DNA from: Lachnospiraceae bacterium
GTDB taxonomy: Bacteria; Bacillota; Clostridia; Lachnospirales; Lachnospiraceae
NCBI GenBank assembly: GCA_017463225.1
Contig: JAFTPO010000012.1
Location: 607 to 64,606, forward strand
Direction of reading: 5' to 3'
Length of the DNA: 64,000 nt
Shown here: one piece after another, positions 1 through 64,000 of the stretch
Layout of the letters: each line of letters begins with the position of its first letter
Numbering within the stretch: the stretch's first letter is position 1
Program-made: the position numbers and the translations under genes
Notes under the pieces: model-generated
Database searches by the model: none
What the model was told of the DNA's origin: nothing
The model's input: only the letters and a program-made list of their open reading frames with translations

Positions 1-326
1 GGGATATTATTAAATTTCCAATAGATATATATGAAGATAGGGATGATTGCCTAATATTTGCTTTTACTAGAGATGGATACTATATTTATCTTAATAGTGA
101 GGAGAATATCCTATACAAGTCTACGCTTAATATTGATGATATACCTACTTCATGTTATGAGATACTGGTTCTTAATAAAGATCTGGTAATTGAGAAATCC
201 TCTGCTCAGATAAAGACTTATTTTGAAAATGAAATAAAAAAGCTTAATGAAAGTATTGAAAGCGAAAACGCATATTACGATATGCTTACTAATAGCTTGT
301 TTCCAGAGGAGAGTAATCAGCAATGA
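1..326 (+). CDS. 3' part of an ORF entering from upstream (hypothetical; weakly SMI1/KNR4 (SUKH)-like)
   Basis: Frame 3 is open from nt 3 to TGA 324-326 (..IKFPIDIYEDRDDCLIFAFTRDGYYIYLNSEENILYKS..ESNQQ*). It is absent from the ORF track because it has no in-window start. Its stop overlaps the next ATG (ATGA). The family guess rests on residue pattern only. Confidence 0.4.
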   Translation, partial: DIIKFPIDIYEDRDDCLIFAFTRDGYYIYLNSEENILYKSTLNIDDIPTSCYEILVLNKDLVIEKSSAQIKTYFENEIKKLNESIESENAYYDMLTNSLFPEESNQQ

Positions 327-592
327 GTAAAAAAGTAATTTCAATCATTGTATGTGTTGTCAGTATTATCGCCATGATTATATATACTGTATTACAATTA
401 GTTGGGGAGTGGCGAGGTAATATATCTATATATGTTATTGGCATAATTGCACTTATTTTTTCTCTGTCAGAAATAATAAATCAAAAGAAAACTTCAAACA
501 TAATGCATTTGATTGGGTTCATTTTGATAGTCTTGATTTTTATATTTGTTATTGGTGGGTGTATATTTTTATATTTATTTAATCAAAGTTAA
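323..592 (+). CDS. small integral membrane protein (3 predicted TM segments), hypothetical
   Basis: 89-aa ORF, almost entirely hydrophobic helices. Its start is coupled to the upstream stop by an ATGA overlap. Confidence 0.55.
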   Translation: MSKKVISIIVCVVSIIAMIIYTVLQLVGEWRGNISIYVIGIIALIFSLSEIINQKKTSNIMHLIGFILIVLIFIFVIGGCIFLYLFNQS

Positions 593-687
593 TTATGAGT
601 GAAAAAAGGGAAGCTGGCGGAGGCTTCTCTTTTTTTGTTGATAAATTATATCTTTAAATTTTTAGTTTGATCTGTGAATGCTAAAAA

Positions 688-786
688 TGACAAAAAAACT
701 TGTCAAAAAGTATTGACAACTATTCTTGTCATGTGTATACTGTGAATTGACAAGTAAAGTTGTCAAGATGAAAATGAAACTTGTCA
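688..786. promoter_or_regulatory. array of four 18-bp palindromic operator-like sites, TGACAA-N6-TTGTCA
   Basis: Perfect sites at 688-705, 714-731 and 748-765. A degenerate site (TGAAAA-N6-TTGTCA) lies at 769-786. All sit in the AT-rich spacer upstream of the 862.. gene string. Confidence 0.55.
713..741 (+). promoter_or_regulatory. sigma-A-type promoter overlapped by operator site 2
   Basis: TTGACA 713-718, 17-nt spacer, TATACT 736-741. The -35 box is part of palindrome 714-731. Confidence 0.45.
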
Positions 787-861
787 TAATGTTATTTGAA
801 TAATTAAAACTACAAAGATTAGTAAACAATTTAAATATTTAATAAATGGAGAAATTGAATT

Positions 862-1086
862 ATGGGAGTTTGGGCAGACTTAGGAATTAGTAGTGGAACA
901 GGAATATTGGTGCTTGTTGCAATTTATTTTGTGATTAAGTGGGCTGTAAAGAATGGAATCAAGGAAGCTTATTCAGATATCACAAGGAAGAAGACAGCAG
1001 ATGAAATTGAAGAAGATAATATGCTTAAATCTTTTGGATACGGCAGAGATAATGAGAATGATGAAGAACTATTGGAGGGGATATAG
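862..1086 (+). CDS. small single-pass membrane protein with acidic C-terminal tail, hypothetical
   Basis: 74-aa ORF with GGAG-like RBS (aaatggagaaattgaattATG). One TM segment (GILVLVAIYFVIKWAV). Confidence 0.55.
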   Translation: MGVWADLGISSGTGILVLVAIYFVIKWAVKNGIKEAYSDITRKKTADEIEEDNMLKSFGYGRDNENDEELLEGI

Positions 1087-1289
1087 TGAAAGAAATATCA
1101 AGAAGAATAATACTAGGATTGATGCTACTAGTGGCATTATCTATATGTGGAACCATTGTATTAAAAATTTTTGATGTTATATTGCATATAGGATTTGATA
1201 ATATTATATACGAAGGTTTCAAGGTTGGTTTATTTGCAACGGTAGTATTATTGATAGGAGCTTTTAGAAAGAATAAAGCAAAATCATAG
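1086..1289 (+). CDS. small two-TM membrane protein, hypothetical
   Basis: 67-aa ORF. Its GTG start overlaps the previous stop by 1 nt (TAGTG). Two hydrophobic helices. Confidence 0.5.
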   Translation: MKEISRRIILGLMLLVALSICGTIVLKIFDVILHIGFDNIIYEGFKVGLFATVVLLIGAFRKNKAKS

Positions 1290-1308
1290 ATATGCTAAGG
1301 AGAAATGT

Positions 1309-1920
1309 ATGCCACATATAAAATGGTTAGGAATAATTAAAGATGATTTAGGACAGTATCAAATGGGCGATTTACCGGATGGGGCAAAGAAGGTAAATGT
1401 TCCAGAGGATATGGATGAGCTAATGATTAAAGCAATTCCCTTTCAGATTATAGCTACAGTGATAATTGTTGTATCGGTTTTTGTTAAGGTATCACTTGCC
1501 AAGGAGCTTCCATTTGCGCCTGTATGGGTATTTATAGGATTCGTGTTAGGGTTTCTGGCACTTATCATACATGAATTATTACATGCTATAGTGTTTCCAA
1601 AGAAAGCTACGGTGTATGTGGGGATATACCCGAAAAGCTTTGGTGCGGTAGCTCTTTCATCATATCCACTTAAAAGATGGAGATTTGTACTGATGTCTCT
1701 TTTGCCCATGGTGCTTGGGGTGGTACCTATATTATTATTCTGGATCTTACCACCAGAATATAAAGTGGCAAATGGAGTAATGCTGGGTATGGCTATGATG
1801 GGACTCACAAGTCCAGCGGTAGACATATATAACGTGTGCAAGGTGTTAGGGGAAACGCCAAGGGGATGCACATTACAGTTTTATGGTGATAGCTTATATT
1901 ATTATGAAACAGAGTATTAA
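1309..1920 (+). CDS. membrane-embedded HExxH metallopeptidase-like protein (DUF3267-type putative zincin)
   Basis: 203 aa with HELLH inside a TM segment (LIIHELLHAIVF). About four hydrophobic helices. RBS aaggagaaatgtATG. Confidence 0.7.
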   Translation: MPHIKWLGIIKDDLGQYQMGDLPDGAKKVNVPEDMDELMIKAIPFQIIATVIIVVSVFVKVSLAKELPFAPVWVFIGFVLGFLALIIHELLHAIVFPKKATVYVGIYPKSFGAVALSSYPLKRWRFVLMSLLPMVLGVVPILLFWILPPEYKVANGVMLGMAMMGLTSPAVDIYNVCKVLGETPRGCTLQFYGDSLYYYETEY

Positions 1921-1971
1921 ATATAAACGTACTAACAAAAGATTATCTATAGAAATAAACAGTAAATACAT

Positions 1972-3174
1972 ATGGATGTAAACAATAATAAAGAGAATGG
2001 TAGGGAAGAGAAATATATGGACACAGATAATAAACTAAAAAAGAAATCCAAAAAGAGTTCATTAGACAAAATATTGCCAACAGTATTATATATGGGATTT
2101 TGTGGCTTGGCAGGAGCCTTTGGGGGAATGGCTATGGTTAAGGTACTTCCTAAGGATGCACCTAATTGGCAGGAGATTTTAGGAATCTTGCTTGTAATGA
2201 TAGCATTTGTAGTAATACTTGTAATACAGATATTTATTCATGAAGTGGGGCATATGGTGTGTGGATTAATGTCTGGGTATGAGTTTATTAGTATTCGTTT
2301 CTTTGGCTTTATGATTATGAAGGAGAATGGAAAGCTGGTCAAAAAGAAATACAGTATTGCAGGAACCGGTGGTCAGTGTATTATGATACCTCCTATAACA
2401 GATGGTACAAGTCCAACTCAGCTATTTAATTGGGGAGGATGTATAGCAAATGTTATAGCTTCAGTTATAGCAATCCCATTTGCAATACTCTTTTGGGATA
2501 AGGCTTTGTTAAGTATGTTTTTGCTTATGTTTAGTACCATAGGGTTTTACGCTGCAATTATTAATGGTATTCCTTTAAAATCATTAGGTAATGATGGTTA
2601 CAATGCAGTGACTCTTAAGAATAGACCTGATGCTAGAATTGCATTTGAGAGAAGTCAGATGATTCTTAAGGAAATGGTGATGGGGACTCGTCTTAAGGAT
2701 ATGCCGGCAGAGTATTTTGATTATGAGATAGGAAAGTATAACTTAGATGATAATATTATTACCTCCATGGCGGGAATGACTATTAATTATCATATAGATT
2801 GCGGAAACTATGAAAAGGTATATGAGCTTACTAAATACTTGCATGATAATGTTGAGCTTTCTGATATACAAAAATTTATAGTTATAGCAGAGCTTGTGAC
2901 TAGTATTCTTATTACAGGTAGAGAAAAAACAGATGTAGATAAGCTTTTTACAAAGGAGAATAAGAAGCTTATGAAGATTCACCAGGCTCAGCCTTCAACT
3001 CACAGAGTTTGGTATGTATATGAGCTGCTTTACAATGGAGATAAGGAAAAGGCTGATAAGCATAGAAAGGATTTTGATAAGCTGGCTGAGAATTATCCTT
3101 ATAAGACAGACTTGGAAAATGATATAGAGCTTATGGAATGTGCACTTAAAATGTATGAGGTTTCTGTTGCGTAA
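1972..3174 (+). CDS. site-2-protease/M50-like membrane metallopeptidase with helical C-terminal domain
   Basis: 400 aa. HEVGH lies in a TM helix (FIHEVGHMVCG). A downstream NGIPLKSLGNDG resembles the S2P NxxPxxxxDG motif. N-terminus is Lys-rich; the C-terminal ~180 aa is soluble and helical. Confidence 0.7.
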   Translation: MDVNNNKENGREEKYMDTDNKLKKKSKKSSLDKILPTVLYMGFCGLAGAFGGMAMVKVLPKDAPNWQEILGILLVMIAFVVILVIQIFIHEVGHMVCGLMSGYEFISIRFFGFMIMKENGKLVKKKYSIAGTGGQCIMIPPITDGTSPTQLFNWGGCIANVIASVIAIPFAILFWDKALLSMFLLMFSTIGFYAAIINGIPLKSLGNDGYNAVTLKNRPDARIAFERSQMILKEMVMGTRLKDMPAEYFDYEIGKYNLDDNIITSMAGMTINYHIDCGNYEKVYELTKYLHDNVELSDIQKFIVIAELVTSILITGREKTDVDKLFTKENKKLMKIHQAQPSTHRVWYVYELLYNGDKEKADKHRKDFDKLAENYPYKTDLENDIELMECALKMYEVSVA

Positions 3175-3207
3175 GAATAAAAAAACATATAGAATAGGAG
3201 AGAAATA

Positions 3208-3387
3208 ATGAAAGAGTATAAAGTAGTTTTTTTGAACAAAGGACTTAAGTTTTCAAGAGAAAAGGATATTGCAGAGACAGAAGAAACAATTAATGAATAT
3301 GCATCACAGGGTTGGACATTGCAGCAGGTTGTATCCCCCAATGACCTTGGCGGAGCATTAATAGGAATTTTTTATAAAGAAAACTAA
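3208..3387 (+). CDS. DUF4177-like small protein (59 aa, below the ORF-track cutoff)
   Basis: ATG 3208 follows GGAGAG at 3196-3201. Translation: MKEYKVVFLNKGLKFSREKDIAETEETINEYASQGWTLQQVVSPNDLGGALIGIFYKEN*. The EYaseGW pattern is typical of DUF4177. Confidence 0.55.
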   Translation: MKEYKVVFLNKGLKFSREKDIAETEETINEYASQGWTLQQVVSPNDLGGALIGIFYKEN

Positions 3388-3543
3388 GAAACTATTAGAT
3401 TAGTTAACGCAACAGTAATTAAAATAGAAACCAATCAGAGTTGATGTGAACGAAAAGGCAGTTTGTGAGATGACCTAATGTTTGCATCAATTTTGGTGTT
3501 TGTTTTATAAATATCAACATAACGATTGAAGGGAGACGATAGT

Positions 3544-3747
3544 TTGCCACTAAAAAATCATTTAAAGGAATATAGAGCTAGGCTAGGTGTTAATCAGCAG
3601 GAGATGGGAGCTTTAGTTGATACATCTAGACAGACAATAAGTCAGATAGAGAGAGGAGATTATTCCCCATCGGTAACCTTGGCTCTTAAGATAGCTAAGG
3701 TGTGTGACGCAAGAGTAGAGGATATATTTCAGTACGAGGAGGAGTAG
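3544..3747 (+). CDS. XRE-family helix-turn-helix transcriptional regulator
   Basis: Cro/C1 HTH signature (LGVNQQEMGALVDTSRQTISQIERGDYSPS). The likely start is TTG 3544, 7 nt after GGGAGA; the ORF track begins at 3526. Confidence 0.8.
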   Translation: MPLKNHLKEYRARLGVNQQEMGALVDTSRQTISQIERGDYSPSVTLALKIAKVCDARVEDIFQYEEE

Positions 3748-3752
3748 GATAA

Positions 3753-4592
3753 ATGAGTGAGAATATGCAAGATAAGGTAAATGAAGCAAAAGAGAAGAAG
3801 TTGGCTAAGCGTAAGAAAGAGGATAAGAAGAAGTTGATAATTCTTCTTGTAGTAACAGCTTTATGTTCAGTGTTAGGCTATTTTGCGGGGGCGATAATTG
3901 GTAAGCTTCAAAAGGCGGGTTACGGTTTGCCTGAATTTACGGAAGAAGTTATAGGAAAAATGTCCTTGATTATGCCTGTAGTATTTCTTTTATTAAATGT
4001 TATTCTTGCCATAGTTGGATATGCTTGTATCAGAAAAAGTAAGAAGGAATTTGAGCTTTGGGATGGTGAAGACGAGGATGTAGCAGAGAAGATGGAGAGT
4101 AGAGTTGCTTTCCCACTTTATATGTCCAGCTTGGTATTAATTATTAATATGTTTCTATTTTCCGTATGTGCAAATTTAGATATTAATTCAGAGCTTTCAG
4201 ATAAGTGGGAGGATATATTAGGTATTGTACTCTTCAGCGTTTTCATATTATCCTATGTTGTTGTGGTTGTTGTACAGAAAAAAGCAATTGACTTTACTAA
4301 GGATATGAATCCTGAGAAGGAAGGCAGCATATTCGATGCAAAGTTTGTGAAAAAGTGGGAAAATAGCTGCGATGAGGCTCAGAAGCTACATATATACAAG
4401 GCTGGATATTCTAGCTATAAGGTTACAAGCAATGTTTGTATGATACTTTGGATAGTATGTCTAATAGCAGATTTATTTGGAAATGTGGGATTACTTCCTA
4501 TGACTATGGTGTTTGTAATTTGGTTTGCTTCAACTATTGGGTACATAGTTGGTGGTGTTAAGGCAGAGAAAGAAAAGAATACTATAGAATAA
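3753..4592 (+). CDS. multi-pass membrane protein (DUF3169-like) paired with the XRE regulator
   Basis: 279 aa with about six TM helices, immediately downstream of the small XRE gene. This pairing is common in Firmicutes. Confidence 0.6.
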   Translation: MSENMQDKVNEAKEKKLAKRKKEDKKKLIILLVVTALCSVLGYFAGAIIGKLQKAGYGLPEFTEEVIGKMSLIMPVVFLLLNVILAIVGYACIRKSKKEFELWDGEDEDVAEKMESRVAFPLYMSSLVLIINMFLFSVCANLDINSELSDKWEDILGIVLFSVFILSYVVVVVVQKKAIDFTKDMNPEKEGSIFDAKFVKKWENSCDEAQKLHIYKAGYSSYKVTSNVCMILWIVCLIADLFGNVGLLPMTMVFVIWFASTIGYIVGGVKAEKEKNTIE

Positions 4593-4593
4593 A

Positions 4594-4637
4594 AAAGAAC
4601 AGGAGTCAAAAAGTATATAGGCTCCTGTTCTTTTTTA
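4594..4637. terminator. bidirectional intrinsic terminator
   Basis: AGAACAGGAG 4596-4605 pairs with CTCCTGTTCT 4622-4631. It is flanked by an A-run and a T-run, between convergent genes. Confidence 0.65.
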
Positions 4638-4967
4638 TGACTCACTTAATCCTTTTATATATGCTAGCGCTATCTCCTGCTTATGCTTAGGTAGTGACAT
4701 GTATAATGTCAGAAGCTCCTGCTGCGATGCGGGAGGTGCCTGATCTATATCGAAGAATTGAGAAAGTGTAATATCCATAGTTTCGCAGATTTTCTCCAGA
4801 GTGTATATGCTTGGGGTGGTTCCGCGGTTTAACATATTAGTAAGTGTGGTTTGTGGGATACCACTATCTTTGCTTATTCGATAAAAACTGAGGTCTTTAT
4901 CTTTGCATAATTGTTTTATTCTATTTATTACATCAAACTGTTCATTATACATATGGATGCGCCTCAT
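4635..4967 (-). CDS. XRE-family helix-turn-helix transcriptional regulator
   Basis: 110 aa with an N-terminal HTH (DLSFYRISKDSGIPQTTLTNMLNRGTTPSIYTLEKIC). Divergent from the ABC exporter genes. Confidence 0.8.
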   Translation of the reverse strand: MRRIHMYNEQFDVINRIKQLCKDKDLSFYRISKDSGIPQTTLTNMLNRGTTPSIYTLEKICETMDITLSQFFDIDQAPPASQQELLTLYMSLPKHKQEIALAYIKGLSES

Positions 4968-5208
4968 CTGAGTTATTATAGGATTATTATATCTTTAGAG
5001 TGAATTAATTATTAGTTCGCAGAATGAGGAGTAAATACAAGTATAATGAGTTGTAACGTGATGGAATATATTACATTTCATGAAATTATTATGAAGTGTT
5101 GGATTTTTCTTGCTTTTTGTTGTTATTGTGTTACACTCACAGATGGAAAGTGGACAATTATTTTTAATTCATTCATAGAAAAGTGTTTAGAGATTTAAGG
5201 AGGATAAG

Positions 5209-5916
5209 ATGGGCGAAGGCTATGTTAATTTTAGAGATGTGTGCAAAACTTATCAGAGTGGAGACGTTAAGGTAGAGGCTCTTAAGAATGCCAGCTTTTG
5301 GATAGGTAAAGGTGAAATCTGTGTTATCGTGGGACAATCAGGTGCCGGAAAGACCACCTTGCTTAATATATTAGGTGGAATGGATAATCTCACATCGGGA
5401 GACGTGTTCCTTGATGGTGCTAATATCTCCAAATTTAACAAGAGGCAGCTGGCAACCTATAGACGTCAGGATATAGGCTTTGTGTTTCAGTTTTATAACC
5501 TGATTCCTAATCTTACTGCCATAGAAAACATAGAGATAGCTTCTATGTTATCTAAGAATCCCCTAGATCCTGAAGAGGTGTTAGAACAGGTAGGTCTTAA
5601 GGATAGAAGAAATAATTTCCCTGCGCAGCTTTCAGGTGGAGAGCAACAACGAGTGTCTATAGCAAGAGCTTTAGCAAAAAATCCTAAGCTCTTGCTCTGT
5701 GACGAGCCTACAGGTGCTTTGGATTATGAAACCGGAAAGGCAGTGTTAAAGCTGCTTCAGGATTGTAGTAGAAAAAATGGAATGACTGTTGTGATTATTA
5801 CACACAATCAGGCGCTGACAGCTATGGCAGACAGAGTAATAAAGGTGAAAAATGGAACTATAGCATCTGTAAAGATGAATGATAATGTAATTCCTGTGGA
5901 AGAGATTGAGTGGTAA
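5209..5916 (+). CDS. ABC transporter ATP-binding protein (MacB/LolD/FtsE-like)
   Basis: Walker [10 protein letters not shown], signature LSGGEQQR, Walker [10 protein letters not shown]-loop ITHN. Confidence 0.92.
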
Positions 5917-8588
5917 AAAATACTATGAATAAAACATTTAATAAGAATATATTTAGAACAATTAAGGGAAGCTTGGGAAGATATGTGGCTATAATGGCCA
6001 TAATCGCATTAGGAGTAGGCTTTTTCTCAGGCATAAAGGTGACAAAGCCTTCTATGGTGGCAAGCTTAAATGACTATTATAGTGATACCAATCTCTTTGA
6101 TTACAGACTGATTTCCACTTACGGATTTGCAGATGATGAAGTTGGCAAGCTGTCAGAGGAGGAGTATGTTCTTAGGGCTGAGGGCGCGTATTCTACAGAT
6201 TTTTTGTATATTCAGGAGGATGGTGTTGAGACTGCTCTAAAGGCATTGTCAGTGCCTTTAGAAATAAACACTCTAGTGGTAAAAGAGGGTAGACTTCCGC
6301 AGAAAGGCAATGAGTGTGTTTTAGATGCCTCAGAGATAGATACAGAAAGCTTTGGAAGTGAGCTGATTGGAAGCACAATAGCCATAGCAAGCTCTAACAC
6401 AGAGGATGTTAGAGAGTCCTTCAAATATGAGGAATATACTGTTGTGGGACTGGTGTATTCTCCCTTATATGTTAATTTCCAAAGAGGAACAACCAGCTTA
6501 GGCAATGGCAAGCTTAATGGATTTATGTATATTTTGCCTGAGGGCTTTGATATGGAATACTATACAGAGATGTATGTGGATTGCCAGGATGAGTATGACA
6601 TATACCAGGAGGAATACCAGGATTATATAGACCAGCTTACTCCAGTAGTAGAGGAGCAACTGCTAAAAAATGCAACTGAGAGAGTGGAAGAGCTTAGGGA
6701 TGATATAGATGAAGAATATGAGAAGGCTGTAGAAGAGATAAAAGAAGAGGTTACTGCTCAGGTTGATAAGGAATTTTATGACAGTCTTTATGGACAGGGA
6801 CTTACGGATCCTATGATTGAGGCAATGCTTACTGCCGGCACCATTTCATATCCTCAGAATGTGATAGATGAGACCTGTGATGAGCTTATAAGAGAGTTGG
6901 AAGAGGAGCTGCCTGTATTGGAGGACCCGGAGGTATTTGTACTAGACAGAACCTCTAATACGGGATATGTGTGCTATAACAATGACACTGATATAGTGGA
7001 CGGATTAGCTAAAGTGTTTCCTTTGTTTTTCTTCTTTATAGCTGCCCTTGTATGCTCCACAACTATGACCAGAATGATAGATGATGAAAGAGGTCAGATA
7101 GGTACACTAAGAGCCTTAGGCTATAGTACAAGTGCCATAATCGGAAAATATATGATTTATTCCGGAAGCGCTGCCATTATAGGCTGTGTTGCAGGATTTT
7201 TAGGTGGTTGTTGGGCTTTTCCTTATGTGATAGGCGAGGCCTATAAGATGATGTACGAATATGGCAGAAGTGTGGAGTTCTACTTTGATATGCCGTTGCT
7301 TATAATTGCATTGGCGGTTTCTTTGATTTGTTCTATGGGAACCACATACCTTGCCTGTAAGAACGAGCTTCGCTGTATGCCTGCAGAGCTTATTAGACCT
7401 AAGGCTCCACAGGCAGGCAAGAGAGTATTTTTAGAGAGAATTACACCAGTTTGGAAGCGTATGAAATTCCTTCACAAGATTACTACCAGAAATGTATTCA
7501 GATTTAAGAAACGTATGATAATGATGGTTGCGGGAATTGCAGGTTGTATGGCTCTTGTTATGGCTGGCTTTGGTATTAAAGATTCCGTGTCCAATATTGC
7601 GGAATTCCAATATGACGAGATAGAGCTTTATGATATGGAAATAACATATTCGGAGGGCGTAAGAGACATAGAGCTTGAAGAAGTTAAGCAGGCCTTAGGT
7701 GACCAAGGGAAAAATATTAGTCCTCTTATGAAGACAACCACAGAGTTTCACTCCGGAGATATGGTTAAGACAGTCTATATTTGTGCTGCAAATGGGGCGG
7801 ATATGAAGTCTGTTATGAGCTACAAGCTGGAAGGAGAGAATGTGATATATCCTGGATATGGAGAGGTTATGCTAAGCGATGGATTGGCAAAGGATGCAGG
7901 AGTGAAGGTGGGGGATAGTATTACCTTTACGGGTACTGACGGTAGACAGCATACCTTAAAGGTGTCTTCCGTATACACCAATTATGTATGGCATTATGGC
8001 TTTGTAAATCCTGAGACTTATGAGGACTTCTTTGGAGAAGCTTACGAGATAAATACACTCTATATAAATGTGGCTGAGGATGGAGACTCATATCAGTTAG
8101 GTGCAGATATATCTCAGCTTGATGGTGTTTTGAGTGTTACAGTGGTGGAGGAGGTTAAGAATATGATTTCCAACACTATGAAGATGCTTGATATGGTTGT
8201 ATGGCTGGTAATAGGCTGCGCCGGAGCACTGGCGTTTATAGTGTTATTTAATCTCAGTAATATAAATATAACAGAGAGAGTTCGCGAGATAGCAACCATA
8301 AAGGTTTTGGGCTTTTATCAAAATGAAACCAGTGCCTATGTATTTAGAGAGAATTTGGTCCTAACAATTATGGGTATTATAGTGGGACTACCTCTAGGAA
8401 AGCTTTTGGTTAGCTTTGTTATATCTCAGATTAAGGTAGATATGTTTGTTATGAAGGAGATGCTATTCCCTATTAGCTACGTTTTATCCGTTGCTTTGGT
8501 GCTGCTTTTCCTAAAGATTGTGGACTGGGCCATGAGAGGAAAGCTGGAGAAAATTCATATGGCAGAATCTTTAAAATCTATTGAGTAG
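5910..8588 (+). CDS. ABC transporter permease with two FtsX/MacB-type domains and large extracytoplasmic regions
   Basis: 892 aa. TM clusters lie around aa 370-500 and 760-890, separated by soluble domains. It overlaps the ATPase gene. ATG 5925 is an alternative start. Confidence 0.88.
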   Translation: MVKNTMNKTFNKNIFRTIKGSLGRYVAIMAIIALGVGFFSGIKVTKPSMVASLNDYYSDTNLFDYRLISTYGFADDEVGKLSEEEYVLRAEGAYSTDFLYIQEDGVETALKALSVPLEINTLVVKEGRLPQKGNECVLDASEIDTESFGSELIGSTIAIASSNTEDVRESFKYEEYTVVGLVYSPLYVNFQRGTTSLGNGKLNGFMYILPEGFDMEYYTEMYVDCQDEYDIYQEEYQDYIDQLTPVVEEQLLKNATERVEELRDDIDEEYEKAVEEIKEEVTAQVDKEFYDSLYGQGLTDPMIEAMLTAGTISYPQNVIDETCDELIRELEEELPVLEDPEVFVLDRTSNTGYVCYNNDTDIVDGLAKVFPLFFFFIAALVCSTTMTRMIDDERGQIGTLRALGYSTSAIIGKYMIYSGSAAIIGCVAGFLGGCWAFPYVIGEAYKMMYEYGRSVEFYFDMPLLIIALAVSLICSMGTTYLACKNELRCMPAELIRPKAPQAGKRVFLERITPVWKRMKFLHKITTRNVFRFKKRMIMMVAGIAGCMALVMAGFGIKDSVSNIAEFQYDEIELYDMEITYSEGVRDIELEEVKQALGDQGKNISPLMKTTTEFHSGDMVKTVYICAANGADMKSVMSYKLEGENVIYPGYGEVMLSDGLAKDAGVKVGDSITFTGTDGRQHTLKVSSVYTNYVWHYGFVNPETYEDFFGEAYEINTLYINVAEDGDSYQLGADISQLDGVLSVTVVEEVKNMISNTMKMLDMVVWLVIGCAGALAFIVLFNLSNINITERVREIATIKVLGFYQNETSAYVFRENLVLTIMGIIVGLPLGKLLVSFVISQIKVDMFVMKEMLFPISYVLSVALVLLFLKIVDWAMRGKLEKIHMAESLKSIE

Positions 8589-8655
8589 TTGACAAAATAG
8601 TGCTAAAATACAATGATAATGGGATTTATGCTAGAGAGACTTGGAGGATAAGAAT

Positions 8656-8913
8656 ATGTTTGCTTACAAAATTGATGTTTTGGCAGAGCTAAAAAAGAAG
8701 GGCTTTAACACAACTATGATGCGCAGGGAGAAGCTGTTAGGTGAAAATGCGATTCAGGCCATCAGAGAGGATAAGGTTGTAGGCATCATTGCATTGCATA
8801 AGATATGTGAGATGCTGAAGATGCAGCCGGGAGACATCATTTATTATTATGACGAGAATGACAAGAACGCTAAAAAAGTAGTGGAGATTCAAAAGACTAA
8901 GAAAAAGAAATAA
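8656..8913 (+). CDS. small helix-turn-helix (Cro/C1-like, HTH_26-type) protein
   Basis: MFAYKIDVLAELKKKGF..LHKICEMLKMQPGDIIYYY pattern. ATG 8656 follows GGAGGA; the ORF track starts at 8641. Confidence 0.55.
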   Translation: MFAYKIDVLAELKKKGFNTTMMRREKLLGENAIQAIREDKVVGIIALHKICEMLKMQPGDIIYYYDENDKNAKKVVEIQKTKKKK

Positions 8914-8954
8914 TCTAAGAAAACAGCTTAGGGATTGACGGAGGAATTATAATT

Positions 8955-9983
8955 ATGGCACTTCATATGATTAAGAAGGTACCTGGTCCACAGGAGATAA
9001 GAGAAGCGTTTCCTATGGATAAGGAGCTGCTGGATATTAAGGCAGCCAGAGATGCAGAGATTAAGAAGATTTTTACAGGTGAGTCTGACAAATTTATAGC
9101 AATTATCGGACCATGTTCAGCTGATTATGAGGATTCAGTTCTTGATTATTTGGGCAGACTTGCTAAGGTTCAGGAAAAGGTTGAGGAGAAGATTCTCATC
9201 ATACCTAGAATATATACAAACAAGCCACGTACTAACGGTTCAGGATATAAGGGAATGCTTCATCAGCCAAATCCAGAGGATAAGCCTGATTTTATCGAGG
9301 GTGTAAAGGCTATTAGAAAGATGCATATCAAGGCCATTAGAGAAACCCATCTCACTGCAGCAGACGAGATGCTTTATACAGATAACTGGCCATACCTTGA
9401 GGATATTTTATCCTATGTTGCTATTGGTGCAAGAAGTGTTGAGAATCAGGCCCACAGACTTACAGCCAGTGGTATGGATGTACCTGTAGGTATGAAGAAT
9501 CCAACCAGTGGAGATTACAACGTTATGCTTAATTCATGTGTAGCAGCACAGGCTAAGCATACCTTCCTTTTCTCAGGTTATGAGACAAAGACAGACGGTA
9601 ATCCACTTGCTCACTGTATACTTAGAGGTTCCCTTAATAAGAGTGGACAGTCTATTGCAAACTATCATTATGAGGATTTAAAGCTTCTTTGGGATATGTA
9701 CCAGAAGTTTAACCTGGTTAATCCTGCTTGTATAGTGGACGCTAACCACAATAATTCCGGAAAGAAATGGGATGAGCAGCCACGTATCGTTAATGAGATT
9801 CTTCACTGTAGAAGACACTCAGAGAATGTTAAGAAGCTGGTTAAGGGTGTTATGGTGGAAAGCTATATTGAGGATGGTAACCAGCCAATAGGTGGAGGCT
9901 GCTACGGTAAGTCTATTACAGACCCATGCTTAGGATGGGAAAAGTCAGAGAGACTTCTCCTTGAGATGGCAGAGCAGCTGTAA
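8955..9983 (+). CDS. aroF: 3-deoxy-7-phosphoheptulonate (DAHP) synthase, class I
   Basis: IGPCSADY, KPRT, GARSVENQAHRLTASGMDVPVGMKNP and CIVDANHNNSGK motifs. Confidence 0.9.
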   Translation: MALHMIKKVPGPQEIREAFPMDKELLDIKAARDAEIKKIFTGESDKFIAIIGPCSADYEDSVLDYLGRLAKVQEKVEEKILIIPRIYTNKPRTNGSGYKGMLHQPNPEDKPDFIEGVKAIRKMHIKAIRETHLTAADEMLYTDNWPYLEDILSYVAIGARSVENQAHRLTASGMDVPVGMKNPTSGDYNVMLNSCVAAQAKHTFLFSGYETKTDGNPLAHCILRGSLNKSGQSIANYHYEDLKLLWDMYQKFNLVNPACIVDANHNNSGKKWDEQPRIVNEILHCRRHSENVKKLVKGVMVESYIEDGNQPIGGGCYGKSITDPCLGWEKSERLLLEMAEQL

Positions 9984-10028
9984 AGCAAATTACTATGGGT
10001 GTTAAAAGGATAAATTGGGAGGATTTTA

Positions 10029-10415
10029 ATGAATATATTTAGTATTCTAATTCCAAAGCAGATGCTTACATATCTCAATGCTGAAGATCCTGTGGATAAG
10101 GCAGTGCAATTTGTTTTGGAAAGTGGATATACTGCAGTTCCTGTTATTGATAATGAGGGAAAATTCGTGGCCATAGCCAGTGAGGGTGACTTCCTTAGAC
10201 GCGTTATGGACGGAGGCAGAGATAATTTAGCCAATTACAGAGTCAGAGACATAGTAAAGATGGATGCTGAGGGTGCAGTTTTAAATACTGCCAGCGAAGA
10301 GGAAATCTACGAGAAGATTCTGGATAGAAATTTCTTGGCGGTTATAGATGACAGAGGGTGCTTTGTAGGTATAATCACTAGAAAAACTGTAATTATGAAG
10401 CTACATAAGGATTAG
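10029..10415 (+). CDS. CBS-domain pair protein
   Basis: 128 aa with two CBS-like repeats (TAVPVIDNEGKFVAI.. and FLAVIDDRGCFVGIITRK). Confidence 0.8.
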   Translation: MNIFSILIPKQMLTYLNAEDPVDKAVQFVLESGYTAVPVIDNEGKFVAIASEGDFLRRVMDGGRDNLANYRVRDIVKMDAEGAVLNTASEEEIYEKILDRNFLAVIDDRGCFVGIITRKTVIMKLHKD

Positions 10416-10419
10416 GTGC

Positions 10420-11088
10420 ATGAGTAGATACAAATATATTTTATTTGATTTAGACGGAACAATTACTGAACCATTTAAGGGGATATCGGGCGGTATAATT
10501 TACGCCTTGGAAAAATATGGTATAAAGCCCTTAGATGAAGCTACTCTCAGAAAGTTTATAGGTCCACCTCTGAGAGATTCTTTTAGAGATTATTGTGGCT
10601 TTTCGGATGAACAGGCGGAGGAGGCTACAGCATATTATCGTGAGTATTACAGTGTAAAAGGCTTAGAGGAAAATGATATTATGCCTGGGATGGATAAGGC
10701 GATAGAGACTCTATATAGTAGAGGGTACAAGCTTTATCTGGCCACATCAAAGCCGGAAAAATTCGCCAGAATAATATTAGAGAATTTAGGTCTCCTTAAG
10801 TATTTTGACATTGCTGCAGGGGCAAGCTTTGATGGTTCGAGAGATAAAAAAGAACTGGTTATGGAATACCTGTTAGAGCAGATAAGAGAAAGATATTCGG
10901 ATTTTAGTATTGACCAGACTATTATGGTAGGCGACAGACATTTTGATATAAACGGGGCAAAGTATTTCGGAATGGATAGTGTTGGTGTTACCTTTGGTTA
11001 TGGAGATTATCAGGAGCTTTCCCAGGCCGGCGCTACCTATGTGGTTGATGATGCAGAGGGACTAGTAGAAGCGATTGAAAATAGTTAA
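10420..11088 (+). CDS. HAD-superfamily hydrolase (phosphoglycolate phosphatase-like, subfamily IA)
   Basis: DLDGT motif I (ILFDLDGTI), TSK motif II, GDRHFD motif IV. Confidence 0.85.
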   Translation: MSRYKYILFDLDGTITEPFKGISGGIIYALEKYGIKPLDEATLRKFIGPPLRDSFRDYCGFSDEQAEEATAYYREYYSVKGLEENDIMPGMDKAIETLYSRGYKLYLATSKPEKFARIILENLGLLKYFDIAAGASFDGSRDKKELVMEYLLEQIRERYSDFSIDQTIMVGDRHFDINGAKYFGMDSVGVTFGYGDYQELSQAGATYVVDDAEGLVEAIENS

Positions 11089-11107
11089 GTGAATAATAAA
11101 GAAATAA

Positions 11108-11158
11108 AGGCAGTAGTTGGTTTTGTGAAAATGCACAAAAACCACTACTGCTTTTATT
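11108..11158 (+). terminator. intrinsic terminator
   Basis: GCAGTAGTTGGTTTTGTG pairs with CACAAAAACCACTACTGC in a long near-perfect stem, followed by TTTTATT. Confidence 0.65.
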
Positions 11159-11269
11159 GGTAAACTAACGAAAATTTTTTTTGTTAGGGAATTGCCTTAC
11201 AAATTGTAAATTATTTTGCTAATATATATTATAGAGGAAATTCGGTTTATTTATTTTAGGAGGCAAAAC

Positions 11270-11770
11270 ATGTTCGAAAAAGGTGATTACATAGTATACG
11301 GGCAAAATGGAATATGTAGGATTGAGGACATTACGCATCCTGAGATTTCTGGTTACGACAATGACAGATTGTATTATGTTTTGGCGCCCGAGAGGTCTAG
11401 AGAGAGTAAATTGTACTGTCCTACAGACAACACAAAGGTAGTACTTAGAAAGATTGTAACAGCGGATGAGGCTATGGAGGCTATTGGAGAGGCTGATAGC
11501 GTGGAGCCGTTAGTTGTATCTAATGACCGTATGAGAGATGAGTGCTACAAAAATGTTATGAGAAGCTGCGAGTTAAAACAGTGGATAAAGATTATTAAGA
11601 CTCTTCTTATCAGAAAGAAGGAGCGAGAGGCAGCAGGTAAAAAGATTACTGCAACAGATGAGAGATACTTAAATGCTGCGTCAGAGGTATTATTTACCGA
11701 GGTTTCTATAGCTACAGGTAAGGATAAAAACGAGGTTAAGGAGCTTGTTCTTAACGCTATGTGCGTGTGA
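11270..11770 (+). CDS. CarD/CdnL-family RNA-polymerase-binding transcription factor
   Basis: MFEKGDYIVYGQNGICRIEDI.. is a CarD_CdnL_TRCF N-domain, followed by a helical C-domain. ATG 11270 follows AGGAGG; the ORF track starts at 11216. Confidence 0.85.
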   Translation: MFEKGDYIVYGQNGICRIEDITHPEISGYDNDRLYYVLAPERSRESKLYCPTDNTKVVLRKIVTADEAMEAIGEADSVEPLVVSNDRMRDECYKNVMRSCELKQWIKIIKTLLIRKKEREAAGKKITATDERYLNAASEVLFTEVSIATGKDKNEVKELVLNAMCV

Positions 11771-11796
11771 TTTACGCATAACTAAATTATGTATTA

Positions 11797-11829
11797 AGCC
11801 ACAGACAAAACGGTGTCTGTGGCTTTTAT
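11797..11829 (+). terminator. intrinsic terminator
   Basis: AGCCACAGAC pairs with GTCTGTGGCT, followed by TTTT. Confidence 0.7.
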
Positions 11830-11846
11830 AATTTGTGGGTTTTAGG

Positions 11847-11875
11847 TTGGAAAAATTACCCATTCATAGTATAAT
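11847..11875 (+). promoter_or_regulatory. sigma-A-type promoter of the hydCBA operon
   Basis: TTGGAA 11847-11852, 17-nt spacer, TATAAT 11870-11875. Confidence 0.5.
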
Positions 11876-11930
11876 TATACTTGGGTCAAATAATAAAACG
11901 GTGAAAATCCGTAAACTTAGGAGGAAGGAT

Positions 11931-12407
11931 ATGTTAGATCAAGCTTATTATGATAAGGCAGACGAAATAATAGGTCAGTATGGAACTGAGAGTCGATGGC
12001 TTATTCCTATTATTCAGGATGTTCAGACAGAGTACAGATATCTGCCACCGGAGCTTCTGAGCTACATTGCTGCAAAGCTTAATATCACTGAGGCTAAGGC
12101 TTATAGTGTAGCAACCTTTTATGAGAATTTCTCATTTGAGCAGAAGGGTAAGTATGTGATTAAGGTGTGTGATGGAACTGCCTGTCACGTTAGAAAATCA
12201 ACAGGTATTTTGGAAAGATTATATAAGGAATTAGGGCTTGAAAAAGGTAAGCATACAACAGATGATATGATGTTTACAGTAGAGACTGTATCATGTCTTG
12301 GAGCTTGCGGTTTAGCCCCTGTTCTCACCGTCAATGATGAGGTGCATGCGGCTATGACACCGGACAAGGTGACTGAATTAATAAAGGAATTGCGAGGTGA
12401 GGGCTAA
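11931..12407 (+). CDS. hydC: [FeFe]-hydrogenase small subunit HydC (NuoE-like 2Fe-2S thioredoxin-fold)
   Basis: NuoE pattern: WLIPIIQDVQ.., CDGTACHV.., VSCLGACGLAPV. ATG 11931 follows AGGAGGAAGG. Confidence 0.9.
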   Translation: MLDQAYYDKADEIIGQYGTESRWLIPIIQDVQTEYRYLPPELLSYIAAKLNITEAKAYSVATFYENFSFEQKGKYVIKVCDGTACHVRKSTGILERLYKELGLEKGKHTTDDMMFTVETVSCLGACGLAPVLTVNDEVHAAMTPDKVTELIKELRGEG

Positions 12408-14296
12408 TGAGATTAAATAATAGAGAAGATTTGATTCGCGCTCGCAAGGAAGCTAAGGCAGCTATGGAGCAGGAGAAATTTAGAATTCTCATCTGTGCTG
12501 GTACAGGTTGCTTAGCTGGTGGTTCAGCTAAGATATATGAGAAGCTAAAGGCTCTTGTAGATGGTAATCCTAATGTGGAGGTAGAATTTGGAGCAGGTGT
12601 GGCACATGGACCTAATGGTGAGTGCCCTAGTGGTGTAAAAAAGAGTGGTTGTCATGGATTCTGTGAGATGGGACCACTTGTTAGAATCGAGCCTTACAAC
12701 TTCCTTTATACAAAGGTTAAGGAAGAGGATTGTGAAGAAATATATGAGAAAACTATCCTGAGAGGAGAGCCTGTGGAGAGGCTTTTGTATGAGATGGATG
12801 GTGTTAAGTACAAGACTCAGGAGGAGATTCCATTCTATGCAAAGCAGACCAGACTTGTGCTTAAAAACTGTGGACATATTGATGCAGAGCATATCAATGA
12901 GTACCTAGCAGTGGGTGGATATGAAGCCCTTGAGAAGGCCCTTTTTGATATGACCCAGGAAGAAATTATTAATGAGATTTATGACTCAGAGCTTCGTGGT
13001 CGTGGAGGCGGTGGCTTCCAGACTGGATATAAGTGGAAACAGGTAGCCCGCCAGGCTGAGAAGACTCGCTATGTGGTATGTAATGGTGATGAGGGAGACC
13101 CAGGTGCATTTATGGACCGTTCTGTTATGGAGGGTGACCCACACAAGATGATAGAGGGTATGATAATCGCCGGATATGCAGTTGGAGCTCAGGAAGGTTA
13201 TATTTACGTTAGAGCAGAGTATCCACTGGCGATTAGCAGACTTAAGATAGCTATAGCTCAGGCTGAGGAAGTGGGACTTCTTGGAGATAATATTTTAGGT
13301 TCAGGCTACAGCTTTAAGCTTCACATAAACCGTGGTGCAGGAGCCTTCGTATGTGGCGAGGGTTCAGCTCTTACAGCATCTATCGAGGGTGAGCGTGGTA
13401 TGCCTAGAACTAAGCCACCTAGAACAGTTGAGCAGGGATTGTTTGGTAAACCAACAGTTCTTAACAATGTTGAGACTTACGCAAATGTTCCTATGATTAT
13501 TACCAATGGTGCCCAGTGGTACAAGGGTATCGGTACTGAGAAGAGTCCTGGAACCAAGGCATTTGCGGTAACAGGAAGTATCAATAATACAGGACTTATA
13601 GAGGTGCCAATGGGTACAACTCTCAGAGAGATTGTATATGAGATTGGTGGCGGAATTAAGAATGGTAAGGAGTTTAAGGCAGTACAGATAGGTGGACCAT
13701 CAGGCGGTTGTCTTATCGGCACAGACCTTGACCTACCACTTGATTTTGATTCTCTTAAGAAGCGCGGAGCTATGATTGGTTCAGGCGGACTTGTTATTAT
13801 GGACGAGGATACCTGTATGGTAGAGGTTGCAAGATTCTTTATGAACTTTACTCAGAATGAATCCTGCGGAAAATGTATTCCTTGCCGTGAGGGTACCAAG
13901 CGTATGCTTGAAATATTAGAGGATATAGTTGCAGGAAGAGGTACTATGGAGCAGCTTGATATGCTGGAGGAGCTTGGTACTGCAATTACTGATACAGCAC
14001 TTTGTGGTCTGGGCAAGAGTGCAGCACTTCCTGTTCTCAGTACTCTTAGAACCTTTAGAGATGAGTACGAGGAGCACGTATTAGAGAAAAAATGTCGCAC
14101 AGGCAACTGCCAGGCACTTAGAACCTACAAGATAGATCCTGACAAGTGTAAGGGATGTTCTAAGTGTGCAAGAAATTGTCCTGTAGGAGCTATAACCGGA
14201 CAGATTAAGAGTCCGTATACTATTGACCCTAGCAAGTGTATTAAGTGTGGCGCTTGTGAGAGTGATTGTCCATTTGGGGCAATAGAAATAGTGTAG
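12407..14296 (+). CDS. hydB: [FeFe]-hydrogenase flavoprotein subunit HydB (NuoF-like, NAD(H)/FMN binding, Fe-S)
   Basis: RGRGGGGFQTG FMN/NADH motif, ESCGKCIPCREG N3 cluster, C-terminal 2x[4Fe-4S] CxxCxxCxxxCP. Start is coupled to hydC (TAATG). Confidence 0.92.
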   Translation: MRLNNREDLIRARKEAKAAMEQEKFRILICAGTGCLAGGSAKIYEKLKALVDGNPNVEVEFGAGVAHGPNGECPSGVKKSGCHGFCEMGPLVRIEPYNFLYTKVKEEDCEEIYEKTILRGEPVERLLYEMDGVKYKTQEEIPFYAKQTRLVLKNCGHIDAEHINEYLAVGGYEALEKALFDMTQEEIINEIYDSELRGRGGGGFQTGYKWKQVARQAEKTRYVVCNGDEGDPGAFMDRSVMEGDPHKMIEGMIIAGYAVGAQEGYIYVRAEYPLAISRLKIAIAQAEEVGLLGDNILGSGYSFKLHINRGAGAFVCGEGSALTASIEGERGMPRTKPPRTVEQGLFGKPTVLNNVETYANVPMIITNGAQWYKGIGTEKSPGTKAFAVTGSINNTGLIEVPMGTTLREIVYEIGGGIKNGKEFKAVQIGGPSGGCLIGTDLDLPLDFDSLKKRGAMIGSGGLVIMDEDTCMVEVARFFMNFTQNESCGKCIPCREGTKRMLEILEDIVAGRGTMEQLDMLEELGTAITDTALCGLGKSAALPVLSTLRTFRDEYEEHVLEKKCRTGNCQALRTYKIDPDKCKGCSKCARNCPVGAITGQIKSPYTIDPSKCIKCGACESDCPFGAIEIV

Positions 14297-14311
14297 GGAG
14301 GTGCTTAAGTA

Positions 14312-16000
14312 ATGGATTATATGACTATAGACGGAAGATGTGTGCCTATAGAGGGTGAGAAGAATATTCTTGCAGTTATTCGTAAGGCTGGCATCGATTT
14401 ACCAACATTTTGTTACCATTCAGAGCTTTCTGTATATGGCGCATGTCGTATGTGTGTTGTGGAGGATGACAGAGGAAGAATCTTTGCTTCGTGTTCAGAG
14501 CAGCCTAGGGCTGGAATGGTAATTAAGACTAATTCAACTAAGATTAGAAAGTATAGAAAGCTTATTATAGAGCTTCTTCTTGCGTCACATTGTAGAGACT
14601 GTACAGTGTGTACCAGAAATGGAAACTGCGAGCTTCAGAACATTGCATTTAAGGTGGGAATTCATTCAGTTAGATTCCCTAACAACAGAGAGCAGGTACC
14701 GATAGATATCAGTTCTCCATCCATAGTAAGAGATCCTAACAAATGTATTCTCTGCGGTGACTGTGTAAGAACCTGCGATGAGATTCAGGCAGTTGGAGCT
14801 ATAGATTTTGCCCACAGAGGTTCTAAGATGGAGGTTACTCCAGCATTTGGTAAGGAGCTTGCAGAGACAGATTGTGTAGGCTGTGGACAGTGTGTAGTTG
14901 CATGTCCGACAGGTGCAATATCAGTTCGTACAAATGTTACTGATGTATGGCAGGCTATAGAGGATCCTAATATAAGAGTGGTTGCTCAGATAGCACCTGC
15001 AGTTAGACTTGCAGTAGGTGATAAGTTTGGCTTCCCTAAGGGAACAAACACTATGGGTAAGCTTGTTGCAGCTCTTAGAGTTATGGGCTTTGATAAGGTA
15101 TATGATACAAACTTTGCAGCAGACCTTACAGTTGTGGAGGAGTCAAAGGAGTTTGCCAAGAGATTGGAGAAGAACGAGAATCTTCCACTCTTTACTTCCT
15201 GCTGTCCGGGTTGGGTTAAGTTCTGTGAGACTAAGTATCCTGATTTTGCAGGTAATATATCAACATGTCGTTCTCCACAGGGAATGTTCTCAGCGGTGGT
15301 AAAGGAGTACTTTGCTAAGCAGGATGCTGAGGACGGTAAGAAGACATTTGTGGTTTCAATTATGCCTTGTACAGCTAAGAAGGGTGAGATAGAAAGACCT
15401 GACAACTTTACAGATGGCAGACAGGACACTGATAAGGTACTTACTACAGTAGAGATAATCAGAATGATTCGCCAGGCAGGTATTAAGTTTGATGAGATAG
15501 AAAGTGAGGCACCGGATATGCCATTCGGTATAGCTTCAGGTGCAGCCTCAATCTTCGGTGTAACAGGTGGCGTTACTGAGGCAGTGCTTAGACACGTATC
15601 TGCCCAAAAGGGACATCAGGTTATATCACAGCTTAGCTTCTCTGGTGTACGTGGCGATGAGGGAATCAAGGAAACCAGCGTTATGCTTGGAGATAGAGAA
15701 GTAAAGATTGCAGTGGTAAATGGTCTTGGCAACGCCGACAAGCTTCTTAAGGCTATAAAGGCCGGAGAGGCTCACTACGACTTCGTAGAGGTTATGGCTT
15801 GTAGGCGAGGCTGTATAGCTGGTGGTGGTCAGCCACTTCCTATAGGACCAAGAACAAGAGCTTCTCGTGCAGAGGGAATCTATGCGGTGGATAGAGAATC
15901 GTTGATAAGATTTACTGAAGATAATCCACTTCTTAATCAGACCTATCAGGATGTAATAGCTGGTAAGGAGCATAAGCTGCTTCATAGAAGTGGGCATTAA
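14312..16000 (+). CDS. hydA: [FeFe]-hydrogenase catalytic subunit HydA (group A3, bifurcating type)
   Basis: H-cluster motifs FTSCCPGW, MPCTAKKGE and EVMACRRGCIAGGGQP. N-terminal 2Fe-2S and 4Fe-4S ferredoxin domains. Confidence 0.93.
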   Translation: MDYMTIDGRCVPIEGEKNILAVIRKAGIDLPTFCYHSELSVYGACRMCVVEDDRGRIFASCSEQPRAGMVIKTNSTKIRKYRKLIIELLLASHCRDCTVCTRNGNCELQNIAFKVGIHSVRFPNNREQVPIDISSPSIVRDPNKCILCGDCVRTCDEIQAVGAIDFAHRGSKMEVTPAFGKELAETDCVGCGQCVVACPTGAISVRTNVTDVWQAIEDPNIRVVAQIAPAVRLAVGDKFGFPKGTNTMGKLVAALRVMGFDKVYDTNFAADLTVVEESKEFAKRLEKNENLPLFTSCCPGWVKFCETKYPDFAGNISTCRSPQGMFSAVVKEYFAKQDAEDGKKTFVVSIMPCTAKKGEIERPDNFTDGRQDTDKVLTTVEIIRMIRQAGIKFDEIESEAPDMPFGIASGAASIFGVTGGVTEAVLRHVSAQKGHQVISQLSFSGVRGDEGIKETSVMLGDREVKIAVVNGLGNADKLLKAIKAGEAHYDFVEVMACRRGCIAGGGQPLPIGPRTRASRAEGIYAVDRESLIRFTEDNPLLNQTYQDVIAGKEHKLLHRSGH

Positions 16001-16010
16001 AAATATGTAG

Positions 16011-16154
16011 TATACATATAAAGAGGGCGTTGGGATATATTTCAATCCGGCCGCGACAGGGTAATGCGCAGCTGACCGTTTTAGTGTCAGCGAAGCATTA
16101 TCCCTAGGCAGGCCGGCCAAGGAAGTATATCTTTACGCTCTCTACGTATGTATA
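16011..16154 (-). repeat. structured GC-rich core (16046-16122, minus orientation) nested in a long imperfect AT-rich hairpin; copy A
   Basis: The reverse complement of 16046-16122 aligns with the cores at 42151-42224 and 51905-51977 (see findings). Arms 16011-16043 and 16122-16154 are imperfectly complementary. Confidence 0.75.
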
Positions 16155-16157
16155 AAA

Positions 16158-16451
16158 TTATATTAAGTACCACACTATTGAAAGTACTGTGCTTGTAAGT
16201 CCGATTAAAGCCTCGTAAGGTATAAGCTTCATACGGTCGCTTATGCTTATGTCGCAGATTGGATGAAGTGCAAATAGGATACTGCACAGATTACCATAGT
16301 GCTAACTGTTGTCTCAAGGCCGTCGCCACCCATAAGACCATCGATGTGAGCTCCTTAATATTAAGCTATATGCTGGAGAAACCTTTTTGATAATGAGTAC
16401 AATGGCGATTACTAATCCTACGATTGCGCCTAAAGTTGTAAATTCGTACAT
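16158..16451 (-). pseudogene. remnant of a GntP-family (gluconate/glycerate) permease gene: frameshifted and internally deleted
   Basis: ATG 16451, 2 nt after the glxK stop, gives MYEFTTLGAIVGLVIAIVLIIKKVSPAYSLIL. The frame then breaks. A shifted frame reads GAHIDGLMGGDGLETTVSTMV; a last frame ends ..MKLIPYEALIGLTSTVLSIVWYLI*. About 290 nt remain where ~1.3 kb is expected. Confidence 0.5.
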
Positions 16452-16453
16452 AA

Positions 16454-17596
16454 TTAAACTTCTTTCACGTTAATTAATCTAAATACCTGTTCTACAGTTG
16501 TTTCCATATTATCTCTTGCCACAGCAGGAGTCATAGCCTCCTGTAATGTTTGAATTCTTCTAAGTATTGGGAAGAATGCGTCTATACCGTGCTCGTTACA
16601 AGCAGTTGCATCTGGTGTTACTGCACCTGCGAAGGCAAGAACAGTTTTATCATATTTCTTTGCAATATTTGCAACACCGATAGGTGCCTTGCCAAATACT
16701 GTCTGTCCATCTAATCTACCTTCTCCTGTAACTACTATATCAGCATCCTGAACATAGCTTTCCAGCTTTGTTTCTTCTAAGATAATCTTAATTCCTGACT
16801 CTAACACTGCATTTGTGTAGGCTAAGAATGCGAAGCCTAAGCCGCCAGCTGCTCCTGTTCCTGGATGCTTAGCGTTTGCTTTGCTATACTTTTCAGAGGT
16901 AAGCTTAGCATAGTAAGCAAGCCACTTATCCATCTGGATAATCATAGCTCCGTCAGCCCCCTTCTGAGGTCCGAATACCGCGCTACATCCAAGCTCTCCG
17001 CATAAAGGATTTGTTACATCACAAGCTACTCTGAATGAGCACTCCTTAAGCTCTGGGATTACATTATCATCTGTGATTGTCTCAATTTCTTTAAGTCCCT
17101 TTGCGCCAAATGGAACCTGGTTTCCGTCCTTATCCAGCATTCCATAACCAAGTGCCTGAAGCATTCCAATCCCGCCGTCGTTAGTTGCGCTTCCGCCGAT
17201 GCCTACGATAAAGTGACGACAGCCTTTTCTTATGGCGTCTTTGATTACCTCGCCTACGCCATAGGTTGTTGTGTGAAGAGGATTTCTGTCTGCGTCTGGA
17301 ACTAATGTGATTCCTGCAGCACCAGACATCTCCACGATTGCTGTCTTGCTTTCCTCTAAGATTCCGTACACACAGTTAACCTTTTCTCCTAAAGGTCCTG
17401 TAACCTTAACAGTTTCTAACTTTCCACCCATTCCAAGTGCAAGCGCTTCTACAGTGCCTTCTCCACCATCGGCAAGAGGTCTTACGCAAACCTCAGCATC
17501 TGGAATTGCCTTTAATATTCCGTTCTTAATTGCGTCTCCTGCTTCAAGAGAAGACAAGCTTCCCTTTAATGAGTCAATTGCTACTACTACTTTCAT
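16454..17596 (-). CDS. glxK: glycerate kinase
   Basis: MKVVVAIDSLKGSLSS.., PLADGGEGT, GIGGSATNDGG, VTGEGRLDGQT: GlxK/GarK family signatures. Confidence 0.92.
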   Translation of the reverse strand: MKVVVAIDSLKGSLSSLEAGDAIKNGILKAIPDAEVCVRPLADGGEGTVEALALGMGGKLETVKVTGPLGEKVNCVYGILEESKTAIVEMSGAAGITLVPDADRNPLHTTTYGVGEVIKDAIRKGCRHFIVGIGGSATNDGGIGMLQALGYGMLDKDGNQVPFGAKGLKEIETITDDNVIPELKECSFRVACDVTNPLCGELGCSAVFGPQKGADGAMIIQMDKWLAYYAKLTSEKYSKANAKHPGTGAAGGLGFAFLAYTNAVLESGIKIILEETKLESYVQDADIVVTGEGRLDGQTVFGKAPIGVANIAKKYDKTVLAFAGAVTPDATACNEHGIDAFFPILRRIQTLQEAMTPAVARDNMETTVEQVFRLINVKEV

Positions 17597-17736
17597 TAAT
17601 TACTATCTCCTTTTTGTTTGTTGCTCCGTTTTCTTTATGTTGAGATAATGATAACATATAAAAATTATAAATAATATGTTATACAAGACGAAAATAGCTT
17701 GAAAAGTATGTTAAAACATGGTATATATAACATAAA

Positions 17737-18846
17737 GTGGAACAAATGGAGGATTTTATGGCATTTTCTATCAGGCAGAACGTGGCCCAGCAAATAGTTG
17801 AAGCGGTAAAGGATGTTGCGGGACACGATATCAATTTTATAGATGCTAAGGGAATTATATTTGCCAGCACAGATATTAAGAGAATTGGAGACTATCACGA
17901 AATCGGTCACCAGGTAATTAAAAAGGGTGAGACCATAGAGGTTGATAGTAACGAAGGATATTTTGGTACCAAAAAAGGTGTGAATATTCCTTTTATATAT
18001 AAGGGTGATGTCTGTGCAGTTATAGGAATTAGTGGAGAACCTGAGGAGGTAAGGAAATATGTATACCTGGCTCAGAAGATTACCGCTTTAATTCTAAGAG
18101 AGCATGAGCTAGAACGGCAGGAGCACAACCAGAAGACACAGCTGAATCACGTTATTCGTTCCATAATAAACCATGACTACTTAAATATTGATTACCTGAA
18201 GGATTTCCTTAAGGATTACAGGACAACTCTTAATGCTAGCTATCAGACCATACTTATTAAGCTGGATTCAAGATATAATCCATCAAATCTGTCTATGATA
18301 GAAAAGTATATATACCAGGCCTTTGAAAGCACAGGTTCTAAGCTATATACCTTTAACTATGCCAATGAATACATTCTTTTGATGGAAGCAGAGAAGGTAG
18401 AAAAATGCTTATATATATTTGAAGAATTGGGGCAAAAATATTCACCTATAATAAAGATTGGAGTAGGTCGTGTGGCAGAGCTGTCTCATCAGCACAACTC
18501 CTACCAATCAGCTAAGATTGCCATAGAAAGTTTATTCGCAGATGAGTATATTGCGGTATTTGATTCCTTGGATTTAGAAATACTGTTAGGCAATGTGGGT
18601 CAGGAGAACAAACAGCTGTATCTGCAGAAAACCATAGAGAAGATTTCAGAGAAGGATCGAAAAGTACTTAAAACATACTTTTCTCTTAATATGTCCTTAA
18701 AGGATAGCTGTGAACAGCTTTTTTTACATAAGAATACACTTCAGTACAGGTTGGATAAAATTTGGAGAGATACGGGATACAACCCCAGAGAGTTTAAGGA
18801 TGCGGCAGTATTATATGTGGGTCTTAAGATGCTGGGGAATGAATAA
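17737..18846 (+). CDS. CdaR/PucR-family sugar-diacid regulator
   Basis: N-terminal diacid-recognition pattern (AQQIVEAVKDVAGHDINFIDAKGIIFAST..RIGDYHE). C-terminal PucR HTH (LFLHKNTLQYRLDKI). Divergent from glxK. Confidence 0.85.
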   Translation: MEQMEDFMAFSIRQNVAQQIVEAVKDVAGHDINFIDAKGIIFASTDIKRIGDYHEIGHQVIKKGETIEVDSNEGYFGTKKGVNIPFIYKGDVCAVIGISGEPEEVRKYVYLAQKITALILREHELERQEHNQKTQLNHVIRSIINHDYLNIDYLKDFLKDYRTTLNASYQTILIKLDSRYNPSNLSMIEKYIYQAFESTGSKLYTFNYANEYILLMEAEKVEKCLYIFEELGQKYSPIIKIGVGRVAELSHQHNSYQSAKIAIESLFADEYIAVFDSLDLEILLGNVGQENKQLYLQKTIEKISEKDRKVLKTYFSLNMSLKDSCEQLFLHKNTLQYRLDKIWRDTGYNPREFKDAAVLYVGLKMLGNE

Positions 18847-18881
18847 GTGTCAGTGAACTAAGTGATATTACGGGAGGTATA

Positions 18882-19298
18882 ATGATGAAGGAGAAAAAAA
18901 GTGCATTTTGGTGGGTTGGCTTGCTTTTTATATGTGTAGGGATTTGGCTTATAGGGCTAAGTGTATTTTATTTAGTCACCTATGATAAGGTAGAGGGAGA
19001 ATTGTATATTACCAAGAAAGGCTATCATAATGAAATACATGTCTATGTTACATATGAGTACGGCGGCAAGCTTTATGAGGATATAGGTCTTTCTTCCCGA
19101 AATCTATTCACCATGAAGGATGGTAAGAAATATACAGTGTATATAAATCCGGATAAACCTGAGTGGCCTAAGTGCGTAGATTTTACCTTTGGGATACTGT
19201 CACTAGTGTTTGGAATTGTTTTGCTAAAAGTGGATGCTATGGACAAGCCTAAGGACAAAAAATACAACTATGCAGAGGATACACCTTGGTTAAAGTAG
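18882..19298 (+). CDS. DUF3592-like membrane protein
   Basis: 138 aa. N- and C-terminal TM helices flank a beta-rich domain (..VYVTYEYGGKLYE..KYTVYINPDKPEW). Confidence 0.6.
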   Translation: MMKEKKSAFWWVGLLFICVGIWLIGLSVFYLVTYDKVEGELYITKKGYHNEIHVYVTYEYGGKLYEDIGLSSRNLFTMKDGKKYTVYINPDKPEWPKCVDFTFGILSLVFGIVLLKVDAMDKPKDKKYNYAEDTPWLK

Positions 19299-19441
19299 AG
19301 TAATCTTACGTTTACAATACTGCATAAAATATGGTAAAATAAATCAGTTACGGACATAGTTGATTCTATAAAAGATAAGGGAATTAACTATGCTAAAACA
19401 ACAGATAAAAATACTGAATAATATCATTTAAGGAGATAGAT

Positions 19442-20305
19442 ATGAAGCTTAATTTTACAAAGATGGAAGGCCTGGGTAATGACTATGTATATGTGAACTG
19501 TTTTAAGGAAAACGTTGAGAATCCTTCGGAGCTTTCAAAGAGAGTAAGTGACAGACATTTTGGAATTGGTTCCGATGGTCTGATACTTATTAAGCCATCA
19601 CAGGTGGCAGACTTTACAATGGAGATGTACAATGCGGACGGTTCACAGTCAGAGATGTGTGGCAATGGTATCCGTTGTGTGGGAAAGTATGTGTATGATT
19701 ACGGTCTTACTGATAAGGAGGAAATATCAGTGGAGACTTTGGCGGGTATAAAGTATCTTAAGTTTGTGATTGATAGAAAGGACGCAAATGACAGAGGAAC
19801 AGTAGCTATGGTTACTGTAAATATGGGGGAGCCAATATTTGCACCGGCAGAGGTCCCTGTTGCCATAGATGAGGATTTAGATAAGGTTGTTGACTATCCT
19901 GTAACCATAGATGGTACAAGCTATAACATTACTTGCGTATCCATGGGAAATCCACACTGTATTACATATGTGGAGGACACAGATACATTTCCGCTAGAGG
20001 AGATTGGACCGAAGTTTGAGTCTAGTGCGTTATTCCCAAGAAGAGTTAATGCGGAATTTGTTCAGGTGGTAAGCAGAGACTATCTTAAGATGCGTGTGTG
20101 GGAGAGAGGCTCAGGAGAAACACTTGCCTGTGGTACAGGTACCTGCGCAACAGTTGTGGCAAGTATATTAAATGGTCTTACAGCGAATGAGGTTACAGTT
20201 AGACTCCTTGGGGGAGAGCTTATTATTAAGTGGGATAGAGAAACTAATCTGGTATATATGACAGGACCTGCTAAGGTTGTGTTTGATGGAGTTATAGAGA
20301 TATAA
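19442..20305 (+). CDS. dapF: diaminopimelate epimerase
   Basis: FTKMEGLGNDYVYV; catalytic Cys motifs SEMCGNGIRC and ETLACGTG. Confidence 0.93.
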   Translation: MKLNFTKMEGLGNDYVYVNCFKENVENPSELSKRVSDRHFGIGSDGLILIKPSQVADFTMEMYNADGSQSEMCGNGIRCVGKYVYDYGLTDKEEISVETLAGIKYLKFVIDRKDANDRGTVAMVTVNMGEPIFAPAEVPVAIDEDLDKVVDYPVTIDGTSYNITCVSMGNPHCITYVEDTDTFPLEEIGPKFESSALFPRRVNAEFVQVVSRDYLKMRVWERGSGETLACGTGTCATVVASILNGLTANEVTVRLLGGELIIKWDRETNLVYMTGPAKVVFDGVIEI

Positions 20306-20326
20306 GGAATTGTGGGGGAGAATAAT

Positions 20327-22051
20327 ATGAGGAGACAATTGTTTGAAAAAGTGAAGTGTTGCGTTGCGGTATTAGCAACGGCAGGGCTGATAATGGGCTC
20401 ATTTGCCGATGGCACAATAAATACATATGCTACAGAATTGGCTACGCCAACAGAGGCAACACCAATTGATGCGACAACTATAGATGAGGCTACAGAGGAA
20501 ATGACGACAGAGAAAGTAATAGAAGGAACTGAGGATGTGGTATCTGAAGAGACAACTCAGGAACTGGTGGATACAGGCTCATTGCTTCGTGATGTAAAGC
20601 CGGGAGAGCCAAGCATTACATATGCAGTACACTGTCAGGATTATGGCTGGATGACCCCGGTTTCTAATGGTGCTATGGCAGGAACCAGTGGACAGGCGAA
20701 GAGGCTAGAGGCAATCAGTATAACATTGAAGACTAATCAGGCAACAAATGATAAAGGAGAACCGTTAACAGGTGGAATAAAATACAGAACCCACGTACAG
20801 TATATCGGTTGGCAGGATTGGGTAAGTGCAGACTTAGATGGACAGGATATCAGCCTTCAAATAGATTCTGGCATTTACGGTGGTACTATGGGTATGTCAA
20901 GACGTTTGGAGGGCATACAGATAGAGCTTTATGGAGAACTGGCACAGTACTATGATGTATTGTATAGAACCCATGTACAGGATTATGGTTGGATGAATTA
21001 TGTGTCCAATGGAAAGCTGTCCGGAACCACAGGTCAGTCAAAGCGTCTTGAAGCTATCGAAATAGCTCTTGTAAAGAAGAACACCCAGGTGTCTGCAAGC
21101 CTTACATATAAGGTGCATGCACAGGATTATGGCTGGATGAGTGAGGTAGCCCCTGCTCTTGGAGAGTATAATAATAATACAGTTGCAGGAACTACCGGTA
21201 AGTCAAAGCGTTTAGAGGCTATAGTGTTAAATCTCGATACAGTAGGAGTCACAGGAGATGTGGAGGTAAGTGCTCACGTGCAGGATATAGGCTGGATGAC
21301 CCCGGTTAGTGGCGGACAGATATCCGGTACAGAGGGACGCTCTAAGAGAATGGAGGCTGTAACAATTAGATTAACAGGCTCTATAGCGGCTTACTATGAC
21401 ATATACTATAGAGTACATATACAGAATTTTGGATGGCTTGATTGGGCGGTTAATGGACAAAAGGCCGGAAGCCAGGGCTTGGGCTATCGAATGGAGGCTC
21501 TTCAGGTTGTGCTGGTTAAAAAGGGTTCGGCTGCTCCTGGAGCTACTACAAGACCATTCTATGACTTTGGAGCAGGAGATTGGACCATATTGCCGGGAGC
21601 TCTTTCTATAGAGGTTAACAAGCAGATGAATTGTATAACTGTATATAAGGGAAGTGTACCGATTAAAGCAATGGTGTGTTCTACAGGTAGCTATACACCT
21701 GTGGGAACCTTTAATCTAAAGTCAAAATGGAGATGGAAGGAACTGATACATGATGTGTATGGTCAGTATTCTTATCATATAACCGGAGATATATTATTCC
21801 ACTCCGTACCATATGATGATCCTAATATCTATAAGCTTTTGACCAGCGAATACAACAAGTTAGGACAGACTGCATCAGCAGGCTGCATCAGACTTACAAC
21901 GGCTGATGCAAAGTGGCTGTATGACAACTGTCCAAAGGGTACAAAAGTAAAAATATACAACAGCACAAATCCGGGACCTTTGGGTAAGCCAACGGCGCAA
22001 AAGATTCCGGCAGGACAGAACTGGGATCCAACAGACCCGGCTATTAAGTAG
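20327..22051 (+). CDS. secreted L,D-transpeptidase (YkuD domain) with six ChW (clostridial hydrophobic-W) repeats
   Basis: Signal peptide. Six repeats of the type Y+xHVQDxGWMxxVSNGxxxGTTGQSKRLEAIxIxL (about nt 20600-21560). C-terminal YkuD motif HSVPY..SAGCIRL. ATG 20327 follows GGGGGAG. Confidence 0.85.
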   Translation: MRRQLFEKVKCCVAVLATAGLIMGSFADGTINTYATELATPTEATPIDATTIDEATEEMTTEKVIEGTEDVVSEETTQELVDTGSLLRDVKPGEPSITYAVHCQDYGWMTPVSNGAMAGTSGQAKRLEAISITLKTNQATNDKGEPLTGGIKYRTHVQYIGWQDWVSADLDGQDISLQIDSGIYGGTMGMSRRLEGIQIELYGELAQYYDVLYRTHVQDYGWMNYVSNGKLSGTTGQSKRLEAIEIALVKKNTQVSASLTYKVHAQDYGWMSEVAPALGEYNNNTVAGTTGKSKRLEAIVLNLDTVGVTGDVEVSAHVQDIGWMTPVSGGQISGTEGRSKRMEAVTIRLTGSIAAYYDIYYRVHIQNFGWLDWAVNGQKAGSQGLGYRMEALQVVLVKKGSAAPGATTRPFYDFGAGDWTILPGALSIEVNKQMNCITVYKGSVPIKAMVCSTGSYTPVGTFNLKSKWRWKELIHDVYGQYSYHITGDILFHSVPYDDPNIYKLLTSEYNKLGQTASAGCIRLTTADAKWLYDNCPKGTKVKIYNSTNPGPLGKPTAQKIPAGQNWDPTDPAIK

Positions 22052-22076
22052 AAGATAAATTATAATTGGAGGCAAT

Positions 22077-23429
22077 ATGTATCTACAGGAGGAGAAGAAA
22101 AGATTTTTAGCTATAGCGGCTAATTTGATAATATTAGTATTTCAGGCTCGCTCCTTTGGATATGTGTGGTCAAATTGCTATGACAGCCCATATTTCTTTA
22201 GAGGAGATTATGTGGTTATAGGATTATATATGGCATTTGTGTATCTGATTACTAAAGGCTTCAATGGATATAAGCTAAATTATATGAGGATAGGTCAGCT
22301 TTGTGTATCCCATGTAATAGCGATTTGTTTAGGTGGTGCGATTGCTTATGCATTTATCTGTATGGCGTTAAACGAGTATGAGAGTGCTATGCCTATACTT
22401 GTTATGGTAGGTGTGCAGGTATTGTTTGTTGTGGTTTGGTTGATTGTTGTTAGAGCAATTCAAACCTATTTGTACCCTCCAAGACGAATGGCAACGGTTT
22501 ATGGAAATTATCCTCCGGATAATTTCCTGGAAAAGCTAAATAAGGGAAGTAATAGATATCATATTTCACTTATGTGTAGCTGCCAGGAGGGCTTTGAGAG
22601 TATTTGTGAGAAGATTGATGATTGTGAGGGAGTAATTCTTTATGATTTATCCTCAGAGATTCGCAACCAGATTATTAAGCATTGCTATCAAAAGAATATA
22701 AGAATATATGTGGTTCCTAAGATTACGGATATTATTATGAGGGAGTCAGAGGAGCTTTATCTGGTGGATACACCATTGTTTTTATCTCGAGCACAGGGAC
22801 TGCATCTTGACCAGCGCATAGTGAAGCGCATGATGGATATAGTTGTATCAGCTTTGGGAATTATCTTATTATCACCGGTTATGCTGGTAACAGCCATTGC
22901 CATAAAGCTTTATGACAGGGGACCGGTTTTATACAAGCAAACCAGATATACTTTGGACAAAAAAACATTTACTATATACAAGTTTAGAAGTATGGAAATG
23001 GATGCAGAGCGAAAAGGCGCTCAGCTGGCTCGCAAGGGGGATTTAAGAATTACTCCTATAGGAAGGATTATAAGACGGGCTCATATAGACGAACTTCCAC
23101 AGCTTTTTAATGTGCTAAAGGGAGATATGTCTATGGTGGGACCTAGGCCGGAGAGACCGGAGATTTTTGAAAAGTATTCAAAGTCTATACCGGAGTTTGA
23201 GTTTAGATTAAAGTGCAAGGCGGGAATAACCGGATATGCACAGGTTCATGGAAAGTACAACACCACGCCTATAGATAAGCTTAAGTTGGATTTGTTATAT
23301 ATCGAAAGATATTCATTTTGGTTAGATATTAAGCTAATGTTACTAACCTTTGGAATATTGTTGTCCAAGGATAGTACAGAGGGGATAGAGTCAGATCAGG
23401 TTACGGCTCTAAGTAGGGAGGAAAAATAG
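22077..23429 (+). CDS. polyprenyl-phosphate sugar-1-phosphate transferase (Bac_transf, WcaJ/EpsL-like priming enzyme)
   Basis: N-terminal TM block. C-terminal KRMMDIVVSALGIILLSPV.., YKFRSM, DELPQLFNVLKGDMSMVGPRP. Confidence 0.9.
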   Translation: MYLQEEKKRFLAIAANLIILVFQARSFGYVWSNCYDSPYFFRGDYVVIGLYMAFVYLITKGFNGYKLNYMRIGQLCVSHVIAICLGGAIAYAFICMALNEYESAMPILVMVGVQVLFVVVWLIVVRAIQTYLYPPRRMATVYGNYPPDNFLEKLNKGSNRYHISLMCSCQEGFESICEKIDDCEGVILYDLSSEIRNQIIKHCYQKNIRIYVVPKITDIIMRESEELYLVDTPLFLSRAQGLHLDQRIVKRMMDIVVSALGIILLSPVMLVTAIAIKLYDRGPVLYKQTRYTLDKKTFTIYKFRSMEMDAERKGAQLARKGDLRITPIGRIIRRAHIDELPQLFNVLKGDMSMVGPRPERPEIFEKYSKSIPEFEFRLKCKAGITGYAQVHGKYNTTPIDKLKLDLLYIERYSFWLDIKLMLLTFGILLSKDSTEGIESDQVTALSREEK

Positions 23430-24131
23430 ATGAATGTGGCCATAATTATAGCTGGCGGTGTCGGAAGTCGTATGGGACACGATATACCGAAACAGTTTAT
23501 GTTAGTAGAGGGTAAACCGGTGCTACTATACACTCTGGAGAATTTTCAGAATCATCCTATGATAGATGCCATAGAGGTTGTATGTATAGATGGCTGGCAG
23601 CAGGATTTGCAAAAATATATAGAGGAATACAATATAGATAAGGTTAGATGGGTAATAACCGGTGGTGCTACAGCACAGGAATCCATACGAAATGGTGTGG
23701 AGAATTTGAAAGATGTGCTTAAAAAGGATGATACAGTTATTGTTCATGATGGAATACGACCTCTGGTTGATATAGATGTACTTACGGATGTAATTGAAAC
23801 CTGTAAGAAGTATGGCAATGGTGTTACTTCCCTGCCATACAATGAGCAGATTTTTGTTGTGGATGATGAGTATTCTACCACAAGCTATATTCCAAGGGAA
23901 ACGCTAAGAAGAGTGTCAACACCTCAGGCATATAGGTTTGATAAGCTTTGTTGGGCATATGATAAGGCGTTTAGAGAAGAAATAGGTATATACGGTTCCT
24001 CATATACCAACACTATGATGGTGGAGTTAGGAGAGAGATTGTATTTTGCAAAGGGGTCAGATAAGAATATAAAGCTTACCACCCCTGATGATTTGGAGAT
24101 ATTTAAGGGTTACTTAAAGGGTAAAATGTAA
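23430..24131 (+). CDS. IspD/TarI-family cytidylyltransferase (CDP-ribitol/polyol-phosphate type)
   Basis: AIIIAGGVGSRMG..PKQF, VIVHDGIRP. Its start abuts the stop of the upstream gene. Confidence 0.8.
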   Translation: MNVAIIIAGGVGSRMGHDIPKQFMLVEGKPVLLYTLENFQNHPMIDAIEVVCIDGWQQDLQKYIEEYNIDKVRWVITGGATAQESIRNGVENLKDVLKKDDTVIVHDGIRPLVDIDVLTDVIETCKKYGNGVTSLPYNEQIFVVDDEYSTTSYIPRETLRRVSTPQAYRFDKLCWAYDKAFREEIGIYGSSYTNTMMVELGERLYFAKGSDKNIKLTTPDDLEIFKGYLKGKM

Positions 24132-24140
24132 GGAGCTTGT

Positions 24141-24914
24141 ATGACAGGAATTAAGGAGCTATATCAGTATCGGGATTTATTTTGCGAGCTGGTTAGAAAG
24201 GGCATAAGATTAAAATATAGACGTTCCTATCTGGGAGTTGTTTGGTCTATGATAGAGCCACTCCTGACCATGATAGTACTTACCGTTGTGTTTGGAACAT
24301 TGCTGGGACATCATGAGAAAACATTTCCAGTGTATATTCTATCAGGAAGACTGATATATACTCTTTTTTCTCAGTCTACCACAGGAGCATTAAAGTCTAT
24401 TAGACAAAATGAAGGGTTGATAAAGAAGGTTTTCGTACCTAAGCTATTATATCCGTTGTCTTCGGTTGCGTTTAATTATGTGTTATTCCTTATATCGTTG
24501 GTGGTGCTGGCTGGGGTGTCACTGGTGTTGGGAGTATATCCTACCATTAAAATGTTAATGGCCATATTGCCACTTATAGTGTTGTTTTTTATGTCTGTGG
24601 GAGTAGGATTGATACTATCCACACTAGGTTCATTTTTTAGAGATTTGGAATATCTTTGGAATGTGGGATTAATGCTTGTAATGTATGCAAGCGCAATATT
24701 TTATTACCCGGATGCCATATTGGAAAGTAAAGTAAGTTGGATACTAAGCTACAATCCATTGTTTTGTGTTATATCCAACTTTAGAAGCTGCATATTTGGA
24801 GAGAGTATGGATATGACAATGCTTGGATATTCTGCAGGATTTGCTATGACAGTGTTAGTTGTAGGATATATTATATTTGAGAAAAACAAGAATAAATTTA
24901 TATTACACCTATAG
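24141..24914 (+). CDS. tagG: ABC-2 type polymer export permease (TagG/Wzm-like)
   Basis: 257 aa with six TM helices and a YRRSYLGVVWSMIEP N-terminal ABC-2 signature. Confidence 0.85.
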   Translation: MTGIKELYQYRDLFCELVRKGIRLKYRRSYLGVVWSMIEPLLTMIVLTVVFGTLLGHHEKTFPVYILSGRLIYTLFSQSTTGALKSIRQNEGLIKKVFVPKLLYPLSSVAFNYVLFLISLVVLAGVSLVLGVYPTIKMLMAILPLIVLFFMSVGVGLILSTLGSFFRDLEYLWNVGLMLVMYASAIFYYPDAILESKVSWILSYNPLFCVISNFRSCIFGESMDMTMLGYSAGFAMTVLVVGYIIFEKNKNKFILHL

Positions 24915-24931
24915 GAAAGAGATAGGACTAA

Positions 24932-25678
24932 ATGAGCGATAAAGTAACAGAGGCAATTAAATTAGAGAATGTGACCATGAGCTTTAATCTACACAAGGAA
25001 AAGCTGGATAGTGTGAAGGAATACGTGCTGGGCTTGGTGAAGGGTAAGACCAAGAAGCAAATGTTTAATGCCTTATCAGATATTAGTTTTTCAGTAAACA
25101 AAGGTGATAGAGTAGGTGTTTTGGGACTGAATGGAGCCGGAAAATCCACACTTATGAAGGTAATCGCCGGTGTGTATGAGCCTACGTCAGGCAATGTTTA
25201 TAAGGAAGGTGTTGTTGCGCCTATGATAGAGCTTGGTGCAGGCTTTGATGTTCAGTATACCGGTGCAGAAAATATATATTTATATGGTTCGGTGCTTGGT
25301 CATTCAAGAAAGGATATGCAGCAGCGTTTTGATGAGATAGTTGAGTTTTCGGAGCTTAAAGAATTTATTGATGTGCCACTAAAGAACTATTCATCAGGTA
25401 TGAGAGCAAGGCTGGGATTTGCTATTGCTACTGTGGTAAAGCCGGATATTTTAATTCTTGATGAGGTGCTTTCTGTTGGCGATGCAAAATTCAAGAAAAA
25501 AAGTGAGGCAAAGCTTATGTCTATGATGGATGAGCAAACTACAGTGATTTTTGTGTCCCATAATCTGGCACAGGTAAGAAGAATATGCAATAAAGCTATG
25601 ATATTGGAAAAGGGTAGATTGATTGCTTATGGGGATATTGATGAGATTGCAACCAGATATGAGGAGATGACTAAGTGA
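24932..25678 (+). CDS. tagH: polymer export ABC ATP-binding protein (TagH/Wzt-like)
   Basis: Walker A GLNGAGKST, signature YSSGMRARL, Walker B ILILDEVLS. Confidence 0.9.
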   Translation: MSDKVTEAIKLENVTMSFNLHKEKLDSVKEYVLGLVKGKTKKQMFNALSDISFSVNKGDRVGVLGLNGAGKSTLMKVIAGVYEPTSGNVYKEGVVAPMIELGAGFDVQYTGAENIYLYGSVLGHSRKDMQQRFDEIVEFSELKEFIDVPLKNYSSGMRARLGFAIATVVKPDILILDEVLSVGDAKFKKKSEAKLMSMMDEQTTVIFVSHNLAQVRRICNKAMILEKGRLIAYGDIDEIATRYEEMTK

Positions 25679-26781
25679 TGAGTAATATAAGAATGGTATT
25701 TAAGATGCTATGCCAGCATATTATTTTCCCTTTTGTATACTTTGTAAATAGATTCAGACCTATAGATAAAAAGCTGGTAATACTGGCTGATGCTCATCAT
25801 GATGGCTGTCCGGAGCATATGAGCTACCTAAGAGCAAAACTGATGGAGACTGACCTTAAGGTAGAGGAATGCTTCTTTAATATTTATACAATAGGCAAGT
25901 GGGAAGCCTTCAAGCAGATGGTTAGCTTTATGGCAAAATACCCAACAGCATCTACAGTCGTGGTATGTGATTATTTTTTGCCGGTGGCATCCTGCAATAA
26001 AAAGAAGAAAACAAAGGTTGTTCAGCTTTGGCATGGATGTGGGGCCTTTAAAAAATTTGGATATAATTCAAAGGAAGATATTCCTGAAGGCTATCACGGT
26101 AATGTTCATAAGAATTATTCTATGGTTACGGTCAGTGGGGAGGCAGCGGTTAAGCCTTTTGAAACTGCCATGATACTTGGAGCTGACAACGTTATAAAGC
26201 CAATGGGTGTAAGTTTTACTGATCGACTTTATGATGAAAACTATATTGGACTTTGCAAGGATAAGTTTCGATTTGAACATCCTGATGCTTCAGGCAAGCA
26301 GGTTATATTGTGGGCGCCGACCTTTAGAGGTAACGCCAAAAAGAAAAAGGATGAGATAAATGTTACACCGGGCGAGGCTTATGTTAATTTATTAGCGCAG
26401 GATGACAGATATTACCTTATAAAAAGCTTACATCCGCACCTGCACAAGCAGGGAACTATGACTACCGGAGAACTGCTTTGCTGTGCTGACTTGCTTATTA
26501 CAGATTATTCATCAGTGTTTTTTGAGTATTTGCTGATGGACAAGCCTATTATATTCTTTGCTCCTGATTATGATGTATATTCTGCGGGCAGAGGCTTTTA
26601 TTTGGATTATAAGACATTGCCGGGAGTGGTTCTTACCTTGGATACTGATTTGAGACCACACGTAGAGGAAGCTTTGGAGAATGATGAGTATTCTGAGACA
26701 AGAGCAGAGTATAGGGATAGGTATATGGCTGCTTGTGATGGCTGCGCAACGAAGAGGATAGTTGATTATATAATTGGATAA
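25675..26781 (+). CDS. CDP-glycerol/polyol-phosphate glycerophosphotransferase family (TagB/TagF/TarL), paralog 1
   Basis: QLWHGCGAFKKFG, WAPTFRG, TDYSSVFFEY, ACDGCATKRIV. Start overlaps the tagH stop. Confidence 0.85.
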   Translation: MMSNIRMVFKMLCQHIIFPFVYFVNRFRPIDKKLVILADAHHDGCPEHMSYLRAKLMETDLKVEECFFNIYTIGKWEAFKQMVSFMAKYPTASTVVVCDYFLPVASCNKKKKTKVVQLWHGCGAFKKFGYNSKEDIPEGYHGNVHKNYSMVTVSGEAAVKPFETAMILGADNVIKPMGVSFTDRLYDENYIGLCKDKFRFEHPDASGKQVILWAPTFRGNAKKKKDEINVTPGEAYVNLLAQDDRYYLIKSLHPHLHKQGTMTTGELLCCADLLITDYSSVFFEYLLMDKPIIFFAPDYDVYSAGRGFYLDYKTLPGVVLTLDTDLRPHVEEALENDEYSETRAEYRDRYMAACDGCATKRIVDYIIG

Positions 26782-26868
26782 GAATTAAGATAATTAAATT
26801 ATTGATATTTGCGGTTGTTTTAGCTATACTTAGTCGGATTGCAAAATATTATACAGAGGTTAAGTATT

Positions 26869-27966
26869 ATGAATAAATTTATAGTGGGTTTTCTTTTGCC
26901 CCTTTGGTACAGACTTTGTTGTTTCTGTAGAGTAAAAAATAATATTCTTTTTATTGTAATCAAAGGAGATAAGCTCCCATCTGATTTCAATGTAATTAAA
27001 AAACGTATAAAGAAGGATGATGAGTTAAAATCATATAAGAGAATATATCACTACTTTACATTAGGTCGAGGTACAAAGCTTAAATATGGAAGTAGATGTT
27101 TTTCTTTGATGCCGAAGCTTGCAAGGGCAAAGTATGTTTTTGTGAGTGATGGAAGTAATGTGATATCCTCTTTGAGGCTTAGAAAGGGTACAAAGCTGAT
27201 TCAAACCTGGCATGGCTGTGGAGCTTTGAAGAAGTTTGGTAAGGACGTTGATTGTGATAAACAGTATTTTAAAAATGAGGATGTAGTAACCTTAAGTAGT
27301 GAAAATGTTGTGCCTGCTGTAAGACAAGCTATGGTGCTTGATGAGAGTGTGATGTTTTCCATCGGTGTTCCTCATACAGATATTTTTTATAGTAAGACTT
27401 TTGAGAAGCATTGTCAGCAGCTGAAAGATGAACTTTTAGCAGGCAGAAATAAGAAGATTGTGTTATATGCTCCAACCTTTAGAGGAGATGTGAATGCTCC
27501 GAAGGATGCAAGTGGTCTCAATCTTGATATAATGTATAAGCATTTGAATCAGGAATATATTGTAATTAGTAAACTGCATCCATTGCTTAGACCAGTGAAG
27601 AAGAGTTATAGACATAGAGATTTCTACTATGATGTGGGAAGTGTATGGTCTATCGAGGAGGCATTAATGGTATGCGATATACTTGTGACAGACTACTCTT
27701 CCATAATTTTTGATTATTCATTGCTTAATAAACCGGCTATTTTTTACGCATATGATTTGGCAGAATACAAGGAACAGGTGGGCTTTTATTTGGATTATGA
27801 GAGTGAGATGCCTGGTGCCATTTGCAACAGTACAATGGAAGTTATTAAGGAGATTAAAAATGGTTCATTTGATGTAGGAAAGATGAAGTCGTTTAGGGAA
27901 AAGTATATGGATGCCTGTGATGGTCATTCCACAGAAAGATTGGTGGAGATTATGAAAAACTCTTAA
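26869..27966 (+). CDS. CDP-glycerol glycerophosphotransferase family, paralog 2
   Basis: QTWHGCGALKKFG, YAPTFRG, TDYSSIIFDY, ACDGHSTERLV. ATG 26869; the ORF track starts at 26839. Confidence 0.85.
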   Translation: MNKFIVGFLLPLWYRLCCFCRVKNNILFIVIKGDKLPSDFNVIKKRIKKDDELKSYKRIYHYFTLGRGTKLKYGSRCFSLMPKLARAKYVFVSDGSNVISSLRLRKGTKLIQTWHGCGALKKFGKDVDCDKQYFKNEDVVTLSSENVVPAVRQAMVLDESVMFSIGVPHTDIFYSKTFEKHCQQLKDELLAGRNKKIVLYAPTFRGDVNAPKDASGLNLDIMYKHLNQEYIVISKLHPLLRPVKKSYRHRDFYYDVGSVWSIEEALMVCDILVTDYSSIIFDYSLLNKPAIFYAYDLAEYKEQVGFYLDYESEMPGAICNSTMEVIKEIKNGSFDVGKMKSFREKYMDACDGHSTERLVEIMKNS

Positions 27967-27988
27967 ACCTGTAATTGGAGATGATAAA

Positions 27989-29245
27989 ATGCGTAGTATT
28001 AAGGAGAATCCAATATATGTATTCGTGAGAAAACGACATTGGAAGATAAGCAAAATGCTTAGAAATCCGTTAATTCAGATATATAGATTTTGTATCTTAA
28101 AAATTCTTTATCCAACTGTGTATAAGATAAATGCAAAAAAGCCTCTCAAGGAAGATAAAGTTGTTTTTGTTGAAATAAGAATATCAGAGCTTAGCAATAG
28201 CTTCTCTTTGATACATAAGGAATTGACAGAAGGCTACAAATACGATATACACTTGCATTTTTTACGTGTTGGGTTTGTATCGCGTAGGGAACAAATTAAG
28301 CTGGCCACAAAAATGGTTAGTGACATAAGTGATGCAAAGTATGTAATTTTAAATGAAGGTTCAGGTGTTATTGGAAGTCTTCCGATTCGACAGGATACAA
28401 TAGTTCTCCAAACGTGGCACGGATGTGGAGCATTTAAAAAGTTTGGTATGAGCACAGCAGATTTGATTTTTGGAGATGATCGAAAAAACCAAGAGAAATA
28501 TCCGGTTCACAAGAACTATACATATGTTACTGTAAGCTCTCCTGAGGTAGTATGGGCGTATGAGGATGCTATGCCCAGCATAAAAGGTAAATCTATAGTA
28601 AAACCTGTAGGTGTTTCAAGAACAGATATTTTCTATGATGAGGAAGCAAAAACTAAGGCTTATAATAGAATATATGAATTGGTGCCGGAGGCAAAGGGAA
28701 AGAAGATTATAATGTATGCACCAACCTTTAGAGGAAGGGTGGTTAATGCCAAGACATCACATGAATTAGATGTTGCATATATGCACAAATATTTAAAGGA
28801 TGATTATGTTGTAATTTATAAACATCATCCGGTGGTAAAAAAGAGACCGGAAATACCAGAAAATCTGGAACACTTCGCATACGACTTAACAGATGATATT
28901 AGTATTGAGGATCTAATTATGGTAAGTGATATATGTATATCGGATTATTCGTCTTTGGTTTTTGAATATTCGCTATTTGAAAGACCTATGATATTCTTTG
29001 CTTATGATTTGGATGATTATTACGATTGGAGAGGCTTTTATTACGATTATTATGAATTTGCTCCGGGACCTATATTTTCAAATACTAATGATATAGTAAA
29101 ATATATAAATGGTATATCGAAGAATTTTGATAAGCAAAAGGTTATAGATTTTAAAAATAAGTTCATGAGTGCCTGTGATGGTCATGCCACAGAGCGAATT
29201 ATGAAAATGACATTTAAAGAAGATTTGGATAGGTATAGAAGGTAG
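27989..29245 (+). CDS. CDP-glycerol glycerophosphotransferase family, paralog 3
   Basis: QTWHGCGAFKKFG, YAPTFRG, SDYSSLVFEY, ACDGHATERIM. Confidence 0.85.
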   Translation: MRSIKENPIYVFVRKRHWKISKMLRNPLIQIYRFCILKILYPTVYKINAKKPLKEDKVVFVEIRISELSNSFSLIHKELTEGYKYDIHLHFLRVGFVSRREQIKLATKMVSDISDAKYVILNEGSGVIGSLPIRQDTIVLQTWHGCGAFKKFGMSTADLIFGDDRKNQEKYPVHKNYTYVTVSSPEVVWAYEDAMPSIKGKSIVKPVGVSRTDIFYDEEAKTKAYNRIYELVPEAKGKKIIMYAPTFRGRVVNAKTSHELDVAYMHKYLKDDYVVIYKHHPVVKKRPEIPENLEHFAYDLTDDISIEDLIMVSDICISDYSSLVFEYSLFERPMIFFAYDLDDYYDWRGFYYDYYEFAPGPIFSNTNDIVKYINGISKNFDKQKVIDFKNKFMSACDGHATERIMKMTFKEDLDRYRR

Positions 29246-29254
29246 GAGAAAAAG

Positions 29255-30112
29255 ATGATTTCTATTGTTATTCCAGTATACAATGCAGGTAGATATTTGA
29301 TGAGAGCAGTTGATTCGGCCATAATGCAGGAGGGTGTGGAGAAAGAGATTATCATAATTGATGATTGCTCCACTGATGATGGCATAAGTGGCTTGGTCAA
29401 CTTTATGAAGAATGAGTATGGACTGCAGGTTAATCCGCTTTCCGGTATAAGCTTGCAGAGCGGTATGGATTCTGTTTTGGCAGGTATGATAACCGGTGCT
29501 AAGATGACAGATAACAGCGAGGTTGCAAGTGGAACAAAGATATACATTTATAGAAACAGGGAGAACAAGGGTGTAAGCTATACCCGAAATGCGGGAGTTT
29601 TCCTTGCAAAAGGAGAGTATATCGCATATTTGGATGGAGATGACTGGTGGGATAATAACAAGCTTGCTATACAGCTTAAGGCAATGGAGAAGGACGGGAC
29701 AGTTCTATGTTGTACCGCCAGAGCATTATTTAATGAAAAGGAGATAGGTTGGGACAGAATTATTGGAGTTCCAAGAAAAATCACCCTAAAACATCTAGAG
29801 AAGACAAATTATATCAGCTGCTCATCAGTGCTTATGAAAAGAGAGGTAGCCCTTGATTATCCTATGAAGCACGATGATGCCCATGAGGATTACCTGACTT
29901 GGTTAAAGCTCCTTAAGGACTATAAGTTTGTTACAGGTGTGGATCAGCCACTGCTTAAGTATAGGATGAATAAGAGAGGTAAATCAGCCAAGAAACTCAA
30001 GTCCGCTGCTATGACATATAGGACATTCAGGTATGCGGGATATGAGAAAAAGAAAGCTATTTTTATGATGTTTTCTTATATGTTTTATGGAGTGAAAAAG
30101 TATTTAGGATAA
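29255..30112 (+). CDS. family-2 glycosyltransferase
   Basis: ISIVIPVYNAGRYL, IIDDCSTDD, NKGVSYTRNAG, YLDGDDWW. Confidence 0.85.
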   Translation: MISIVIPVYNAGRYLMRAVDSAIMQEGVEKEIIIIDDCSTDDGISGLVNFMKNEYGLQVNPLSGISLQSGMDSVLAGMITGAKMTDNSEVASGTKIYIYRNRENKGVSYTRNAGVFLAKGEYIAYLDGDDWWDNNKLAIQLKAMEKDGTVLCCTARALFNEKEIGWDRIIGVPRKITLKHLEKTNYISCSSVLMKREVALDYPMKHDDAHEDYLTWLKLLKDYKFVTGVDQPLLKYRMNKRGKSAKKLKSAAMTYRTFRYAGYEKKKAIFMMFSYMFYGVKKYLG

Positions 30113-30187
30113 GACAGGACAACCCTATTGTCAAAATCTGAATTTAATATTATAATCACACTATGTATGCATTTAAGGAGGAAGAAA

Positions 30188-31267
30188 ATGAGAACATATT
30201 TAGTAACAGGTGGAGCTGGCTTTATCGGCTCAAATTATATTCACTATATGTTTAAGAAGTATGATAACGAGATTAGAATTATCAATGTAGATGCACTTAC
30301 TTATGCAGGTAACCTTGAGAACTTAAAGGATGTTGAGAATAGAGACAACTATACATTTGTTAAGGCTGATATCTGTGATAAGGAGGCTATCGCAAAGGTT
30401 TTCGCAGAGAATGATATCGACAGAGTAGTGCACTTTGCAGCTGAGTCACATGTTGACAGAAGTATCCGTAACCCAGAGGTTTTCGTGCAGACTAACGTGC
30501 TTGGTACAGCAGTTATGCTTAACTGTGCAAAGGCAGCTTGGGAGCTTCCAGACGGTACATTTAAGGAGGGAAAGAAGTTCCTTCACGTATCAACAGATGA
30601 GGTATACGGTTCACTTCCGGATGATCCAAATGCTTACTTCTATGAGACAACACCATATGACCCACATAGCCCATATTCAGCTAGTAAGGCGTCAAGCGAT
30701 ATGCTTGTAAAGGCTTATATGGACACATATAAGTTCCCTGCAAATATTACTAACTGCAGTAACAACTATGGTCCTTACCAGTTCCCTGAGAAGCTTATAC
30801 CACTTATTATCAATAATGCACTTCAGGGTAAGAAGCTTCCTGTATACGGTGATGGTAAGAATGTTCGTGACTGGCTCTATGTAGAGGATCACGCTAAGGG
30901 AATCGATATGGTTCAGGAGCAGGGTAAGTTATTTGAGACCTACAACATCGGTGGTCACAACGAGAAGCAGAATATCGAGATTATTCATATAATTATCGAT
31001 ACACTTCAGGAGATGCTTCCAGAGGGAGACCCAAGAAAGGCTCTTGTATCAAGAGACTTAATCACATACGTTGAGGACAGAAAGGGTCACGACAGAAGAT
31101 ATGCTATCGCTCCGGATAAGATTAAGGCAGAGGTAGGCTGGTTCCCAGAGACTATGTTCGCAGAGGGTATCAAGAAGACTATTGCCTGGTTCTTCGAGAA
31201 CGAGGAGTGGATGAAGAACGTAACCAGTGGAGATTATCAGAAATATTATTCAGAGATGTATTCATAA
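30188..31267 (+). CDS. rfbB: dTDP-glucose 4,6-dehydratase
   Basis: [42 protein letters not shown] 30188 follows AAGGAGG; the ORF track starts at 30128. Confidence 0.94.
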
Positions 31268-31284
31268 AAGGAGAAAAACAATCT

Positions 31285-32154
31285 ATGAAGGGAATTATTC
31301 TTGCGGGTGGTTCAGGTACAAGACTGTATCCACTTACTAAGGCAGTATCAAAGCAGATTATGCCTGTATATGACAAGCCTATGATATATTACCCACTTTC
31401 AACTTTGATGTTAGCGGGAATAAGAGAGGTATTGATTATTTCAACACCTAGAGATTTACCTGTATTTGAAGAGCTTTTCGGCACAGGAGAGCAGCTTGGT
31501 ATGAAGTTTTCATATGCTGTTCAGGAGGTGCCTAGAGGACTTGCAGATGCATTTATTATCGGTGAGGAGTTTATCGGTGACGACAGTGTTGCCCTTGTAT
31601 TAGGAGATAACATCTTCTACGGACAGAGCTTCTCTAAGGTTCTTAGAAATGCAGCTTCAAGAGATAAGGGAGCTACAATCTTTGGATACTACGTTAAGGA
31701 TCCGAGAGAGTACGGAGTAGTAGAGTTTGATGAGAACGGTAAGGCGCTTTCCATCGAGGAAAAGCCGGAGAATCCAAAGTCAAATTATGCGGTACCGGGA
31801 CTTTACTTCTATGACAATGATGTAGTAGAGATAGCTAAGAATGTTAAGCCATCAGCCAGAGGCGAGATAGAGATAACAAGTATTAACAATGAGTACCTCA
31901 ACAGAGGAACACTTATGGTTGAGACATTAGGTAGAGGCTTTGCTTGGCTTGACACAGGTAACCACGATATGCTTCTTGATGCAGCAGATTTCGTAGCTGC
32001 CTTCCAGAAGAGACAGGGACTTTATATCTCATGTATAGAGGAGATAGCTTATAAGAGAGGCTTTATCGATAGAGACCAGCTTCTTAAGCTTGCTGAGCCA
32101 CTTATGAAGACTGCCTATGGTCAGTATCTCGTTGACGTGGCTAACGGATTATAA
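31285..32154 (+). CDS. rfbA: glucose-1-phosphate thymidylyltransferase
   Basis: [40 protein letters not shown] 31285 follows AAGGAGA. The ORF-track start at 31207 lies inside rfbB. Confidence 0.94.
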
Positions 32155-32157
32155 AAT

Positions 32158-32202
32158 TAAAAGAATGGATATGAGCCTACAGCTCATATCCATTCTTTTT
32201 TA
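32158..32202 (+). terminator. intrinsic terminator of rfbA; its right arm lies inside the convergent UDPGP coding region
   Basis: AAGAATGGATATGAGC 32161-32176 pairs with GCTCATATCCATTCTT 32182-32197, followed by a T-run. Confidence 0.6.
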
Positions 32203-33403
32203 ATAACTCTCTTGCGGTGTCTATAGAATCCACACCTTCTTTATTCTTAACGGGAGCAAATTCCTTCTCTCTATCCACTTCAAATACCAGACAGTCATCC
32301 ATCTCGTGTATTAAGTCAAGTGCAAGAGTTTCGAATTTCAATCCGTTAGGTTCTGTTGGATTGATTAACTCACCATTTTCATCTATATAAGGAACAACTT
32401 TTTTAACCACGTGAAGAGGCATCTTATTATCTAAGGTTTCCTTAAGTCTGCTTATAGGGAAGAGGTAGTTAAGTGTAACTCCGAATCCATAAGCCAGAGA
32501 GCCATCCTCGCTTGTCTGGTATCTCATCTCCTCTGAAAGCTCATAGTATTCTATAATATGTGGCTTCCCGTTTTCCTTACAGATTGCCCCGACCTTCTCC
32601 TCAGGGAAGGCTTTTCTTACAACCTTAGAACCACACATCTTGCCGGATTCTATGGTTGCGCCCAGGAAAACAGGATCTGCAATTCCTTGGAGAACATTGT
32701 CCACAGCGAATACATTTATCCATTCTATGGAGCTGTTAAATATTTCCTTCAATAATCCTGCTCTGTTCATGGAACTAAACCAGCCACCATTTCCGTTTGG
32801 TGATAGTGCCATAGAACAAGGCGAGTTCATTAATACTTTACCATCAAAGTCTGTTGCAGGGTTAAGCTCCTGCACAAAGAAGTGAATATAATCCGGATTG
32901 TAACCGAAGTAATCATGCTCCTTGAAGAAGCTTGTAGTGTCATTATAATTGATATCACTGGTCATAATGTACATATGAATCCAAGCGTCGGCTTCCTTAA
33001 CCACCTTAAGAGTGTGACTCATAAGAAGGCTAAATATAGAAAGCTCGCGGTTAATACCCATATTAAAGCAACCCTTTGGTTTGTCGTGTCCCAGTCTGGT
33101 TCCCTGTCCACCAGCTAATAAAAGCAGACATAGCTTGCCATCCTGAATAGCTTTTATTCCGGTTGCCTTGTAGCTGTCATAAGCTTTGTTTATAGAATCT
33201 ATGGACAGAGCGCCGATAGGTTCTATAACGGAAGTATCGTTATTTTTCTTTTCGTTAATAGAGTCCAGAAAGCTCCAGTCCACATCCATAACCTGCTGAT
33301 AAAGTGTAGCTTTTTCTTCATCATTAAGTGCGTCATAGTATTTTAGTATATGCTCCTGATTTAACCCCTTTAAATGCTGTAATAGTTTTTCCTTCATATT
33401 CAT
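32177..33403 (-). CDS. UDPGP-family nucleotide-sugar pyrophosphorylase (UDP-GlcNAc/UDP-hexose, eukaryote-type UAP/UGP fold)
   Basis: LLLAGGQGTRLGHDKPKG, SPNGNGG, KVVRK..EKVG: UDPGP family signatures. Confidence 0.8.
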   Translation of the reverse strand: MNMKEKLLQHLKGLNQEHILKYYDALNDEEKATLYQQVMDVDWSFLDSINEKKNNDTSVIEPIGALSIDSINKAYDSYKATGIKAIQDGKLCLLLLAGGQGTRLGHDKPKGCFNMGINRELSIFSLLMSHTLKVVKEADAWIHMYIMTSDINYNDTTSFFKEHDYFGYNPDYIHFFVQELNPATDFDGKVLMNSPCSMALSPNGNGGWFSSMNRAGLLKEIFNSSIEWINVFAVDNVLQGIADPVFLGATIESGKMCGSKVVRKAFPEEKVGAICKENGKPHIIEYYELSEEMRYQTSEDGSLAYGFGVTLNYLFPISRLKETLDNKMPLHVVKKVVPYIDENGELINPTEPNGLKFETLALDLIHEMDDCLVFEVDREKEFAPVKNKEGVDSIDTARELLKKNGYEL

Positions 33404-33412
33404 CCCCGCTTA

Positions 33413-34174
33413 TTATATGTTTTTTATGTGTTTTCTTATCCTTAGGGTGTCCTTAAACACCTTTACAATAGTCTTAAATGTCATACGAGACTTTTCTCTG
33501 CGTTCCCTACAGAATTCCAAGGTAATTGGCATCTCGATTATTTTATAGCCCTTTTTGCTGGCAGTTGCCAGAATCTCAATGTCAAATGCAAAGCCGGTTG
33601 TGGTAAGATTCTCGCATATAGGCTTTATAACTTCTGCTTTGAAAAGCTTTATACCGGTTTGAGTGTCCTTAATATTTAGCTTAAACATAAGCTTAAGCAT
33701 AATATAGTACCCAAAGCTCATAATTCTTCTAATCAGCGGATAGTGAAGCTTAGAGTCCTTGTGAAGCTTAGAACCTATGGCTATATGACTGTCAGATGAC
33801 TTAAGTGTATTCAAAAAGTCCTTAAGCATAATAGGTGGAAGCTCTAAGTCTGAATCTAAAAACGCGATGTAATCACCCTGGGCGTACTTTACACCTTCCT
33901 TGATGGCCCCGCCCTTACCCTTGTTTGAAGGGTAGGATACAAACTCAATGTGAGAGTCTTCCTTGGCCGCTTTACGAATTTCTTCGTCTGTAGCATCCTT
34001 GCTTCCATCATTTACCGCGATGATTTTAAAGTCATGGTGAAAGCCTGATACAATACTTGAGGCTTTCAGCAGATTCTCTTTGATATGCTCTGCTTCATTG
34101 TAGGCAGGCATAACAATTACAAGCTCACTTCTTTTATTAAAATCTTTAATTGATGTTGATATTTCTTCTGTCAT
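33413..34174 (-). CDS. family-2 glycosyltransferase (polyprenyl-phosphate glycosyltransferase, DPM1/GtrB-like)
   Basis: VIVMPAYNEAEHI, AVNDGSKDAT, NKGKGGAIKEG, FLDSDLE. ATG 34174 follows TAGGAGT; the ORF track extends to 34246. Confidence 0.85.
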   Translation of the reverse strand: MTEEISTSIKDFNKRSELVIVMPAYNEAEHIKENLLKASSIVSGFHHDFKIIAVNDGSKDATDEEIRKAAKEDSHIEFVSYPSNKGKGGAIKEGVKYAQGDYIAFLDSDLELPPIMLKDFLNTLKSSDSHIAIGSKLHKDSKLHYPLIRRIMSFGYYIMLKLMFKLNIKDTQTGIKLFKAEVIKPICENLTTTGFAFDIEILATASKKGYKIIEMPITLEFCRERREKSRMTFKTIVKVFKDTLRIRKHIKNI

Positions 34175-34456
34175 TATGTTACTCCTAAAATAAAAGGTTG
34201 TCATATTAATGCATGTTATGTCTGAGAACGTATAATATGCCAACAACTTAACAGTATAACATAGAAATAAGACATTTACAATGCTGCAAAGTGACTGAAA
34301 TAAGGGGATTTATAAAGGACGGGGATGTTCAAAAATACATTTATAGGTTGTTTTTTTTAGTCGAATAATGTATTATATACAGATGAATGTTTGTAAACAG
34401 TGATTATTGTAAGTGTATTCCTACAGAAATTATAGGAATTATATGAAAGGATAGTT

Positions 34457-35551
34457 ATGAGTAAGAAAAAGAAAAAGGATAAGAATCCTAATATAAAATG
34501 GGGAATAGCTCTTGTTGTAGAGATTTTTGTTTTGGTATTGATGATTTTAGGATACGGTGCATTCTGGGCAAATACCAAGTTGGATGCTATACAGTATGAG
34601 GAGATAGAGGAAGAAAAGATTGTAAAAAATGAGGGTGCAAACCAGGATCAGGCTGGATATAAGACCATAGCCTTGTTTGGTATAGATTCAAGAAGCACTG
34701 ATGATATGATGGAGGGTAACCGAAGTGATACCATTATGATTGCAAGTATCAACCAGGAGACCTATGAGGTTAGAATAGTTTCTGTGTATAGAGATACAAT
34801 GCTTGAGATAGCAGATGGAAGTGGACTTACTGCCAAGGTTAATGCAGCCTATTCTTATGGCGGACCAGAGCTTGCTATTAATACATTGAATGCGAACCTT
34901 GACCTTGAAATTACAGATTTTGTTACTGTTAATTTCCTTGCCCTCAGCAAGACCATAGATCACTTAGGTGGTATAGTAATACATGTTGAGGACAATGAGC
35001 TTCCTATGCTCAATGCATGTATTACTGAGCAGATAAACATTACAGGTATTTATTCAGAGGGAGTATTCACAACAGGAGATCTTCTTTTGAATGGTACTCA
35101 GGCAACCGGCTATGCAAGAATCAGAAGTACAGACCAGGGTGATATAACAAGAACTGAGAGACAAAGAGATGTATTGAACAAGATGCTAGCAAAGGCAAAA
35201 ACAGCTGATGTTGAAACTCTCGAAAATATTATAGATGACGTTTTCCCAAATGTTTGTACAAGTATTTCAAAGGATGAGATGCTTGCTTTGGCTAAGGCGT
35301 TGCTAGAGTATGAAATGGGACCATCTGTGGGATTCCCATTGGCATATGTGCCTTATGACCATGAGACAAAGGGTTCTATACTTGTGCCTGCAGATTTAAA
35401 TACAAACGTATCTGCACTTCATGAGTTTCTCTTTGGAACTACAAGCTATATGCCATCACAGTCAGTTCAGAATATAAGCGTTAAGCTTCAGACAGAGACT
35501 GGAATATGGGCTCAGGAGATTGATTTGGATTCTATCTTAAATGGACAATGA
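34457..35551 (+). CDS. LytR-CpsA-Psr (LCP) family wall-polymer ligase
   Basis: N-terminal TM segment, then GIDSRS..GNRSDTIM, VSVYRDT, YARIRS..GDITRTERQR. Confidence 0.9.
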   Translation: MSKKKKKDKNPNIKWGIALVVEIFVLVLMILGYGAFWANTKLDAIQYEEIEEEKIVKNEGANQDQAGYKTIALFGIDSRSTDDMMEGNRSDTIMIASINQETYEVRIVSVYRDTMLEIADGSGLTAKVNAAYSYGGPELAINTLNANLDLEITDFVTVNFLALSKTIDHLGGIVIHVEDNELPMLNACITEQINITGIYSEGVFTTGDLLLNGTQATGYARIRSTDQGDITRTERQRDVLNKMLAKAKTADVETLENIIDDVFPNVCTSISKDEMLALAKALLEYEMGPSVGFPLAYVPYDHETKGSILVPADLNTNVSALHEFLFGTTSYMPSQSVQNISVKLQTETGIWAQEIDLDSILNGQ

Positions 35552-35555
35552 TATT

Positions 35556-35592
35556 AAGCCTTCTAATCGTGCCGGATTAGAAGGCTTTTTCT
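35556..35592 (+). terminator. intrinsic terminator
   Basis: AAGCCTTCTAATC pairs with GATTAGAAGGCTT, followed by TTTT. Confidence 0.7.
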
Positions 35593-35733
35593 TTGTTTTG
35601 GAGAGGTGGTTAAGAAATACAGAATTTTTGACGAAATATGCTGAAATTACTTATTTTTTGTATTGATTTTATTCTGTTTACAGTTTAATATGTAAACAGG
35701 GGGGAGTCTGGTTTTTTTAGAAAGGATGATTTT

Positions 35734-36357
35734 ATGAAAAGAACTAGATGTAACAATGAAGGTTTTTCGCTTGTGGAACTTATAATAGTTATAGCTATTA
35801 TGGCTATTTTAGCAGGCGCCATAGCACCAGCGTTAATTAGATACATTGATAAGGCCAGAGCTTCAAGAGCTACGGAAGAGGCTAGAACCATCGTTACAGC
35901 GGTGGAAACTGCCCTTGCAACTAAGGCGGGAGAGGATGCAGACTTTCAGATAGGAGCTACCTTTGTGACTAGTGATGGTACCAGTGTTCAATGTGGTCTT
36001 ATTACAAATTGGATTTTAAGTAAGACACAGTCAGGAGACGAGTTTACGGACCAGGATCCGGAGTATGCGAATTATCTTATATCCAAAGAGATATTGGCTA
36101 ACCTACAGTCCGAGGATTCCAATAATTATATGTTTTTCAATTTTACCGGAAGTGGAAATAATCCTATAGGTATGAGCTGTGGAGAATTCGCCAGCAGATA
36201 TGAGGATTGTCCGGGAGTAATAATTGCATATGGTTCTAACGGAAAGGTAATAATGCTTGAGTACTATAATTATGGATGTCTAATTCATTATGAGAATAAT
36301 GAGTATGAATTTATGGATGATCAGAATAGCTTTATATCATCCAGCAGATTACAGTAG
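35734..36357 (+). CDS. type IV pilin/pseudopilin-like protein (prepilin N-terminal cleavage/methylation domain)
   Basis: The ..NNEG/FSLVELIIVIAIMAILAGAIAP class III signal matches G/F-x-x-x-E. Followed by a 170-aa variable globular domain. Confidence 0.75.
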   Translation: MKRTRCNNEGFSLVELIIVIAIMAILAGAIAPALIRYIDKARASRATEEARTIVTAVETALATKAGEDADFQIGATFVTSDGTSVQCGLITNWILSKTQSGDEFTDQDPEYANYLISKEILANLQSEDSNNYMFFNFTGSGNNPIGMSCGEFASRYEDCPGVIIAYGSNGKVIMLEYYNYGCLIHYENNEYEFMDDQNSFISSSRLQ

Positions 36358-36370
36358 GATAAAATATAAG

Positions 36371-36408
36371 AGGCGACAGAGCTTAATGTAAGCTTTGTCG
36401 CCTTTTTG
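36371..36408. terminator. bidirectional intrinsic terminator
   Basis: AGGCGACAGAGCTT pairs with AAGCTTTGTCGCCT, followed by TTTTT, between convergent genes. Confidence 0.7.
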
Positions 36409-36413
36409 ATATT

Positions 36414-37634
36414 TTATGATGTTAGGTGATTTATATTTGGATAACTAGGAATACCGTCAACATAGCTTAACTGAACCTCTCCCATAACAAGAGGCTTCAG
36501 GTATGTGAGCATATCCTCTGTTACATCGTTTCCAGCTTCGTTTATCCATTCTCTAGGTACTGATTTGGCCTTGTTGGCGATGTCTATTACCGGTGAATGA
36601 GATATCTCATATGAGTATGGCTCATTGCTGGTTCTTCTTATGGTAGTCATAAACTCGCTGTTTCCGTTCTCAACAAATTTAACAGCCATAAGTCCAAGCT
36701 CAAATGCCTCATCAAGGTCTGACTTTGAAGCCATATGGGCAGCGCTTCTCTGGAGTACATTTATCTCCACTGATCTAACCTTAACTCCTACTCTAGAGCT
36801 TACAAGGTTCTCTAAATACTTTCCTGTTCCACTAAGCTGAGCGTGACCAAACTTGTCAGCCACGGCGCTTGTTGCAGATATATAATTACCGTCTTTGTCG
36901 TGTATTCCCTCAGAGACAGCTACGATAACATTTTTCTTATAAGGAAGAAGTCTCTTTATATCCTCTATGAACTCATCTTCATCGAAGTTGGTTTCCGGAA
37001 GATATATGAGGTGAGGAGCTTCGCTAAATTCTGTACGTGCTAAAGCTGATGCAGCAGTAAGCCAGCCTGCGTCACGTCCCATAATTTCAACTATAAGCAC
37101 ACTTTCTATGTCATAAATATATGTGTCATAAGCCATCTCTCGCATAGATGTGGCGATGTACTTAGCGGCAGAACCAAAGCCGGGAGTGTGGTCGGTTACC
37201 ACCAGATCGTTATCTATGGTCTTTGGAATACCTGCGATTTTGATATCACTTCCTATCTTCTTTGCATACTGTGAAAGCTTGTCTACTGTATCCATAGAAT
37301 CATTTCCACCGATGTAGAAGAAGGCTCCTATGTTCATTTCCTCAAAACAATCAAATATGGCATCATAGGTATCCTTGCCATCTTCCATATTTGGAAGCTT
37401 AAATCGGCATGAACCAAGATACATGGCTGGTGACTTGGCAAGCTCTTGGATAAATTTGCTGCTGCTTTGAGTAAGGTCTAAGAATTCCCCCTTAAGTACA
37501 CCCTGAATTCCGTGAACAGATCCATATATTTTGTCAAACTTCTCGCTTTTTATAACCCCATCTATAACACCTGCTAAGGATGCGTTTATGGCAACGGTTG
37601 GCCCGCCTGACTGGGCTACTATACAATTCTTCAT
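36414..37634 (-). CDS. pfp: pyrophosphate-dependent 6-phosphofructokinase (PPi-PFK type)
   Basis: VAQSGGPTVAINASLAG, IGGNDSMDT, GIPKTIDNDL, VEIMGRDAGWL. Length and motifs fit the PFK-A group III/PPi class. Confidence 0.85.
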   Translation of the reverse strand: MKNCIVAQSGGPTVAINASLAGVIDGVIKSEKFDKIYGSVHGIQGVLKGEFLDLTQSSSKFIQELAKSPAMYLGSCRFKLPNMEDGKDTYDAIFDCFEEMNIGAFFYIGGNDSMDTVDKLSQYAKKIGSDIKIAGIPKTIDNDLVVTDHTPGFGSAAKYIATSMREMAYDTYIYDIESVLIVEIMGRDAGWLTAASALARTEFSEAPHLIYLPETNFDEDEFIEDIKRLLPYKKNVIVAVSEGIHDKDGNYISATSAVADKFGHAQLSGTGKYLENLVSSRVGVKVRSVEINVLQRSAAHMASKSDLDEAFELGLMAVKFVENGNSEFMTTIRRTSNEPYSYEISHSPVIDIANKAKSVPREWINEAGNDVTEDMLTYLKPLVMGEVQLSYVDGIPSYPNINHLTS

Positions 37635-37808
37635 AAATAAGTACCTCGTATAAAATATATTTGTGACTGTTTAATATCTGCGACAGAACGCAGATGTTCT
37701 TTAAATCCGTTATAGAATATCACATGATGGTTTATTTTTCTATAATAAACTACAAATTAAGTTGTTTATTTTTGTAAAAAATTTCACAATTTTAAAGGGT
37801 ATAATTTC

Positions 37809-37837
37809 TTGTAAAATACATAGAATTATTATATAAT
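37809..37837 (+). promoter_or_regulatory. sigma-A-type promoter for the rod-shaped RNA
   Basis: TTGTAA 37809-37814, 17-nt spacer, TATAAT 37832-37837. Confidence 0.45.
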
Positions 37838-37844
37838 TAACTTA

Positions 37845-38047
37845 CTTAATTAAGTACCTACATATATCTGGGATGAGCGATATGACTTGGCCACATGATC
37901 CTACAGGACTTAATAGGGAATCCTATATTTGTAAGCAGATGTCAGGCCTCCTTTGTCAGTGGAAGGCAGAAACTTACGTGCGGACACCCACCTAGCATAA
38001 GCTAGGAGTCATACGCCAAGAGACGCCATTCTGGATATATATTTTTT
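37845..38047 (+). ncRNA. candidate 6S-like regulatory RNA (long rod, large central bubble, apical hairpin)
   Basis: 37862-37903 pairs with 38003-38040, about 32 bp including three G.U pairs that exist only on the + strand. Two unpaired strands of 27 and 25 nt flank an apical hairpin at 37931-37977. The 3' arm runs into ATTTTTTG. The glyA promoter lies downstream of it. Confidence 0.4.
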
Positions 38048-38099
38048 GTCTATTTTTCAAAAAAATCGCTGAAATCTTATCCTTTACCGCTTTACCTTG

Positions 38100-38128
38100 T
38101 TGACACAAAAATTTGTATATGAGATAAT
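38100..38128 (+). promoter_or_regulatory. sigma-A-type promoter of glyA
   Basis: TTGACA 38100-38105, 17-nt spacer, GATAAT 38123-38128. Confidence 0.55.
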
Positions 38129-38160
38129 ACACGAAGTATTTTTTATTTGGAGGACGAGAA

Positions 38161-39396
38161 ATGTATAGTTTTGATGAAGTATTATCTTTAGACCCTGAAG
38201 TAGCAGAGGCTATGAATGCTGAGATAGCTAGACAGAACGATAATATCGAGCTTATCGCTTCTGAGAATATTGTATCAAAGGCTGTTATGGCAGCTATGGG
38301 AAGCCCACTTACTAACAAGTATGCTGAAGGATATCCAGGAAAGAGATATTATGGCGGATGTGAGCATGTGGATGTAGTAGAGGATCTTGCCAGAGAGAGA
38401 GCTAAGGAGCTTTTCGGATGTGAGTATGTAAATGTACAGCCACACTCAGGTGCTCAGGCTAATATGGCAGTATTCTTCGCTATTATGGAGCCAGGCGACA
38501 CATTTATGGGTATGAACTTAGCTCATGGTGGTCACCTTACTCATGGTTCACCTGTAAATATGTCAGGTAAGTATTTCAACATCGTGCCTTATGGTGTAAA
38601 TGATGATGGATTTATAGATTATGATGAGGTTGAGAGAATTGCAAAAGAGTGTAAGCCAAAGCTTATCGTAGCAGGTGCTTCAGCTTATGCAAGAGCTATT
38701 GATTTCAAGAGATTTAGAGAGATTGCAGATTCTGTTGGTGCTGTTCTTATGGTAGATATGGCTCATATCGCAGGTCTTGTTGCTGCAGGACAGCACGAGA
38801 GCCCAATTCCATATGCTCACGTTACAACAACAACTACTCATAAGACATTAAGAGGACCACGTGGTGGTATGATTCTTTCAAGCAATGAGGTTAACGAGAA
38901 GTACAACTTCAATAAGGCAGTGTTCCCAGGAATTCAGGGTGGCCCACTTATGCATGTTATAGCTGCAAAGGCTGTTTGCTTTAAGGAGGCTCTTTCAGAT
39001 GAGTATAAGGCATATCAGGCACAGGTTGTTAAGAATGCAGCGGCTCTTTCAAAGGCACTTATTGAGAGAGGATTCAATATAGTTTCAGGCGGTACTGACA
39101 ATCACCTTATGCTTGTAGATTTACAGAACCTTGACTTAACCGGTAAGGAGGTTGAGAAGCTTCTTGACTCAGTACATATTACATGTAATAAGAACACAGT
39201 TCCAAATGATCCTAAGTCACCATTCGTAACCAGCGGTATCAGACTTGGTACACCTGCTATTACAACAAGAGGTGCTAAGGAAGAGGATATGATTACAATC
39301 GCAGACGCTATTAAGGCTGCTGTTATAGATAAGGATAATGATAAGGCTATGGCTTTAGTTAAGAGCATAACTGATAAGTATCCTTTATATGCATAA
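38161..39396 (+). CDS. glyA: serine hydroxymethyltransferase
   Basis: [35 protein letters not shown] (PLP lysine). Confidence 0.96.
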
Positions 39397-39410
39397 TTAG
39401 ATTTTTATCA

Positions 39411-39447
39411 AAAAGGCTGCCTGTTAAACATGCAGCCTTTTAGTTTT
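39411..39447 (+). terminator. intrinsic terminator
   Basis: AAAAGGCTGC pairs with GCAGCCTTTT, followed by AGTTTT. Confidence 0.65.
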
Positions 39448-39543
39448 ATAATTGTTTGCTGTTTAAACCGCAGGTTTAAGGAAATTAGTGATTTGTTTGG
39501 TTATAATAGATTGTAGCAAATAATTATTATAGTAGGAGATAAT

Positions 39544-41523
39544 ATGAAGGTCAGAAATTCAAACAATAAGAATACAGAAAAAAACATTTACAATTATAAT
39601 AAAGAGAATTCTGATAATGGAAGTAATAATGGCGCTCAAGGAACCGATAATAGGGGTGACAATGGCGAAAAGCCTAACGGCAATAAAAAGAAAACCAACT
39701 GGATTATGCTCTTTTTAGCACTTGCTTTAACACTTGTTTTTTGGCAGTCCTTTAATTCCTTTATGAAGGCAGGAGAGGAAGAGATACCATATAGTCAGTT
39801 CTTAGAGATGCTTGATGATGGCAATGTAAGGGAAGTAGAGATATATGGTAATGAGATAGTGTTTAAACCGGTTAAGGAGACTAATTCCGCGCAGATAACC
39901 ACCTACAGAGTAGTCAGAGCAGATGATTTTAGTATTGTGGACAGGCTCCATGAGGCGGGAGTGGAATTTGAGCAGATAGATGAGGGAGGAGCGGCTTTCC
40001 TTTATGAGATTCTTTCCTTTGTAATAATGATAGGCGGATTCTATCTGTTAATGATGCTTATTATGCGAAATGCCACTAAGAGTGGTTTGCTGGGTAAGAG
40101 TCATGCTAAGATGTATGACGTGGAGGAAACCACAGGTGTAACCTTTGAGGATGTGGCTGGTCAGGAGGAGGCTAAGGAATCCTTAACAGAGCTGGTAGAC
40201 TTTCTTCACAAGCCTGAGAAGTATGTGGAGATAGGCGCCAAGCTTCCAAGAGGAGCTCTTCTTGTAGGACCTCCGGGAACAGGTAAGACCTTGCTGGCTA
40301 AAGCTGTGGCAGGAGAGGCCAAGGTTCCCTTTTTCTCATTGTCAGGCTCTGAGTTTGTAGAGCTATATGTTGGTATGGGAGCTAAGAGAGTCAGAGATTT
40401 GTTCAAGAAGGCAAATGATATGTCTCCTTGTATTATATTTATCGATGAGATAGATGCTATAGGAAGAAGCAGAGATACCAGACATTCAGGTGGAGATTCT
40501 GAGAGAGAGCAGACCTTGAATCAGATGTTAGCGGAGATGGATGGTTTTGACAGTACTAAGGGTATAGTTGTTCTTGCAGCCACAAACAGACCTGAGGTTT
40601 TGGACAAGGCGCTTTTGAGACCGGGAAGATTTGACAGAAGAATAGTTGTGTCTAAGCCTGATGTGAAGGGTAGAATAGACACTCTTAAGGTACACGCCAA
40701 GAATGTTAAGATGGATGAATCTGTTGATTTCAAGGAGCTTGCATTAGCTACTGCAGGTGCAGTTGGAGCAGATCTTGCCAACATTATTAATGAGGGTGCT
40801 CTTATGGCGGTTAGAAAGGGAAGAGAGTTCGTTTCCCAGAAGGATTTGCTTGAGTCTGTTGAGGTGGTATTTGCAGGTAAGGAGAAGAAGGAGAAGCTAC
40901 TCACTCCAAAGGAGAAAAAGATTGTGGCATACCATGAGGTTGGTCACGCCTTGGTGGCAGCTTTACAGAAAAACACTCTTCCTATACAGAGAATCACAAT
41001 AGTACCAAGAACCTCAGGAGCTCTTGGGTATGTGTGGCAGGTTCCAGAGGAGGAAAAACAGCTGGAAAGTAAGGTTGAGCTTTTAGAAGAGATAGTAATA
41101 TGTCTTGCAGGTCGAGCTGCAGAGGAGCTTAAATTTGATTCCGTTACTACCGGTGCCTCAAATGATATCGAAAAGGCTACAAGTATAGCCAGAACTATGG
41201 TTACTATGTACGGTATGTCAGACAAATTCGGTATGGTTCAGTTAGAGGGAGTTACAGGAGAGTACTTGGATAGAAGAAGAGTTCTAAACTGCTCATCAGA
41301 GACAGAGACCTTAGTTGATGCTGAGGTTAAGAATATGATAAAGGAATCATACGAGAAGGCTCTTTCCCTGCTTAAGGATAATGTGTCAACATTGGATGCC
41401 ATAGCAGAGGTTCTTATAGAGAAGGAGAACTTGTCAGGACAGGAGTTTATGGAGCTTTTTGAAAAGCATCAGGACAGAAAGCTTAAGGGAGCAGAGAATG
41501 TTATAAATTTAGATGAGGAATAA
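39544..41523 (+). CDS. ftsH: ATP-dependent zinc metalloprotease FtsH
   Basis: Walker A GPPGTGKT, Walker B IIFIDEIDA, SRH TNRPEVLDKALLRPGRFDR, HEVGHA zinc site. Asn/Gly/Lys-rich ~50-aa N-terminal tail. Confidence 0.96.
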   Translation: MKVRNSNNKNTEKNIYNYNKENSDNGSNNGAQGTDNRGDNGEKPNGNKKKTNWIMLFLALALTLVFWQSFNSFMKAGEEEIPYSQFLEMLDDGNVREVEIYGNEIVFKPVKETNSAQITTYRVVRADDFSIVDRLHEAGVEFEQIDEGGAAFLYEILSFVIMIGGFYLLMMLIMRNATKSGLLGKSHAKMYDVEETTGVTFEDVAGQEEAKESLTELVDFLHKPEKYVEIGAKLPRGALLVGPPGTGKTLLAKAVAGEAKVPFFSLSGSEFVELYVGMGAKRVRDLFKKANDMSPCIIFIDEIDAIGRSRDTRHSGGDSEREQTLNQMLAEMDGFDSTKGIVVLAATNRPEVLDKALLRPGRFDRRIVVSKPDVKGRIDTLKVHAKNVKMDESVDFKELALATAGAVGADLANIINEGALMAVRKGREFVSQKDLLESVEVVFAGKEKKEKLLTPKEKKIVAYHEVGHALVAALQKNTLPIQRITIVPRTSGALGYVWQVPEEEKQLESKVELLEEIVICLAGRAAEELKFDSVTTGASNDIEKATSIARTMVTMYGMSDKFGMVQLEGVTGEYLDRRRVLNCSSETETLVDAEVKNMIKESYEKALSLLKDNVSTLDAIAEVLIEKENLSGQEFMELFEKHQDRKLKGAENVINLDEE

Positions 41524-41526
41524 TAT

Positions 41527-42114
41527 ATGGAATACAATTTTTTTGCAACTATTTCCAGAATGAAGTATATAGAGAGATGGGCGCTTATGCGCAACACAAG
41601 ACCTGAGAACCTGTCTGAACACAGTATGGATGTCAGTATGATAGCACATGCTCTGTGTGTGATAGGTAATGTTAGATATGGTAAGAGTCTCAATGAGGAA
41701 AAGGCGGCTCTTATGGGTCTGTATCATGATGCCACTGAGATTATAACCGGAGATATGCCAACTCCGATTAAGTACTATAACAGTAGTATAAAGGAGAGCT
41801 TCAAGGCTATAGAGGAGGATGCCAAGCATTCTCTCTTAAAGCAGCTTCCTGAGGATATGAAGGGTTACTATGAGAAGCTTTTCTTTAAATCACCTGAGCT
41901 TAGCTATGAGTGGAAGCTGGTAAAGGCAGCAGATAAGCTGTCAGCTCTCATAAAATGTATGGAAGAGGAGAAAACCGGCAATAAGGAGTTTGTAAAGGCT
42001 AAGGAAGCAACTGCCGAAAAGGTAGACAAGCTAAGCGAGGAATACCCTGAGGTGAAGGATTTTGTGAAGGAGTTCCTGGGAGCTTACAGCAAGACATTAG
42101 ATGAACTAAATTAA
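41527..42114 (+). CDS. HD-domain 5'-deoxynucleotidase (YfbR-like)
   Basis: RWALMRNTRPENLSEHS.., LYHDATEIITGDMPTP: YfbR-type HD motifs. Confidence 0.8.
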   Translation: MEYNFFATISRMKYIERWALMRNTRPENLSEHSMDVSMIAHALCVIGNVRYGKSLNEEKAALMGLYHDATEIITGDMPTPIKYYNSSIKESFKAIEEDAKHSLLKQLPEDMKGYYEKLFFKSPELSYEWKLVKAADKLSALIKCMEEEKTGNKEFVKAKEATAEKVDKLSEEYPEVKDFVKEFLGAYSKTLDELN

Positions 42115-42123
42115 ATGAAATAT

Positions 42124-42251
42124 AAAACAGGGCTGTGGGACGAAACATATCGGCCGACCTGCCTAGGGATAAAGCTCCGCTGACACTAACACGGTCAGCT
42201 TCGCTTCACCCTGGCGCGGTCGGGATGTAAATAACCTCACAGCCCTGTTTT
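42124..42251 (+). repeat. structured GC-rich core (42151-42224) nested in a terminator hairpin; copy B
   Basis: Outer stem AAAACAGGGCTGTGGG pairs with CCTCACAGCCCTGTTTT. The core aligns with copies A and C. Lies between convergent genes. Confidence 0.8.
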
Positions 42252-42264
42252 ATATTTCGTTTAA

Positions 42265-42990
42265 TTATATCCAGCCTCCGTCAAATTTGATAACTTCTCC
42301 AGTAAGGTATTCAGGCATATTTAGAATGCCTTTGATGCATTTAGCAGCCTCTATAGGCGTGCACATTCTTCCATATGGGATTTCTTCCTCGAGCTGGGCT
42401 ATCTCATCATCAGAAAGATGTCCGTTCATTGTGGTGTTCACGGCACCGAAGGCAATGGCATTAACGGATATATTGCTAGGAGCAAGCTCCTTTGCTAAAG
42501 CTTTGGTAAAGGCGTTAATTGCGCCCTTTGTAGTTGAATAGGCAACCTCGCAGGATGCTCCAACCAATCCCCATACAGAGGAGATATTGATTACCTGTCC
42601 GGACTTCTTGTTTATCATGTGTGGGAGCGCTGCGTGGCAAAAATTATAAACTGAATTAATATTAACATTCATAATTTGCTGCCAGGAATCAGGAGTGGTA
42701 TCCGTAAATAGACCAACCTGAGAGATGGCGGCATTATTTATCAGAGTAGTAACCTCCCTGGCATCACTGATGACTTTATCTACCATTTCCTTAGCAAAGT
42801 TATAATCTGACACATCGCCAACCATAGCAAGACATTGCTTTCCCATAGCTTTGATTTTATCCATTAGCTCACCCAGCTTTTTCGTATCCTTGCTGCAGCA
42901 TATTGCAATATAATCGTAATCCTTGGCTAGTAAATATGCGGTCTCATAGCCTATACCTCTGGAGGCTCCTGTAATAATTATTGATTTCAT
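42265..42990 (-). CDS. short-chain dehydrogenase/reductase (FabG-like)
   Basis: ITGASRGIG, NNAA, SxxxxxxxxxxxxYxxxK (YSTTKGA). ATG 42990; the ORF-track start at 43080 lacks support. Confidence 0.88.
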   Translation of the reverse strand: MKSIIITGASRGIGYETAYLLAKDYDYIAICCSKDTKKLGELMDKIKAMGKQCLAMVGDVSDYNFAKEMVDKVISDAREVTTLINNAAISQVGLFTDTTPDSWQQIMNVNINSVYNFCHAALPHMINKKSGQVINISSVWGLVGASCEVAYSTTKGAINAFTKALAKELAPSNISVNAIAFGAVNTTMNGHLSDDEIAQLEEEIPYGRMCTPIEAAKCIKGILNMPEYLTGEVIKFDGGWI

Positions 42991-43175
42991 ATATAAACTC
43001 CTTACATTTTGATAAGAATAAATAATCAATACTGACTTTGTTCTGAATTTGATTATCCTATAAATGGTTGAAAAACACAACAGAATTTGTTATACTAACT
43101 CGAAGTAAAATATAAAAGTAATTAATAAAGAGTAGTATTTGTATATAAATATAGATTGTTTTTGGAGGAATAATT

Positions 43176-43742
43176 ATGAAGAAGCAGAGTATGGTAGGCT
43201 TATTCTTTTCGATGTTTTTAAGAGCTACAGTTATAATATTAGCTATAGTGATAGTAGTGTTTGGTGTGGTTTTTGCCAGCAAGGTGATGGCAAACAAGGG
43301 AGATAAGAAAGATTCTCCTGCTACAACTGCAAGCCCTAACGTGTTGACTGAGGCAGAGGGTCATGATGATTTGCTTTATGCAGACCCAACAGAGACTACA
43401 GAGTATATTGTGGCAGATGATACAACTGAGGCGGTTGTGGAGCCTGTATATTCATATGACGCTAACATTCTTGTGCTTAACAGTACAGATGAGATTGGTT
43501 TGGCGGGAAGATGGTGTGAGACCTTAAATGGCTTTGGCTATGCAAATACATCAGCATCAGACTATAGCACACCTCAGGAGTACACCAGAGTTATATCTAC
43601 TACACCAGGCCTTGGTGAGGATTTAGTGCAATATTTTAACAATGCAACCTACGAGGTGGGAACAGTAACAACTGGCTCATCAGAATCAACAGAGGGATAT
43701 GACATAGTTGTTATAATCGGTATCGGTGATGGTAGCTATTAA
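43176..43742 (+). CDS. membrane-anchored LytR_C-domain protein
   Basis: N-terminal TM segment, acidic linker, C-terminal ILVLNSTDEIGLAGRWCETLNGFGY.. is a LytR C-terminal-type domain. Confidence 0.65.
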   Translation: MKKQSMVGLFFSMFLRATVIILAIVIVVFGVVFASKVMANKGDKKDSPATTASPNVLTEAEGHDDLLYADPTETTEYIVADDTTEAVVEPVYSYDANILVLNSTDEIGLAGRWCETLNGFGYANTSASDYSTPQEYTRVISTTPGLGEDLVQYFNNATYEVGTVTTGSSESTEGYDIVVIIGIGDGSY

Positions 43743-43764
43743 TTAAGAATATAGAATAAAATGC

Positions 43765-43807
43765 AAAAGAACTCTTCATTATAGTAATGAGAAGTTCTTT
43801 TTGTTTT
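43765..43807 (+). terminator. intrinsic terminator
   Basis: AAAAGAACTCTTCATT pairs with AATGAGAAGTTCTTTT, followed by TGTTTT. Confidence 0.65.
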
Positions 43808-43838
43808 ATACAAATAAATTACATAAGGAGGTAAGAGC

Positions 43839-44708
43839 ATGGAGCAAAATAAAATGAACAAATCCAGGATAGGAAATACAGTTAAAGAATACTTATATAT
43901 AGCATTTGGAACCTTTGTGATGTCTGTGGCAGTGGTGCTTTGCTTTGACAATGTGGAGGTTGTTGTTGGGGGAGCCACAGGGCTTGCCATAATACTAAAA
44001 AAATTGTTTAATATACCAATGTGGGTAGTGAATGTAGCGTTTAATTTACCGTTATTTATCATAGGACTTAAGGTTTTGGACAAACAGTCCTTTGTGAGAA
44101 CGTTGGTTGCCAATATATTTCTAACGATTTTTTTAGGTGTTACACCACAGGCTAATATTTTAACAGGAGATTTATTGGTTGACATAATCTTGGGAAGCGT
44201 GCTGATGGGGATAGGTCTTGGCTTCGTGTTTAGAGCCTATGCATCTTCAGGAGGAACGGATCTTATGGCTACGCTGATTAACCACTGGATTCGGTATATG
44301 TCAATCCCAAAGATAATGGCAATAATCGATGGTGTGATAGTTGTAATAGGAGTAGGTGTGTTTGGTCTTACCAAGGGAATATATGCGCTGATTGCAATAT
44401 TTATAGTGACAAAGGTTTCTGATGGTATGGTGGAGGGACCTGGAAGAGCAAAGCTCTTATATATAATAACTAACGATTCAGATAAACTGAGTCAGTATAT
44501 AACAAATGTGGTGGGAAGAGGTGCTACAAAGATACAGGTGACAGGCGCATTCACAGACAATAAGAAAAATATGCTAATGTGTGTAGTGTCAAGTAGAGAA
44601 ATGGTTAAAATTAAACAAAAAACCTACCAAATGGACCCTTCAGCAATTTGTTTTATAGGGGATATCAGAGAGGCTTTTGGTGAAGGTTTCACAACCTACA
44701 AAGGCTAA
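43839..44708 (+). CDS. YitT-family membrane protein (DUF2179 C-terminal domain)
   Basis: Five to six TM helices with GGTDL, then a C-terminal soluble domain (..ATKIQVTGAFTDNKKNMLMCVV..). Confidence 0.85.
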   Translation: MEQNKMNKSRIGNTVKEYLYIAFGTFVMSVAVVLCFDNVEVVVGGATGLAIILKKLFNIPMWVVNVAFNLPLFIIGLKVLDKQSFVRTLVANIFLTIFLGVTPQANILTGDLLVDIILGSVLMGIGLGFVFRAYASSGGTDLMATLINHWIRYMSIPKIMAIIDGVIVVIGVGVFGLTKGIYALIAIFIVTKVSDGMVEGPGRAKLLYIITNDSDKLSQYITNVVGRGATKIQVTGAFTDNKKNMLMCVVSSREMVKIKQKTYQMDPSAICFIGDIREAFGEGFTTYKG

Positions 44709-44888
44709 GAAACCGTTTTCTTTGTATAAAATAGCTAAAAAAAAGCAAAAAAATAAATTCATATACAATTTCAACAATATTTTCAAAATTAATTTGTGGA
44801 ATAATAATATGGCTTTTAAACGGGATTTGAGGTAGAATAGCATCATGTTGGTGAGTAAAAAAAGCTAATCTAAGGAGGAAATTTTAAA

Positions 44889-46001
44889 ATGGCTAGTTTA
44901 TCACTTAAGAATATTTACAAGATTTACCCTAACGGATTTAACGCTGTTAAGGATTTCAACATGGAGATCGAGGATAAGGAGTTCATCATCTTCGTAGGTC
45001 CTTCAGGATGTGGTAAGTCAACTACACTTCGTATGATCGCAGGTCTTGAGGATATCAGCTCAGGAGAGTTATGGATCGGCGACAAGATGGTTAACGATGT
45101 AGAGCCAAAGGATAGAGATATCGCGATGGTATTCCAGAACTACGCTCTTTACCCACATATGTCAGTTTATGATAACATGGCATTCGGTCTTAAGCTTAGA
45201 AAGGTACCAAAGGAGAAGATTGACAAGCAGGTACATGAGGCTGCTAAGATTCTTGATATCGAGCATCTTCTTGACAGAAAGCCAAAGGCTTTATCAGGTG
45301 GTCAGAGACAGAGAGTTGCTATGGGACGTGCAATCGTTCGTGAGCCTAAGGTATTCCTTATGGATGAGCCACTTTCAAACCTTGACGCTAAGCTTAGAGT
45401 ACAGATGAGAGTTGAGATTTCAAAGCTTCATCAGAGACTTCAGACTACAATCATCTACGTTACACATGACCAGACAGAGGCGATGACTCTTGGTACTAGA
45501 ATCGTAGTTATGAAGGATGGTATCATCCAGCAGATCGATACTCCACAGAACCTTTACGATAAGCCATGTAACTTATTCGTTGCTGGATTCATGGGTATGC
45601 CACCTATGAACTTCATCGACTGTAAGGTTGTTAAGTCAGGTACTGACGTATTACTTATGTTTGGTTCACATTCAATCAAGGTTCCAGAGTCAAAGGCTGC
45701 TAAGCTTATCGCTGGTGACTTTATTGATAAGGAAGTTGTTCTTGGTATCCGTCCAGAGGATATTCATGATGAGCAGTTATTCATCGAGTCTTCACCTGAG
45801 AGTGTAATCGATGCTAGAATCAACATCTACGAGATGTTAGGTGCTGAGGTTTACTTATACTTCACTATCGATCAGTTCGATATCACTGCAAGAGTTAACG
45901 CTCGTACAACAGCTAGACCTGGTGATACTGTACAGTTCGCATTCGACTTAAGCAAGATTCATATCTTCGATAAGGAGACTGAGGAAGTAGTAGCAAACTA
46001 G
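44889..46001 (+). CDS. sugar ABC importer ATP-binding protein (MsmK/UgpC/MalK type), stand-alone
   Basis: GPSGCGKSTT, LSGGQRQRVA, FLMDEPLSNLD, plus a C-terminal TOBE/regulatory domain. No permease or binding-protein genes are adjacent. Confidence 0.9.
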   Translation: MASLSLKNIYKIYPNGFNAVKDFNMEIEDKEFIIFVGPSGCGKSTTLRMIAGLEDISSGELWIGDKMVNDVEPKDRDIAMVFQNYALYPHMSVYDNMAFGLKLRKVPKEKIDKQVHEAAKILDIEHLLDRKPKALSGGQRQRVAMGRAIVREPKVFLMDEPLSNLDAKLRVQMRVEISKLHQRLQTTIIYVTHDQTEAMTLGTRIVVMKDGIIQQIDTPQNLYDKPCNLFVAGFMGMPPMNFIDCKVVKSGTDVLLMFGSHSIKVPESKAAKLIAGDFIDKEVVLGIRPEDIHDEQLFIESSPESVIDARINIYEMLGAEVYLYFTIDQFDITARVNARTTARPGDTVQFAFDLSKIHIFDKETEEVVAN

Positions 46002-46028
46002 TCTAAAATTATAGAATTAGTGCTTTTT

Positions 46029-46060
46029 AGGGAATACACCAAGGTGTATTCCCTTTTTTT
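46029..46060 (+). terminator. intrinsic terminator (first of two tandem)
   Basis: GGGAATACACC pairs with GGTGTATTCCC, followed by T7. Confidence 0.75.
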
Positions 46061-46073
46061 CATACTTTAGTCA

Positions 46074-46104
46074 CAAAAAAAGAGGATTTCCTCTTTTTTT
46101 TTTC
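46074..46104 (+). terminator. second short hairpin with a long T-run
   Basis: AGAGG-ATTT-CCTCT followed by T9. Confidence 0.45.
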
Positions 46105-46181
46105 ACAATTTTAGGTTACAATGTACTTTGTATGAGTAGGTTTTTAGTCGCCTAGTACAAAAAATATAAGGGAGTGATAGT

Positions 46182-47270
46182 ATGATCTCAAATCAGATAC
46201 TGCAGGATACAATTGAGGGGATAAAGAACATAACAAGAACAGAGCTTTGCGTTATGGATACAGAGGGTAAGAGCTTGGCGTCTACCTTTAGAGATACAGA
46301 TGAGTACGAGGATGCTGTTGTTGCATTTGCGGAATCACCGGCGGAAAGCCAGGTTATGATGGGTTTCCAGTTTTTTAAGGTTTACGATGACAATGAATTG
46401 GAGTATGTTATACTTGCGAAGGGTGAGTCAGAGGATGTTTACACCATAGGTAAGGTTGCGTCATTCCAGATTCAGAGTCTTTTGGTTGCCTATAAGGAGA
46501 GATTTGATAAGGATAACTTTATTAAGAATCTTCTTTTGGATAATCTTTTATTGGTTGATATTTATAATAGAGCGAAGAAACTCCACGTTGAGACTGATGT
46601 AAAGAGAATAGTATTTATTATAGAAACCAAGAATGAGAAGGACAATAATGCCTTAGAGACAGTTAGAACATTGTTCTCAAGCAAGACTAAGGATTTTATA
46701 ACTGCAGTTGATGAGAAGAATATTATCCTTGTAAAGGAGGTTAAGCCAAGCGAGACCTATGATGATATGAATAAGACCGCCAAGGTTATAGTTGACATGC
46801 TTAACACTGAAGCTATGTCTGCTGTTAATGTTGCCTACGGTACTATTGTAAATGAAATCAAGGAGGTATCTCGTTCTTATAAGGAGGCTAAGCTTGCTCT
46901 TGATGTAGGAAAGATATTCTACAGTGACAGAAAGATTATTGCGTACAGCAATCTGGGTATAGGACGTCTTATTTACCAGCTTCCTATTCCACTTTGTAAG
47001 ATGTTTATCAAGGAGATATTCGATGGCAAGTCACCGGATGAATTCGATGAGGAGACACTTACAACTATTAATAAATTCTTTGAGAACAGCCTTAATGTGT
47101 CTGAGACATCAAGACAGCTTTATATACATAGAAATACGCTTGTATATCGTCTTGATAAGCTTCAGAAGAGTACAGGCTTAGACCTTAGAGTTTTTGAGGA
47201 TGCAATCACATTTAAGATAGCTCTTATGGTTGTAAAGTATATGAAGTATATGGAGTCTTTGGACTACTAA
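46182..47270 (+). CDS. PucR/CdaR-family transcriptional regulator
   Basis: C-terminal PucR HTH (NVSETSRQLYIHRNTLVYRLDKLQKSTGLDL). Confidence 0.75.
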   Translation: MISNQILQDTIEGIKNITRTELCVMDTEGKSLASTFRDTDEYEDAVVAFAESPAESQVMMGFQFFKVYDDNELEYVILAKGESEDVYTIGKVASFQIQSLLVAYKERFDKDNFIKNLLLDNLLLVDIYNRAKKLHVETDVKRIVFIIETKNEKDNNALETVRTLFSSKTKDFITAVDEKNIILVKEVKPSETYDDMNKTAKVIVDMLNTEAMSAVNVAYGTIVNEIKEVSRSYKEAKLALDVGKIFYSDRKIIAYSNLGIGRLIYQLPIPLCKMFIKEIFDGKSPDEFDEETLTTINKFFENSLNVSETSRQLYIHRNTLVYRLDKLQKSTGLDLRVFEDAITFKIALMVVKYMKYMESLDY

Positions 47271-47286
47271 AAACAGGAGAAATTTT

Positions 47287-47976
47287 ATGATACGATTAGA
47301 ACATATTAAGATGAAATATCCGGCAAGTAAGACATATGCTCTTAATGATGTTAATATACACATTGAAAAAGGTGAGTTTGTCTTTATAGTTGGTTCAAGT
47401 GGATCAGGTAAAACTACACTTATGAGACTTATTATGAAGGAGCTTGACCCTACATCAGGTAAGATAAAGCTTGACGGAACAGATTATTCTAAGATTAAGA
47501 AAAACCAGATACCAAAGCTGAGAAGAAGATTCGGAGTTGTATTCCAGAACTTCCGTCTTTTGAAGGATAGAACAGTATATGAGAACGTAGCATTTGCTCA
47601 GAGAGTAGTAGAGACACCTACAAGATTTATCAGAAGACAGGTTCCTGCTATGCTTACTTTGGTAGGACTTGCAGATAAGTATAAGTCATTTCCAAGACAG
47701 CTTTCAGGTGGTGAGCAGCAGAGAGTTGCCCTTGCCAGAGCCTTGGTTAATAAGCCTGAGATTCTGCTTTGTGATGAGCCTACAGGTAACCTTGACCCTA
47801 AAAACTCATGGGATATTATGAGACTTTTAGAGGATATCAACAGCAAGGGAACAACAGTTATTGTAGTTACTCATAATAAGGAAATCGTTAACATGATGCA
47901 GAAGCGAGTTATCACCTTGAAGAAGGGTGAAATAATCAGCGATGAGCAGAAGGGTGGATATATAGATGAGGATTAG
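47287..47976 (+). CDS. ftsE: cell-division ABC ATPase FtsE
   Basis: [34 protein letters not shown]. Followed by ftsX. Confidence 0.92.
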   Translation: MIRLEHIKMKYPASKTYALNDVNIHIEKGEFVFIVGSSGSGKTTLMRLIMKELDPTSGKIKLDGTDYSKIKKNQIPKLRRRFGVVFQNFRLLKDRTVYENVAFAQRVVETPTRFIRRQVPAMLTLVGLADKYKSFPRQLSGGEQQRVALARALVNKPEILLCDEPTGNLDPKNSWDIMRLLEDINSKGTTVIVVTHNKEIVNMMQKRVITLKKGEIISDEQKGGYIDED

Positions 47977-48877
47977 TTCAGGAATTTACAGTATCAGACA
48001 AGGCCTTAAGAACATTAGAAGAAATCTTCTCTTTTCACTGGCTTCCATAGGAACCATAGTATCTTGTCTGTTCTTGTTTGGTGTATTTTATTGTATAATT
48101 GTTAACTTTAAGACTGCTATGGATGACTTGGAGAATACAGTAACAGTATCAGTGTTCTTTGAGCCGGGCATATCAGATGGAAATATTAAGCTTATCGGAG
48201 AGCAGATAAGAATTAGAGAAGAGGTTAATACCGTGGAGTATATTTCTCCGGAGCAGGCTTGGGAAACCTATGCAAAGGAGACATATAAGGAGAATTACGA
48301 CGAGGCTATGGAAATATTTGCAGGAGATAACCCTCTTAAGGACAGTGCCTCATATACCATCTCTATGAAGCAACTTGATAAGCAGGCAGAGTTTGTTAAG
48401 TACTTAGAAGGCTTAGATGGAGTAAGAAAGGTTTCCACGTCACAGGCGGTTGCTGATGGTGTAGGTGCTCTTAACAGCGTTGTAACCTTCGCTTCAGTGG
48501 GAATTATTGTTATACTGTTATTAGTATCTATCTTCCTTATTAGTAATACAATTATGATAGGTATTACAGTAAGAAAGGAAGAGATTGCCATAATGAAGCT
48601 TATCGGTGCTACTAACTTCTTCGTAAGAGCCCCATTCATCGTAGAGGGTGTTGTTATCGGATTGGTTGGTTCACTTATTCCACTTGGATTAGTATACCTG
48701 GTATACGACAATGTGGTAAGCTACGTTATAGGACAGTTTGCAGTGGTACAGAATCTATTTGCATTCGTGCCTGTCAATGAATTGTTTGCAGTTCTTGTAC
48801 CTGTATCAGCAGCTATTGGTATAGGACTTGGTTTAATAGGAAGTATTGTAACTACTAGAAAGCATCTTAAGATATAG
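47966..48877 (+). CDS. ftsX: cell-division ABC permease-like protein FtsX
   Basis: TM1, an extracellular domain, then three C-terminal TM helices. Overlaps ftsE. Confidence 0.9.
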   Translation: MRISSGIYSIRQGLKNIRRNLLFSLASIGTIVSCLFLFGVFYCIIVNFKTAMDDLENTVTVSVFFEPGISDGNIKLIGEQIRIREEVNTVEYISPEQAWETYAKETYKENYDEAMEIFAGDNPLKDSASYTISMKQLDKQAEFVKYLEGLDGVRKVSTSQAVADGVGALNSVVTFASVGIIVILLLVSIFLISNTIMIGITVRKEEIAIMKLIGATNFFVRAPFIVEGVVIGLVGSLIPLGLVYLVYDNVVSYVIGQFAVVQNLFAFVPVNELFAVLVPVSAAIGIGLGLIGSIVTTRKHLKI

Positions 48878-48888
48878 TAAGGAGTGAT

Positions 48889-50052
48889 ATGATGCGCAGA
48901 ATATATAAGAGATTTATGGCTATAGTGGCACTTGTAATGGTGTTTTCTATGAGTATGACTGTATATGCCAGCTCTATATCAGAGCTTGAAGAGCAGGTAG
49001 AGGAGGCTGAGGGCAAGAAGGCAGCAGCTCAGGAGATTCTCGACCAGCTTCAGTCAGAGCAGACTAATATATTAGATGCCATTAAGCTTCTTGATGAGCA
49101 GGTTGCAGAGTATACTGCACAGATTACGGAGCTTGAGGCAAAGAAGGATGCCTTAGAGGCAGATATTCAGGTTACCTTAGAGGAGCTTGAGGTTGCTAAG
49201 GAGAACGAGGCGGCACAGTATGAGGCGATGAAGTCCCATATTCAGTATGCATATGAAAGTGGAGATGTGACTTACATTGAGACATTATTTACATCATCAG
49301 ATGTATCAGATATTGTTAACCAGACAGAGTATGCTGAGCAGATTCTTAATTATGATACCAATATGCTCAATGAGATGATTGATATCAAGAAGACTATTGC
49401 CACTACTCAGCTTGAGCTTGAGACTAATCTTGCTGCAGTTGAAGAGATTGAGGCAGAGGTTACTGAGAACAAGGAAGCAGTTGAGCTTATGATAGAGGGT
49501 AAGCAGGTTCAGGCTGCTAACTATGCTTCTTCTATAGAGGATTACGAGGAGAAGATAGCTGCTATTCAGGCAGATATTGATGCAACTAATGCAACCATAG
49601 CAGAGATGGAGGCAGCTGCAGAGAGAGCCCGTCAGGAGGCTTTGGCTGCGGGACAGGAAGTTCAGATATATTACACTGGTGGAACACTTCAGTGGCCGGT
49701 ATCAACAGGTGGTGTTATTACATCTCCTTTCGGACCAAGATGGGGAACTGTACATCAGGGACTTGATATAGGATGTTCTACAGGAACACCAATCGTTGCA
49801 TGTGAGGCTGGTACAGTAATCGGTGCTGCGTATAGTAGCTCTATGGGTAACTATGTACTTATAGACCATGGCGGCGGAGTAACTACAGTATATATGCACA
49901 ATTCATCACTTTGTGTAGGCTATGGACAGACAGTTTCAAGAGGAGAGGTTATTGCTCTTGCAGGAAGCACAGGTAATTCAACCGGACCGCACTGTCACCT
50001 TGGACTTAGAATTAACGGTTCTTATGTGGACCCACTTCCATATTTACAGTAG
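48889..50052 (+). CDS. coiled-coil M23 metallopeptidase (EnvC/PcsB-like murein hydrolase or activator)
   Basis: Signal peptide, ~230-aa coiled coil, C-terminal M23 domain (HQGLDIG.., GNYVLIDHGGG.., GSTGNSTGPHCHL). Confidence 0.88.
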   Translation: MMRRIYKRFMAIVALVMVFSMSMTVYASSISELEEQVEEAEGKKAAAQEILDQLQSEQTNILDAIKLLDEQVAEYTAQITELEAKKDALEADIQVTLEELEVAKENEAAQYEAMKSHIQYAYESGDVTYIETLFTSSDVSDIVNQTEYAEQILNYDTNMLNEMIDIKKTIATTQLELETNLAAVEEIEAEVTENKEAVELMIEGKQVQAANYASSIEDYEEKIAAIQADIDATNATIAEMEAAAERARQEALAAGQEVQIYYTGGTLQWPVSTGGVITSPFGPRWGTVHQGLDIGCSTGTPIVACEAGTVIGAAYSSSMGNYVLIDHGGGVTTVYMHNSSLCVGYGQTVSRGEVIALAGSTGNSTGPHCHLGLRINGSYVDPLPYLQ

Positions 50053-50067
50053 TTAGGAGAGAATGTA

Positions 50068-51252
50068 GTGTTAAAGAAGAAAATTATAGCACTTGTTGCT
50101 ATGGGGGCACTTTCACTATCCTTAGTTGGATGTGAAAATATATTTAACAAGAAGGAGGATTCATCCTCTGGGATATATGATAAGGAAGTAGAGAAGAAGG
50201 TTGATGAGATTAATGGTTACATCGATGAGTATTTCTACTTTGAACAGGACGAGGAGGCCAAGGAGGAGGCTATATACGATGGTATAATGGCAGGTCTCAA
50301 CGATCCATATTCTGTGTATTACACACAGGAGGAGTTTCAGCAGCTTATGGAGGAGAACTCCGGAGAATATGTTGGAATCGGTGCGGTTGTGACTCAGGGA
50401 GCAGATAAGACTATATCTATAGTAAGACCTATACCAGGCAGCCCGGCAGAGGAAGCGGGACTCATGGCAGAGGATATCGTGGTGCAGGTTGAAGACCTTG
50501 AGATTACCAACGAGGACTTGGAATTTGTAGTAGATATGATAAGAGGCGAGGAGGGAACAGAGGCCTATATTAAGGTTTTCCGTCCAAGCATCAATGATTA
50601 TCTAGAGTTTAATATTACTAGAAGAACTGTAGAAAATGTAACGGTGACCTCTGAGATATTAGATGATAATATAGGATATATTCAGGTTACACAGTTCTAT
50701 GAGAATACTGATGAGGAATTCATAGCTGCAGTTGAGGATATGAAGTCTAAGAAGGTTAAGGGAATTATCGTAGATATGAGAGATAATCCTGGCGGATTGC
50801 TTACATCTGTAGTTAATATGTGTGATTACATTATGGATGAAGGCCCTATTCTTACTACAAAGGATAAGAATGGAAAGGTTATCCAGAAGTTTGACTCTAC
50901 AGATGAGCAGTCACTTGACATACCTATGGTTGTTCTTGTAAATGGAAACAGCGCCAGCGCATCAGAAATCTTTGCCGGAGCTATGAAGGATACAGGCAAG
51001 GCAGAGCTGGTAGGAACAACTACGTTTGGAAAGGGTATAGTTCAGTCAGTTATGCCACTTTCCGATGGAACAGCAATTAAGATAACCATAGCAAAATATT
51101 TTACCCCTGCAGGTACCGATATACATGAGCTTGGAGTTGAGCCGGATTATGTGGTTGAGCTTCCAAACTACGCTACTTCAGCGGTAAATGTTAAGCGCGA
51201 GGATGACACTCAGCTTGATAAGGCTATAGACATAATATATCAGTTGAATTAG
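50068..51252 (+). CDS. S41 carboxy-terminal processing protease (Ctp) with PDZ domain; lipoprotein-type signal
   Basis: LVGC lipobox, PDZ (PIPGSPAEEAGL), DMRDNPGG, NGNSASASEI, GTTTFGKG. Confidence 0.9.
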   Translation: MLKKKIIALVAMGALSLSLVGCENIFNKKEDSSSGIYDKEVEKKVDEINGYIDEYFYFEQDEEAKEEAIYDGIMAGLNDPYSVYYTQEEFQQLMEENSGEYVGIGAVVTQGADKTISIVRPIPGSPAEEAGLMAEDIVVQVEDLEITNEDLEFVVDMIRGEEGTEAYIKVFRPSINDYLEFNITRRTVENVTVTSEILDDNIGYIQVTQFYENTDEEFIAAVEDMKSKKVKGIIVDMRDNPGGLLTSVVNMCDYIMDEGPILTTKDKNGKVIQKFDSTDEQSLDIPMVVLVNGNSASASEIFAGAMKDTGKAELVGTTTFGKGIVQSVMPLSDGTAIKITIAKYFTPAGTDIHELGVEPDYVVELPNYATSAVNVKREDDTQLDKAIDIIYQLN

Positions 51253-51256
51253 TATG

Positions 51257-51293
51257 AAAATGCTGAGGTGATTTAGGTTACTTCAGCATTTTG
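51257..51293 (+). terminator. intrinsic terminator
   Basis: AAAATGCTGAGGT pairs with ACTTCAGCATTTT (one G.U pair). Confidence 0.5.
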
Positions 51294-51302
51294 TGATATA
51301 AT
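51294..51302 (+). promoter_or_regulatory. extended -10 element (TGaTATAAT)
   Basis: TG 51294-51295 and TATAAT 51297-51302. The -35 is weak. Confidence 0.4.
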
Positions 51303-51328
51303 GGATAGGTAGCATAGGAGGGATTGTT

Positions 51329-51868
51329 ATGTATGAGAATATTTTGGGGAGACCCATACCTGTTGTAAATGAGAAGACGGTGCGAGGGAATTACAAAAAG
51401 CTTACTAATCTTCTGATTGATAATAAACTTAGTATCACAACTATGGAGAGTGCAACCTCGGGACAGATAGCTTCATTGATAACTGATACAGAAGGGGCTT
51501 CAGCTATATTTAAGGGGGCATATGTGACTTATTCCAATGAGATGAAGATAAAGTGTGGTGTTCCTGCTGAGACCATAGAGAGATATTCGGTGTACTCAAA
51601 GGAAACTGCAGAGGCTATGGCTGTTGCATGTAAGGAGGCATTTGGGGCAGATATAGGGATAGGTGTAACAGGCACTATGGGAAATGTAGACCCGGCCAAT
51701 CTGAAAACTTCTCAGCCTGGAATGATATATTATGCCATAAGTATAGGGGATAAGATAGCAAGCTATGAGAGAAAGCTTTTTCCACAGCCAAGTCGCTATA
51801 TGTATAAGCTGGCTGTAGCAGATATGATATGTGCATCCATTATGGAGTTAATTGAAGAAGTTAAATAG
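51329..51868 (+). CDS. CinA C-terminal-domain protein (nicotinamide-nucleotide amidohydrolase PncC-like)
   Basis: ITTMESATSGQIAS.., YSNEMK.., GVTGTMG: CinA_C pattern. Confidence 0.82.
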   Translation: MYENILGRPIPVVNEKTVRGNYKKLTNLLIDNKLSITTMESATSGQIASLITDTEGASAIFKGAYVTYSNEMKIKCGVPAETIERYSVYSKETAEAMAVACKEAFGADIGIGVTGTMGNVDPANLKTSQPGMIYYAISIGDKIASYERKLFPQPSRYMYKLAVADMICASIMELIEEVK

Positions 51869-51876
51869 ATTGATGA

Positions 51877-52003
51877 AATAAAAAAGAAAAAACCAGGAGA
51901 CAATATACTTTCTTGGCCGGCCTGCCTAGGATCGGTCCACGCTGACACTAACACGGTCAGCTTAGTCCCGACCACTGTCGCGGCTGGATTATAAGTATAT
52001 ATC
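51877..52003 (+). repeat. structured GC-rich core (51905-51977) nested in a terminator hairpin; copy C
   Basis: Outer stem AAAAAACCAGGA..ATATACTT pairs with AAGTATAT..TCCTGGTTTTTT. The core aligns with copies A and B. Confidence 0.8.
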
Positions 52004-52119
52004 CTGGTTTTTTCTTTTTAAACCACAAGTTAAAGGAATTTAAATCCGTTTCCTGCTATCATTATATTAGAAGAAAGTGGTGAATATGACTGCTTATAGA
52101 GTGATTGTGATAGGGAGGA

Positions 52120-54105
52120 ATGTGTATGTCAAAGCTTAATTTGTTAGCACCGGATTACAGGGTTAAGTATTTTAATGATGGAAAGGGAGGTAAGGCAAAA
52201 TATCTTAATATTCCACAGAAATTTGGTAGAAAGGAGCTTGTAAGCGACATAAAGGCAGGAGCGGTTCAGTATAAGGAGTGCCTGGAGCTTTTTGACAAAG
52301 GTCTTTCTAGAGTGGTTTTAATTGGATGTGCCAGTGAGGAGGATGGTTATATGGCTGCATCGTATTTGGCAGCTATGGAGAATAAGAGACTTGGATTAAA
52401 GCCTGTTATAAGTGAGGATGATCTTGCGGGACAAAATAATTTGTCTGATGAGGAGGTTAGAAAGACATATAAGGATTTATCCGGGGATAATCGATATTAT
52501 GATGAATACAGTGATGCAGATAACTTTTCAAAAAGAACAGAGGGATTCTGGATTGAAGATGCTTATCGTATGCCGGTGATAAAGGTAAGTGAGTTGCGTG
52601 GATATGAGCCAGCTCCGTTTTTTCCGGGAACTATGAATATGGCGCAGATAAAAACAGACGATCCTACAATTCCATATTGGTATAATTGTACCAGAGAACC
52701 AATATGTATAATTTTAAGTCAAAGCGATAGAAGTGCAGGTTTGGATTTGGTGAACAGAAGTATGGATATGTTTGAGAGCAACAGAAACGTGTATGTTATA
52801 ATTCAGGACATTGCCCTTAATTCCGAATTCCAGACGGTTGAAAATTATTCAATACCTTTTAGATTCTACAATGATGACACTACGGTATGTAATTTTGTTC
52901 TTGAAAATACTGCAGATTATTTACAGATAAAGGTAGATGAGGAGGCTCTTAAGAATTTTAGGGTAACTCAGTTTGAGAATTGGCTTGATCGTCTTAATCT
53001 TAAGCTGGAGAAGAATTTTCCAAAGCGTTCATATGTTAATAAGATAATAAAGATTAACAAGGCATCTAAGTCAGAGCTTATGTCTTTGGTATTAAAGTAT
53101 GTGAAGCTTAACAAGAAGGATGGGGATAATGTTCTTATCAAGGATGATTTTAAGATACTTACTAAATTCAAAAGCTTAGGGGCGGAGACCGGGGCTGAGG
53201 ATAGTATGAAATCCAGCCTTCGACTGGAGAATGAGCTTGTAGGTATGGAGGGAGTAAAGCGTCAGGTTAAGGAGATAGTTGCTCTTATGAATTACAATCG
53301 TGCTAGAGAGGAACTGGGCTTTGGAAAGAGTAATTTTCATAATGTTCACCTGCTTATAGGAGCTCCTGGAACTGCAAAGACCACAGTGGCTAAGCTAATG
53401 GGCAATATGATGTGCGAACAGAAGCTTATAAGGGGCAATAGGTTTATCTCTGTCAACGGTGCAGACCTTAAGGGTATGTACGTGGGACATTCAGCTCCTA
53501 AGACCAAGGCACTTTTCGAGGATTATGACATCATACTTATAGATGAGGCATATTCATTGATGACACAGGGAAAGGGCTCGGATTCATTTAGCCAGGAGGC
53601 TATGGCGCAGCTTATTATAGAGATAGAGGAACATGCTATGGATAAGCTGGTGTTTTTCGCAGGCTATGGCGGACTGGGAGTAAGTGAGAAGGATAACCGT
53701 ATGAAGCAGTTTATCGACGGCAATCCCGGCCTTAAAAGTAGAATAAATTCTACTATATATTTTGAGTCCTACACACCTGATGAGATGGTTGAGATACTTC
53801 ACTGTCAGGCAAAGACCTTTAGGTTTAAGCTTGATGAGAATGTGAATGGAATAGTCAGAGACTTTTTTATAAGAAGAGTTAATGATGAGAATTTTGGAAA
53901 TGGTAGAGAGGCTAGAAGTCTTCTTGAAAACGCAACGATTTTTGCAGCTTCAAGGGTTATGAAGCTACCTGAGTCAAAGCGCACTAAGAGAGCATTTGAG
54001 ACCATCATTTACGAGGATGTAAAGAATGCTATAGATAGAATGGAGTCAAGCAATATGCTTCAGACAGGGCGAAAGGACAGGGTTGTAGGATTTATAGGCG
54101 CATAG
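52120..54105 (+). CDS. AAA+ ATPase of the CbbX/SpoVK type with an uncharacterised ~380-aa N-terminal region
   Basis: Walker A GAPGTAKTT, Walker B ILIDEAYSL. The C-terminal lid resembles SpoVK/CbbX. I recognise no motif in the N-terminal half. Confidence 0.8.
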   Translation: MCMSKLNLLAPDYRVKYFNDGKGGKAKYLNIPQKFGRKELVSDIKAGAVQYKECLELFDKGLSRVVLIGCASEEDGYMAASYLAAMENKRLGLKPVISEDDLAGQNNLSDEEVRKTYKDLSGDNRYYDEYSDADNFSKRTEGFWIEDAYRMPVIKVSELRGYEPAPFFPGTMNMAQIKTDDPTIPYWYNCTREPICIILSQSDRSAGLDLVNRSMDMFESNRNVYVIIQDIALNSEFQTVENYSIPFRFYNDDTTVCNFVLENTADYLQIKVDEEALKNFRVTQFENWLDRLNLKLEKNFPKRSYVNKIIKINKASKSELMSLVLKYVKLNKKDGDNVLIKDDFKILTKFKSLGAETGAEDSMKSSLRLENELVGMEGVKRQVKEIVALMNYNRAREELGFGKSNFHNVHLLIGAPGTAKTTVAKLMGNMMCEQKLIRGNRFISVNGADLKGMYVGHSAPKTKALFEDYDIILIDEAYSLMTQGKGSDSFSQEAMAQLIIEIEEHAMDKLVFFAGYGGLGVSEKDNRMKQFIDGNPGLKSRINSTIYFESYTPDEMVEILHCQAKTFRFKLDENVNGIVRDFFIRRVNDENFGNGREARSLLENATIFAASRVMKLPESKRTKRAFETIIYEDVKNAIDRMESSNMLQTGRKDRVVGFIGA

Positions 54106-54141
54106 AACCTGAGTGCCTAACATAATTGAATATTCATAGGT

Positions 54142-54216
54142 CAAAGAGTTACCTTTATAATTGTATTTTAATTTAAAATGTAATACAATTACAGTAGGTA
54201 GCTCTTTGTTTTTTTA
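54142..54216 (+). terminator. long-stem intrinsic terminator
   Basis: CAAAGAGTTACCTTTATAATTGTAT pairs imperfectly with ATACAATTACAGTAGGTAGCTCTTTG, followed by T7. Confidence 0.6.
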
Positions 54217-54220
54217 GACA

Positions 54221-54249
54221 TTGGGACGCTTATACTTTTTCGCTATAAT
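54221..54249 (+). promoter_or_regulatory. sigma-A-type promoter
   Basis: TTGGGA 54221-54226, 17-nt spacer, TATAAT 54244-54249. Confidence 0.5.
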
Positions 54250-54260
54250 GAGGGATAAAC

Positions 54261-55472
54261 ATGAACAGTAAGAAATGGTTAAAAAGAAGAAAACGATTAT
54301 TTGAGATAATAGAGGTGGGAAGCTACTTTGACAAGGTTAGTAAGGCATATGATTATGTCAATATATCATCAATAATTATTAATCTGATTGTCAGCGTTAT
54401 GTTAACCTTTCAGGAGCTTGTTACGGATTATGGAACTATACTTTTGACTATAGAAAAGGTGACGGTTGCATTCTTTGGAATAGATTATTTGTTTAGATTG
54501 ATAACAGCGAAGTTCTTATATCCAGAGGAGACAGAGGGACAAGCTCTTAAAAAGTATGTGTTTTCCTTTACAGGCTTGGTGGACTTGCTTTCATTTCTTC
54601 CTTACTTCCTTCCGGTATTCTTCCCGGCAGGAACGGCTGCGTTTAGAATGATACGTATAGTTAGAATATTGAGATTGTTCAGGATTAATGCTTATCATGA
54701 TTCCTTAAGTGTTATCACCGAGGTTTTAAGTAGTAAAAAACAGCAGCTGGTTTCGTCAGTATTTATTATTTTGGTACTTATGCTGGCATCTAGTCTTTGT
54801 ATGTATAGTTTAGAGCATCAAGCTCAGCCGGAAGTATTTTCCAATGCATTTTCAGGTATATGGTGGGCGGCTTCAACACTGCTTACTGTAGGCTATGGAG
54901 ATATATATCCCATAACTTTCCTAGGCAAGGTATTTGGTATATTTATAACCTTCCTGGGAGTGGGTATGGTAGCAATACCAACAGGTATTATATCTGCGGG
55001 ATTCGTAGACCAGTACACTAGGATTAAGAAAAAATCCCTGTATGGCTACAGAATAGATATGCATTTTATCAAGATATTGGTAAAGGATACTGACAGATGG
55101 GCAGGTATGAGAATAGCAGATTTAAAGCTTTCCTCAGGTATGGTTATTGCAGCTATTAAGAGAAAGGATAATATCATCATCCCTAGAGGAGATGTGGTGC
55201 TTGAAACTGATGATATGGTTGTATTGGGTGCAGAGCCATTTGAGGATGATGATGAGAGAATCACACTAAAGGAGGTTGTAATCCAAGAGGAGAATCCATG
55301 GTGTGGTAAAAAGATTAGAGATTTGGATATTTCAAGACATTCGGTTATTGTACTGGTTAAGCGTAAGAATAAATCCCTTATTCCAAATGGTAATATGGTT
55401 ATTCAGGACAATGACAGAATATTCTTATATACCCATAAGTACTTTGCAGGTGCCAGTGAGATTGACATATAG
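54261..55472 (+). CDS. potassium channel (6TM voltage-sensor-like plus pore) with two C-terminal RCK_C/TrkA-C domains
   Basis: Selectivity filter TVGYGD. S4-like segment RMIRIVRILRLFRI. Two TrkA-C-like repeats. Confidence 0.88.
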   Translation: MNSKKWLKRRKRLFEIIEVGSYFDKVSKAYDYVNISSIIINLIVSVMLTFQELVTDYGTILLTIEKVTVAFFGIDYLFRLITAKFLYPEETEGQALKKYVFSFTGLVDLLSFLPYFLPVFFPAGTAAFRMIRIVRILRLFRINAYHDSLSVITEVLSSKKQQLVSSVFIILVLMLASSLCMYSLEHQAQPEVFSNAFSGIWWAASTLLTVGYGDIYPITFLGKVFGIFITFLGVGMVAIPTGIISAGFVDQYTRIKKKSLYGYRIDMHFIKILVKDTDRWAGMRIADLKLSSGMVIAAIKRKDNIIIPRGDVVLETDDMVVLGAEPFEDDDERITLKEVVIQEENPWCGKKIRDLDISRHSVIVLVKRKNKSLIPNGNMVIQDNDRIFLYTHKYFAGASEIDI

Positions 55473-55516
55473 ACAGAAAAGGTTGGATTTGTTTTTGATA
55501 ATGAAGGAGGAATTAT

Positions 55517-57979
55517 ATGCCAAACAAAAGAGATGGTTTGCTTGTTACGTATAATGTATCTACAGGAAGGTTTGTCTATCCTGAAAATATGGGAAATGTT
55601 TTTTGGGGGAATTACGATTCGAGACCACTGTGGCAGATTTTCGAACAGGATGAGGTAGCGTCTGATGTTTCTATTGCTGCTCTTAAGGAGAAGCTTGTTG
55701 AGGCTATGAACAGTCAGCTTCCGCAGGCAAAATACGTTGAGCATATGCTTAGGACAAGCCAGGGGGAATGGAGATGGACTCATATAGGCTTTATCGCCCA
55801 GGGCAAGGGGAAAGATGTGCTTATGACCTTGGCTGATATAGATGTGGAGGTCAAAAACGGAAATGGATATTTGCGAGTGTCAGAATTTGATGACTTCTCC
55901 GGATTGTACAACCGAAATGGTTTTACTAAACAGGTGGACAGAATACTTGAGACAGATAGAAGTGGAATATCAACAGGTGAGTATGCACTTTGTTGCTTTG
56001 ACGTTCTTAGATTTAAGGCTATTAATGATTTGTTTGGACCATCTGAGGGTGACCGACTTCTCATATATATAGCTAATGTTTTGAAGAATAATCTGAATTC
56101 GGATGATATTGCCTGTCATCCGGGCTCAGACAGATTTATATATTTTACACGTAGTAAGGGGGCTGAGCTGGTAAATCTTATCAGCAAGATTCACAGTGAT
56201 ATATCAGCATTTGACATTCCTTTTGAGATAGCCTGTAATACAGGAGTCTATGTGACTACAGGAAACGGGCTTTCCGTGGATTCTATGCTGGATAGAGCGG
56301 TGCTTGCCCAATCAGCTATTAAGGGTAGCTATACCATAAAGCATAATTTTTATACCGAAGAGCTTAGAAATACTATGCTGGGTGAGCAGGAGATAGTTGG
56401 TATTATGAACAATGCTTTGGAGGAAGAGCATTTTGTGGTATATTATCAGCCGCAATATAACCATTCTACAGGTATGCTTTTAGGTGCGGAGGCGCTTGTA
56501 AGATGGAATCATCCGGACAGAGGACTTATATCTCCAGGACTATTTATCCCAATATTCGAGAAAAATGGATTTATAACAAAGCTGGATATGTATGTTTTCG
56601 AACAGGTTTGTAAATTCCTGAAAAAATGTATGGATAAAGGACTTGCAACAGTACCTATATCTACTAATTTCTCAAGACATGATTTGTTTATGGCTGATTT
56701 TGTTGAGAAGCTGGAGGAAATAAGAACTAAGTATGAGGTGCCGGTTAAGCTTCTTAGGGTAGAGATAACAGAGTCAGCAGTTATGGCCAGCAGTAGCTTA
56801 ATAAATGACGTGGTGAAAGCCCTTCATGATAAGGGATATGTGGTTGAGATGGATGACTTTGGAAGTGGTTATTCCTCATTAAATGTACTTAAGGATATAG
56901 AACTTGATGTAATAAAGCTTGATATGCTATTCCTGTCAGAGCAGACCACCAGCAATAGAGGCGGAACTATTCTAAGCTCAGTAGTTCGTATGGCTAAGTG
57001 GCTTGATATGCCGGTAATTGCCGAGGGAGTGGAAACAGTTAAGCAGGCCGATTTCCTAAGAAGTATAGGTTGTGATTATATACAGGGATATCTTTATTCA
57101 AGACCAATTCCGGCAGATGAATTCGAGGAAATATTATCTGGAAGCTCAGTTGGTGCTGTAGTGCCACAGATGAGGCTTATTGACACCTTGAATGCTTGTG
57201 ATTTCTGGAATCCGGCATCTCAGGAGACTTTAATATTTAGCAATTATGTTGGTGGAGCTGCAATCTTTGATTATCATGATGATACTATGGAGGTTTTAAG
57301 AGTTAACCAGAAGTATCTAAGAGAGCTAGGTATGAATCTGTCTGAGAAGGAAATTATCGAGTCAGATCCAACAGGTTGGCTTGATGATAACGAAGTAGAT
57401 AAATTTAAAGAGATGCTACATAAGGCCATAGACACCATGGAGGAGCAGGAATGTGAGACCTGGGGAACTGTAAGGTCAGCATGCTGTGGTGAGGAAAGGC
57501 TTTGCGTTAGACATACAGTAAGACTGATAGGAAAGAGTGATAATAATTATCTATTCTATACTACCATAAGAAATATTACCGCCGAAAAGAGTCTCTTTGA
57601 TAAGTATCAGGACGATGAAAAGAGATTTAAGGTGGCCACAGAGCATGCAAATGTTTATTTCTGGGAGTATAACATCATAACTAAGGACATGAGACCATGC
57701 TTTAGATGTATGAGGGATTTAGGACTTCCTGCACTGGTAAGAAATTATCCACAGCCTCTGTTCGATATGGGTATAGTTCCGGAGGATTACGAGCAGATGT
57801 ATAGAGACTGGATGAAGGAGATAGACCAGGGTAAGGATGACCGTGAGGAGGTAGTACCTCTTACCGTTGGCAGAATACCATTTAAATTTAAGTACACTGT
57901 TGAGAGAGATGAGAATGGCAGACCTATCAAGGCATATGGTTCAGCCACAATAATCAATGGTGTAGTAGATGATTTATAA
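55517..57979 (+). CDS. multidomain c-di-GMP protein: N-terminal PAS-like, degenerate GGDEF (GSDRF), intact EAL, C-terminal PAS-like repeats
   Basis: The GGDEF position reads HPGSDRF. EAL residues are present: EALVRW, EITES, DDFGSGYSSL, KLD, EGVET, QGY. Confidence 0.9.
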   Translation: MPNKRDGLLVTYNVSTGRFVYPENMGNVFWGNYDSRPLWQIFEQDEVASDVSIAALKEKLVEAMNSQLPQAKYVEHMLRTSQGEWRWTHIGFIAQGKGKDVLMTLADIDVEVKNGNGYLRVSEFDDFSGLYNRNGFTKQVDRILETDRSGISTGEYALCCFDVLRFKAINDLFGPSEGDRLLIYIANVLKNNLNSDDIACHPGSDRFIYFTRSKGAELVNLISKIHSDISAFDIPFEIACNTGVYVTTGNGLSVDSMLDRAVLAQSAIKGSYTIKHNFYTEELRNTMLGEQEIVGIMNNALEEEHFVVYYQPQYNHSTGMLLGAEALVRWNHPDRGLISPGLFIPIFEKNGFITKLDMYVFEQVCKFLKKCMDKGLATVPISTNFSRHDLFMADFVEKLEEIRTKYEVPVKLLRVEITESAVMASSSLINDVVKALHDKGYVVEMDDFGSGYSSLNVLKDIELDVIKLDMLFLSEQTTSNRGGTILSSVVRMAKWLDMPVIAEGVETVKQADFLRSIGCDYIQGYLYSRPIPADEFEEILSGSSVGAVVPQMRLIDTLNACDFWNPASQETLIFSNYVGGAAIFDYHDDTMEVLRVNQKYLRELGMNLSEKEIIESDPTGWLDDNEVDKFKEMLHKAIDTMEEQECETWGTVRSACCGEERLCVRHTVRLIGKSDNNYLFYTTIRNITAEKSLFDKYQDDEKRFKVATEHANVYFWEYNIITKDMRPCFRCMRDLGLPALVRNYPQPLFDMGIVPEDYEQMYRDWMKEIDQGKDDREEVVPLTVGRIPFKFKYTVERDENGRPIKAYGSATIINGVVDDL

Positions 57980-59537
57980 GAAAGGCAAGACGATGATTAC
58001 ATTAAAGGAATATATAGGACATATTAGAAATTGGAAGAAGCTTTGTCAGGAGCTTGGAGTAGACAGTGGGCTACCAAGAGAAGAAAGAGAACCGCAGATT
58101 ATATTAAAGGCATACGAAAAGTGGCAGGGAGATATGGCAAACCATATCTATGGTATGTTTGCCTTTGCTCTATATGACGACAGCCAGGATAAGCTGTTTT
58201 GTATGAGAGACCAGTTCGGTACAAAGCCATTTTACTACTACATGACAGAGGATAAGGAGCTTTTGGTAAGCACCGGCATACGTAAGCTTCTCGATATGCC
58301 TGGAGTAAAAAAGGAGTTGAATGAGGACTTAATCCAGATTTACATGACGCTTACATATATTCCGGGAGAGGATACATTCTTCAAGGGGATTAAGAAGCTT
58401 TTGCCTGGTAGATATATGGAGTTTAAGAAGGGTGATGAGACACCTGTAATTACCAGATATTTCAAGCCGGAGTTTAAGCCTGACAACAGTAAGTCATTGC
58501 AGGAGTATGCAGGTGAGATACATGATACGTTGGCAGAAATTATGACAGAGGTTAAGGAGGATGGCGAGGTTGCAGAGTCCTTTTTATCAGGCGGTGTTGA
58601 TTCTTCTTATGTTTTGGCTATGAGTGATGCAAAGGTGGCTAACTCATGCGGATATGATTTTGAAGCGCTAGATGAGTCTTCGCTGGCTGCTAAGACTGCG
58701 GAGCTTTTAGACAGAGATTTTAACCGTTGTCTGGTATCACCACAGCAGTTCTTTGATATAGTGCCTTGGGTTATGTACAATATGGAGATGCCTTTAGGAG
58801 ATGCATCAGCCATAGTTTTTGCCTTAGGCTGTAGAGCTACCGCAGAGCATACTAAGCTTTGCTATTCTGGAGAGGGTTCAGATGAATTCTTCGGTGGCTA
58901 CAATATGTATAGAAACGCTGAGAGATACGGTGATAATCTTAAGACCTTCTATGTTGGCAATACTAATATTATGAAGGAGGATGAGAAGGAGAAAATACTT
59001 AAGAAGTATGATCCAAGTATCCTTCCCATTAATCTCTGCAAGGAAATATACGAGGAAAATGAAGGTCTTGCTCCACTTGAGAAGATGCAGGATGTGGATA
59101 TTCAGATTTGGCTTGAGGGAGATATCTACTTTAATGTTCACAATATGTCTACGGCAGCAGGCTTAGAGGTAAGAATGCCACTTACAGATATGAGAATATT
59201 TGATATCGCAAGCAGACTACCTGTAGAGTATAAGGTGACTGCAGAGGAGAACAAGCTGGCATTTAGAACAGCTGCATTAAAGAAACTTCCTGAGGAGATT
59301 GCCTTTAGAAAGAAGCTTGGTTTTGTTGTGCCAATCAGATATTGGATGGCAGATGAAAAGTATAATCAGGATGTAAGAGACAAGTTTAAGAGTGATATAG
59401 CAGATAAATTCTTTAAGAAGGATGAAATCTGGGCTATATATGAGGAATATATAGGTGGTAACTCAGACCTGTGGAGAAAGGTGTGGACTATCTATACCTT
59501 CTTAGTGTGGTATGAGGAGTACTTCACAAAAAGATAA
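57969..59537 (+). CDS. asparagine synthetase B-family protein lacking the N-terminal Cys nucleophile
   Basis: GMFAFALYD..LFCMRDQFGTKPFYY is the GATase-domain remnant. SGGVDSS is the PP-loop. No MCG.. N-terminus. Overlaps the upstream gene by 11 nt. Confidence 0.85.
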   Translation: MIYKKGKTMITLKEYIGHIRNWKKLCQELGVDSGLPREEREPQIILKAYEKWQGDMANHIYGMFAFALYDDSQDKLFCMRDQFGTKPFYYYMTEDKELLVSTGIRKLLDMPGVKKELNEDLIQIYMTLTYIPGEDTFFKGIKKLLPGRYMEFKKGDETPVITRYFKPEFKPDNSKSLQEYAGEIHDTLAEIMTEVKEDGEVAESFLSGGVDSSYVLAMSDAKVANSCGYDFEALDESSLAAKTAELLDRDFNRCLVSPQQFFDIVPWVMYNMEMPLGDASAIVFALGCRATAEHTKLCYSGEGSDEFFGGYNMYRNAERYGDNLKTFYVGNTNIMKEDEKEKILKKYDPSILPINLCKEIYEENEGLAPLEKMQDVDIQIWLEGDIYFNVHNMSTAAGLEVRMPLTDMRIFDIASRLPVEYKVTAEENKLAFRTAALKKLPEEIAFRKKLGFVVPIRYWMADEKYNQDVRDKFKSDIADKFFKKDEIWAIYEEYIGGNSDLWRKVWTIYTFLVWYEEYFTKR

Positions 59538-59559
59538 GGTGAAGTATGAGGGTTAACCT

Positions 59560-61635
59560 ATGGATATAAAAGATACCAACCATAAGAAAAAGTTAATAAT
59601 TACTATAATAATAGCTGTAATAATAGCTACCTTGTCCGGCATAGTGTCTTATTTTAGATTTCCTAAAAGTCTTGAAAATATTGCTGAGGATGGATTGTAT
59701 CATAGACCAGAGGTAATTCCATCTGACATAAAGATTATAGCAATAGATGAGGAGACATTGCAGAAGCTGGGACCATATTCAGATTGGGACAGGAGTTATT
59801 TTGCAGATTTGATAGGAGTACTTAATGCAAGCTCAGATACTTCTCCAAGTGTTATTGGTATAGATGTGGTATTTAGTGGGACCAATTACTCTAAGGAGGA
59901 TGATATGCTGGTTGATGCGTGCTCCATCTACGATAATATTGTAGTTGCTTCAACCATTAACATTGATAACCAGCTTTATCAGGATATGGATGAAAAGTAT
60001 TACACTATAAAGTATGTTTCGGGAGAAGGTAAGCCATACGATGCTTTGGCAAGTGTCGTGGATTATGGCTTTACCAATGCCATCTACGATGATGATGGTA
60101 TGGTAAGAAAAACCTATACCAGCTGGAAATATGAGATAAACGGCGAGACTGTGGTGTATGACTCCTTTGCGTATAAAATCGCATCTAAGATAGGAGATGT
60201 TAAGGATTATCCATTGCAGGTGGAGATTGATATGGCAAGCAAGCCTGGTGAATTTGAAGCTATATCTATGTCAGATGTTTTGGATGGGACTATACCTGTT
60301 GGTTATTTTAATGATTGTATAGTTTTGATAGGTGTCTATGAGGAAGGCCTTATGGATTCCTACCGTGTGCCTGTGGATTACTCTAAACAGATGTATGGAG
60401 TGGAGATGCAGGCGAACTATGTGTATGGTTTTTTGAATGACTATATTATATACAGTGTTAATACCACAGTGCAGTTTATACTGATTTTTATTATTGTCTT
60501 TATATTTAGTATGTTTGTCTTAAATAATAGGCTTAAGCCATCTGTAGTGGGCACTGTTGCTATTATTCCTGTCTATGTTTTGCTGGCAGTCGTAATCTTT
60601 GAGACAACCGCTCATAAGCTGAATATCCTGGCAGTACCAATTGGAGCTGTTATAGCATTTCTTGTTTCTGTACTGCTTAAGTATATTGATATGCAAAAGC
60701 AGCGAATGTATGAAATGCGTGATATGCTTTTTTCTATGGCAGAAGCGATGGCTGAGACCATAGAGGGTAGAACTCCTTACAATGCAAACCATACCAAAAA
60801 GGTTGCTGAAAGATGTATGGAATTGATTGATTATATCAATGAGCAGCATAAGCAAAAGCGGACAGAGCTTAGCTTTACAGAGGATGATAAAAGACAGCTG
60901 TATCTGGCGGCTATGCTGCACGATGTTGGAAAGATGGATATTCCTCTTCGTGTTATGGATAAGGCTACAAAGCTTGGAAATAGGGAAGCAGAGCTGAGAG
61001 CCCGACTTGAAAATATTAGCTTAAGGATAGAAAATGACGCCTTGAGTGGACGCATATCAAGGGAAGAGGCTAATAATAAGAGAGATAAGATAAAAGAGTT
61101 TGTAAATAATTTAGGTGCATTTAATTGTGGACGACCACTTAAGGAGGATGAGTGGAAGCTAGTTGATGAGATCGCAGAAAGTAAGTATGTTGGCTCAGAT
61201 AATATTGAGATACCATATCTTACAGAGGAAGAGATAGATGATTTGCATATAATTGCAGGAACTCTCTCGGACAAGGAACGAGATATTATGCAAAGTCATG
61301 TTGTTTATACAGACAAGATTTTATCTCACATTAAGTTCGGAGAGCACTTCAAGAGGGTTAGAGCTATGGCTGCAAATCATCATGAGCTGCTTAATGGAAA
61401 AGGCTATCCAAAGGGATTAAAGGATGATGAGCTTGATACTATGACCAGAATCCTGACCATTATGGATATCTACGATTCCCTAATAGCTGATGACAGACCA
61501 TATAAAAAGCCTAAGTCAGTAAAGGTTGCATTCGAAATACTAGACGAAGAAGCCTCCGTGGGCAAGGTAGATAAGGAACTGCTTGAGTTCGCTAAAGAGC
61601 TTTATCTTAAGGATGAGAGCAATTCGGAAGAATAA
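59560..61635 (+). CDS. CHASE2 sensor, TM region and HD-GYP phosphodiesterase
   Basis: N-terminal TM segment plus an extracytoplasmic CHASE2-like domain, a three-TM block, then HDVGK .. HHELLNGKGYPKGL. Confidence 0.88.
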   Translation: MDIKDTNHKKKLIITIIIAVIIATLSGIVSYFRFPKSLENIAEDGLYHRPEVIPSDIKIIAIDEETLQKLGPYSDWDRSYFADLIGVLNASSDTSPSVIGIDVVFSGTNYSKEDDMLVDACSIYDNIVVASTINIDNQLYQDMDEKYYTIKYVSGEGKPYDALASVVDYGFTNAIYDDDGMVRKTYTSWKYEINGETVVYDSFAYKIASKIGDVKDYPLQVEIDMASKPGEFEAISMSDVLDGTIPVGYFNDCIVLIGVYEEGLMDSYRVPVDYSKQMYGVEMQANYVYGFLNDYIIYSVNTTVQFILIFIIVFIFSMFVLNNRLKPSVVGTVAIIPVYVLLAVVIFETTAHKLNILAVPIGAVIAFLVSVLLKYIDMQKQRMYEMRDMLFSMAEAMAETIEGRTPYNANHTKKVAERCMELIDYINEQHKQKRTELSFTEDDKRQLYLAAMLHDVGKMDIPLRVMDKATKLGNREAELRARLENISLRIENDALSGRISREEANNKRDKIKEFVNNLGAFNCGRPLKEDEWKLVDEIAESKYVGSDNIEIPYLTEEEIDDLHIIAGTLSDKERDIMQSHVVYTDKILSHIKFGEHFKRVRAMAANHHELLNGKGYPKGLKDDELDTMTRILTIMDIYDSLIADDRPYKKPKSVKVAFEILDEEASVGKVDKELLEFAKELYLKDESNSEE

Positions 61636-61673
61636 TAATAGAAATAATTTAGAAAACGAAACAGAGGAGAAAT

Positions 61674-62735
61674 ATGGGAGAAAAGAAGAATAAGAAGTTG
61701 CCTATTATAATAGGTGTTAGCGTGGTGTTGGTTATAGCCATTGTTTTGGTTTTGGTATTAGTTCTTGGTGGGCATAGAGTCATTAAGGTTCAGTCCTTTG
61801 ACGGTCAGGTTACCCTTGAGAGAGGCTCTGGCGCTAAGGATATGGTTGAGGGTATGAACCTAAAGTCAAAGGACAGGGTAATTACCGGAAGTGATGGTTT
61901 AGTTGAGCTTTTGGTAGATGAGGATAAGCATATTTTAGCCAAAGAAAATACCTGCTTTAAGATAGAGGCAAAGGGAAATGAAAACAAGGGAAAGCTTAAG
62001 ATTAAGCTGGAATACGGAACATCCTTGGTGGAGATAGAAAATAAGCTTGCTGATGGCTCATCAGTTGAGGTGGAAACTCCAAATGCTACTCTCAGTGTTC
62101 GTGGAACTACATTTGAGACAAGCTACAACCAAGGAGATGATGCAACAGTAGTTAAGGTTAAAAGTGGTGCAGTAAAGGTAGAGTCTGATAAGGAAGAAAA
62201 AGAAATTCAAGCTGGTCAGATGGCTACAGTAAAGGACGATACCATAGAAGTAGAACCATTGCCATTTGAGATAAGCTTTACTGATGAGGTTGCTTTTGTT
62301 GCAAGAAATTCAGGAGATAATAGTGATTCAGCAATCTCAGTAATGCAGCTTGATGGCTGGGAATACATACCTGTAGAAGACAGAAGTTCAAGCCAGCCGG
62401 ACGTTTTTACTCATGAAAGTGGTGTTAAGATTCGTTACTGGGTACTGACAGAGTCTCAGGTAAATGAGTGGATCGATGATGATGCAGGTATGGGATGGAT
62501 AGCCAGCTTAGATTATCTTAAAAATAAAGATGGAGATACCATAATATGTGAGGAGCTTCATTTTAATGGAGATATAGGTGAGGATATAACCTTTGCTTAT
62601 CAATATTATAAGGAGACACAAGATGGTGTTTATATATCCGTAATGGTATATGATGAGCTTAAGGGAGCTTCTTTAGCTGATACAAAGATTGAGGCATTTC
62701 TTGATTTAACTATCAATGAAGGCTTCGTATATTAA
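61674..62735 (+). CDS. membrane-anchored FecR-domain protein
   Basis: N-terminal TM segment. FecR-like beta domain (..VETPNATLSVRGTTFETSY..VKVKSGAVKV). Confidence 0.7.
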   Translation: MGEKKNKKLPIIIGVSVVLVIAIVLVLVLVLGGHRVIKVQSFDGQVTLERGSGAKDMVEGMNLKSKDRVITGSDGLVELLVDEDKHILAKENTCFKIEAKGNENKGKLKIKLEYGTSLVEIENKLADGSSVEVETPNATLSVRGTTFETSYNQGDDATVVKVKSGAVKVESDKEEKEIQAGQMATVKDDTIEVEPLPFEISFTDEVAFVARNSGDNSDSAISVMQLDGWEYIPVEDRSSSQPDVFTHESGVKIRYWVLTESQVNEWIDDDAGMGWIASLDYLKNKDGDTIICEELHFNGDIGEDITFAYQYYKETQDGVYISVMVYDELKGASLADTKIEAFLDLTINEGFVY

Positions 62736-62763
62736 TTTGATTTGGAACAGTAATATAAAATAG

Positions 62764-62837
62764 AAAAAACCAGGAGACCATATACTTTCTTGCCGACTAC
62801 TGAGTGGCCGGATTATAGGTATGTCCCCTGGTTTTTT
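62764..62837 (+). repeat. core-less relative of copy C: same outer arms, 20-nt apex (62792-62811); copy D
   Basis: Left arm AAAAAACCAGGAGACCATATACTTTCTT is 27/28 identical to copy C. Right arm is ATTATAGGTATGTCCCCTGGTTTTTT. The apex GCCGACTACTGAGTGGCCGG replaces the 73-nt core. Confidence 0.65.
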
Positions 62838-62856
62838 CTTTGGTTTATCTAAAAGC

Positions 62857-63291
62857 TTATAGATATTTTTTAATATCCTCTCTCAAAGCTTCTTCAATTT
62901 TGATTAGTCTTCTGCAGATATCCTTAGCCTTGTCATTTGCAGCCTGATACTGGTTAAGATACTGGTTTAGAGACTTAATTCCCATATCACAGCCGTCGGT
63001 CATAAGATTTGCAATGGTCTGGTCGGACTCGTCCATACCTAGTTTAAAGCTGGTCTTCATCTTGGACATACTCTTAGCCATAACATTTGGTTCTTTTTCT
63101 TCACTTCCGTACTGTATTAAAAGAGAGTGTAATTCGTTAGCCAGCATCTCATGATGCTCTTTGCTTTCATACAAAAGCTTTAAAAGCTCAGTATCTTGTA
63201 CCTTATCAATTAACTCGTCTATTGATGCCACCGCCATCTTTGAGCCGGCATCACATTCTTTAAGTAGTCTAATAGTGTCTTGATTTTCCAT
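62857..63291 (-). CDS. hypothetical all-helical protein (four-helix-bundle-like)
   Basis: 144-aa ORF with RBS GGAGGAT. No motif I can name. Confidence 0.6.
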   Translation of the reverse strand: MENQDTIRLLKECDAGSKMAVASIDELIDKVQDTELLKLLYESKEHHEMLANELHSLLIQYGSEEKEPNVMAKSMSKMKTSFKLGMDESDQTIANLMTDGCDMGIKSLNQYLNQYQAANDKAKDICRRLIKIEEALREDIKKYL

Positions 63292-63415
63292 TTTTTATAT
63301 CCTCCATATTTGATATAATGCTTTAGATATAGTGTGTGCATATATTTTATTTACATACAAAAAAATTTTTTTCAAAATTAGTGGGACTTTTAGAATCCTA
63401 AATTAGTTTAATAAA

Positions 63416-63431
63416 TGTATTCCGGAATACA
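63416..63431. promoter_or_regulatory. perfect 16-bp palindrome TGTATTCCGGAATACA upstream of the ECF sigma gene
   Basis: Read directly from the sequence, 29 nt upstream of ATG 63460. Confidence 0.35.
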
Positions 63432-63459
63432 ACACTAAAATGAGGAGGTGATCAAGTGT

Positions 63460-63945
63460 ATGAATAAGGAAGCCTTTGGCAAGCTTGTTATAGATGCCCA
63501 GGAGAGCTTGTATAGAGTGGCAAAGTCAATTTTATACAGTGACGAAGACTGCAAGGATGCCATATCAGAAGCTATTACCAAAGGCTTTGAGAAGCTTGAC
63601 ACCCTTAAGAAGGATAAGTTTGCTAAGACCTGGCTAACACGAATTTTAATCAATGAGTGTTATGACATTTTGCGAGAAAGTAAAAATGTAGAGGATATTG
63701 ATGCTCATACCTACGAGCTAGGCTATGAGGAGCCGGATAATTATTCTGAGCTTTATGAGGCAATTATGAAGCTTGAGGTGGACTACAGAACTGCCATAGT
63801 TCTTTACTACATAGAGGGATATAAAATTAAGGAGATTGCATCTATGGTTGATTCTACTGAATCGGCGGTTAAAAAGAGATTAGCCAGAGCCAGAGAGAAG
63901 TTAAGATTATATTTGGAGGGAGGATTAAAGGATGAAGATAGATAA
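63460..63945 (+). CDS. ECF-type RNA polymerase sigma-70 factor
   Basis: Region 2 (..WLTRILINECYDILR), region 4 HTH (VLYYIEGYKIKEIASMVDSTESAVKKRLARAREKL). ATG 63460 follows AGGAGGTG; the ORF track starts at 63448. Confidence 0.88.
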   Translation: MNKEAFGKLVIDAQESLYRVAKSILYSDEDCKDAISEAITKGFEKLDTLKKDKFAKTWLTRILINECYDILRESKNVEDIDAHTYELGYEEPDNYSELYEAIMKLEVDYRTAIVLYYIEGYKIKEIASMVDSTESAVKKRLARAREKLRLYLEGGLKDEDR

Positions 63946-64000
63946 GAAGGATTACCCTAAAATACCTGATGATATAAGAGATGTGATTAAGAGTCAGGTG
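63932..64000 (+). CDS. 5' end of a probable anti-sigma factor (truncated by the window edge)
   Basis: ATG 63932 overlaps the sigma gene end, with GGAGGGAGG upstream. Only 23 codons are visible (MKIDKKDYPKIPDDIRDVIKSQV). Confidence 0.4.
   Translation, partial: MKIDKKDYPKIPDDIRDVIKSQV

Follow-up and report, generated by a model that had tools for sequence, protein, structure and literature searches.

A probable mobile palindromic repeat at the tips of transcription terminators in ruminant and gut Lachnospiraceae

The window, which means here the whole stretch of 64,000 nt from a Lachnospiraceae bacterium (GenBank assembly GCA_017463225.1, contig JAFTPO010000012.1), carries a GC-rich core with three stems at 16.0, 42.2, and 51.9 kb. 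What kind of element is this core, and why is it found at the tips of hairpins that end genes? The sequence-only reading of the window had proposed three candidate roles: a 3'-UTR RNA that binds a protein or directs processing, a DNA hairpin recognized by a HUH or RAYT-type transposase, and an element that targets terminator loops.

The direct sequence check at the three loci (copies A, B, and C) agreed with the core sequences described there, and the GC-rich three-stem core is present as written at all of them. The 21-nt apical hairpin GCTGACACTAAMACGGTCAGC is observed exactly three times in the window, while none is expected from 100 shuffles. The GC content of the cores is 62-66%, compared with 38.9% for the window. 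Each core constitutes the apex of a long hairpin, which lies directly 3' of a gene and ends in a T-run. The description of a GC island at the tip of such a hairpin is thus correct for all three copies. The position of the copy B core was also correct. The core of copy C had been placed at 51905-51977, 10 nt off, and the corrected position is given in Table 1 together with the core of copy A. The unit itself is larger than the 73 nt claimed. AT-rich arms, ~13-16 nt per side with the consensus AATATACTTTCTT ... AATGAAGTATAT, are homologous among the copies and extend the unit to ~105 nt, or to ~140-150 nt with the outermost stem.

A fourth copy, copy D, had been missed. Its A-tract, outer stem, and T-tract are as in copy C (GAAAAAACCAGGAGAC ... 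GTCCCCTGGTTTTTTCTTT), and its arms are identical to the copy C arms (CATATACTTTCTTG ... GGCCGGATTATAGGTATG). The only remnant of the core is CCGACTACTGAGT, and the deletion lies between CCG microhomologies. Copy D still folds as a terminator hairpin after the FecR-domain gene. The fold energy of the hairpin is -82.9 kcal/mol for copy B (z = -12.9), -62.6 kcal/mol for copy A, -57.7 kcal/mol for copy C, and -33.2 kcal/mol for copy D. In all four window copies and in all copies from relatives, an outer stem and a T-run are found no more than ~15 nt from the gene end, and these hairpins are predicted to be intrinsic terminators. The ORFs that span the elements are spurious; they are not conserved among the types of P2 stem described below.

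Table 1. Positions of the repeat copies, their parts, and neighboring features in the window.
Feature	Position	Strand	Evidence or context
Fe-only hydrogenase gene	ends at 16000	+	Pfam; convergent with the glycerate kinase gene (-), copy A lying between the two
Copy A, whole terminator hairpin, P2 type 1	16011..16155	-	sequence; CM R1 107.6 bits; fold
Copy A, element with arms	16031-16134	-	
Copy A, GC-rich core	16047-16118	-	
Copy A, apical hairpin	16071-16091	-	exact match
6S RNA	37862-38041		Rfam, gathering threshold
YfbR-like 5'-deoxynucleotidase gene	41527-42114	+	convergent with the short-chain dehydrogenase gene
Copy B, whole bidirectional terminator hairpin, P2 type 1 with one A-C mismatch	42110..42265	+	
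Copy B, CM match	42136-42239	+	
Copy B, core	42152-42223	+	
Copy B, apical hairpin	42179-42199	+	exact match
Short-chain dehydrogenase gene	42265-43080	-	
CinA-family gene	51329-51868	+	copy C lies 3' of it
Copy C, whole terminator hairpin including A-tract and T-tract, P2 type 2	51880..52019	+	
Copy C, CM match	51899-52003	+	
Copy C, core	51915-51987	+	
Copy C, apical hairpin	51941-51961	+	exact match
AAA+ gene	52120	+	copy C lies 5' of it
FecR-domain gene	61674-62735	+	copy D lies 3' of it
Copy D, internally deleted derivative	62762..62841	+	

The structure is one long hairpin, composed of the arms, P1, P2, and P3 from the base to the tip, and is supported by RNAalifold and by direct pair counts. 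For the pair counts, 11 sequences were aligned to the model; they are few and related, and the counts are therefore below an R-scape-grade test. Among these 11 related sequences, standard pairs occupy 98.6% of the cells and five pairs changed on both sides. The covariation score of the same 11 related sequences is 0.215 versus 0.093 in shuffles, and 0 of 500 shuffles reached it. When the partner columns of the 11 sequences are slid, pairing falls to 17-44%. The P1 stem is found as CCGGCC/GGCCGG, CCGACC/GGTCGG, and CCCACC/GGTGGG. The P2 stem is represented by three unrelated sequences, all of which pair: GGG(A)TAAWGC with GCWTTACCC (type 1), GGTCGG with CCGACC (type 2), and GG(TA)TTGGG with CCCAACC (type 3). 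In the P3 stem, one copy (L044; L numbers designate the fetched loci) shows a compensatory change from GCTGAC/GTCAGC to GTTGAC/GTCAAC, that is, from C-G to U-A, which is one of the five two-sided changes. This copy was found via synteny and not by the sequence pattern, and its P3 change is thus free of the bias of the search pattern. The stem covariations listed in the sequence-only reading for P1 and P2, including P2 of copy C, are correct.

Conservation is distributed unevenly along the hairpin. The mean pairwise identity is 0.46-0.59 in the arms, 0.59-0.64 in P2 and its junctions, 0.87-0.90 in P1 and the outer junctions, and 0.93-0.97 in P3 and the loop, the last value being inflated by bias in 9 of the 11 sequences. 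The apical loop is ~9-10 nt long and shows an A/C polymorphism and a 1-nt insertion among copies. The blocks TGCCTA and TGNCGC, which had been described as invariant and unpaired, are invariant inside the window only. In relatives, TGCCTA is replaced by TGTCTA, TGACTA, or GTAAGCCTA, and TGNCGC by TGTGGC. They are also partly pairable, as UGCC is with GGCG in the fold of copy B. The broader claim of a folded nucleic acid under selection, with parts constrained in sequence and parts constrained in structure only, is upheld by the three pairing P2 types as against the near-constant P1, junctions, P3, and loop. That P1, the junctions, P3, and the loop hardly vary among the three P2 types suggests a trans-acting factor that recognizes the folded form. 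Compensatory changes between the arms would not be selected by a factor binding double-stranded terminal repeats.

No known RNA family accounts for the repeat. At gathering thresholds, the Rfam scan of the whole window gave a single match, the 6S RNA in Table 1, and none at the repeat copies. E-value scans around copies A, B, and C gave scores at chance level only: 23.6 bits for MIR8562 (gathering threshold 211), 12.2 bits for S4-Clostridia (37.5), and 6.5 bits for WT1-AS_7 (50). The earlier statement that the core corresponds to no familiar riboswitch, ribozyme, or sRNA is thus consistent with the cmscan, at both gathering and permissive thresholds. No tRNA or tmRNA genes were found.

If the folded form is recognized, it could be recognized as RNA. 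One explanation is that the repeat is a cis-acting RNA module in the 3'-UTR that benefits the host, such as a protein site, an element for RNase processing or stabilization, or a source of 3'-derived sRNA, and that its spread is secondary. The covarying stems, with junctions and a loop that are constant over the three P2 types, agree with this explanation. So does the conservation of orthologous copies, which is far above that of the flanking intergenic DNA. Over ~140 nt, a stretch that takes in the locus-specific outer stem, the identity between L002 and L007 is 100%, compared with 85% for the region and ~60% for the adjacent intergenic DNA. Between L001 and L005, the inner 57 nt are identical, and the differences are located in the arms, in J1, and, with compensation, in the outer stem. 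This conservation is the best argument for a functional RNA. In our reading, it reflects selection for a working terminator hairpin together with constraint at the level of the element.

The strand data point in two directions. Where the neighboring genes are on one strand, as at two sites (copy C, and L002/L007), the + strand of the element is the sense strand, in favor of an RNA module. However, the neighboring genes converge at six or more sites, and either strand could be transcribed there. When both strands of each copy were folded as RNA, they were about equal, with a mean difference of 0.9 kcal/mol whose sign varies, and no consistent strand asymmetry was found in MFE or in G-U counts. 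The strand data do not demand an RNA-specific function, and the repeat is not a candidate for a new riboswitch or ribozyme on present evidence. The genes flanking the copies, furthermore, are functionally unrelated; they code for hydrogenase, deoxynucleotidase, CinA, FecR, histidine kinase, aminotransferase, and ABC ATPase. Short ORF fragments that cannot be assigned separate copy A from the glycerate kinase gene.

The distribution of the repeat is narrow. Among 185,579 species genomes, with one genome per species, the apical-hairpin pattern is found in only seven places, in four Lachnospiraceae MAGs of ruminant or gut origin, the sources including water deer and sheep: RGIG8543, RGIG6221, SIG302, and a Wujia sp. 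All seven matches have the same core and arms at the tip of a differing hairpin, followed by a T-run. L001/L005 and L002/L007 are orthologous pairs, and the remainder are distinct sites beside unrelated housekeeping genes. In total, at least nine non-orthologous sites are observed, each with its own terminator hairpin and T-run. Further copies thus exist both in relatives and, as copy D, in the window. The search of ~300 kb of fetched loci with CM R1 recovered, apart from the known copies and L044, one truncated and one decayed copy, and nothing further. The plasmid and phage collections gave no match with blastn in the distant mode, and the viral contigs gave no match to the P3 pattern. Three viral matches to the P1 + J1 pattern are in GC-rich coding DNA and are attributed to chance, as is one JGI metagenome match to the apical-hairpin pattern, on a contig from sediment that otherwise shows nothing of the element. 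Among the Lachnospiraceae of ruminants or the gut, only a narrow group, Wujia and its relatives, carries the family. The copy number looks low: four copies in the 64 kb of the window, and one exact match each on the RGIG6221 contigs of 48, 161, and 176 kb. This is unlike the bursts typical of REPs and MITEs, and counts against the reading of the repeat as mobile.

The comparison of orthologous sites is informative on gain and loss. At site B, the element is present on all contigs coding for the identical YfbR protein. In L019-L021, whose YfbR is 94% identical, the spacer is 55 nt, its flanks are conserved, and the terminator in it, AAAATGGCTGTGTGG-TTAATT-CCGCACAGCCATTTT, is plain and bidirectional. 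L022 and L027, with 81-82% identity, also have plain terminators. At site C, L035, with 75% identical CinA, has GGGAGACA-GAGTA-TGTCTCCC and a T-run, and the downstream flank AAACYACAAGTTAAAGGAATTTAA is conserved; L022 has a plain terminator at this site. At the FecR site, L043 has a plain terminator. There, L044, from a Wujia sp. MAG, carries a type-3 copy of full length in the minus orientation and with a different outer stem, and the window has the deleted type-2 copy in the plus orientation. Both orientations are therefore present between lineages at one site. Besides copy D, a decayed copy is found in L042 (14655-14735). A possible relic, with one arm only, is seen in L041 (18523-18560).

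The overall pattern, as judged from these sites, is one of insertion or replacement followed by decay, and not of ancient shared ancestry. The repeat is gained, lost, and degraded over the times that separate species and strains. It behaves as a dispersed repeat in assemblies as well. Logan unitigs stop inside the core, and the metagenome contigs L016 and L033 switch there to the 3' flank of another copy; such unitig ends and chimeric joins are the usual behavior of dispersed repeats. These observations bear on the RNA module. Close relatives lack the element at the same genes, copies without P3 and P2 persist as terminators, and both orientations are found at the FecR site. The dedicated 3'-UTR RNA proposed at the outset is not supported, given the absence of folding asymmetry, its variable presence among close relatives, and the persistence of deleted copies, and we consider a host-beneficial RNA module unlikely.

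The repeat shares further features with MITEs. It is present at non-orthologous sites, three of which are without the element in relatives, and it has terminal inverted repeats: the arms AATATACTT... / ...AAGTATAT are able to pair, and the unit as a whole forms an imperfect palindrome. No direct repeat that would represent a target-site duplication is evident at any junction examined, where the element-free orthologs, being relatives with 75-94% identity, place the boundaries only to within ~3 nt. No conserved flanking target motif is evident among the compared sites. The most conserved part is the center of the element, P3 and the loop. This is unusual for a MITE and counts against the mobile-repeat reading.

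We consider it probable that the repeat is a non-coding, palindromic (foldback) mobile repeat, similar to MITEs, REPINs, or SPRITE, that occupies or replaces the apices of terminators. Among the three roles first proposed, the element that targets terminator loops is the favored one, based on the plain terminators at orthologous sites, the non-orthologous copies, and the decayed copies. In this mechanism, the element would fold on itself through the arms, P1, P2, and P3, and thereby let both halves of the terminator stem meet as before. A functional hairpin and U-run would thus be kept at the gene, making the insertion nearly harmless, and host selection would then maintain the pairing. Insertion would thus be tolerated because self-folding restores the terminator. 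Recognition might be of the hairpin as single-stranded DNA, as a cruciform, or as RNA. The putative factor could be a hairpin-targeting transposase, either IS1182/IS1272-like or of the IS150 group, or a Y1/HUH enzyme.

Neither the surroundings of the copies nor the ~300 kb of fetched loci revealed an autonomous partner, a transposase, or a Y1/HUH gene, and no parent IS with the same ends was found in these loci or in plasmids or phages. This counts against the mobile-repeat reading, as do the missing target-site duplication and flanking target motif. The Pfam analysis of ORFs neighboring L001, L003, L004, and L006 revealed housekeeping, HTH-AIRS, and HNH proteins but no transposase. The repeat is not assignable to any named family, as no Rfam match, REP tag, target duplication, IS200-type target, or parent IS was identified.

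Several other known elements were compared, and none of them matches the repeat. There is no GTTRRRY box at the ends as in integron attC sites, and the flanks are housekeeping genes in conserved synteny. A PATE derived from IS200/IS605 would lie 3' of a conserved tetra- or pentanucleotide and carry a separate subterminal hairpin at its left and at its right end; it does not fit, since the 5' flanks differ (GCGT, TGGG, GAGAC, GTGC, GAATC, and ACGAG) and the unit is one continuous hairpin. The GTAG or CGTC tag of REP/REPIN elements, which are short palindromes of 20-40 nt and often inverted doublets, was found neither at the ends of the unit nor at those of its halves. The Cas13a repeat-like sequence ACUAAAAC in the loop is a chance match of 8 nt only, in a loop that is polymorphic. 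Pairing of the loop with CCUAGG as a pseudoknot would have 3 bp only. A K-turn and domain V of group II introns were dropped as short chance matches.

Although the cores are placed at the tips of differing hairpins, some outer stems are shared between sites. Copies C and D have the outer stem CCAGGAGAC in common, along with the A-tract and the T-tract; they share 17 nt on the 5' side, and on the 3' side the stem and the T-tract except for three bases beside the arm. The outer stem AAAGGGCTGTGC / GCACAGCCC is common to L003 and L006, and its 3' half is found in L016 and L033. The outer stem of copy B, ACAGGGCTGTGG / CACAGCCC, is a close variant of it. L002 and L004 share the GGAATC stem (GGAATC...GATTCC). 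CTGTGC...GCACAG is a recurrent type of outer stem. The ortholog of site B without the element (L019) already has GGCTGTG...CACAGCC, and more distant orthologs have GGATGTG...CACATCC. The stem of copy B (CAGGGCTGTG) is nearer to those of other copies than to that of its own ortholog. Copy A, L042, and L044 (GGGCGCGGGA) have unrelated outer stems.

A simple model of insertion into any loop does not account for the common outer stems, which count against the mobile-repeat reading in that form. The mobile unit may include the terminator stem, as a "mobile terminator". Targets resembling the outer repeat of the element may be preferred, or short homology between stems may help copying. The last point leads to an explanation without any dedicated enzyme, in which the core rides along passively by ectopic gene conversion or by template switching in replication between similar terminator stems. 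The stems shared by C and D, by L003, L006, L016, and L033 with the variant in B, and by L002 and L004 are in its favor, as are the similar stem already present in the element-free ortholog of site B and the resemblance of the copy B stem to those of other copies. The lack of target duplication and of a nearby transposase is also compatible with it. On the other hand, copy A, L042, and L044 do not share such stems, and microhomology of 7-10 bp is short for recombination. Three replacements of P2 next to a constant P1, junctions, P3, and loop are not explained by passive spread. For the repeat to be present in several species, it would have to be either of old ancestry, which is contradicted by the element-free sites, or horizontally transferred. 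Passive spread is regarded as quite unlikely.

A more specific form of mobility can be envisaged, in which an enzyme homes to hairpins. It would recognize the three-stem core as folded single-stranded DNA or RNA and enter or replace the apices of resident terminators, and decay would then renew the terminators. P1, the junctions, and the P3 loop would be fixed under such recognition, leaving P2 free to vary. The relics at 62.8 kb, in L042, and possibly in L041 would represent its end products, ordinary-looking terminators. We regard this "mobile terminator" as doubtful.

Alternatively, the repeat may not be the mobile unit at all. It could be a recognition or nicking site, similar to REPs, or a landing pad for a HUH/Y1 enzyme or for another IS, the repeats being domesticated or parasitized; the putative cleavage or docking site would then be the 9-nt loop that caps the 6-bp GC-rich stem. 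The high conservation of P3 and the loop, the compensatory change that keeps P3 paired in L044, and the covariation pointing to recognition of a folded single strand are all consistent with this. Moreover, REP hairpins and terminator apices are known targets of ISs, and an example of an IS-like element at a terminator apex is present among the fetched loci. L025 and L026 carry an IS-like element, putatively of the IS3/IS150 group, exactly at the apex of the YfbR terminator palindrome; L027 is the uninterrupted allele. The 23-aa N-terminus of the L025 insertion matches 358 Enterococcus/Lactococcus plasmid records, and the one inspected is unannotated and degenerate. However, no copy of the repeat is seen with a larger element interrupting its loop. 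The GTAG / CGTC tag of REPs is absent, there is no RAYT or TnpA gene in the fetched DNA, and the loop itself is variable in sequence and length. Both a landing pad and the use of the P3 loop as a cleavage or docking site are very unlikely in our estimation.

The probable mobile repeat has several counterparts among known systems. RAYTs are rare in Firmicutes. REPINs or REP-BIMEs, which are mobilized by RAYTs (Y1 HUH transposases), resemble it as extragenic palindromes of ~100 nt with a long imperfect hairpin, covarying stems, and short conserved motifs near the 3' ends of genes. Unlike them, the repeat described here has no tag and is not a doublet of short REP hairpins, its copies apparently number in the tens rather than the hundreds, and no RAYT is found in the fetched loci. 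Correia/NEMIS of Neisseria and ERIC of enterobacteria are likewise small, non-autonomous, and palindromic, and are present in mRNAs as long hairpins. Their terminal repeats are defined, they generate target-site duplications (TA for Correia), and their parent IS families are recognizable. In contrast, none of those was found for this repeat in the fetched loci, and its center, not its ends, is the most conserved.

SPRITE has been described as a mobile terminator (PMC10969869). By its description, it is a similarly small non-coding Firmicute repeat, terminator-like with a stem-loop and a T-run, and dispersed at gene ends (PMC10969869). It differs from the present repeat, which has a GC-rich three-stem core nested in the terminator stem and three interchangeable P2 sequences, and which is apparently low in copy number and restricted to a few rumen or gut Lachnospiraceae. 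Insertion into hairpins is known for larger elements. IS1272/TnSha1 of the IS1182 family enters staphylococcal terminator hairpins without duplication, and the target is partly deleted (PMC4923244). REP hairpins are the targets of several insertion sequences, for example IS1397/ISKpn1 of the IS3 family, IS150 group (PMC1525189). Both IS1272/TnSha1 and IS1397/ISKpn1 are comparable to the repeat in inserting at hairpins with little primary-sequence specificity. As with IS1272/TnSha1, there is no visible duplication, and the target stems look partly replaced. These ISs are, in contrast, autonomous or composite, over 1 kb long, and code for a transposase, while the present unit is ~105 nt and non-coding. 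Small palindromic mobile repeats, terminator-like repeats, and hairpin-targeted insertion are thus already known kinds.

If the interpretation as a mobile repeat is correct, it would provide, for gut Firmicutes, a clean example of a selfish repeat that has terminator tips as its niche and is rendered harmless there by its own folding. Terminators would be remodeled by it, from a plain hairpin to a compound hairpin of 150 nt and further to a decayed relic. In metagenome assemblies, the repeat also leads to broken contigs and to chimeric joins. With P1, the junctions, and the P3 loop fixed and P2 freely covarying, the hairpin would serve as bait for the enzyme or protein that recognizes it.

A different insertion is seen in orthologs of the YfbR terminator (site B). 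In two orthologous loci from the JGI metagenomes 3300029305 and 3300024272 (L025, at 10606-10730, and L026), the terminator palindrome GAGGATGTGTAT|ACATCCTC is interrupted exactly at its apex by an IS-like element. The allele without the interruption is represented by a third orthologous locus, L027. The IS-like element, which may be a member of the IS3/IS150 group, ends in GTACCGACCCCCAAAAGTTAGACC, and its ORF starts with MAKYSYEFKKKVIMSYLNGEGGY. The N-terminus of this ORF is matched by 358 plasmid records from Enterococcus or Lactococcus.

The palindromic element at the FecR site of a Wujia MAG (L044) represents a third structural type. Its stem P3 is GTTGAC/GTCAAC, the apical loop is ACTTAAAACG, and the outer stem reads GGGCGCGGGA; it also has a new P2 stem. 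Because this copy turned up by synteny, the exact-pattern genome scan undercounts the element family.

Reduced copies were also observed. Copy D, which the sequence-only reading did not list, shares the A-tract, the outer stem and the T-tract with copy C (~51.9 kb in the window). Just past the right end of the window, two strains diverge (L041 14966-18177 versus L042 14640-15448). One strain carries alkaline phosphatase and YibE/F genes, whereas the other carries a PTS_2-RNA (RNA 2'-phosphotransferase) gene and a decayed element copy at the junction. A possible relic of the element is found at L041 18523-18560, where the arm-like ATATATTTTCCTT alone is left between the stems CTGTGCGA and TCGCACAG.

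Features of the element family and its neighborhood
Feature	Location	Strand	Remarks
Element, third structural type	L044 3587-3691	-	Wujia sp. MAG GCA_045543915.1
Element copy D, internally deleted	window 62762-62841	+	fourth copy
Decayed element copy	L042 14655-14735	+	two internal deletions; within terminator AAAACGGACGAG...CTCGTCCGTTTT
6S (SsrS) RNA gene	window 37862-38041	+	Rfam RF00013, full-length; 63 bits (gathering score 46.4)

Several short ORF fragments lie 3' of the glycerate kinase gene (window 16158-16451, minus strand), between this gene and copy A. The first resembles a hydrophobic N-terminus, and none of them has a match in Pfam. Possibly a gene once located here has decayed, leaving these fragments.

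Several contigs from Logan and from metagenomes (L013-L015, L018, L032, and L034) break off within the element core. Two others are chimeric, switching within the core to the 3' flank of another copy (L016 1603-1760 and L033 1409-1560). In these Logan and metagenome datasets, the repeat gives rise to broken assemblies and chimeric contigs.

Follow-up and report, generated by a model that had tools for sequence, protein, structure and literature searches.

Small palindromic repeats have been much studied in proteobacteria and pneumococci and hardly in the uncultured Clostridia dominant in animal guts. The REP/REPIN elements are extragenic palindromes that follow genes and form imperfect hairpins with conserved mismatches, able to serve as 3' stabilisers or terminators. 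Of the ERIC and Correia elements, shorter, internally deleted forms are known. Both ERIC and Correia (nemis) elements are imperfect palindromes, ~100-200 bp long, within intergenic DNA that is transcribed, and they are conserved between species at differing locations; Correia hairpins in mRNA are cut by RNase III, and ERIC hairpins affect mRNA decay (PMC10969869, PMC3049150). SPRITE is a small interspersed repeat of pneumococcus, a Firmicute, in which a long stem is followed by a U-rich tract and whose ends are hardly more than AAAA/TTTT; its 30 copies lie near gene 3' ends, with strong enrichment between convergent genes, and neither a target duplication nor a transposase is known for it (PMC3049150). 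In the BOX elements of pneumococcus (boxA-boxB-boxC) the outer modules are paired to one another, and the fold is undisturbed whether the middle module is there or not (PMC3049150).

The repeat family described here was found in a 64,000-nt stretch of a Lachnospiraceae contig (JAFTPO010000012.1; hereafter the window), and it resembles each of these systems in part. With SPRITE it shares a terminator-like fold, A/T ends, a position between convergent genes and a low copy number, whereas SPRITE is AT-rich, has an 18-bp duplex and carries no GC-rich conserved apical module; for SPRITE no filled and empty pairs are available, against two orthologous pairs here. BOX, modular and with an optional middle, is the nearest analogue of the relation between copy C and copies D and E set out below, but its boxB varies in copy number and is not its most conserved part, while the tip is the most conserved part of the present family; BOX has also been reported with terminal inverted repeats and target duplications, and as a rule forms no terminators. 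ERIC and Correia belong to Gram-negative bacteria of another phylum and have no sequence relation to the family; their terminal repeats are conserved and target duplications have been described, in contrast to ends that are the least conserved part here and to the absence of any clean duplication. REPINs conserve their arms and vary at the tip, the opposite of the present arrangement, and neither a GTAG-type head nor a RAYT or Y1 HUH transposase gene occurs in the window or the fetched flanks. Going by published descriptions, the likeness to SPRITE, BOX and RUP lies in organisation alone (PMC3049150), and membership is implausible given the taxon and the GC-rich core. In organisation the family is closest to SPRITE, BOX and ERIC/Correia (PMC3049150; PMC10969869), and by this comparison it would belong to no named family.

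The window holds three full copies and two degenerate ones, lettered A to E, and at least eight more occur in four other species; the units are 100-158 nt long and non-coding. Copy C had been placed at 51877-52003. A hairpin does lie there, but position 52003 cuts its right arm, and the true extent is that of the first line below.

51878-52019, + strand: copy C hairpin, whole (sequence reading and repeat search)
51878-51901, + strand: copy C left outer arm, A-tract and stem (ATAAAAAAGAAAAAACCAGGAGAC), pairing with 52002-52019 (RNA fold)
51902-51914, + strand: copy C inner left arm (AATATACTTTCTT), pairing with the inner right arm (RNA fold)
51915-51987, + strand: copy C core, 73 nt, type I, fold z-score -7.0, with helices P1 CCGGCC/GGCTGG, an internal loop, P2 GGATCGG/CCGACC and P3 GCTGAC-ACTAACACG-GTCAGC
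51988-52001, + strand: copy C inner right arm (ATTATAAGTATATA), complementary to 51902-51914
52002-52019, + strand: copy C right outer arm and T-tract (TCCTGGTTTTTTCTTTTT), pairing with 51878-51901
62755-62841, + strand: copy D, with C-type outer arms, both inner arms and a core remnant
62779-62792 and 62812-62823: copy D inner arms
62793-62811: copy D core remnant, 19 nt from the 3' end of the core (CCGACTACTGAGTGGCCGG)

The central claim of the original prediction, that C and D are a filled and a core-less version of one hairpin, is real. The left arms are near-identical (27/28; AAAAAACCAGGAGACAATATACTTTCTT at 51887-51914 of C, AAAAAACCAGGAGACCATATACTTTCTT at 62764-62791 of D), the right arms are related (22/26; ATTATAAGTATATATCCTGGTTTTTT and ATTATAGGTATGTCCCCTGGTTTTTT), and the 73-nt core stands in C only, with 20 nt between the arms of D. 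As had also been stated, the two loci lie ~11 kb apart (10,877 nt by measurement) and follow unrelated genes, a CinA-family gene before C and a FecR-domain gene before D. A repeat search within the window aligns 51878-51915 with 62755-62792 (95% over 38 nt) and 51982-52017 with 62806-62841 (86% over 36 nt), and a 15-mer at the base of the arm, AAAAAACCAGGAGAC, has five matches against 0.09 expected.

These identities, set beside an expectation of 0.09 matches, speak against chance resemblance. Metagenome assemblies do mis-join at the repeat, as in contig L022, but each of the two loci is found in several independent assemblies (L003-L010, L020), D in the same form in six of them save for one compensating change in L005. 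Similarity between the two loci starts at ATAAAA and stops at TTTTTTCTTT, the base of the palindrome; the flanks outside it are unrelated, which excludes the larger segmental duplication that had been named as a possible cause of the arm similarity. Chance, assembly artefact and segmental duplication together have a practically negligible probability of explaining the shared arms.

Copy D had been described as P1-like ends around a short loop, and it is more than that: the best alignment of its 20-nt interior is with the final 20 nt of the core (CCGACCACTGTCGCGGCTGG, core positions 54-73), a score equalled in 143/5000 shuffles. The proposal that D is an internal-deletion derivative gains from this, as D retains the two inner arms together with 19-20 nt from the 3' terminus of the core. 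D is thus the descendant of a copy that was filled, at least in part, and is no virgin site.

Three further copies lie elsewhere in the window.

4589-4638, unstranded: copy E, a core-less hairpin of the C/D arm family
16012-16153, - strand: copy A, full element, with a type II core at 16047-16118
42109-42266, + strand: copy B, full element, with a type II core at 42152-42223

The scaffold of E reads ATAAAAAAGAA-CAGGAG...CTCCTG-TTCTTTTTTAT, and a single inner arm (AAAAAGTATATA; reverse complement TATATACTTTTT) makes up its 12-nt loop. The hairpin sits between a DUF3169 gene (3753-4592, +) and a convergent HTH gene (4635-4967, -). A single 64-kb window shows the scaffold empty in E, half-filled in D and filled in C. 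E and C also differ by a symmetric 5-nt indel, AAAAC being absent from the left arm of E and GTTTT from the right, which suggests that one arm was copied from the other at the DNA level.

Copies A and B had been credited with unrelated outer arms. This holds for the outermost stems only (GAGAGCGT/ACGCCCTC in A, GGGCTGTG/CACAGCCC in B), since the inner 12-13 nt on each side of A (ATATACTTCCTT / ATTGAAATATAT) are common to C and D; more generally, the inner left arm of C is semi-conserved and recurs in A, D, L013, L025 and others. Copy B is a 158-nt palindrome that occupies the entire gap between a YfbR-like HD gene (+) and a convergent SDR gene (-), overlapping both stop codons, and its outermost 29-nt arms are 97% complementary. 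Copy A lies between an [FeFe] hydrogenase gene (+, ending at 16000) and leftover ORFs beside a glycerate kinase gene (-). Its orthologous locus in L033-L035 was tried as a comparison and set aside as uninformative: the neighbours differ and the terminators are unrelated. In those three, the hydrogenase gene is followed ~50-150 nt on by a small gene (127-139 aa) and further downstream by a DAP epimerase gene. In the window ~2.9 kb separates those genes (16000-18880), including the glycerate kinase gene (-) and a CdaR/PucR-type regulator gene (+), and the left boundary of this additional segment is exactly where copy A stands. Two short hydrophobic ORFs within the segment (16314-16451 and 16158-16232, -) look like the leftover ends of a transporter gene and have no Pfam match.

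Each of the three cores in the window (A on the minus strand, B and C) forms the apex of a long hairpin whose fold z-score lies between -6.9 and -10.5. Read inwards, the layers are A-tract, outer stem, inner arm, P1, internal loop, P2, small internal loop and P3. The inner-arm consensus ATATACTTTCTT pairs with AATGAAGTATAT, and within it the apical module forms a P1-P2-P3 rod of 72-74 nt with a 9-10-nt loop. The core consensus has CCGGCC/GGCCGG as P1 and GCTGAC/GTCAGC, closed by ACTAAMACG, as P3, and the internal loop between P1 and P2 is asymmetric and conserved. P2 comes in three very different versions, all of them paired and each conserved across species: type I (GGGTCGG/CCGACC), type II (GGGATAATGC/GCATTACCC) and type III, which occurs in L025 together with a compensatory change in P3 (GTTGAC/GTCAAC). 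Over 11 distinct copies, 98.9% of pairing cells hold standard pairs, against 17-46% with the partners slid; compensatory double changes occur in three pairs, the covariation score is reached by 0/500 shuffles, and one U.G pair is invariant.

Similarity between copies peaks at the apex and falls outwards, ending at varying points (a TA, GGAATC or the hairpin base); the inner arms are complementary but only ~70% conserved. Non-orthologous copies from five species are 96-100% identical at the apex, while the CinA and FecR orthologues of these species share 59-82% identity. Between the orthologous hairpins in L012 and L018 there is no substitution in ~135 nt and one single-base indel in the T-run, in surroundings where coding DNA is ~93% and the adjacent intergenic stretch ~55-60% identical. 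Taken together, the identity of these two hairpins and that of the apex across species show that the apex is under constraint, as is the entire hairpin at some loci. Between L011 and L015 the outer stem is altered on both sides in compensating fashion and the basal internal loop has several changes; the base of the element evolves faster than coding DNA.

Could the core be a new functional structured RNA, as a 3'-UTR or processed small RNA or as a protein-binding hairpin, with the copies as paralogous genes and the arms as their usual 3' end? Such an RNA would account for the near-identical apex at non-orthologous loci, the three discrete P2 variants, the conservation of bulges, internal loops and apical loop, the invariant U.G pair and the L012/L018 hairpins that stayed identical between diverged flanks. 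At both independent loci where the neighbouring genes are in tandem (C; L012/L018), the core is in sense orientation. The strand evidence is nevertheless mixed: the core-sense strand has the invariant U.G and three sporadic wobbles, but also two A.C mismatches, and for copy A the other strand gives the better fold (-76.6 against -60.8 kcal/mol). Convergent loci give no orientation signal, no consistent promoter lies ahead of the copies, and the genes beside them show no common function. The rod is simple and has no tertiary features, and the core is dispensable at the orthologous sites in L024 and L027 and decayed in D. The compensatory changes and the symmetric E/C indel could, moreover, reflect DNA-level template switching in a quasi-palindrome and not selection on RNA. 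No Rfam family matches the core either: over the whole window at the gathering threshold, Rfam 15 returns 6S RNA alone, the stretch 51800-52100 at E<=10 gives two noise matches only (11 and 8 bits), and a tRNA/tmRNA scan has no match. A structured RNA of this kind is thus a possibility on the unlikely side. The 6S match is itself a full-length SsrS gene:

37862-38041, + strand: 6S (SsrS) RNA gene, Rfam RF00013, 63 bits against a gathering threshold of 46.4

Orthologous loci in other genomes show how the layers come apart. At the CinA locus the element is filled in the window and in a strain with a 97% identical CinA, whereas L024 (CinA 75% identical) has only GGGAGAC-AGAGTAT-GTCTCCC plus T6, with no core. 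The downstream flank there is the same as at C (AAAC(C/T)ACAAGTTAAAGGAATTTAA), and GGAGAC of the C left outer arm is present as well. Since GTATGTCTCC of L024 is identical to the right arm of D in strain L005, this arm set is native to the C locus and D resembles a copy of the C hairpin. The FecR locus of the Wujia genome L025 carries a full reversed element inside the arms AAGGGCGCGGGA/TCCCGCGCCCTT; L027, whose FecR shares 81% identity with the L025 protein, is core-less there, with precisely these arms around TTTATACTTTAT, and two other relatives have unrelated simple terminators. Unrelated terminators are likewise found in the more distant outgroups L026, L028, L029 and L033-L035.

Both the paralogues E/D/C and these orthologous loci show the apical module and an inner arm as one block, either there or missing, between outer arms that are kept. 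The suggestion that the core can be separated from a repeated terminator is strengthened accordingly: E is core-less, L024 and L027 (against the filled L025) keep their outer arms, and the core occurs with several other arm sets. What falls is the idea of the 73-nt core alone as the mobile module, as the semi-conserved inner arms travel along with it and outer arms recur among non-orthologous copies. One set of outer arms is common to C, D and E; GGGCTGTG/CACAGCCC is found in B, L013 and L016 and also as the foreign right arm of L022; the related CCTGTGCG is found in L011/L015, and GGAATC/GATTCC in L012/L018 and L014. The presence/absence polymorphism that the original prediction proposed to look for exists between species, at the CinA and FecR loci, and not among close strains, where ~10 independent contigs show no filled/empty difference at C or D.

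All three fully core-less hairpins (E, L024 and L027) keep A[A/G]AGTAT beside the right outer arm, and AAGTAT is part of the inner right arm of C. The motif may be the remnant of an inner arm, the core having been lost, or just as well a loop motif beside which the core inserts, the core having been gained. The 73-nt apex might be a new self-contained module of structured RNA or single-stranded DNA that actively colonises terminator loops by polar, pairing-guided copying, with its AAGTAT end pairing to ATACTTT, so that E would be empty, D 5'-truncated and C full. We regard this as unlikely. The same three states would arise if a single-stranded DNA hairpin were moved by a HUH-type enzyme (an IS200/IS605 derivative or a REP/RAYT-like system) or by other polar copying, the AAGTAT end base-pairing with the loop motif ATACTTT of an empty target (E) to give a full insertion (C) or a 5'-truncated one (D). 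E, read as its reverse complement, and D break at one point, ...CTTT(C)TTG|, which is exactly the start of the core, and D retains only the 3' end of the core and the inner right arm; the core-less E and L027 have ATACTTT in the loop on different stems. Conserved asymmetric bulges, typical of hairpins that are read single-stranded, count in the same direction. However, no HUH, RAYT or TnpA gene occurs within the window or the flanks examined, and the copies have no orientation bias (A on the minus strand, B and C on the plus strand). The unit is palindromic, so the data fit loss of the core and one inner arm equally well, and the core-less cases number three or four. Movement by such an enzyme is accordingly very improbable.

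A more conventional mover would be a classical cut-and-paste MITE. Here a TAC...GTA unit of ~100 nt, comprising inner arms and core, would be a non-autonomous element that inserts at and duplicates TA in AT-rich terminator loops, moved by an IS630/Tc1-type transposase encoded elsewhere whose IS would be expected to have terminal repeats matching TACTTTCTTGGCCGG. Correia, ERIC and RUP are palindromic MITEs, and TA is their target. TA flanks the unit on both sides in 7-8/11 copies (A, C, D, L011, L013, L015 and L025; in L016 a clear TA stands on the right only), although TA is frequent in AT-rich loops. D and the core-less L024 have the same right flank after the TA (TA-TGTC[C/T]CC), and GGGAA-TA-AAGTA-TA-AATCCC in L027 resembles an excision footprint between two TAs. 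Yet a bare TA is found at none of the core-less sites: E, L024 and L027 retain 7-12 nt of inner arm, and the target-site duplication that the original prediction proposed to look for, with a clean empty site, is accordingly not seen. The ends of the unit are its least conserved part and the centre its most conserved, the opposite of transposase-bound terminal repeats, and the outer arms beyond the TA are common to non-orthologous copies (C/D/E; B/L013/L016; L012/L014). There is no transposase among the ~50 larger ORFs of the window surveyed with Pfam and no match in plasmid, phage or viral collections. With inner arm staying behind at core-less sites and outer arms recurring between loci, the TA-duplicating model was set aside, and we rate it as quite unlikely.

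Pfam searches of ~50 of the larger ORFs of the window returned housekeeping-type families only, and none was a transposase, recombinase or reverse transcriptase; for CinA, the hydrogenase, FecR and three more ORFs, annotation came from precomputed domains or was absent. Neither this survey nor the viral, plasmid and phage collections gave a related autonomous IS with the same ends. Several other repeats in the window lie in coding sequence. Three tandem ORFs of similar size (368, 375 and 418 aa) at 25675-29245 give DNA repeats at ~1.2-kb spacing (direct-repeat families D1-D3 and D6); the first, the only one of the three scanned with Pfam, is a CDP-glycerol glycerophosphotransferase, and all three lie inside a cell-envelope polysaccharide/teichoic-acid gene cluster at ~22-35.5 kb. 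An ORF region at 20312-22051 encodes five ChW repeats and a YkuD L,D-transpeptidase domain, and these repeats account for families D5, D7 and D14.

Beyond the window, at least seven true copies were found in four Lachnospiraceae GTDB species (ruminant-gut MAGs, including a Wujia species) by a scan for exact matches to the 18-mer of P3 in one genome per species, a procedure that misses variants such as the type III copy of L025. That reversed type III copy, in the same Wujia MAG, came from the orthologue look-up, and another copy next to an AsnC/Lrp-like gene is implied by the chimeric contig L022. The core is present in at least five Lachnospiraceae species, and the family is wider than the exact 18-mer scan shows. 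Exact matches number one to three per representative genome, and draft MAGs probably undercount repeats. A profile built from 11 copies (nhmmer) found no additional copies in the 215 kb examined, and D and E escape it. Viral contigs searched with three patterns gave chance matches only (L001, L030, L031, L032), a scan of JGI metagenomes with the P3 18-mer gave one (L019), and BLAST of plasmids and phages gave no match. A hit in a Roseivirga MAG of the Bacteroidota (L017, 824-842) was rejected: the 18-mer there is an ordinary terminator stem-loop by chance, and the rest of the element is missing. No description of this repeat element was found in the literature, and the family is previously undescribed and restricted to a group of ruminant-gut Lachnospiraceae.

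Assemblies can fail at the repeat. The Logan contigs L003 and L004 end inside the core, and in the ENA contig L022 (1378-1520) the left arm and core of C are fused to a foreign right arm (GGCACAGCC), followed by the AsnC/Lrp-like gene. Either the repeat breaks and mis-joins short-read assemblies, or its copies recombine.

All copies lie 0-30 nt past the end of a gene, most of them between convergent genes, and every one is enclosed by complementary arms with A- and T-tracts. In C, CCAGGA/TCCTGG followed by TTTTTTCTTTTT, beginning 10 nt past the CinA stop codon, has the layout of an intrinsic (Rho-independent) terminator and is predicted to be one, and D and E, built in the same way with an A-tract on the other side, are predicted bidirectional terminators. 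The terminator scan allows loops of 3-8 nt only and is blind to these longer-loop hairpins; the terminator and RNA roles proposed here are predictions from sequence.

The reading that we favour, with moderate confidence, is that the family is a modular, terminator-resident interspersed palindromic repeat, in which outer arms forming a bidirectional terminator would carry an apical module that comes and goes block-wise, with a recognition hairpin at its apex. C, D and E would then be three paralogous copies of one bidirectional intrinsic-terminator hairpin, made of an A-tract, a CAGGAG-type stem and a T-tract. The full unit would have three layers, namely locus- or sublineage-specific outer arms that serve as the terminator stem, semi-conserved inner arms and the 72-74-nt apical module. 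C would be full-length, D decayed through loss of the first ~53 nt of the core, and E core-less with one inner arm as its loop. Transcription of either flanking gene would produce a long interrupted hairpin and a U-tract, which may act as a terminator for both directions and close off the 3' end of the mRNA. Changes of state may come about by recombination or gene conversion between arm-sharing hairpins, and also by microhomology or palindrome-driven deletion. The least certain step concerns the near-invariant apex, which selection may hold as a hairpin recognised by sequence and shape, either by an RNA-binding protein or by a moving enzyme. A plain terminator requires no sequence-conserved apex, and this counts against the terminator-resident reading, as do the mixed strand evidence, the low copy numbers, the fast-changing base of the element in L011/L015 and the chance that template switching produced the compensatory changes and the E/C indel.

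For those who work with these genomes, the repeat is a source of broken and mis-joined metagenome assemblies (L003, L004, L022), and its near-identical apex across species is a ready marker for the Lachnospiraceae group that carries it. If the apex were after all a coloniser of terminator loops, it would represent a hitherto undescribed kind of mobile element that targets terminators. With this family one can test directly whether repeats of this sort parasitise terminators, serve as parts from which terminators are built, or carry a functional RNA hairpin.
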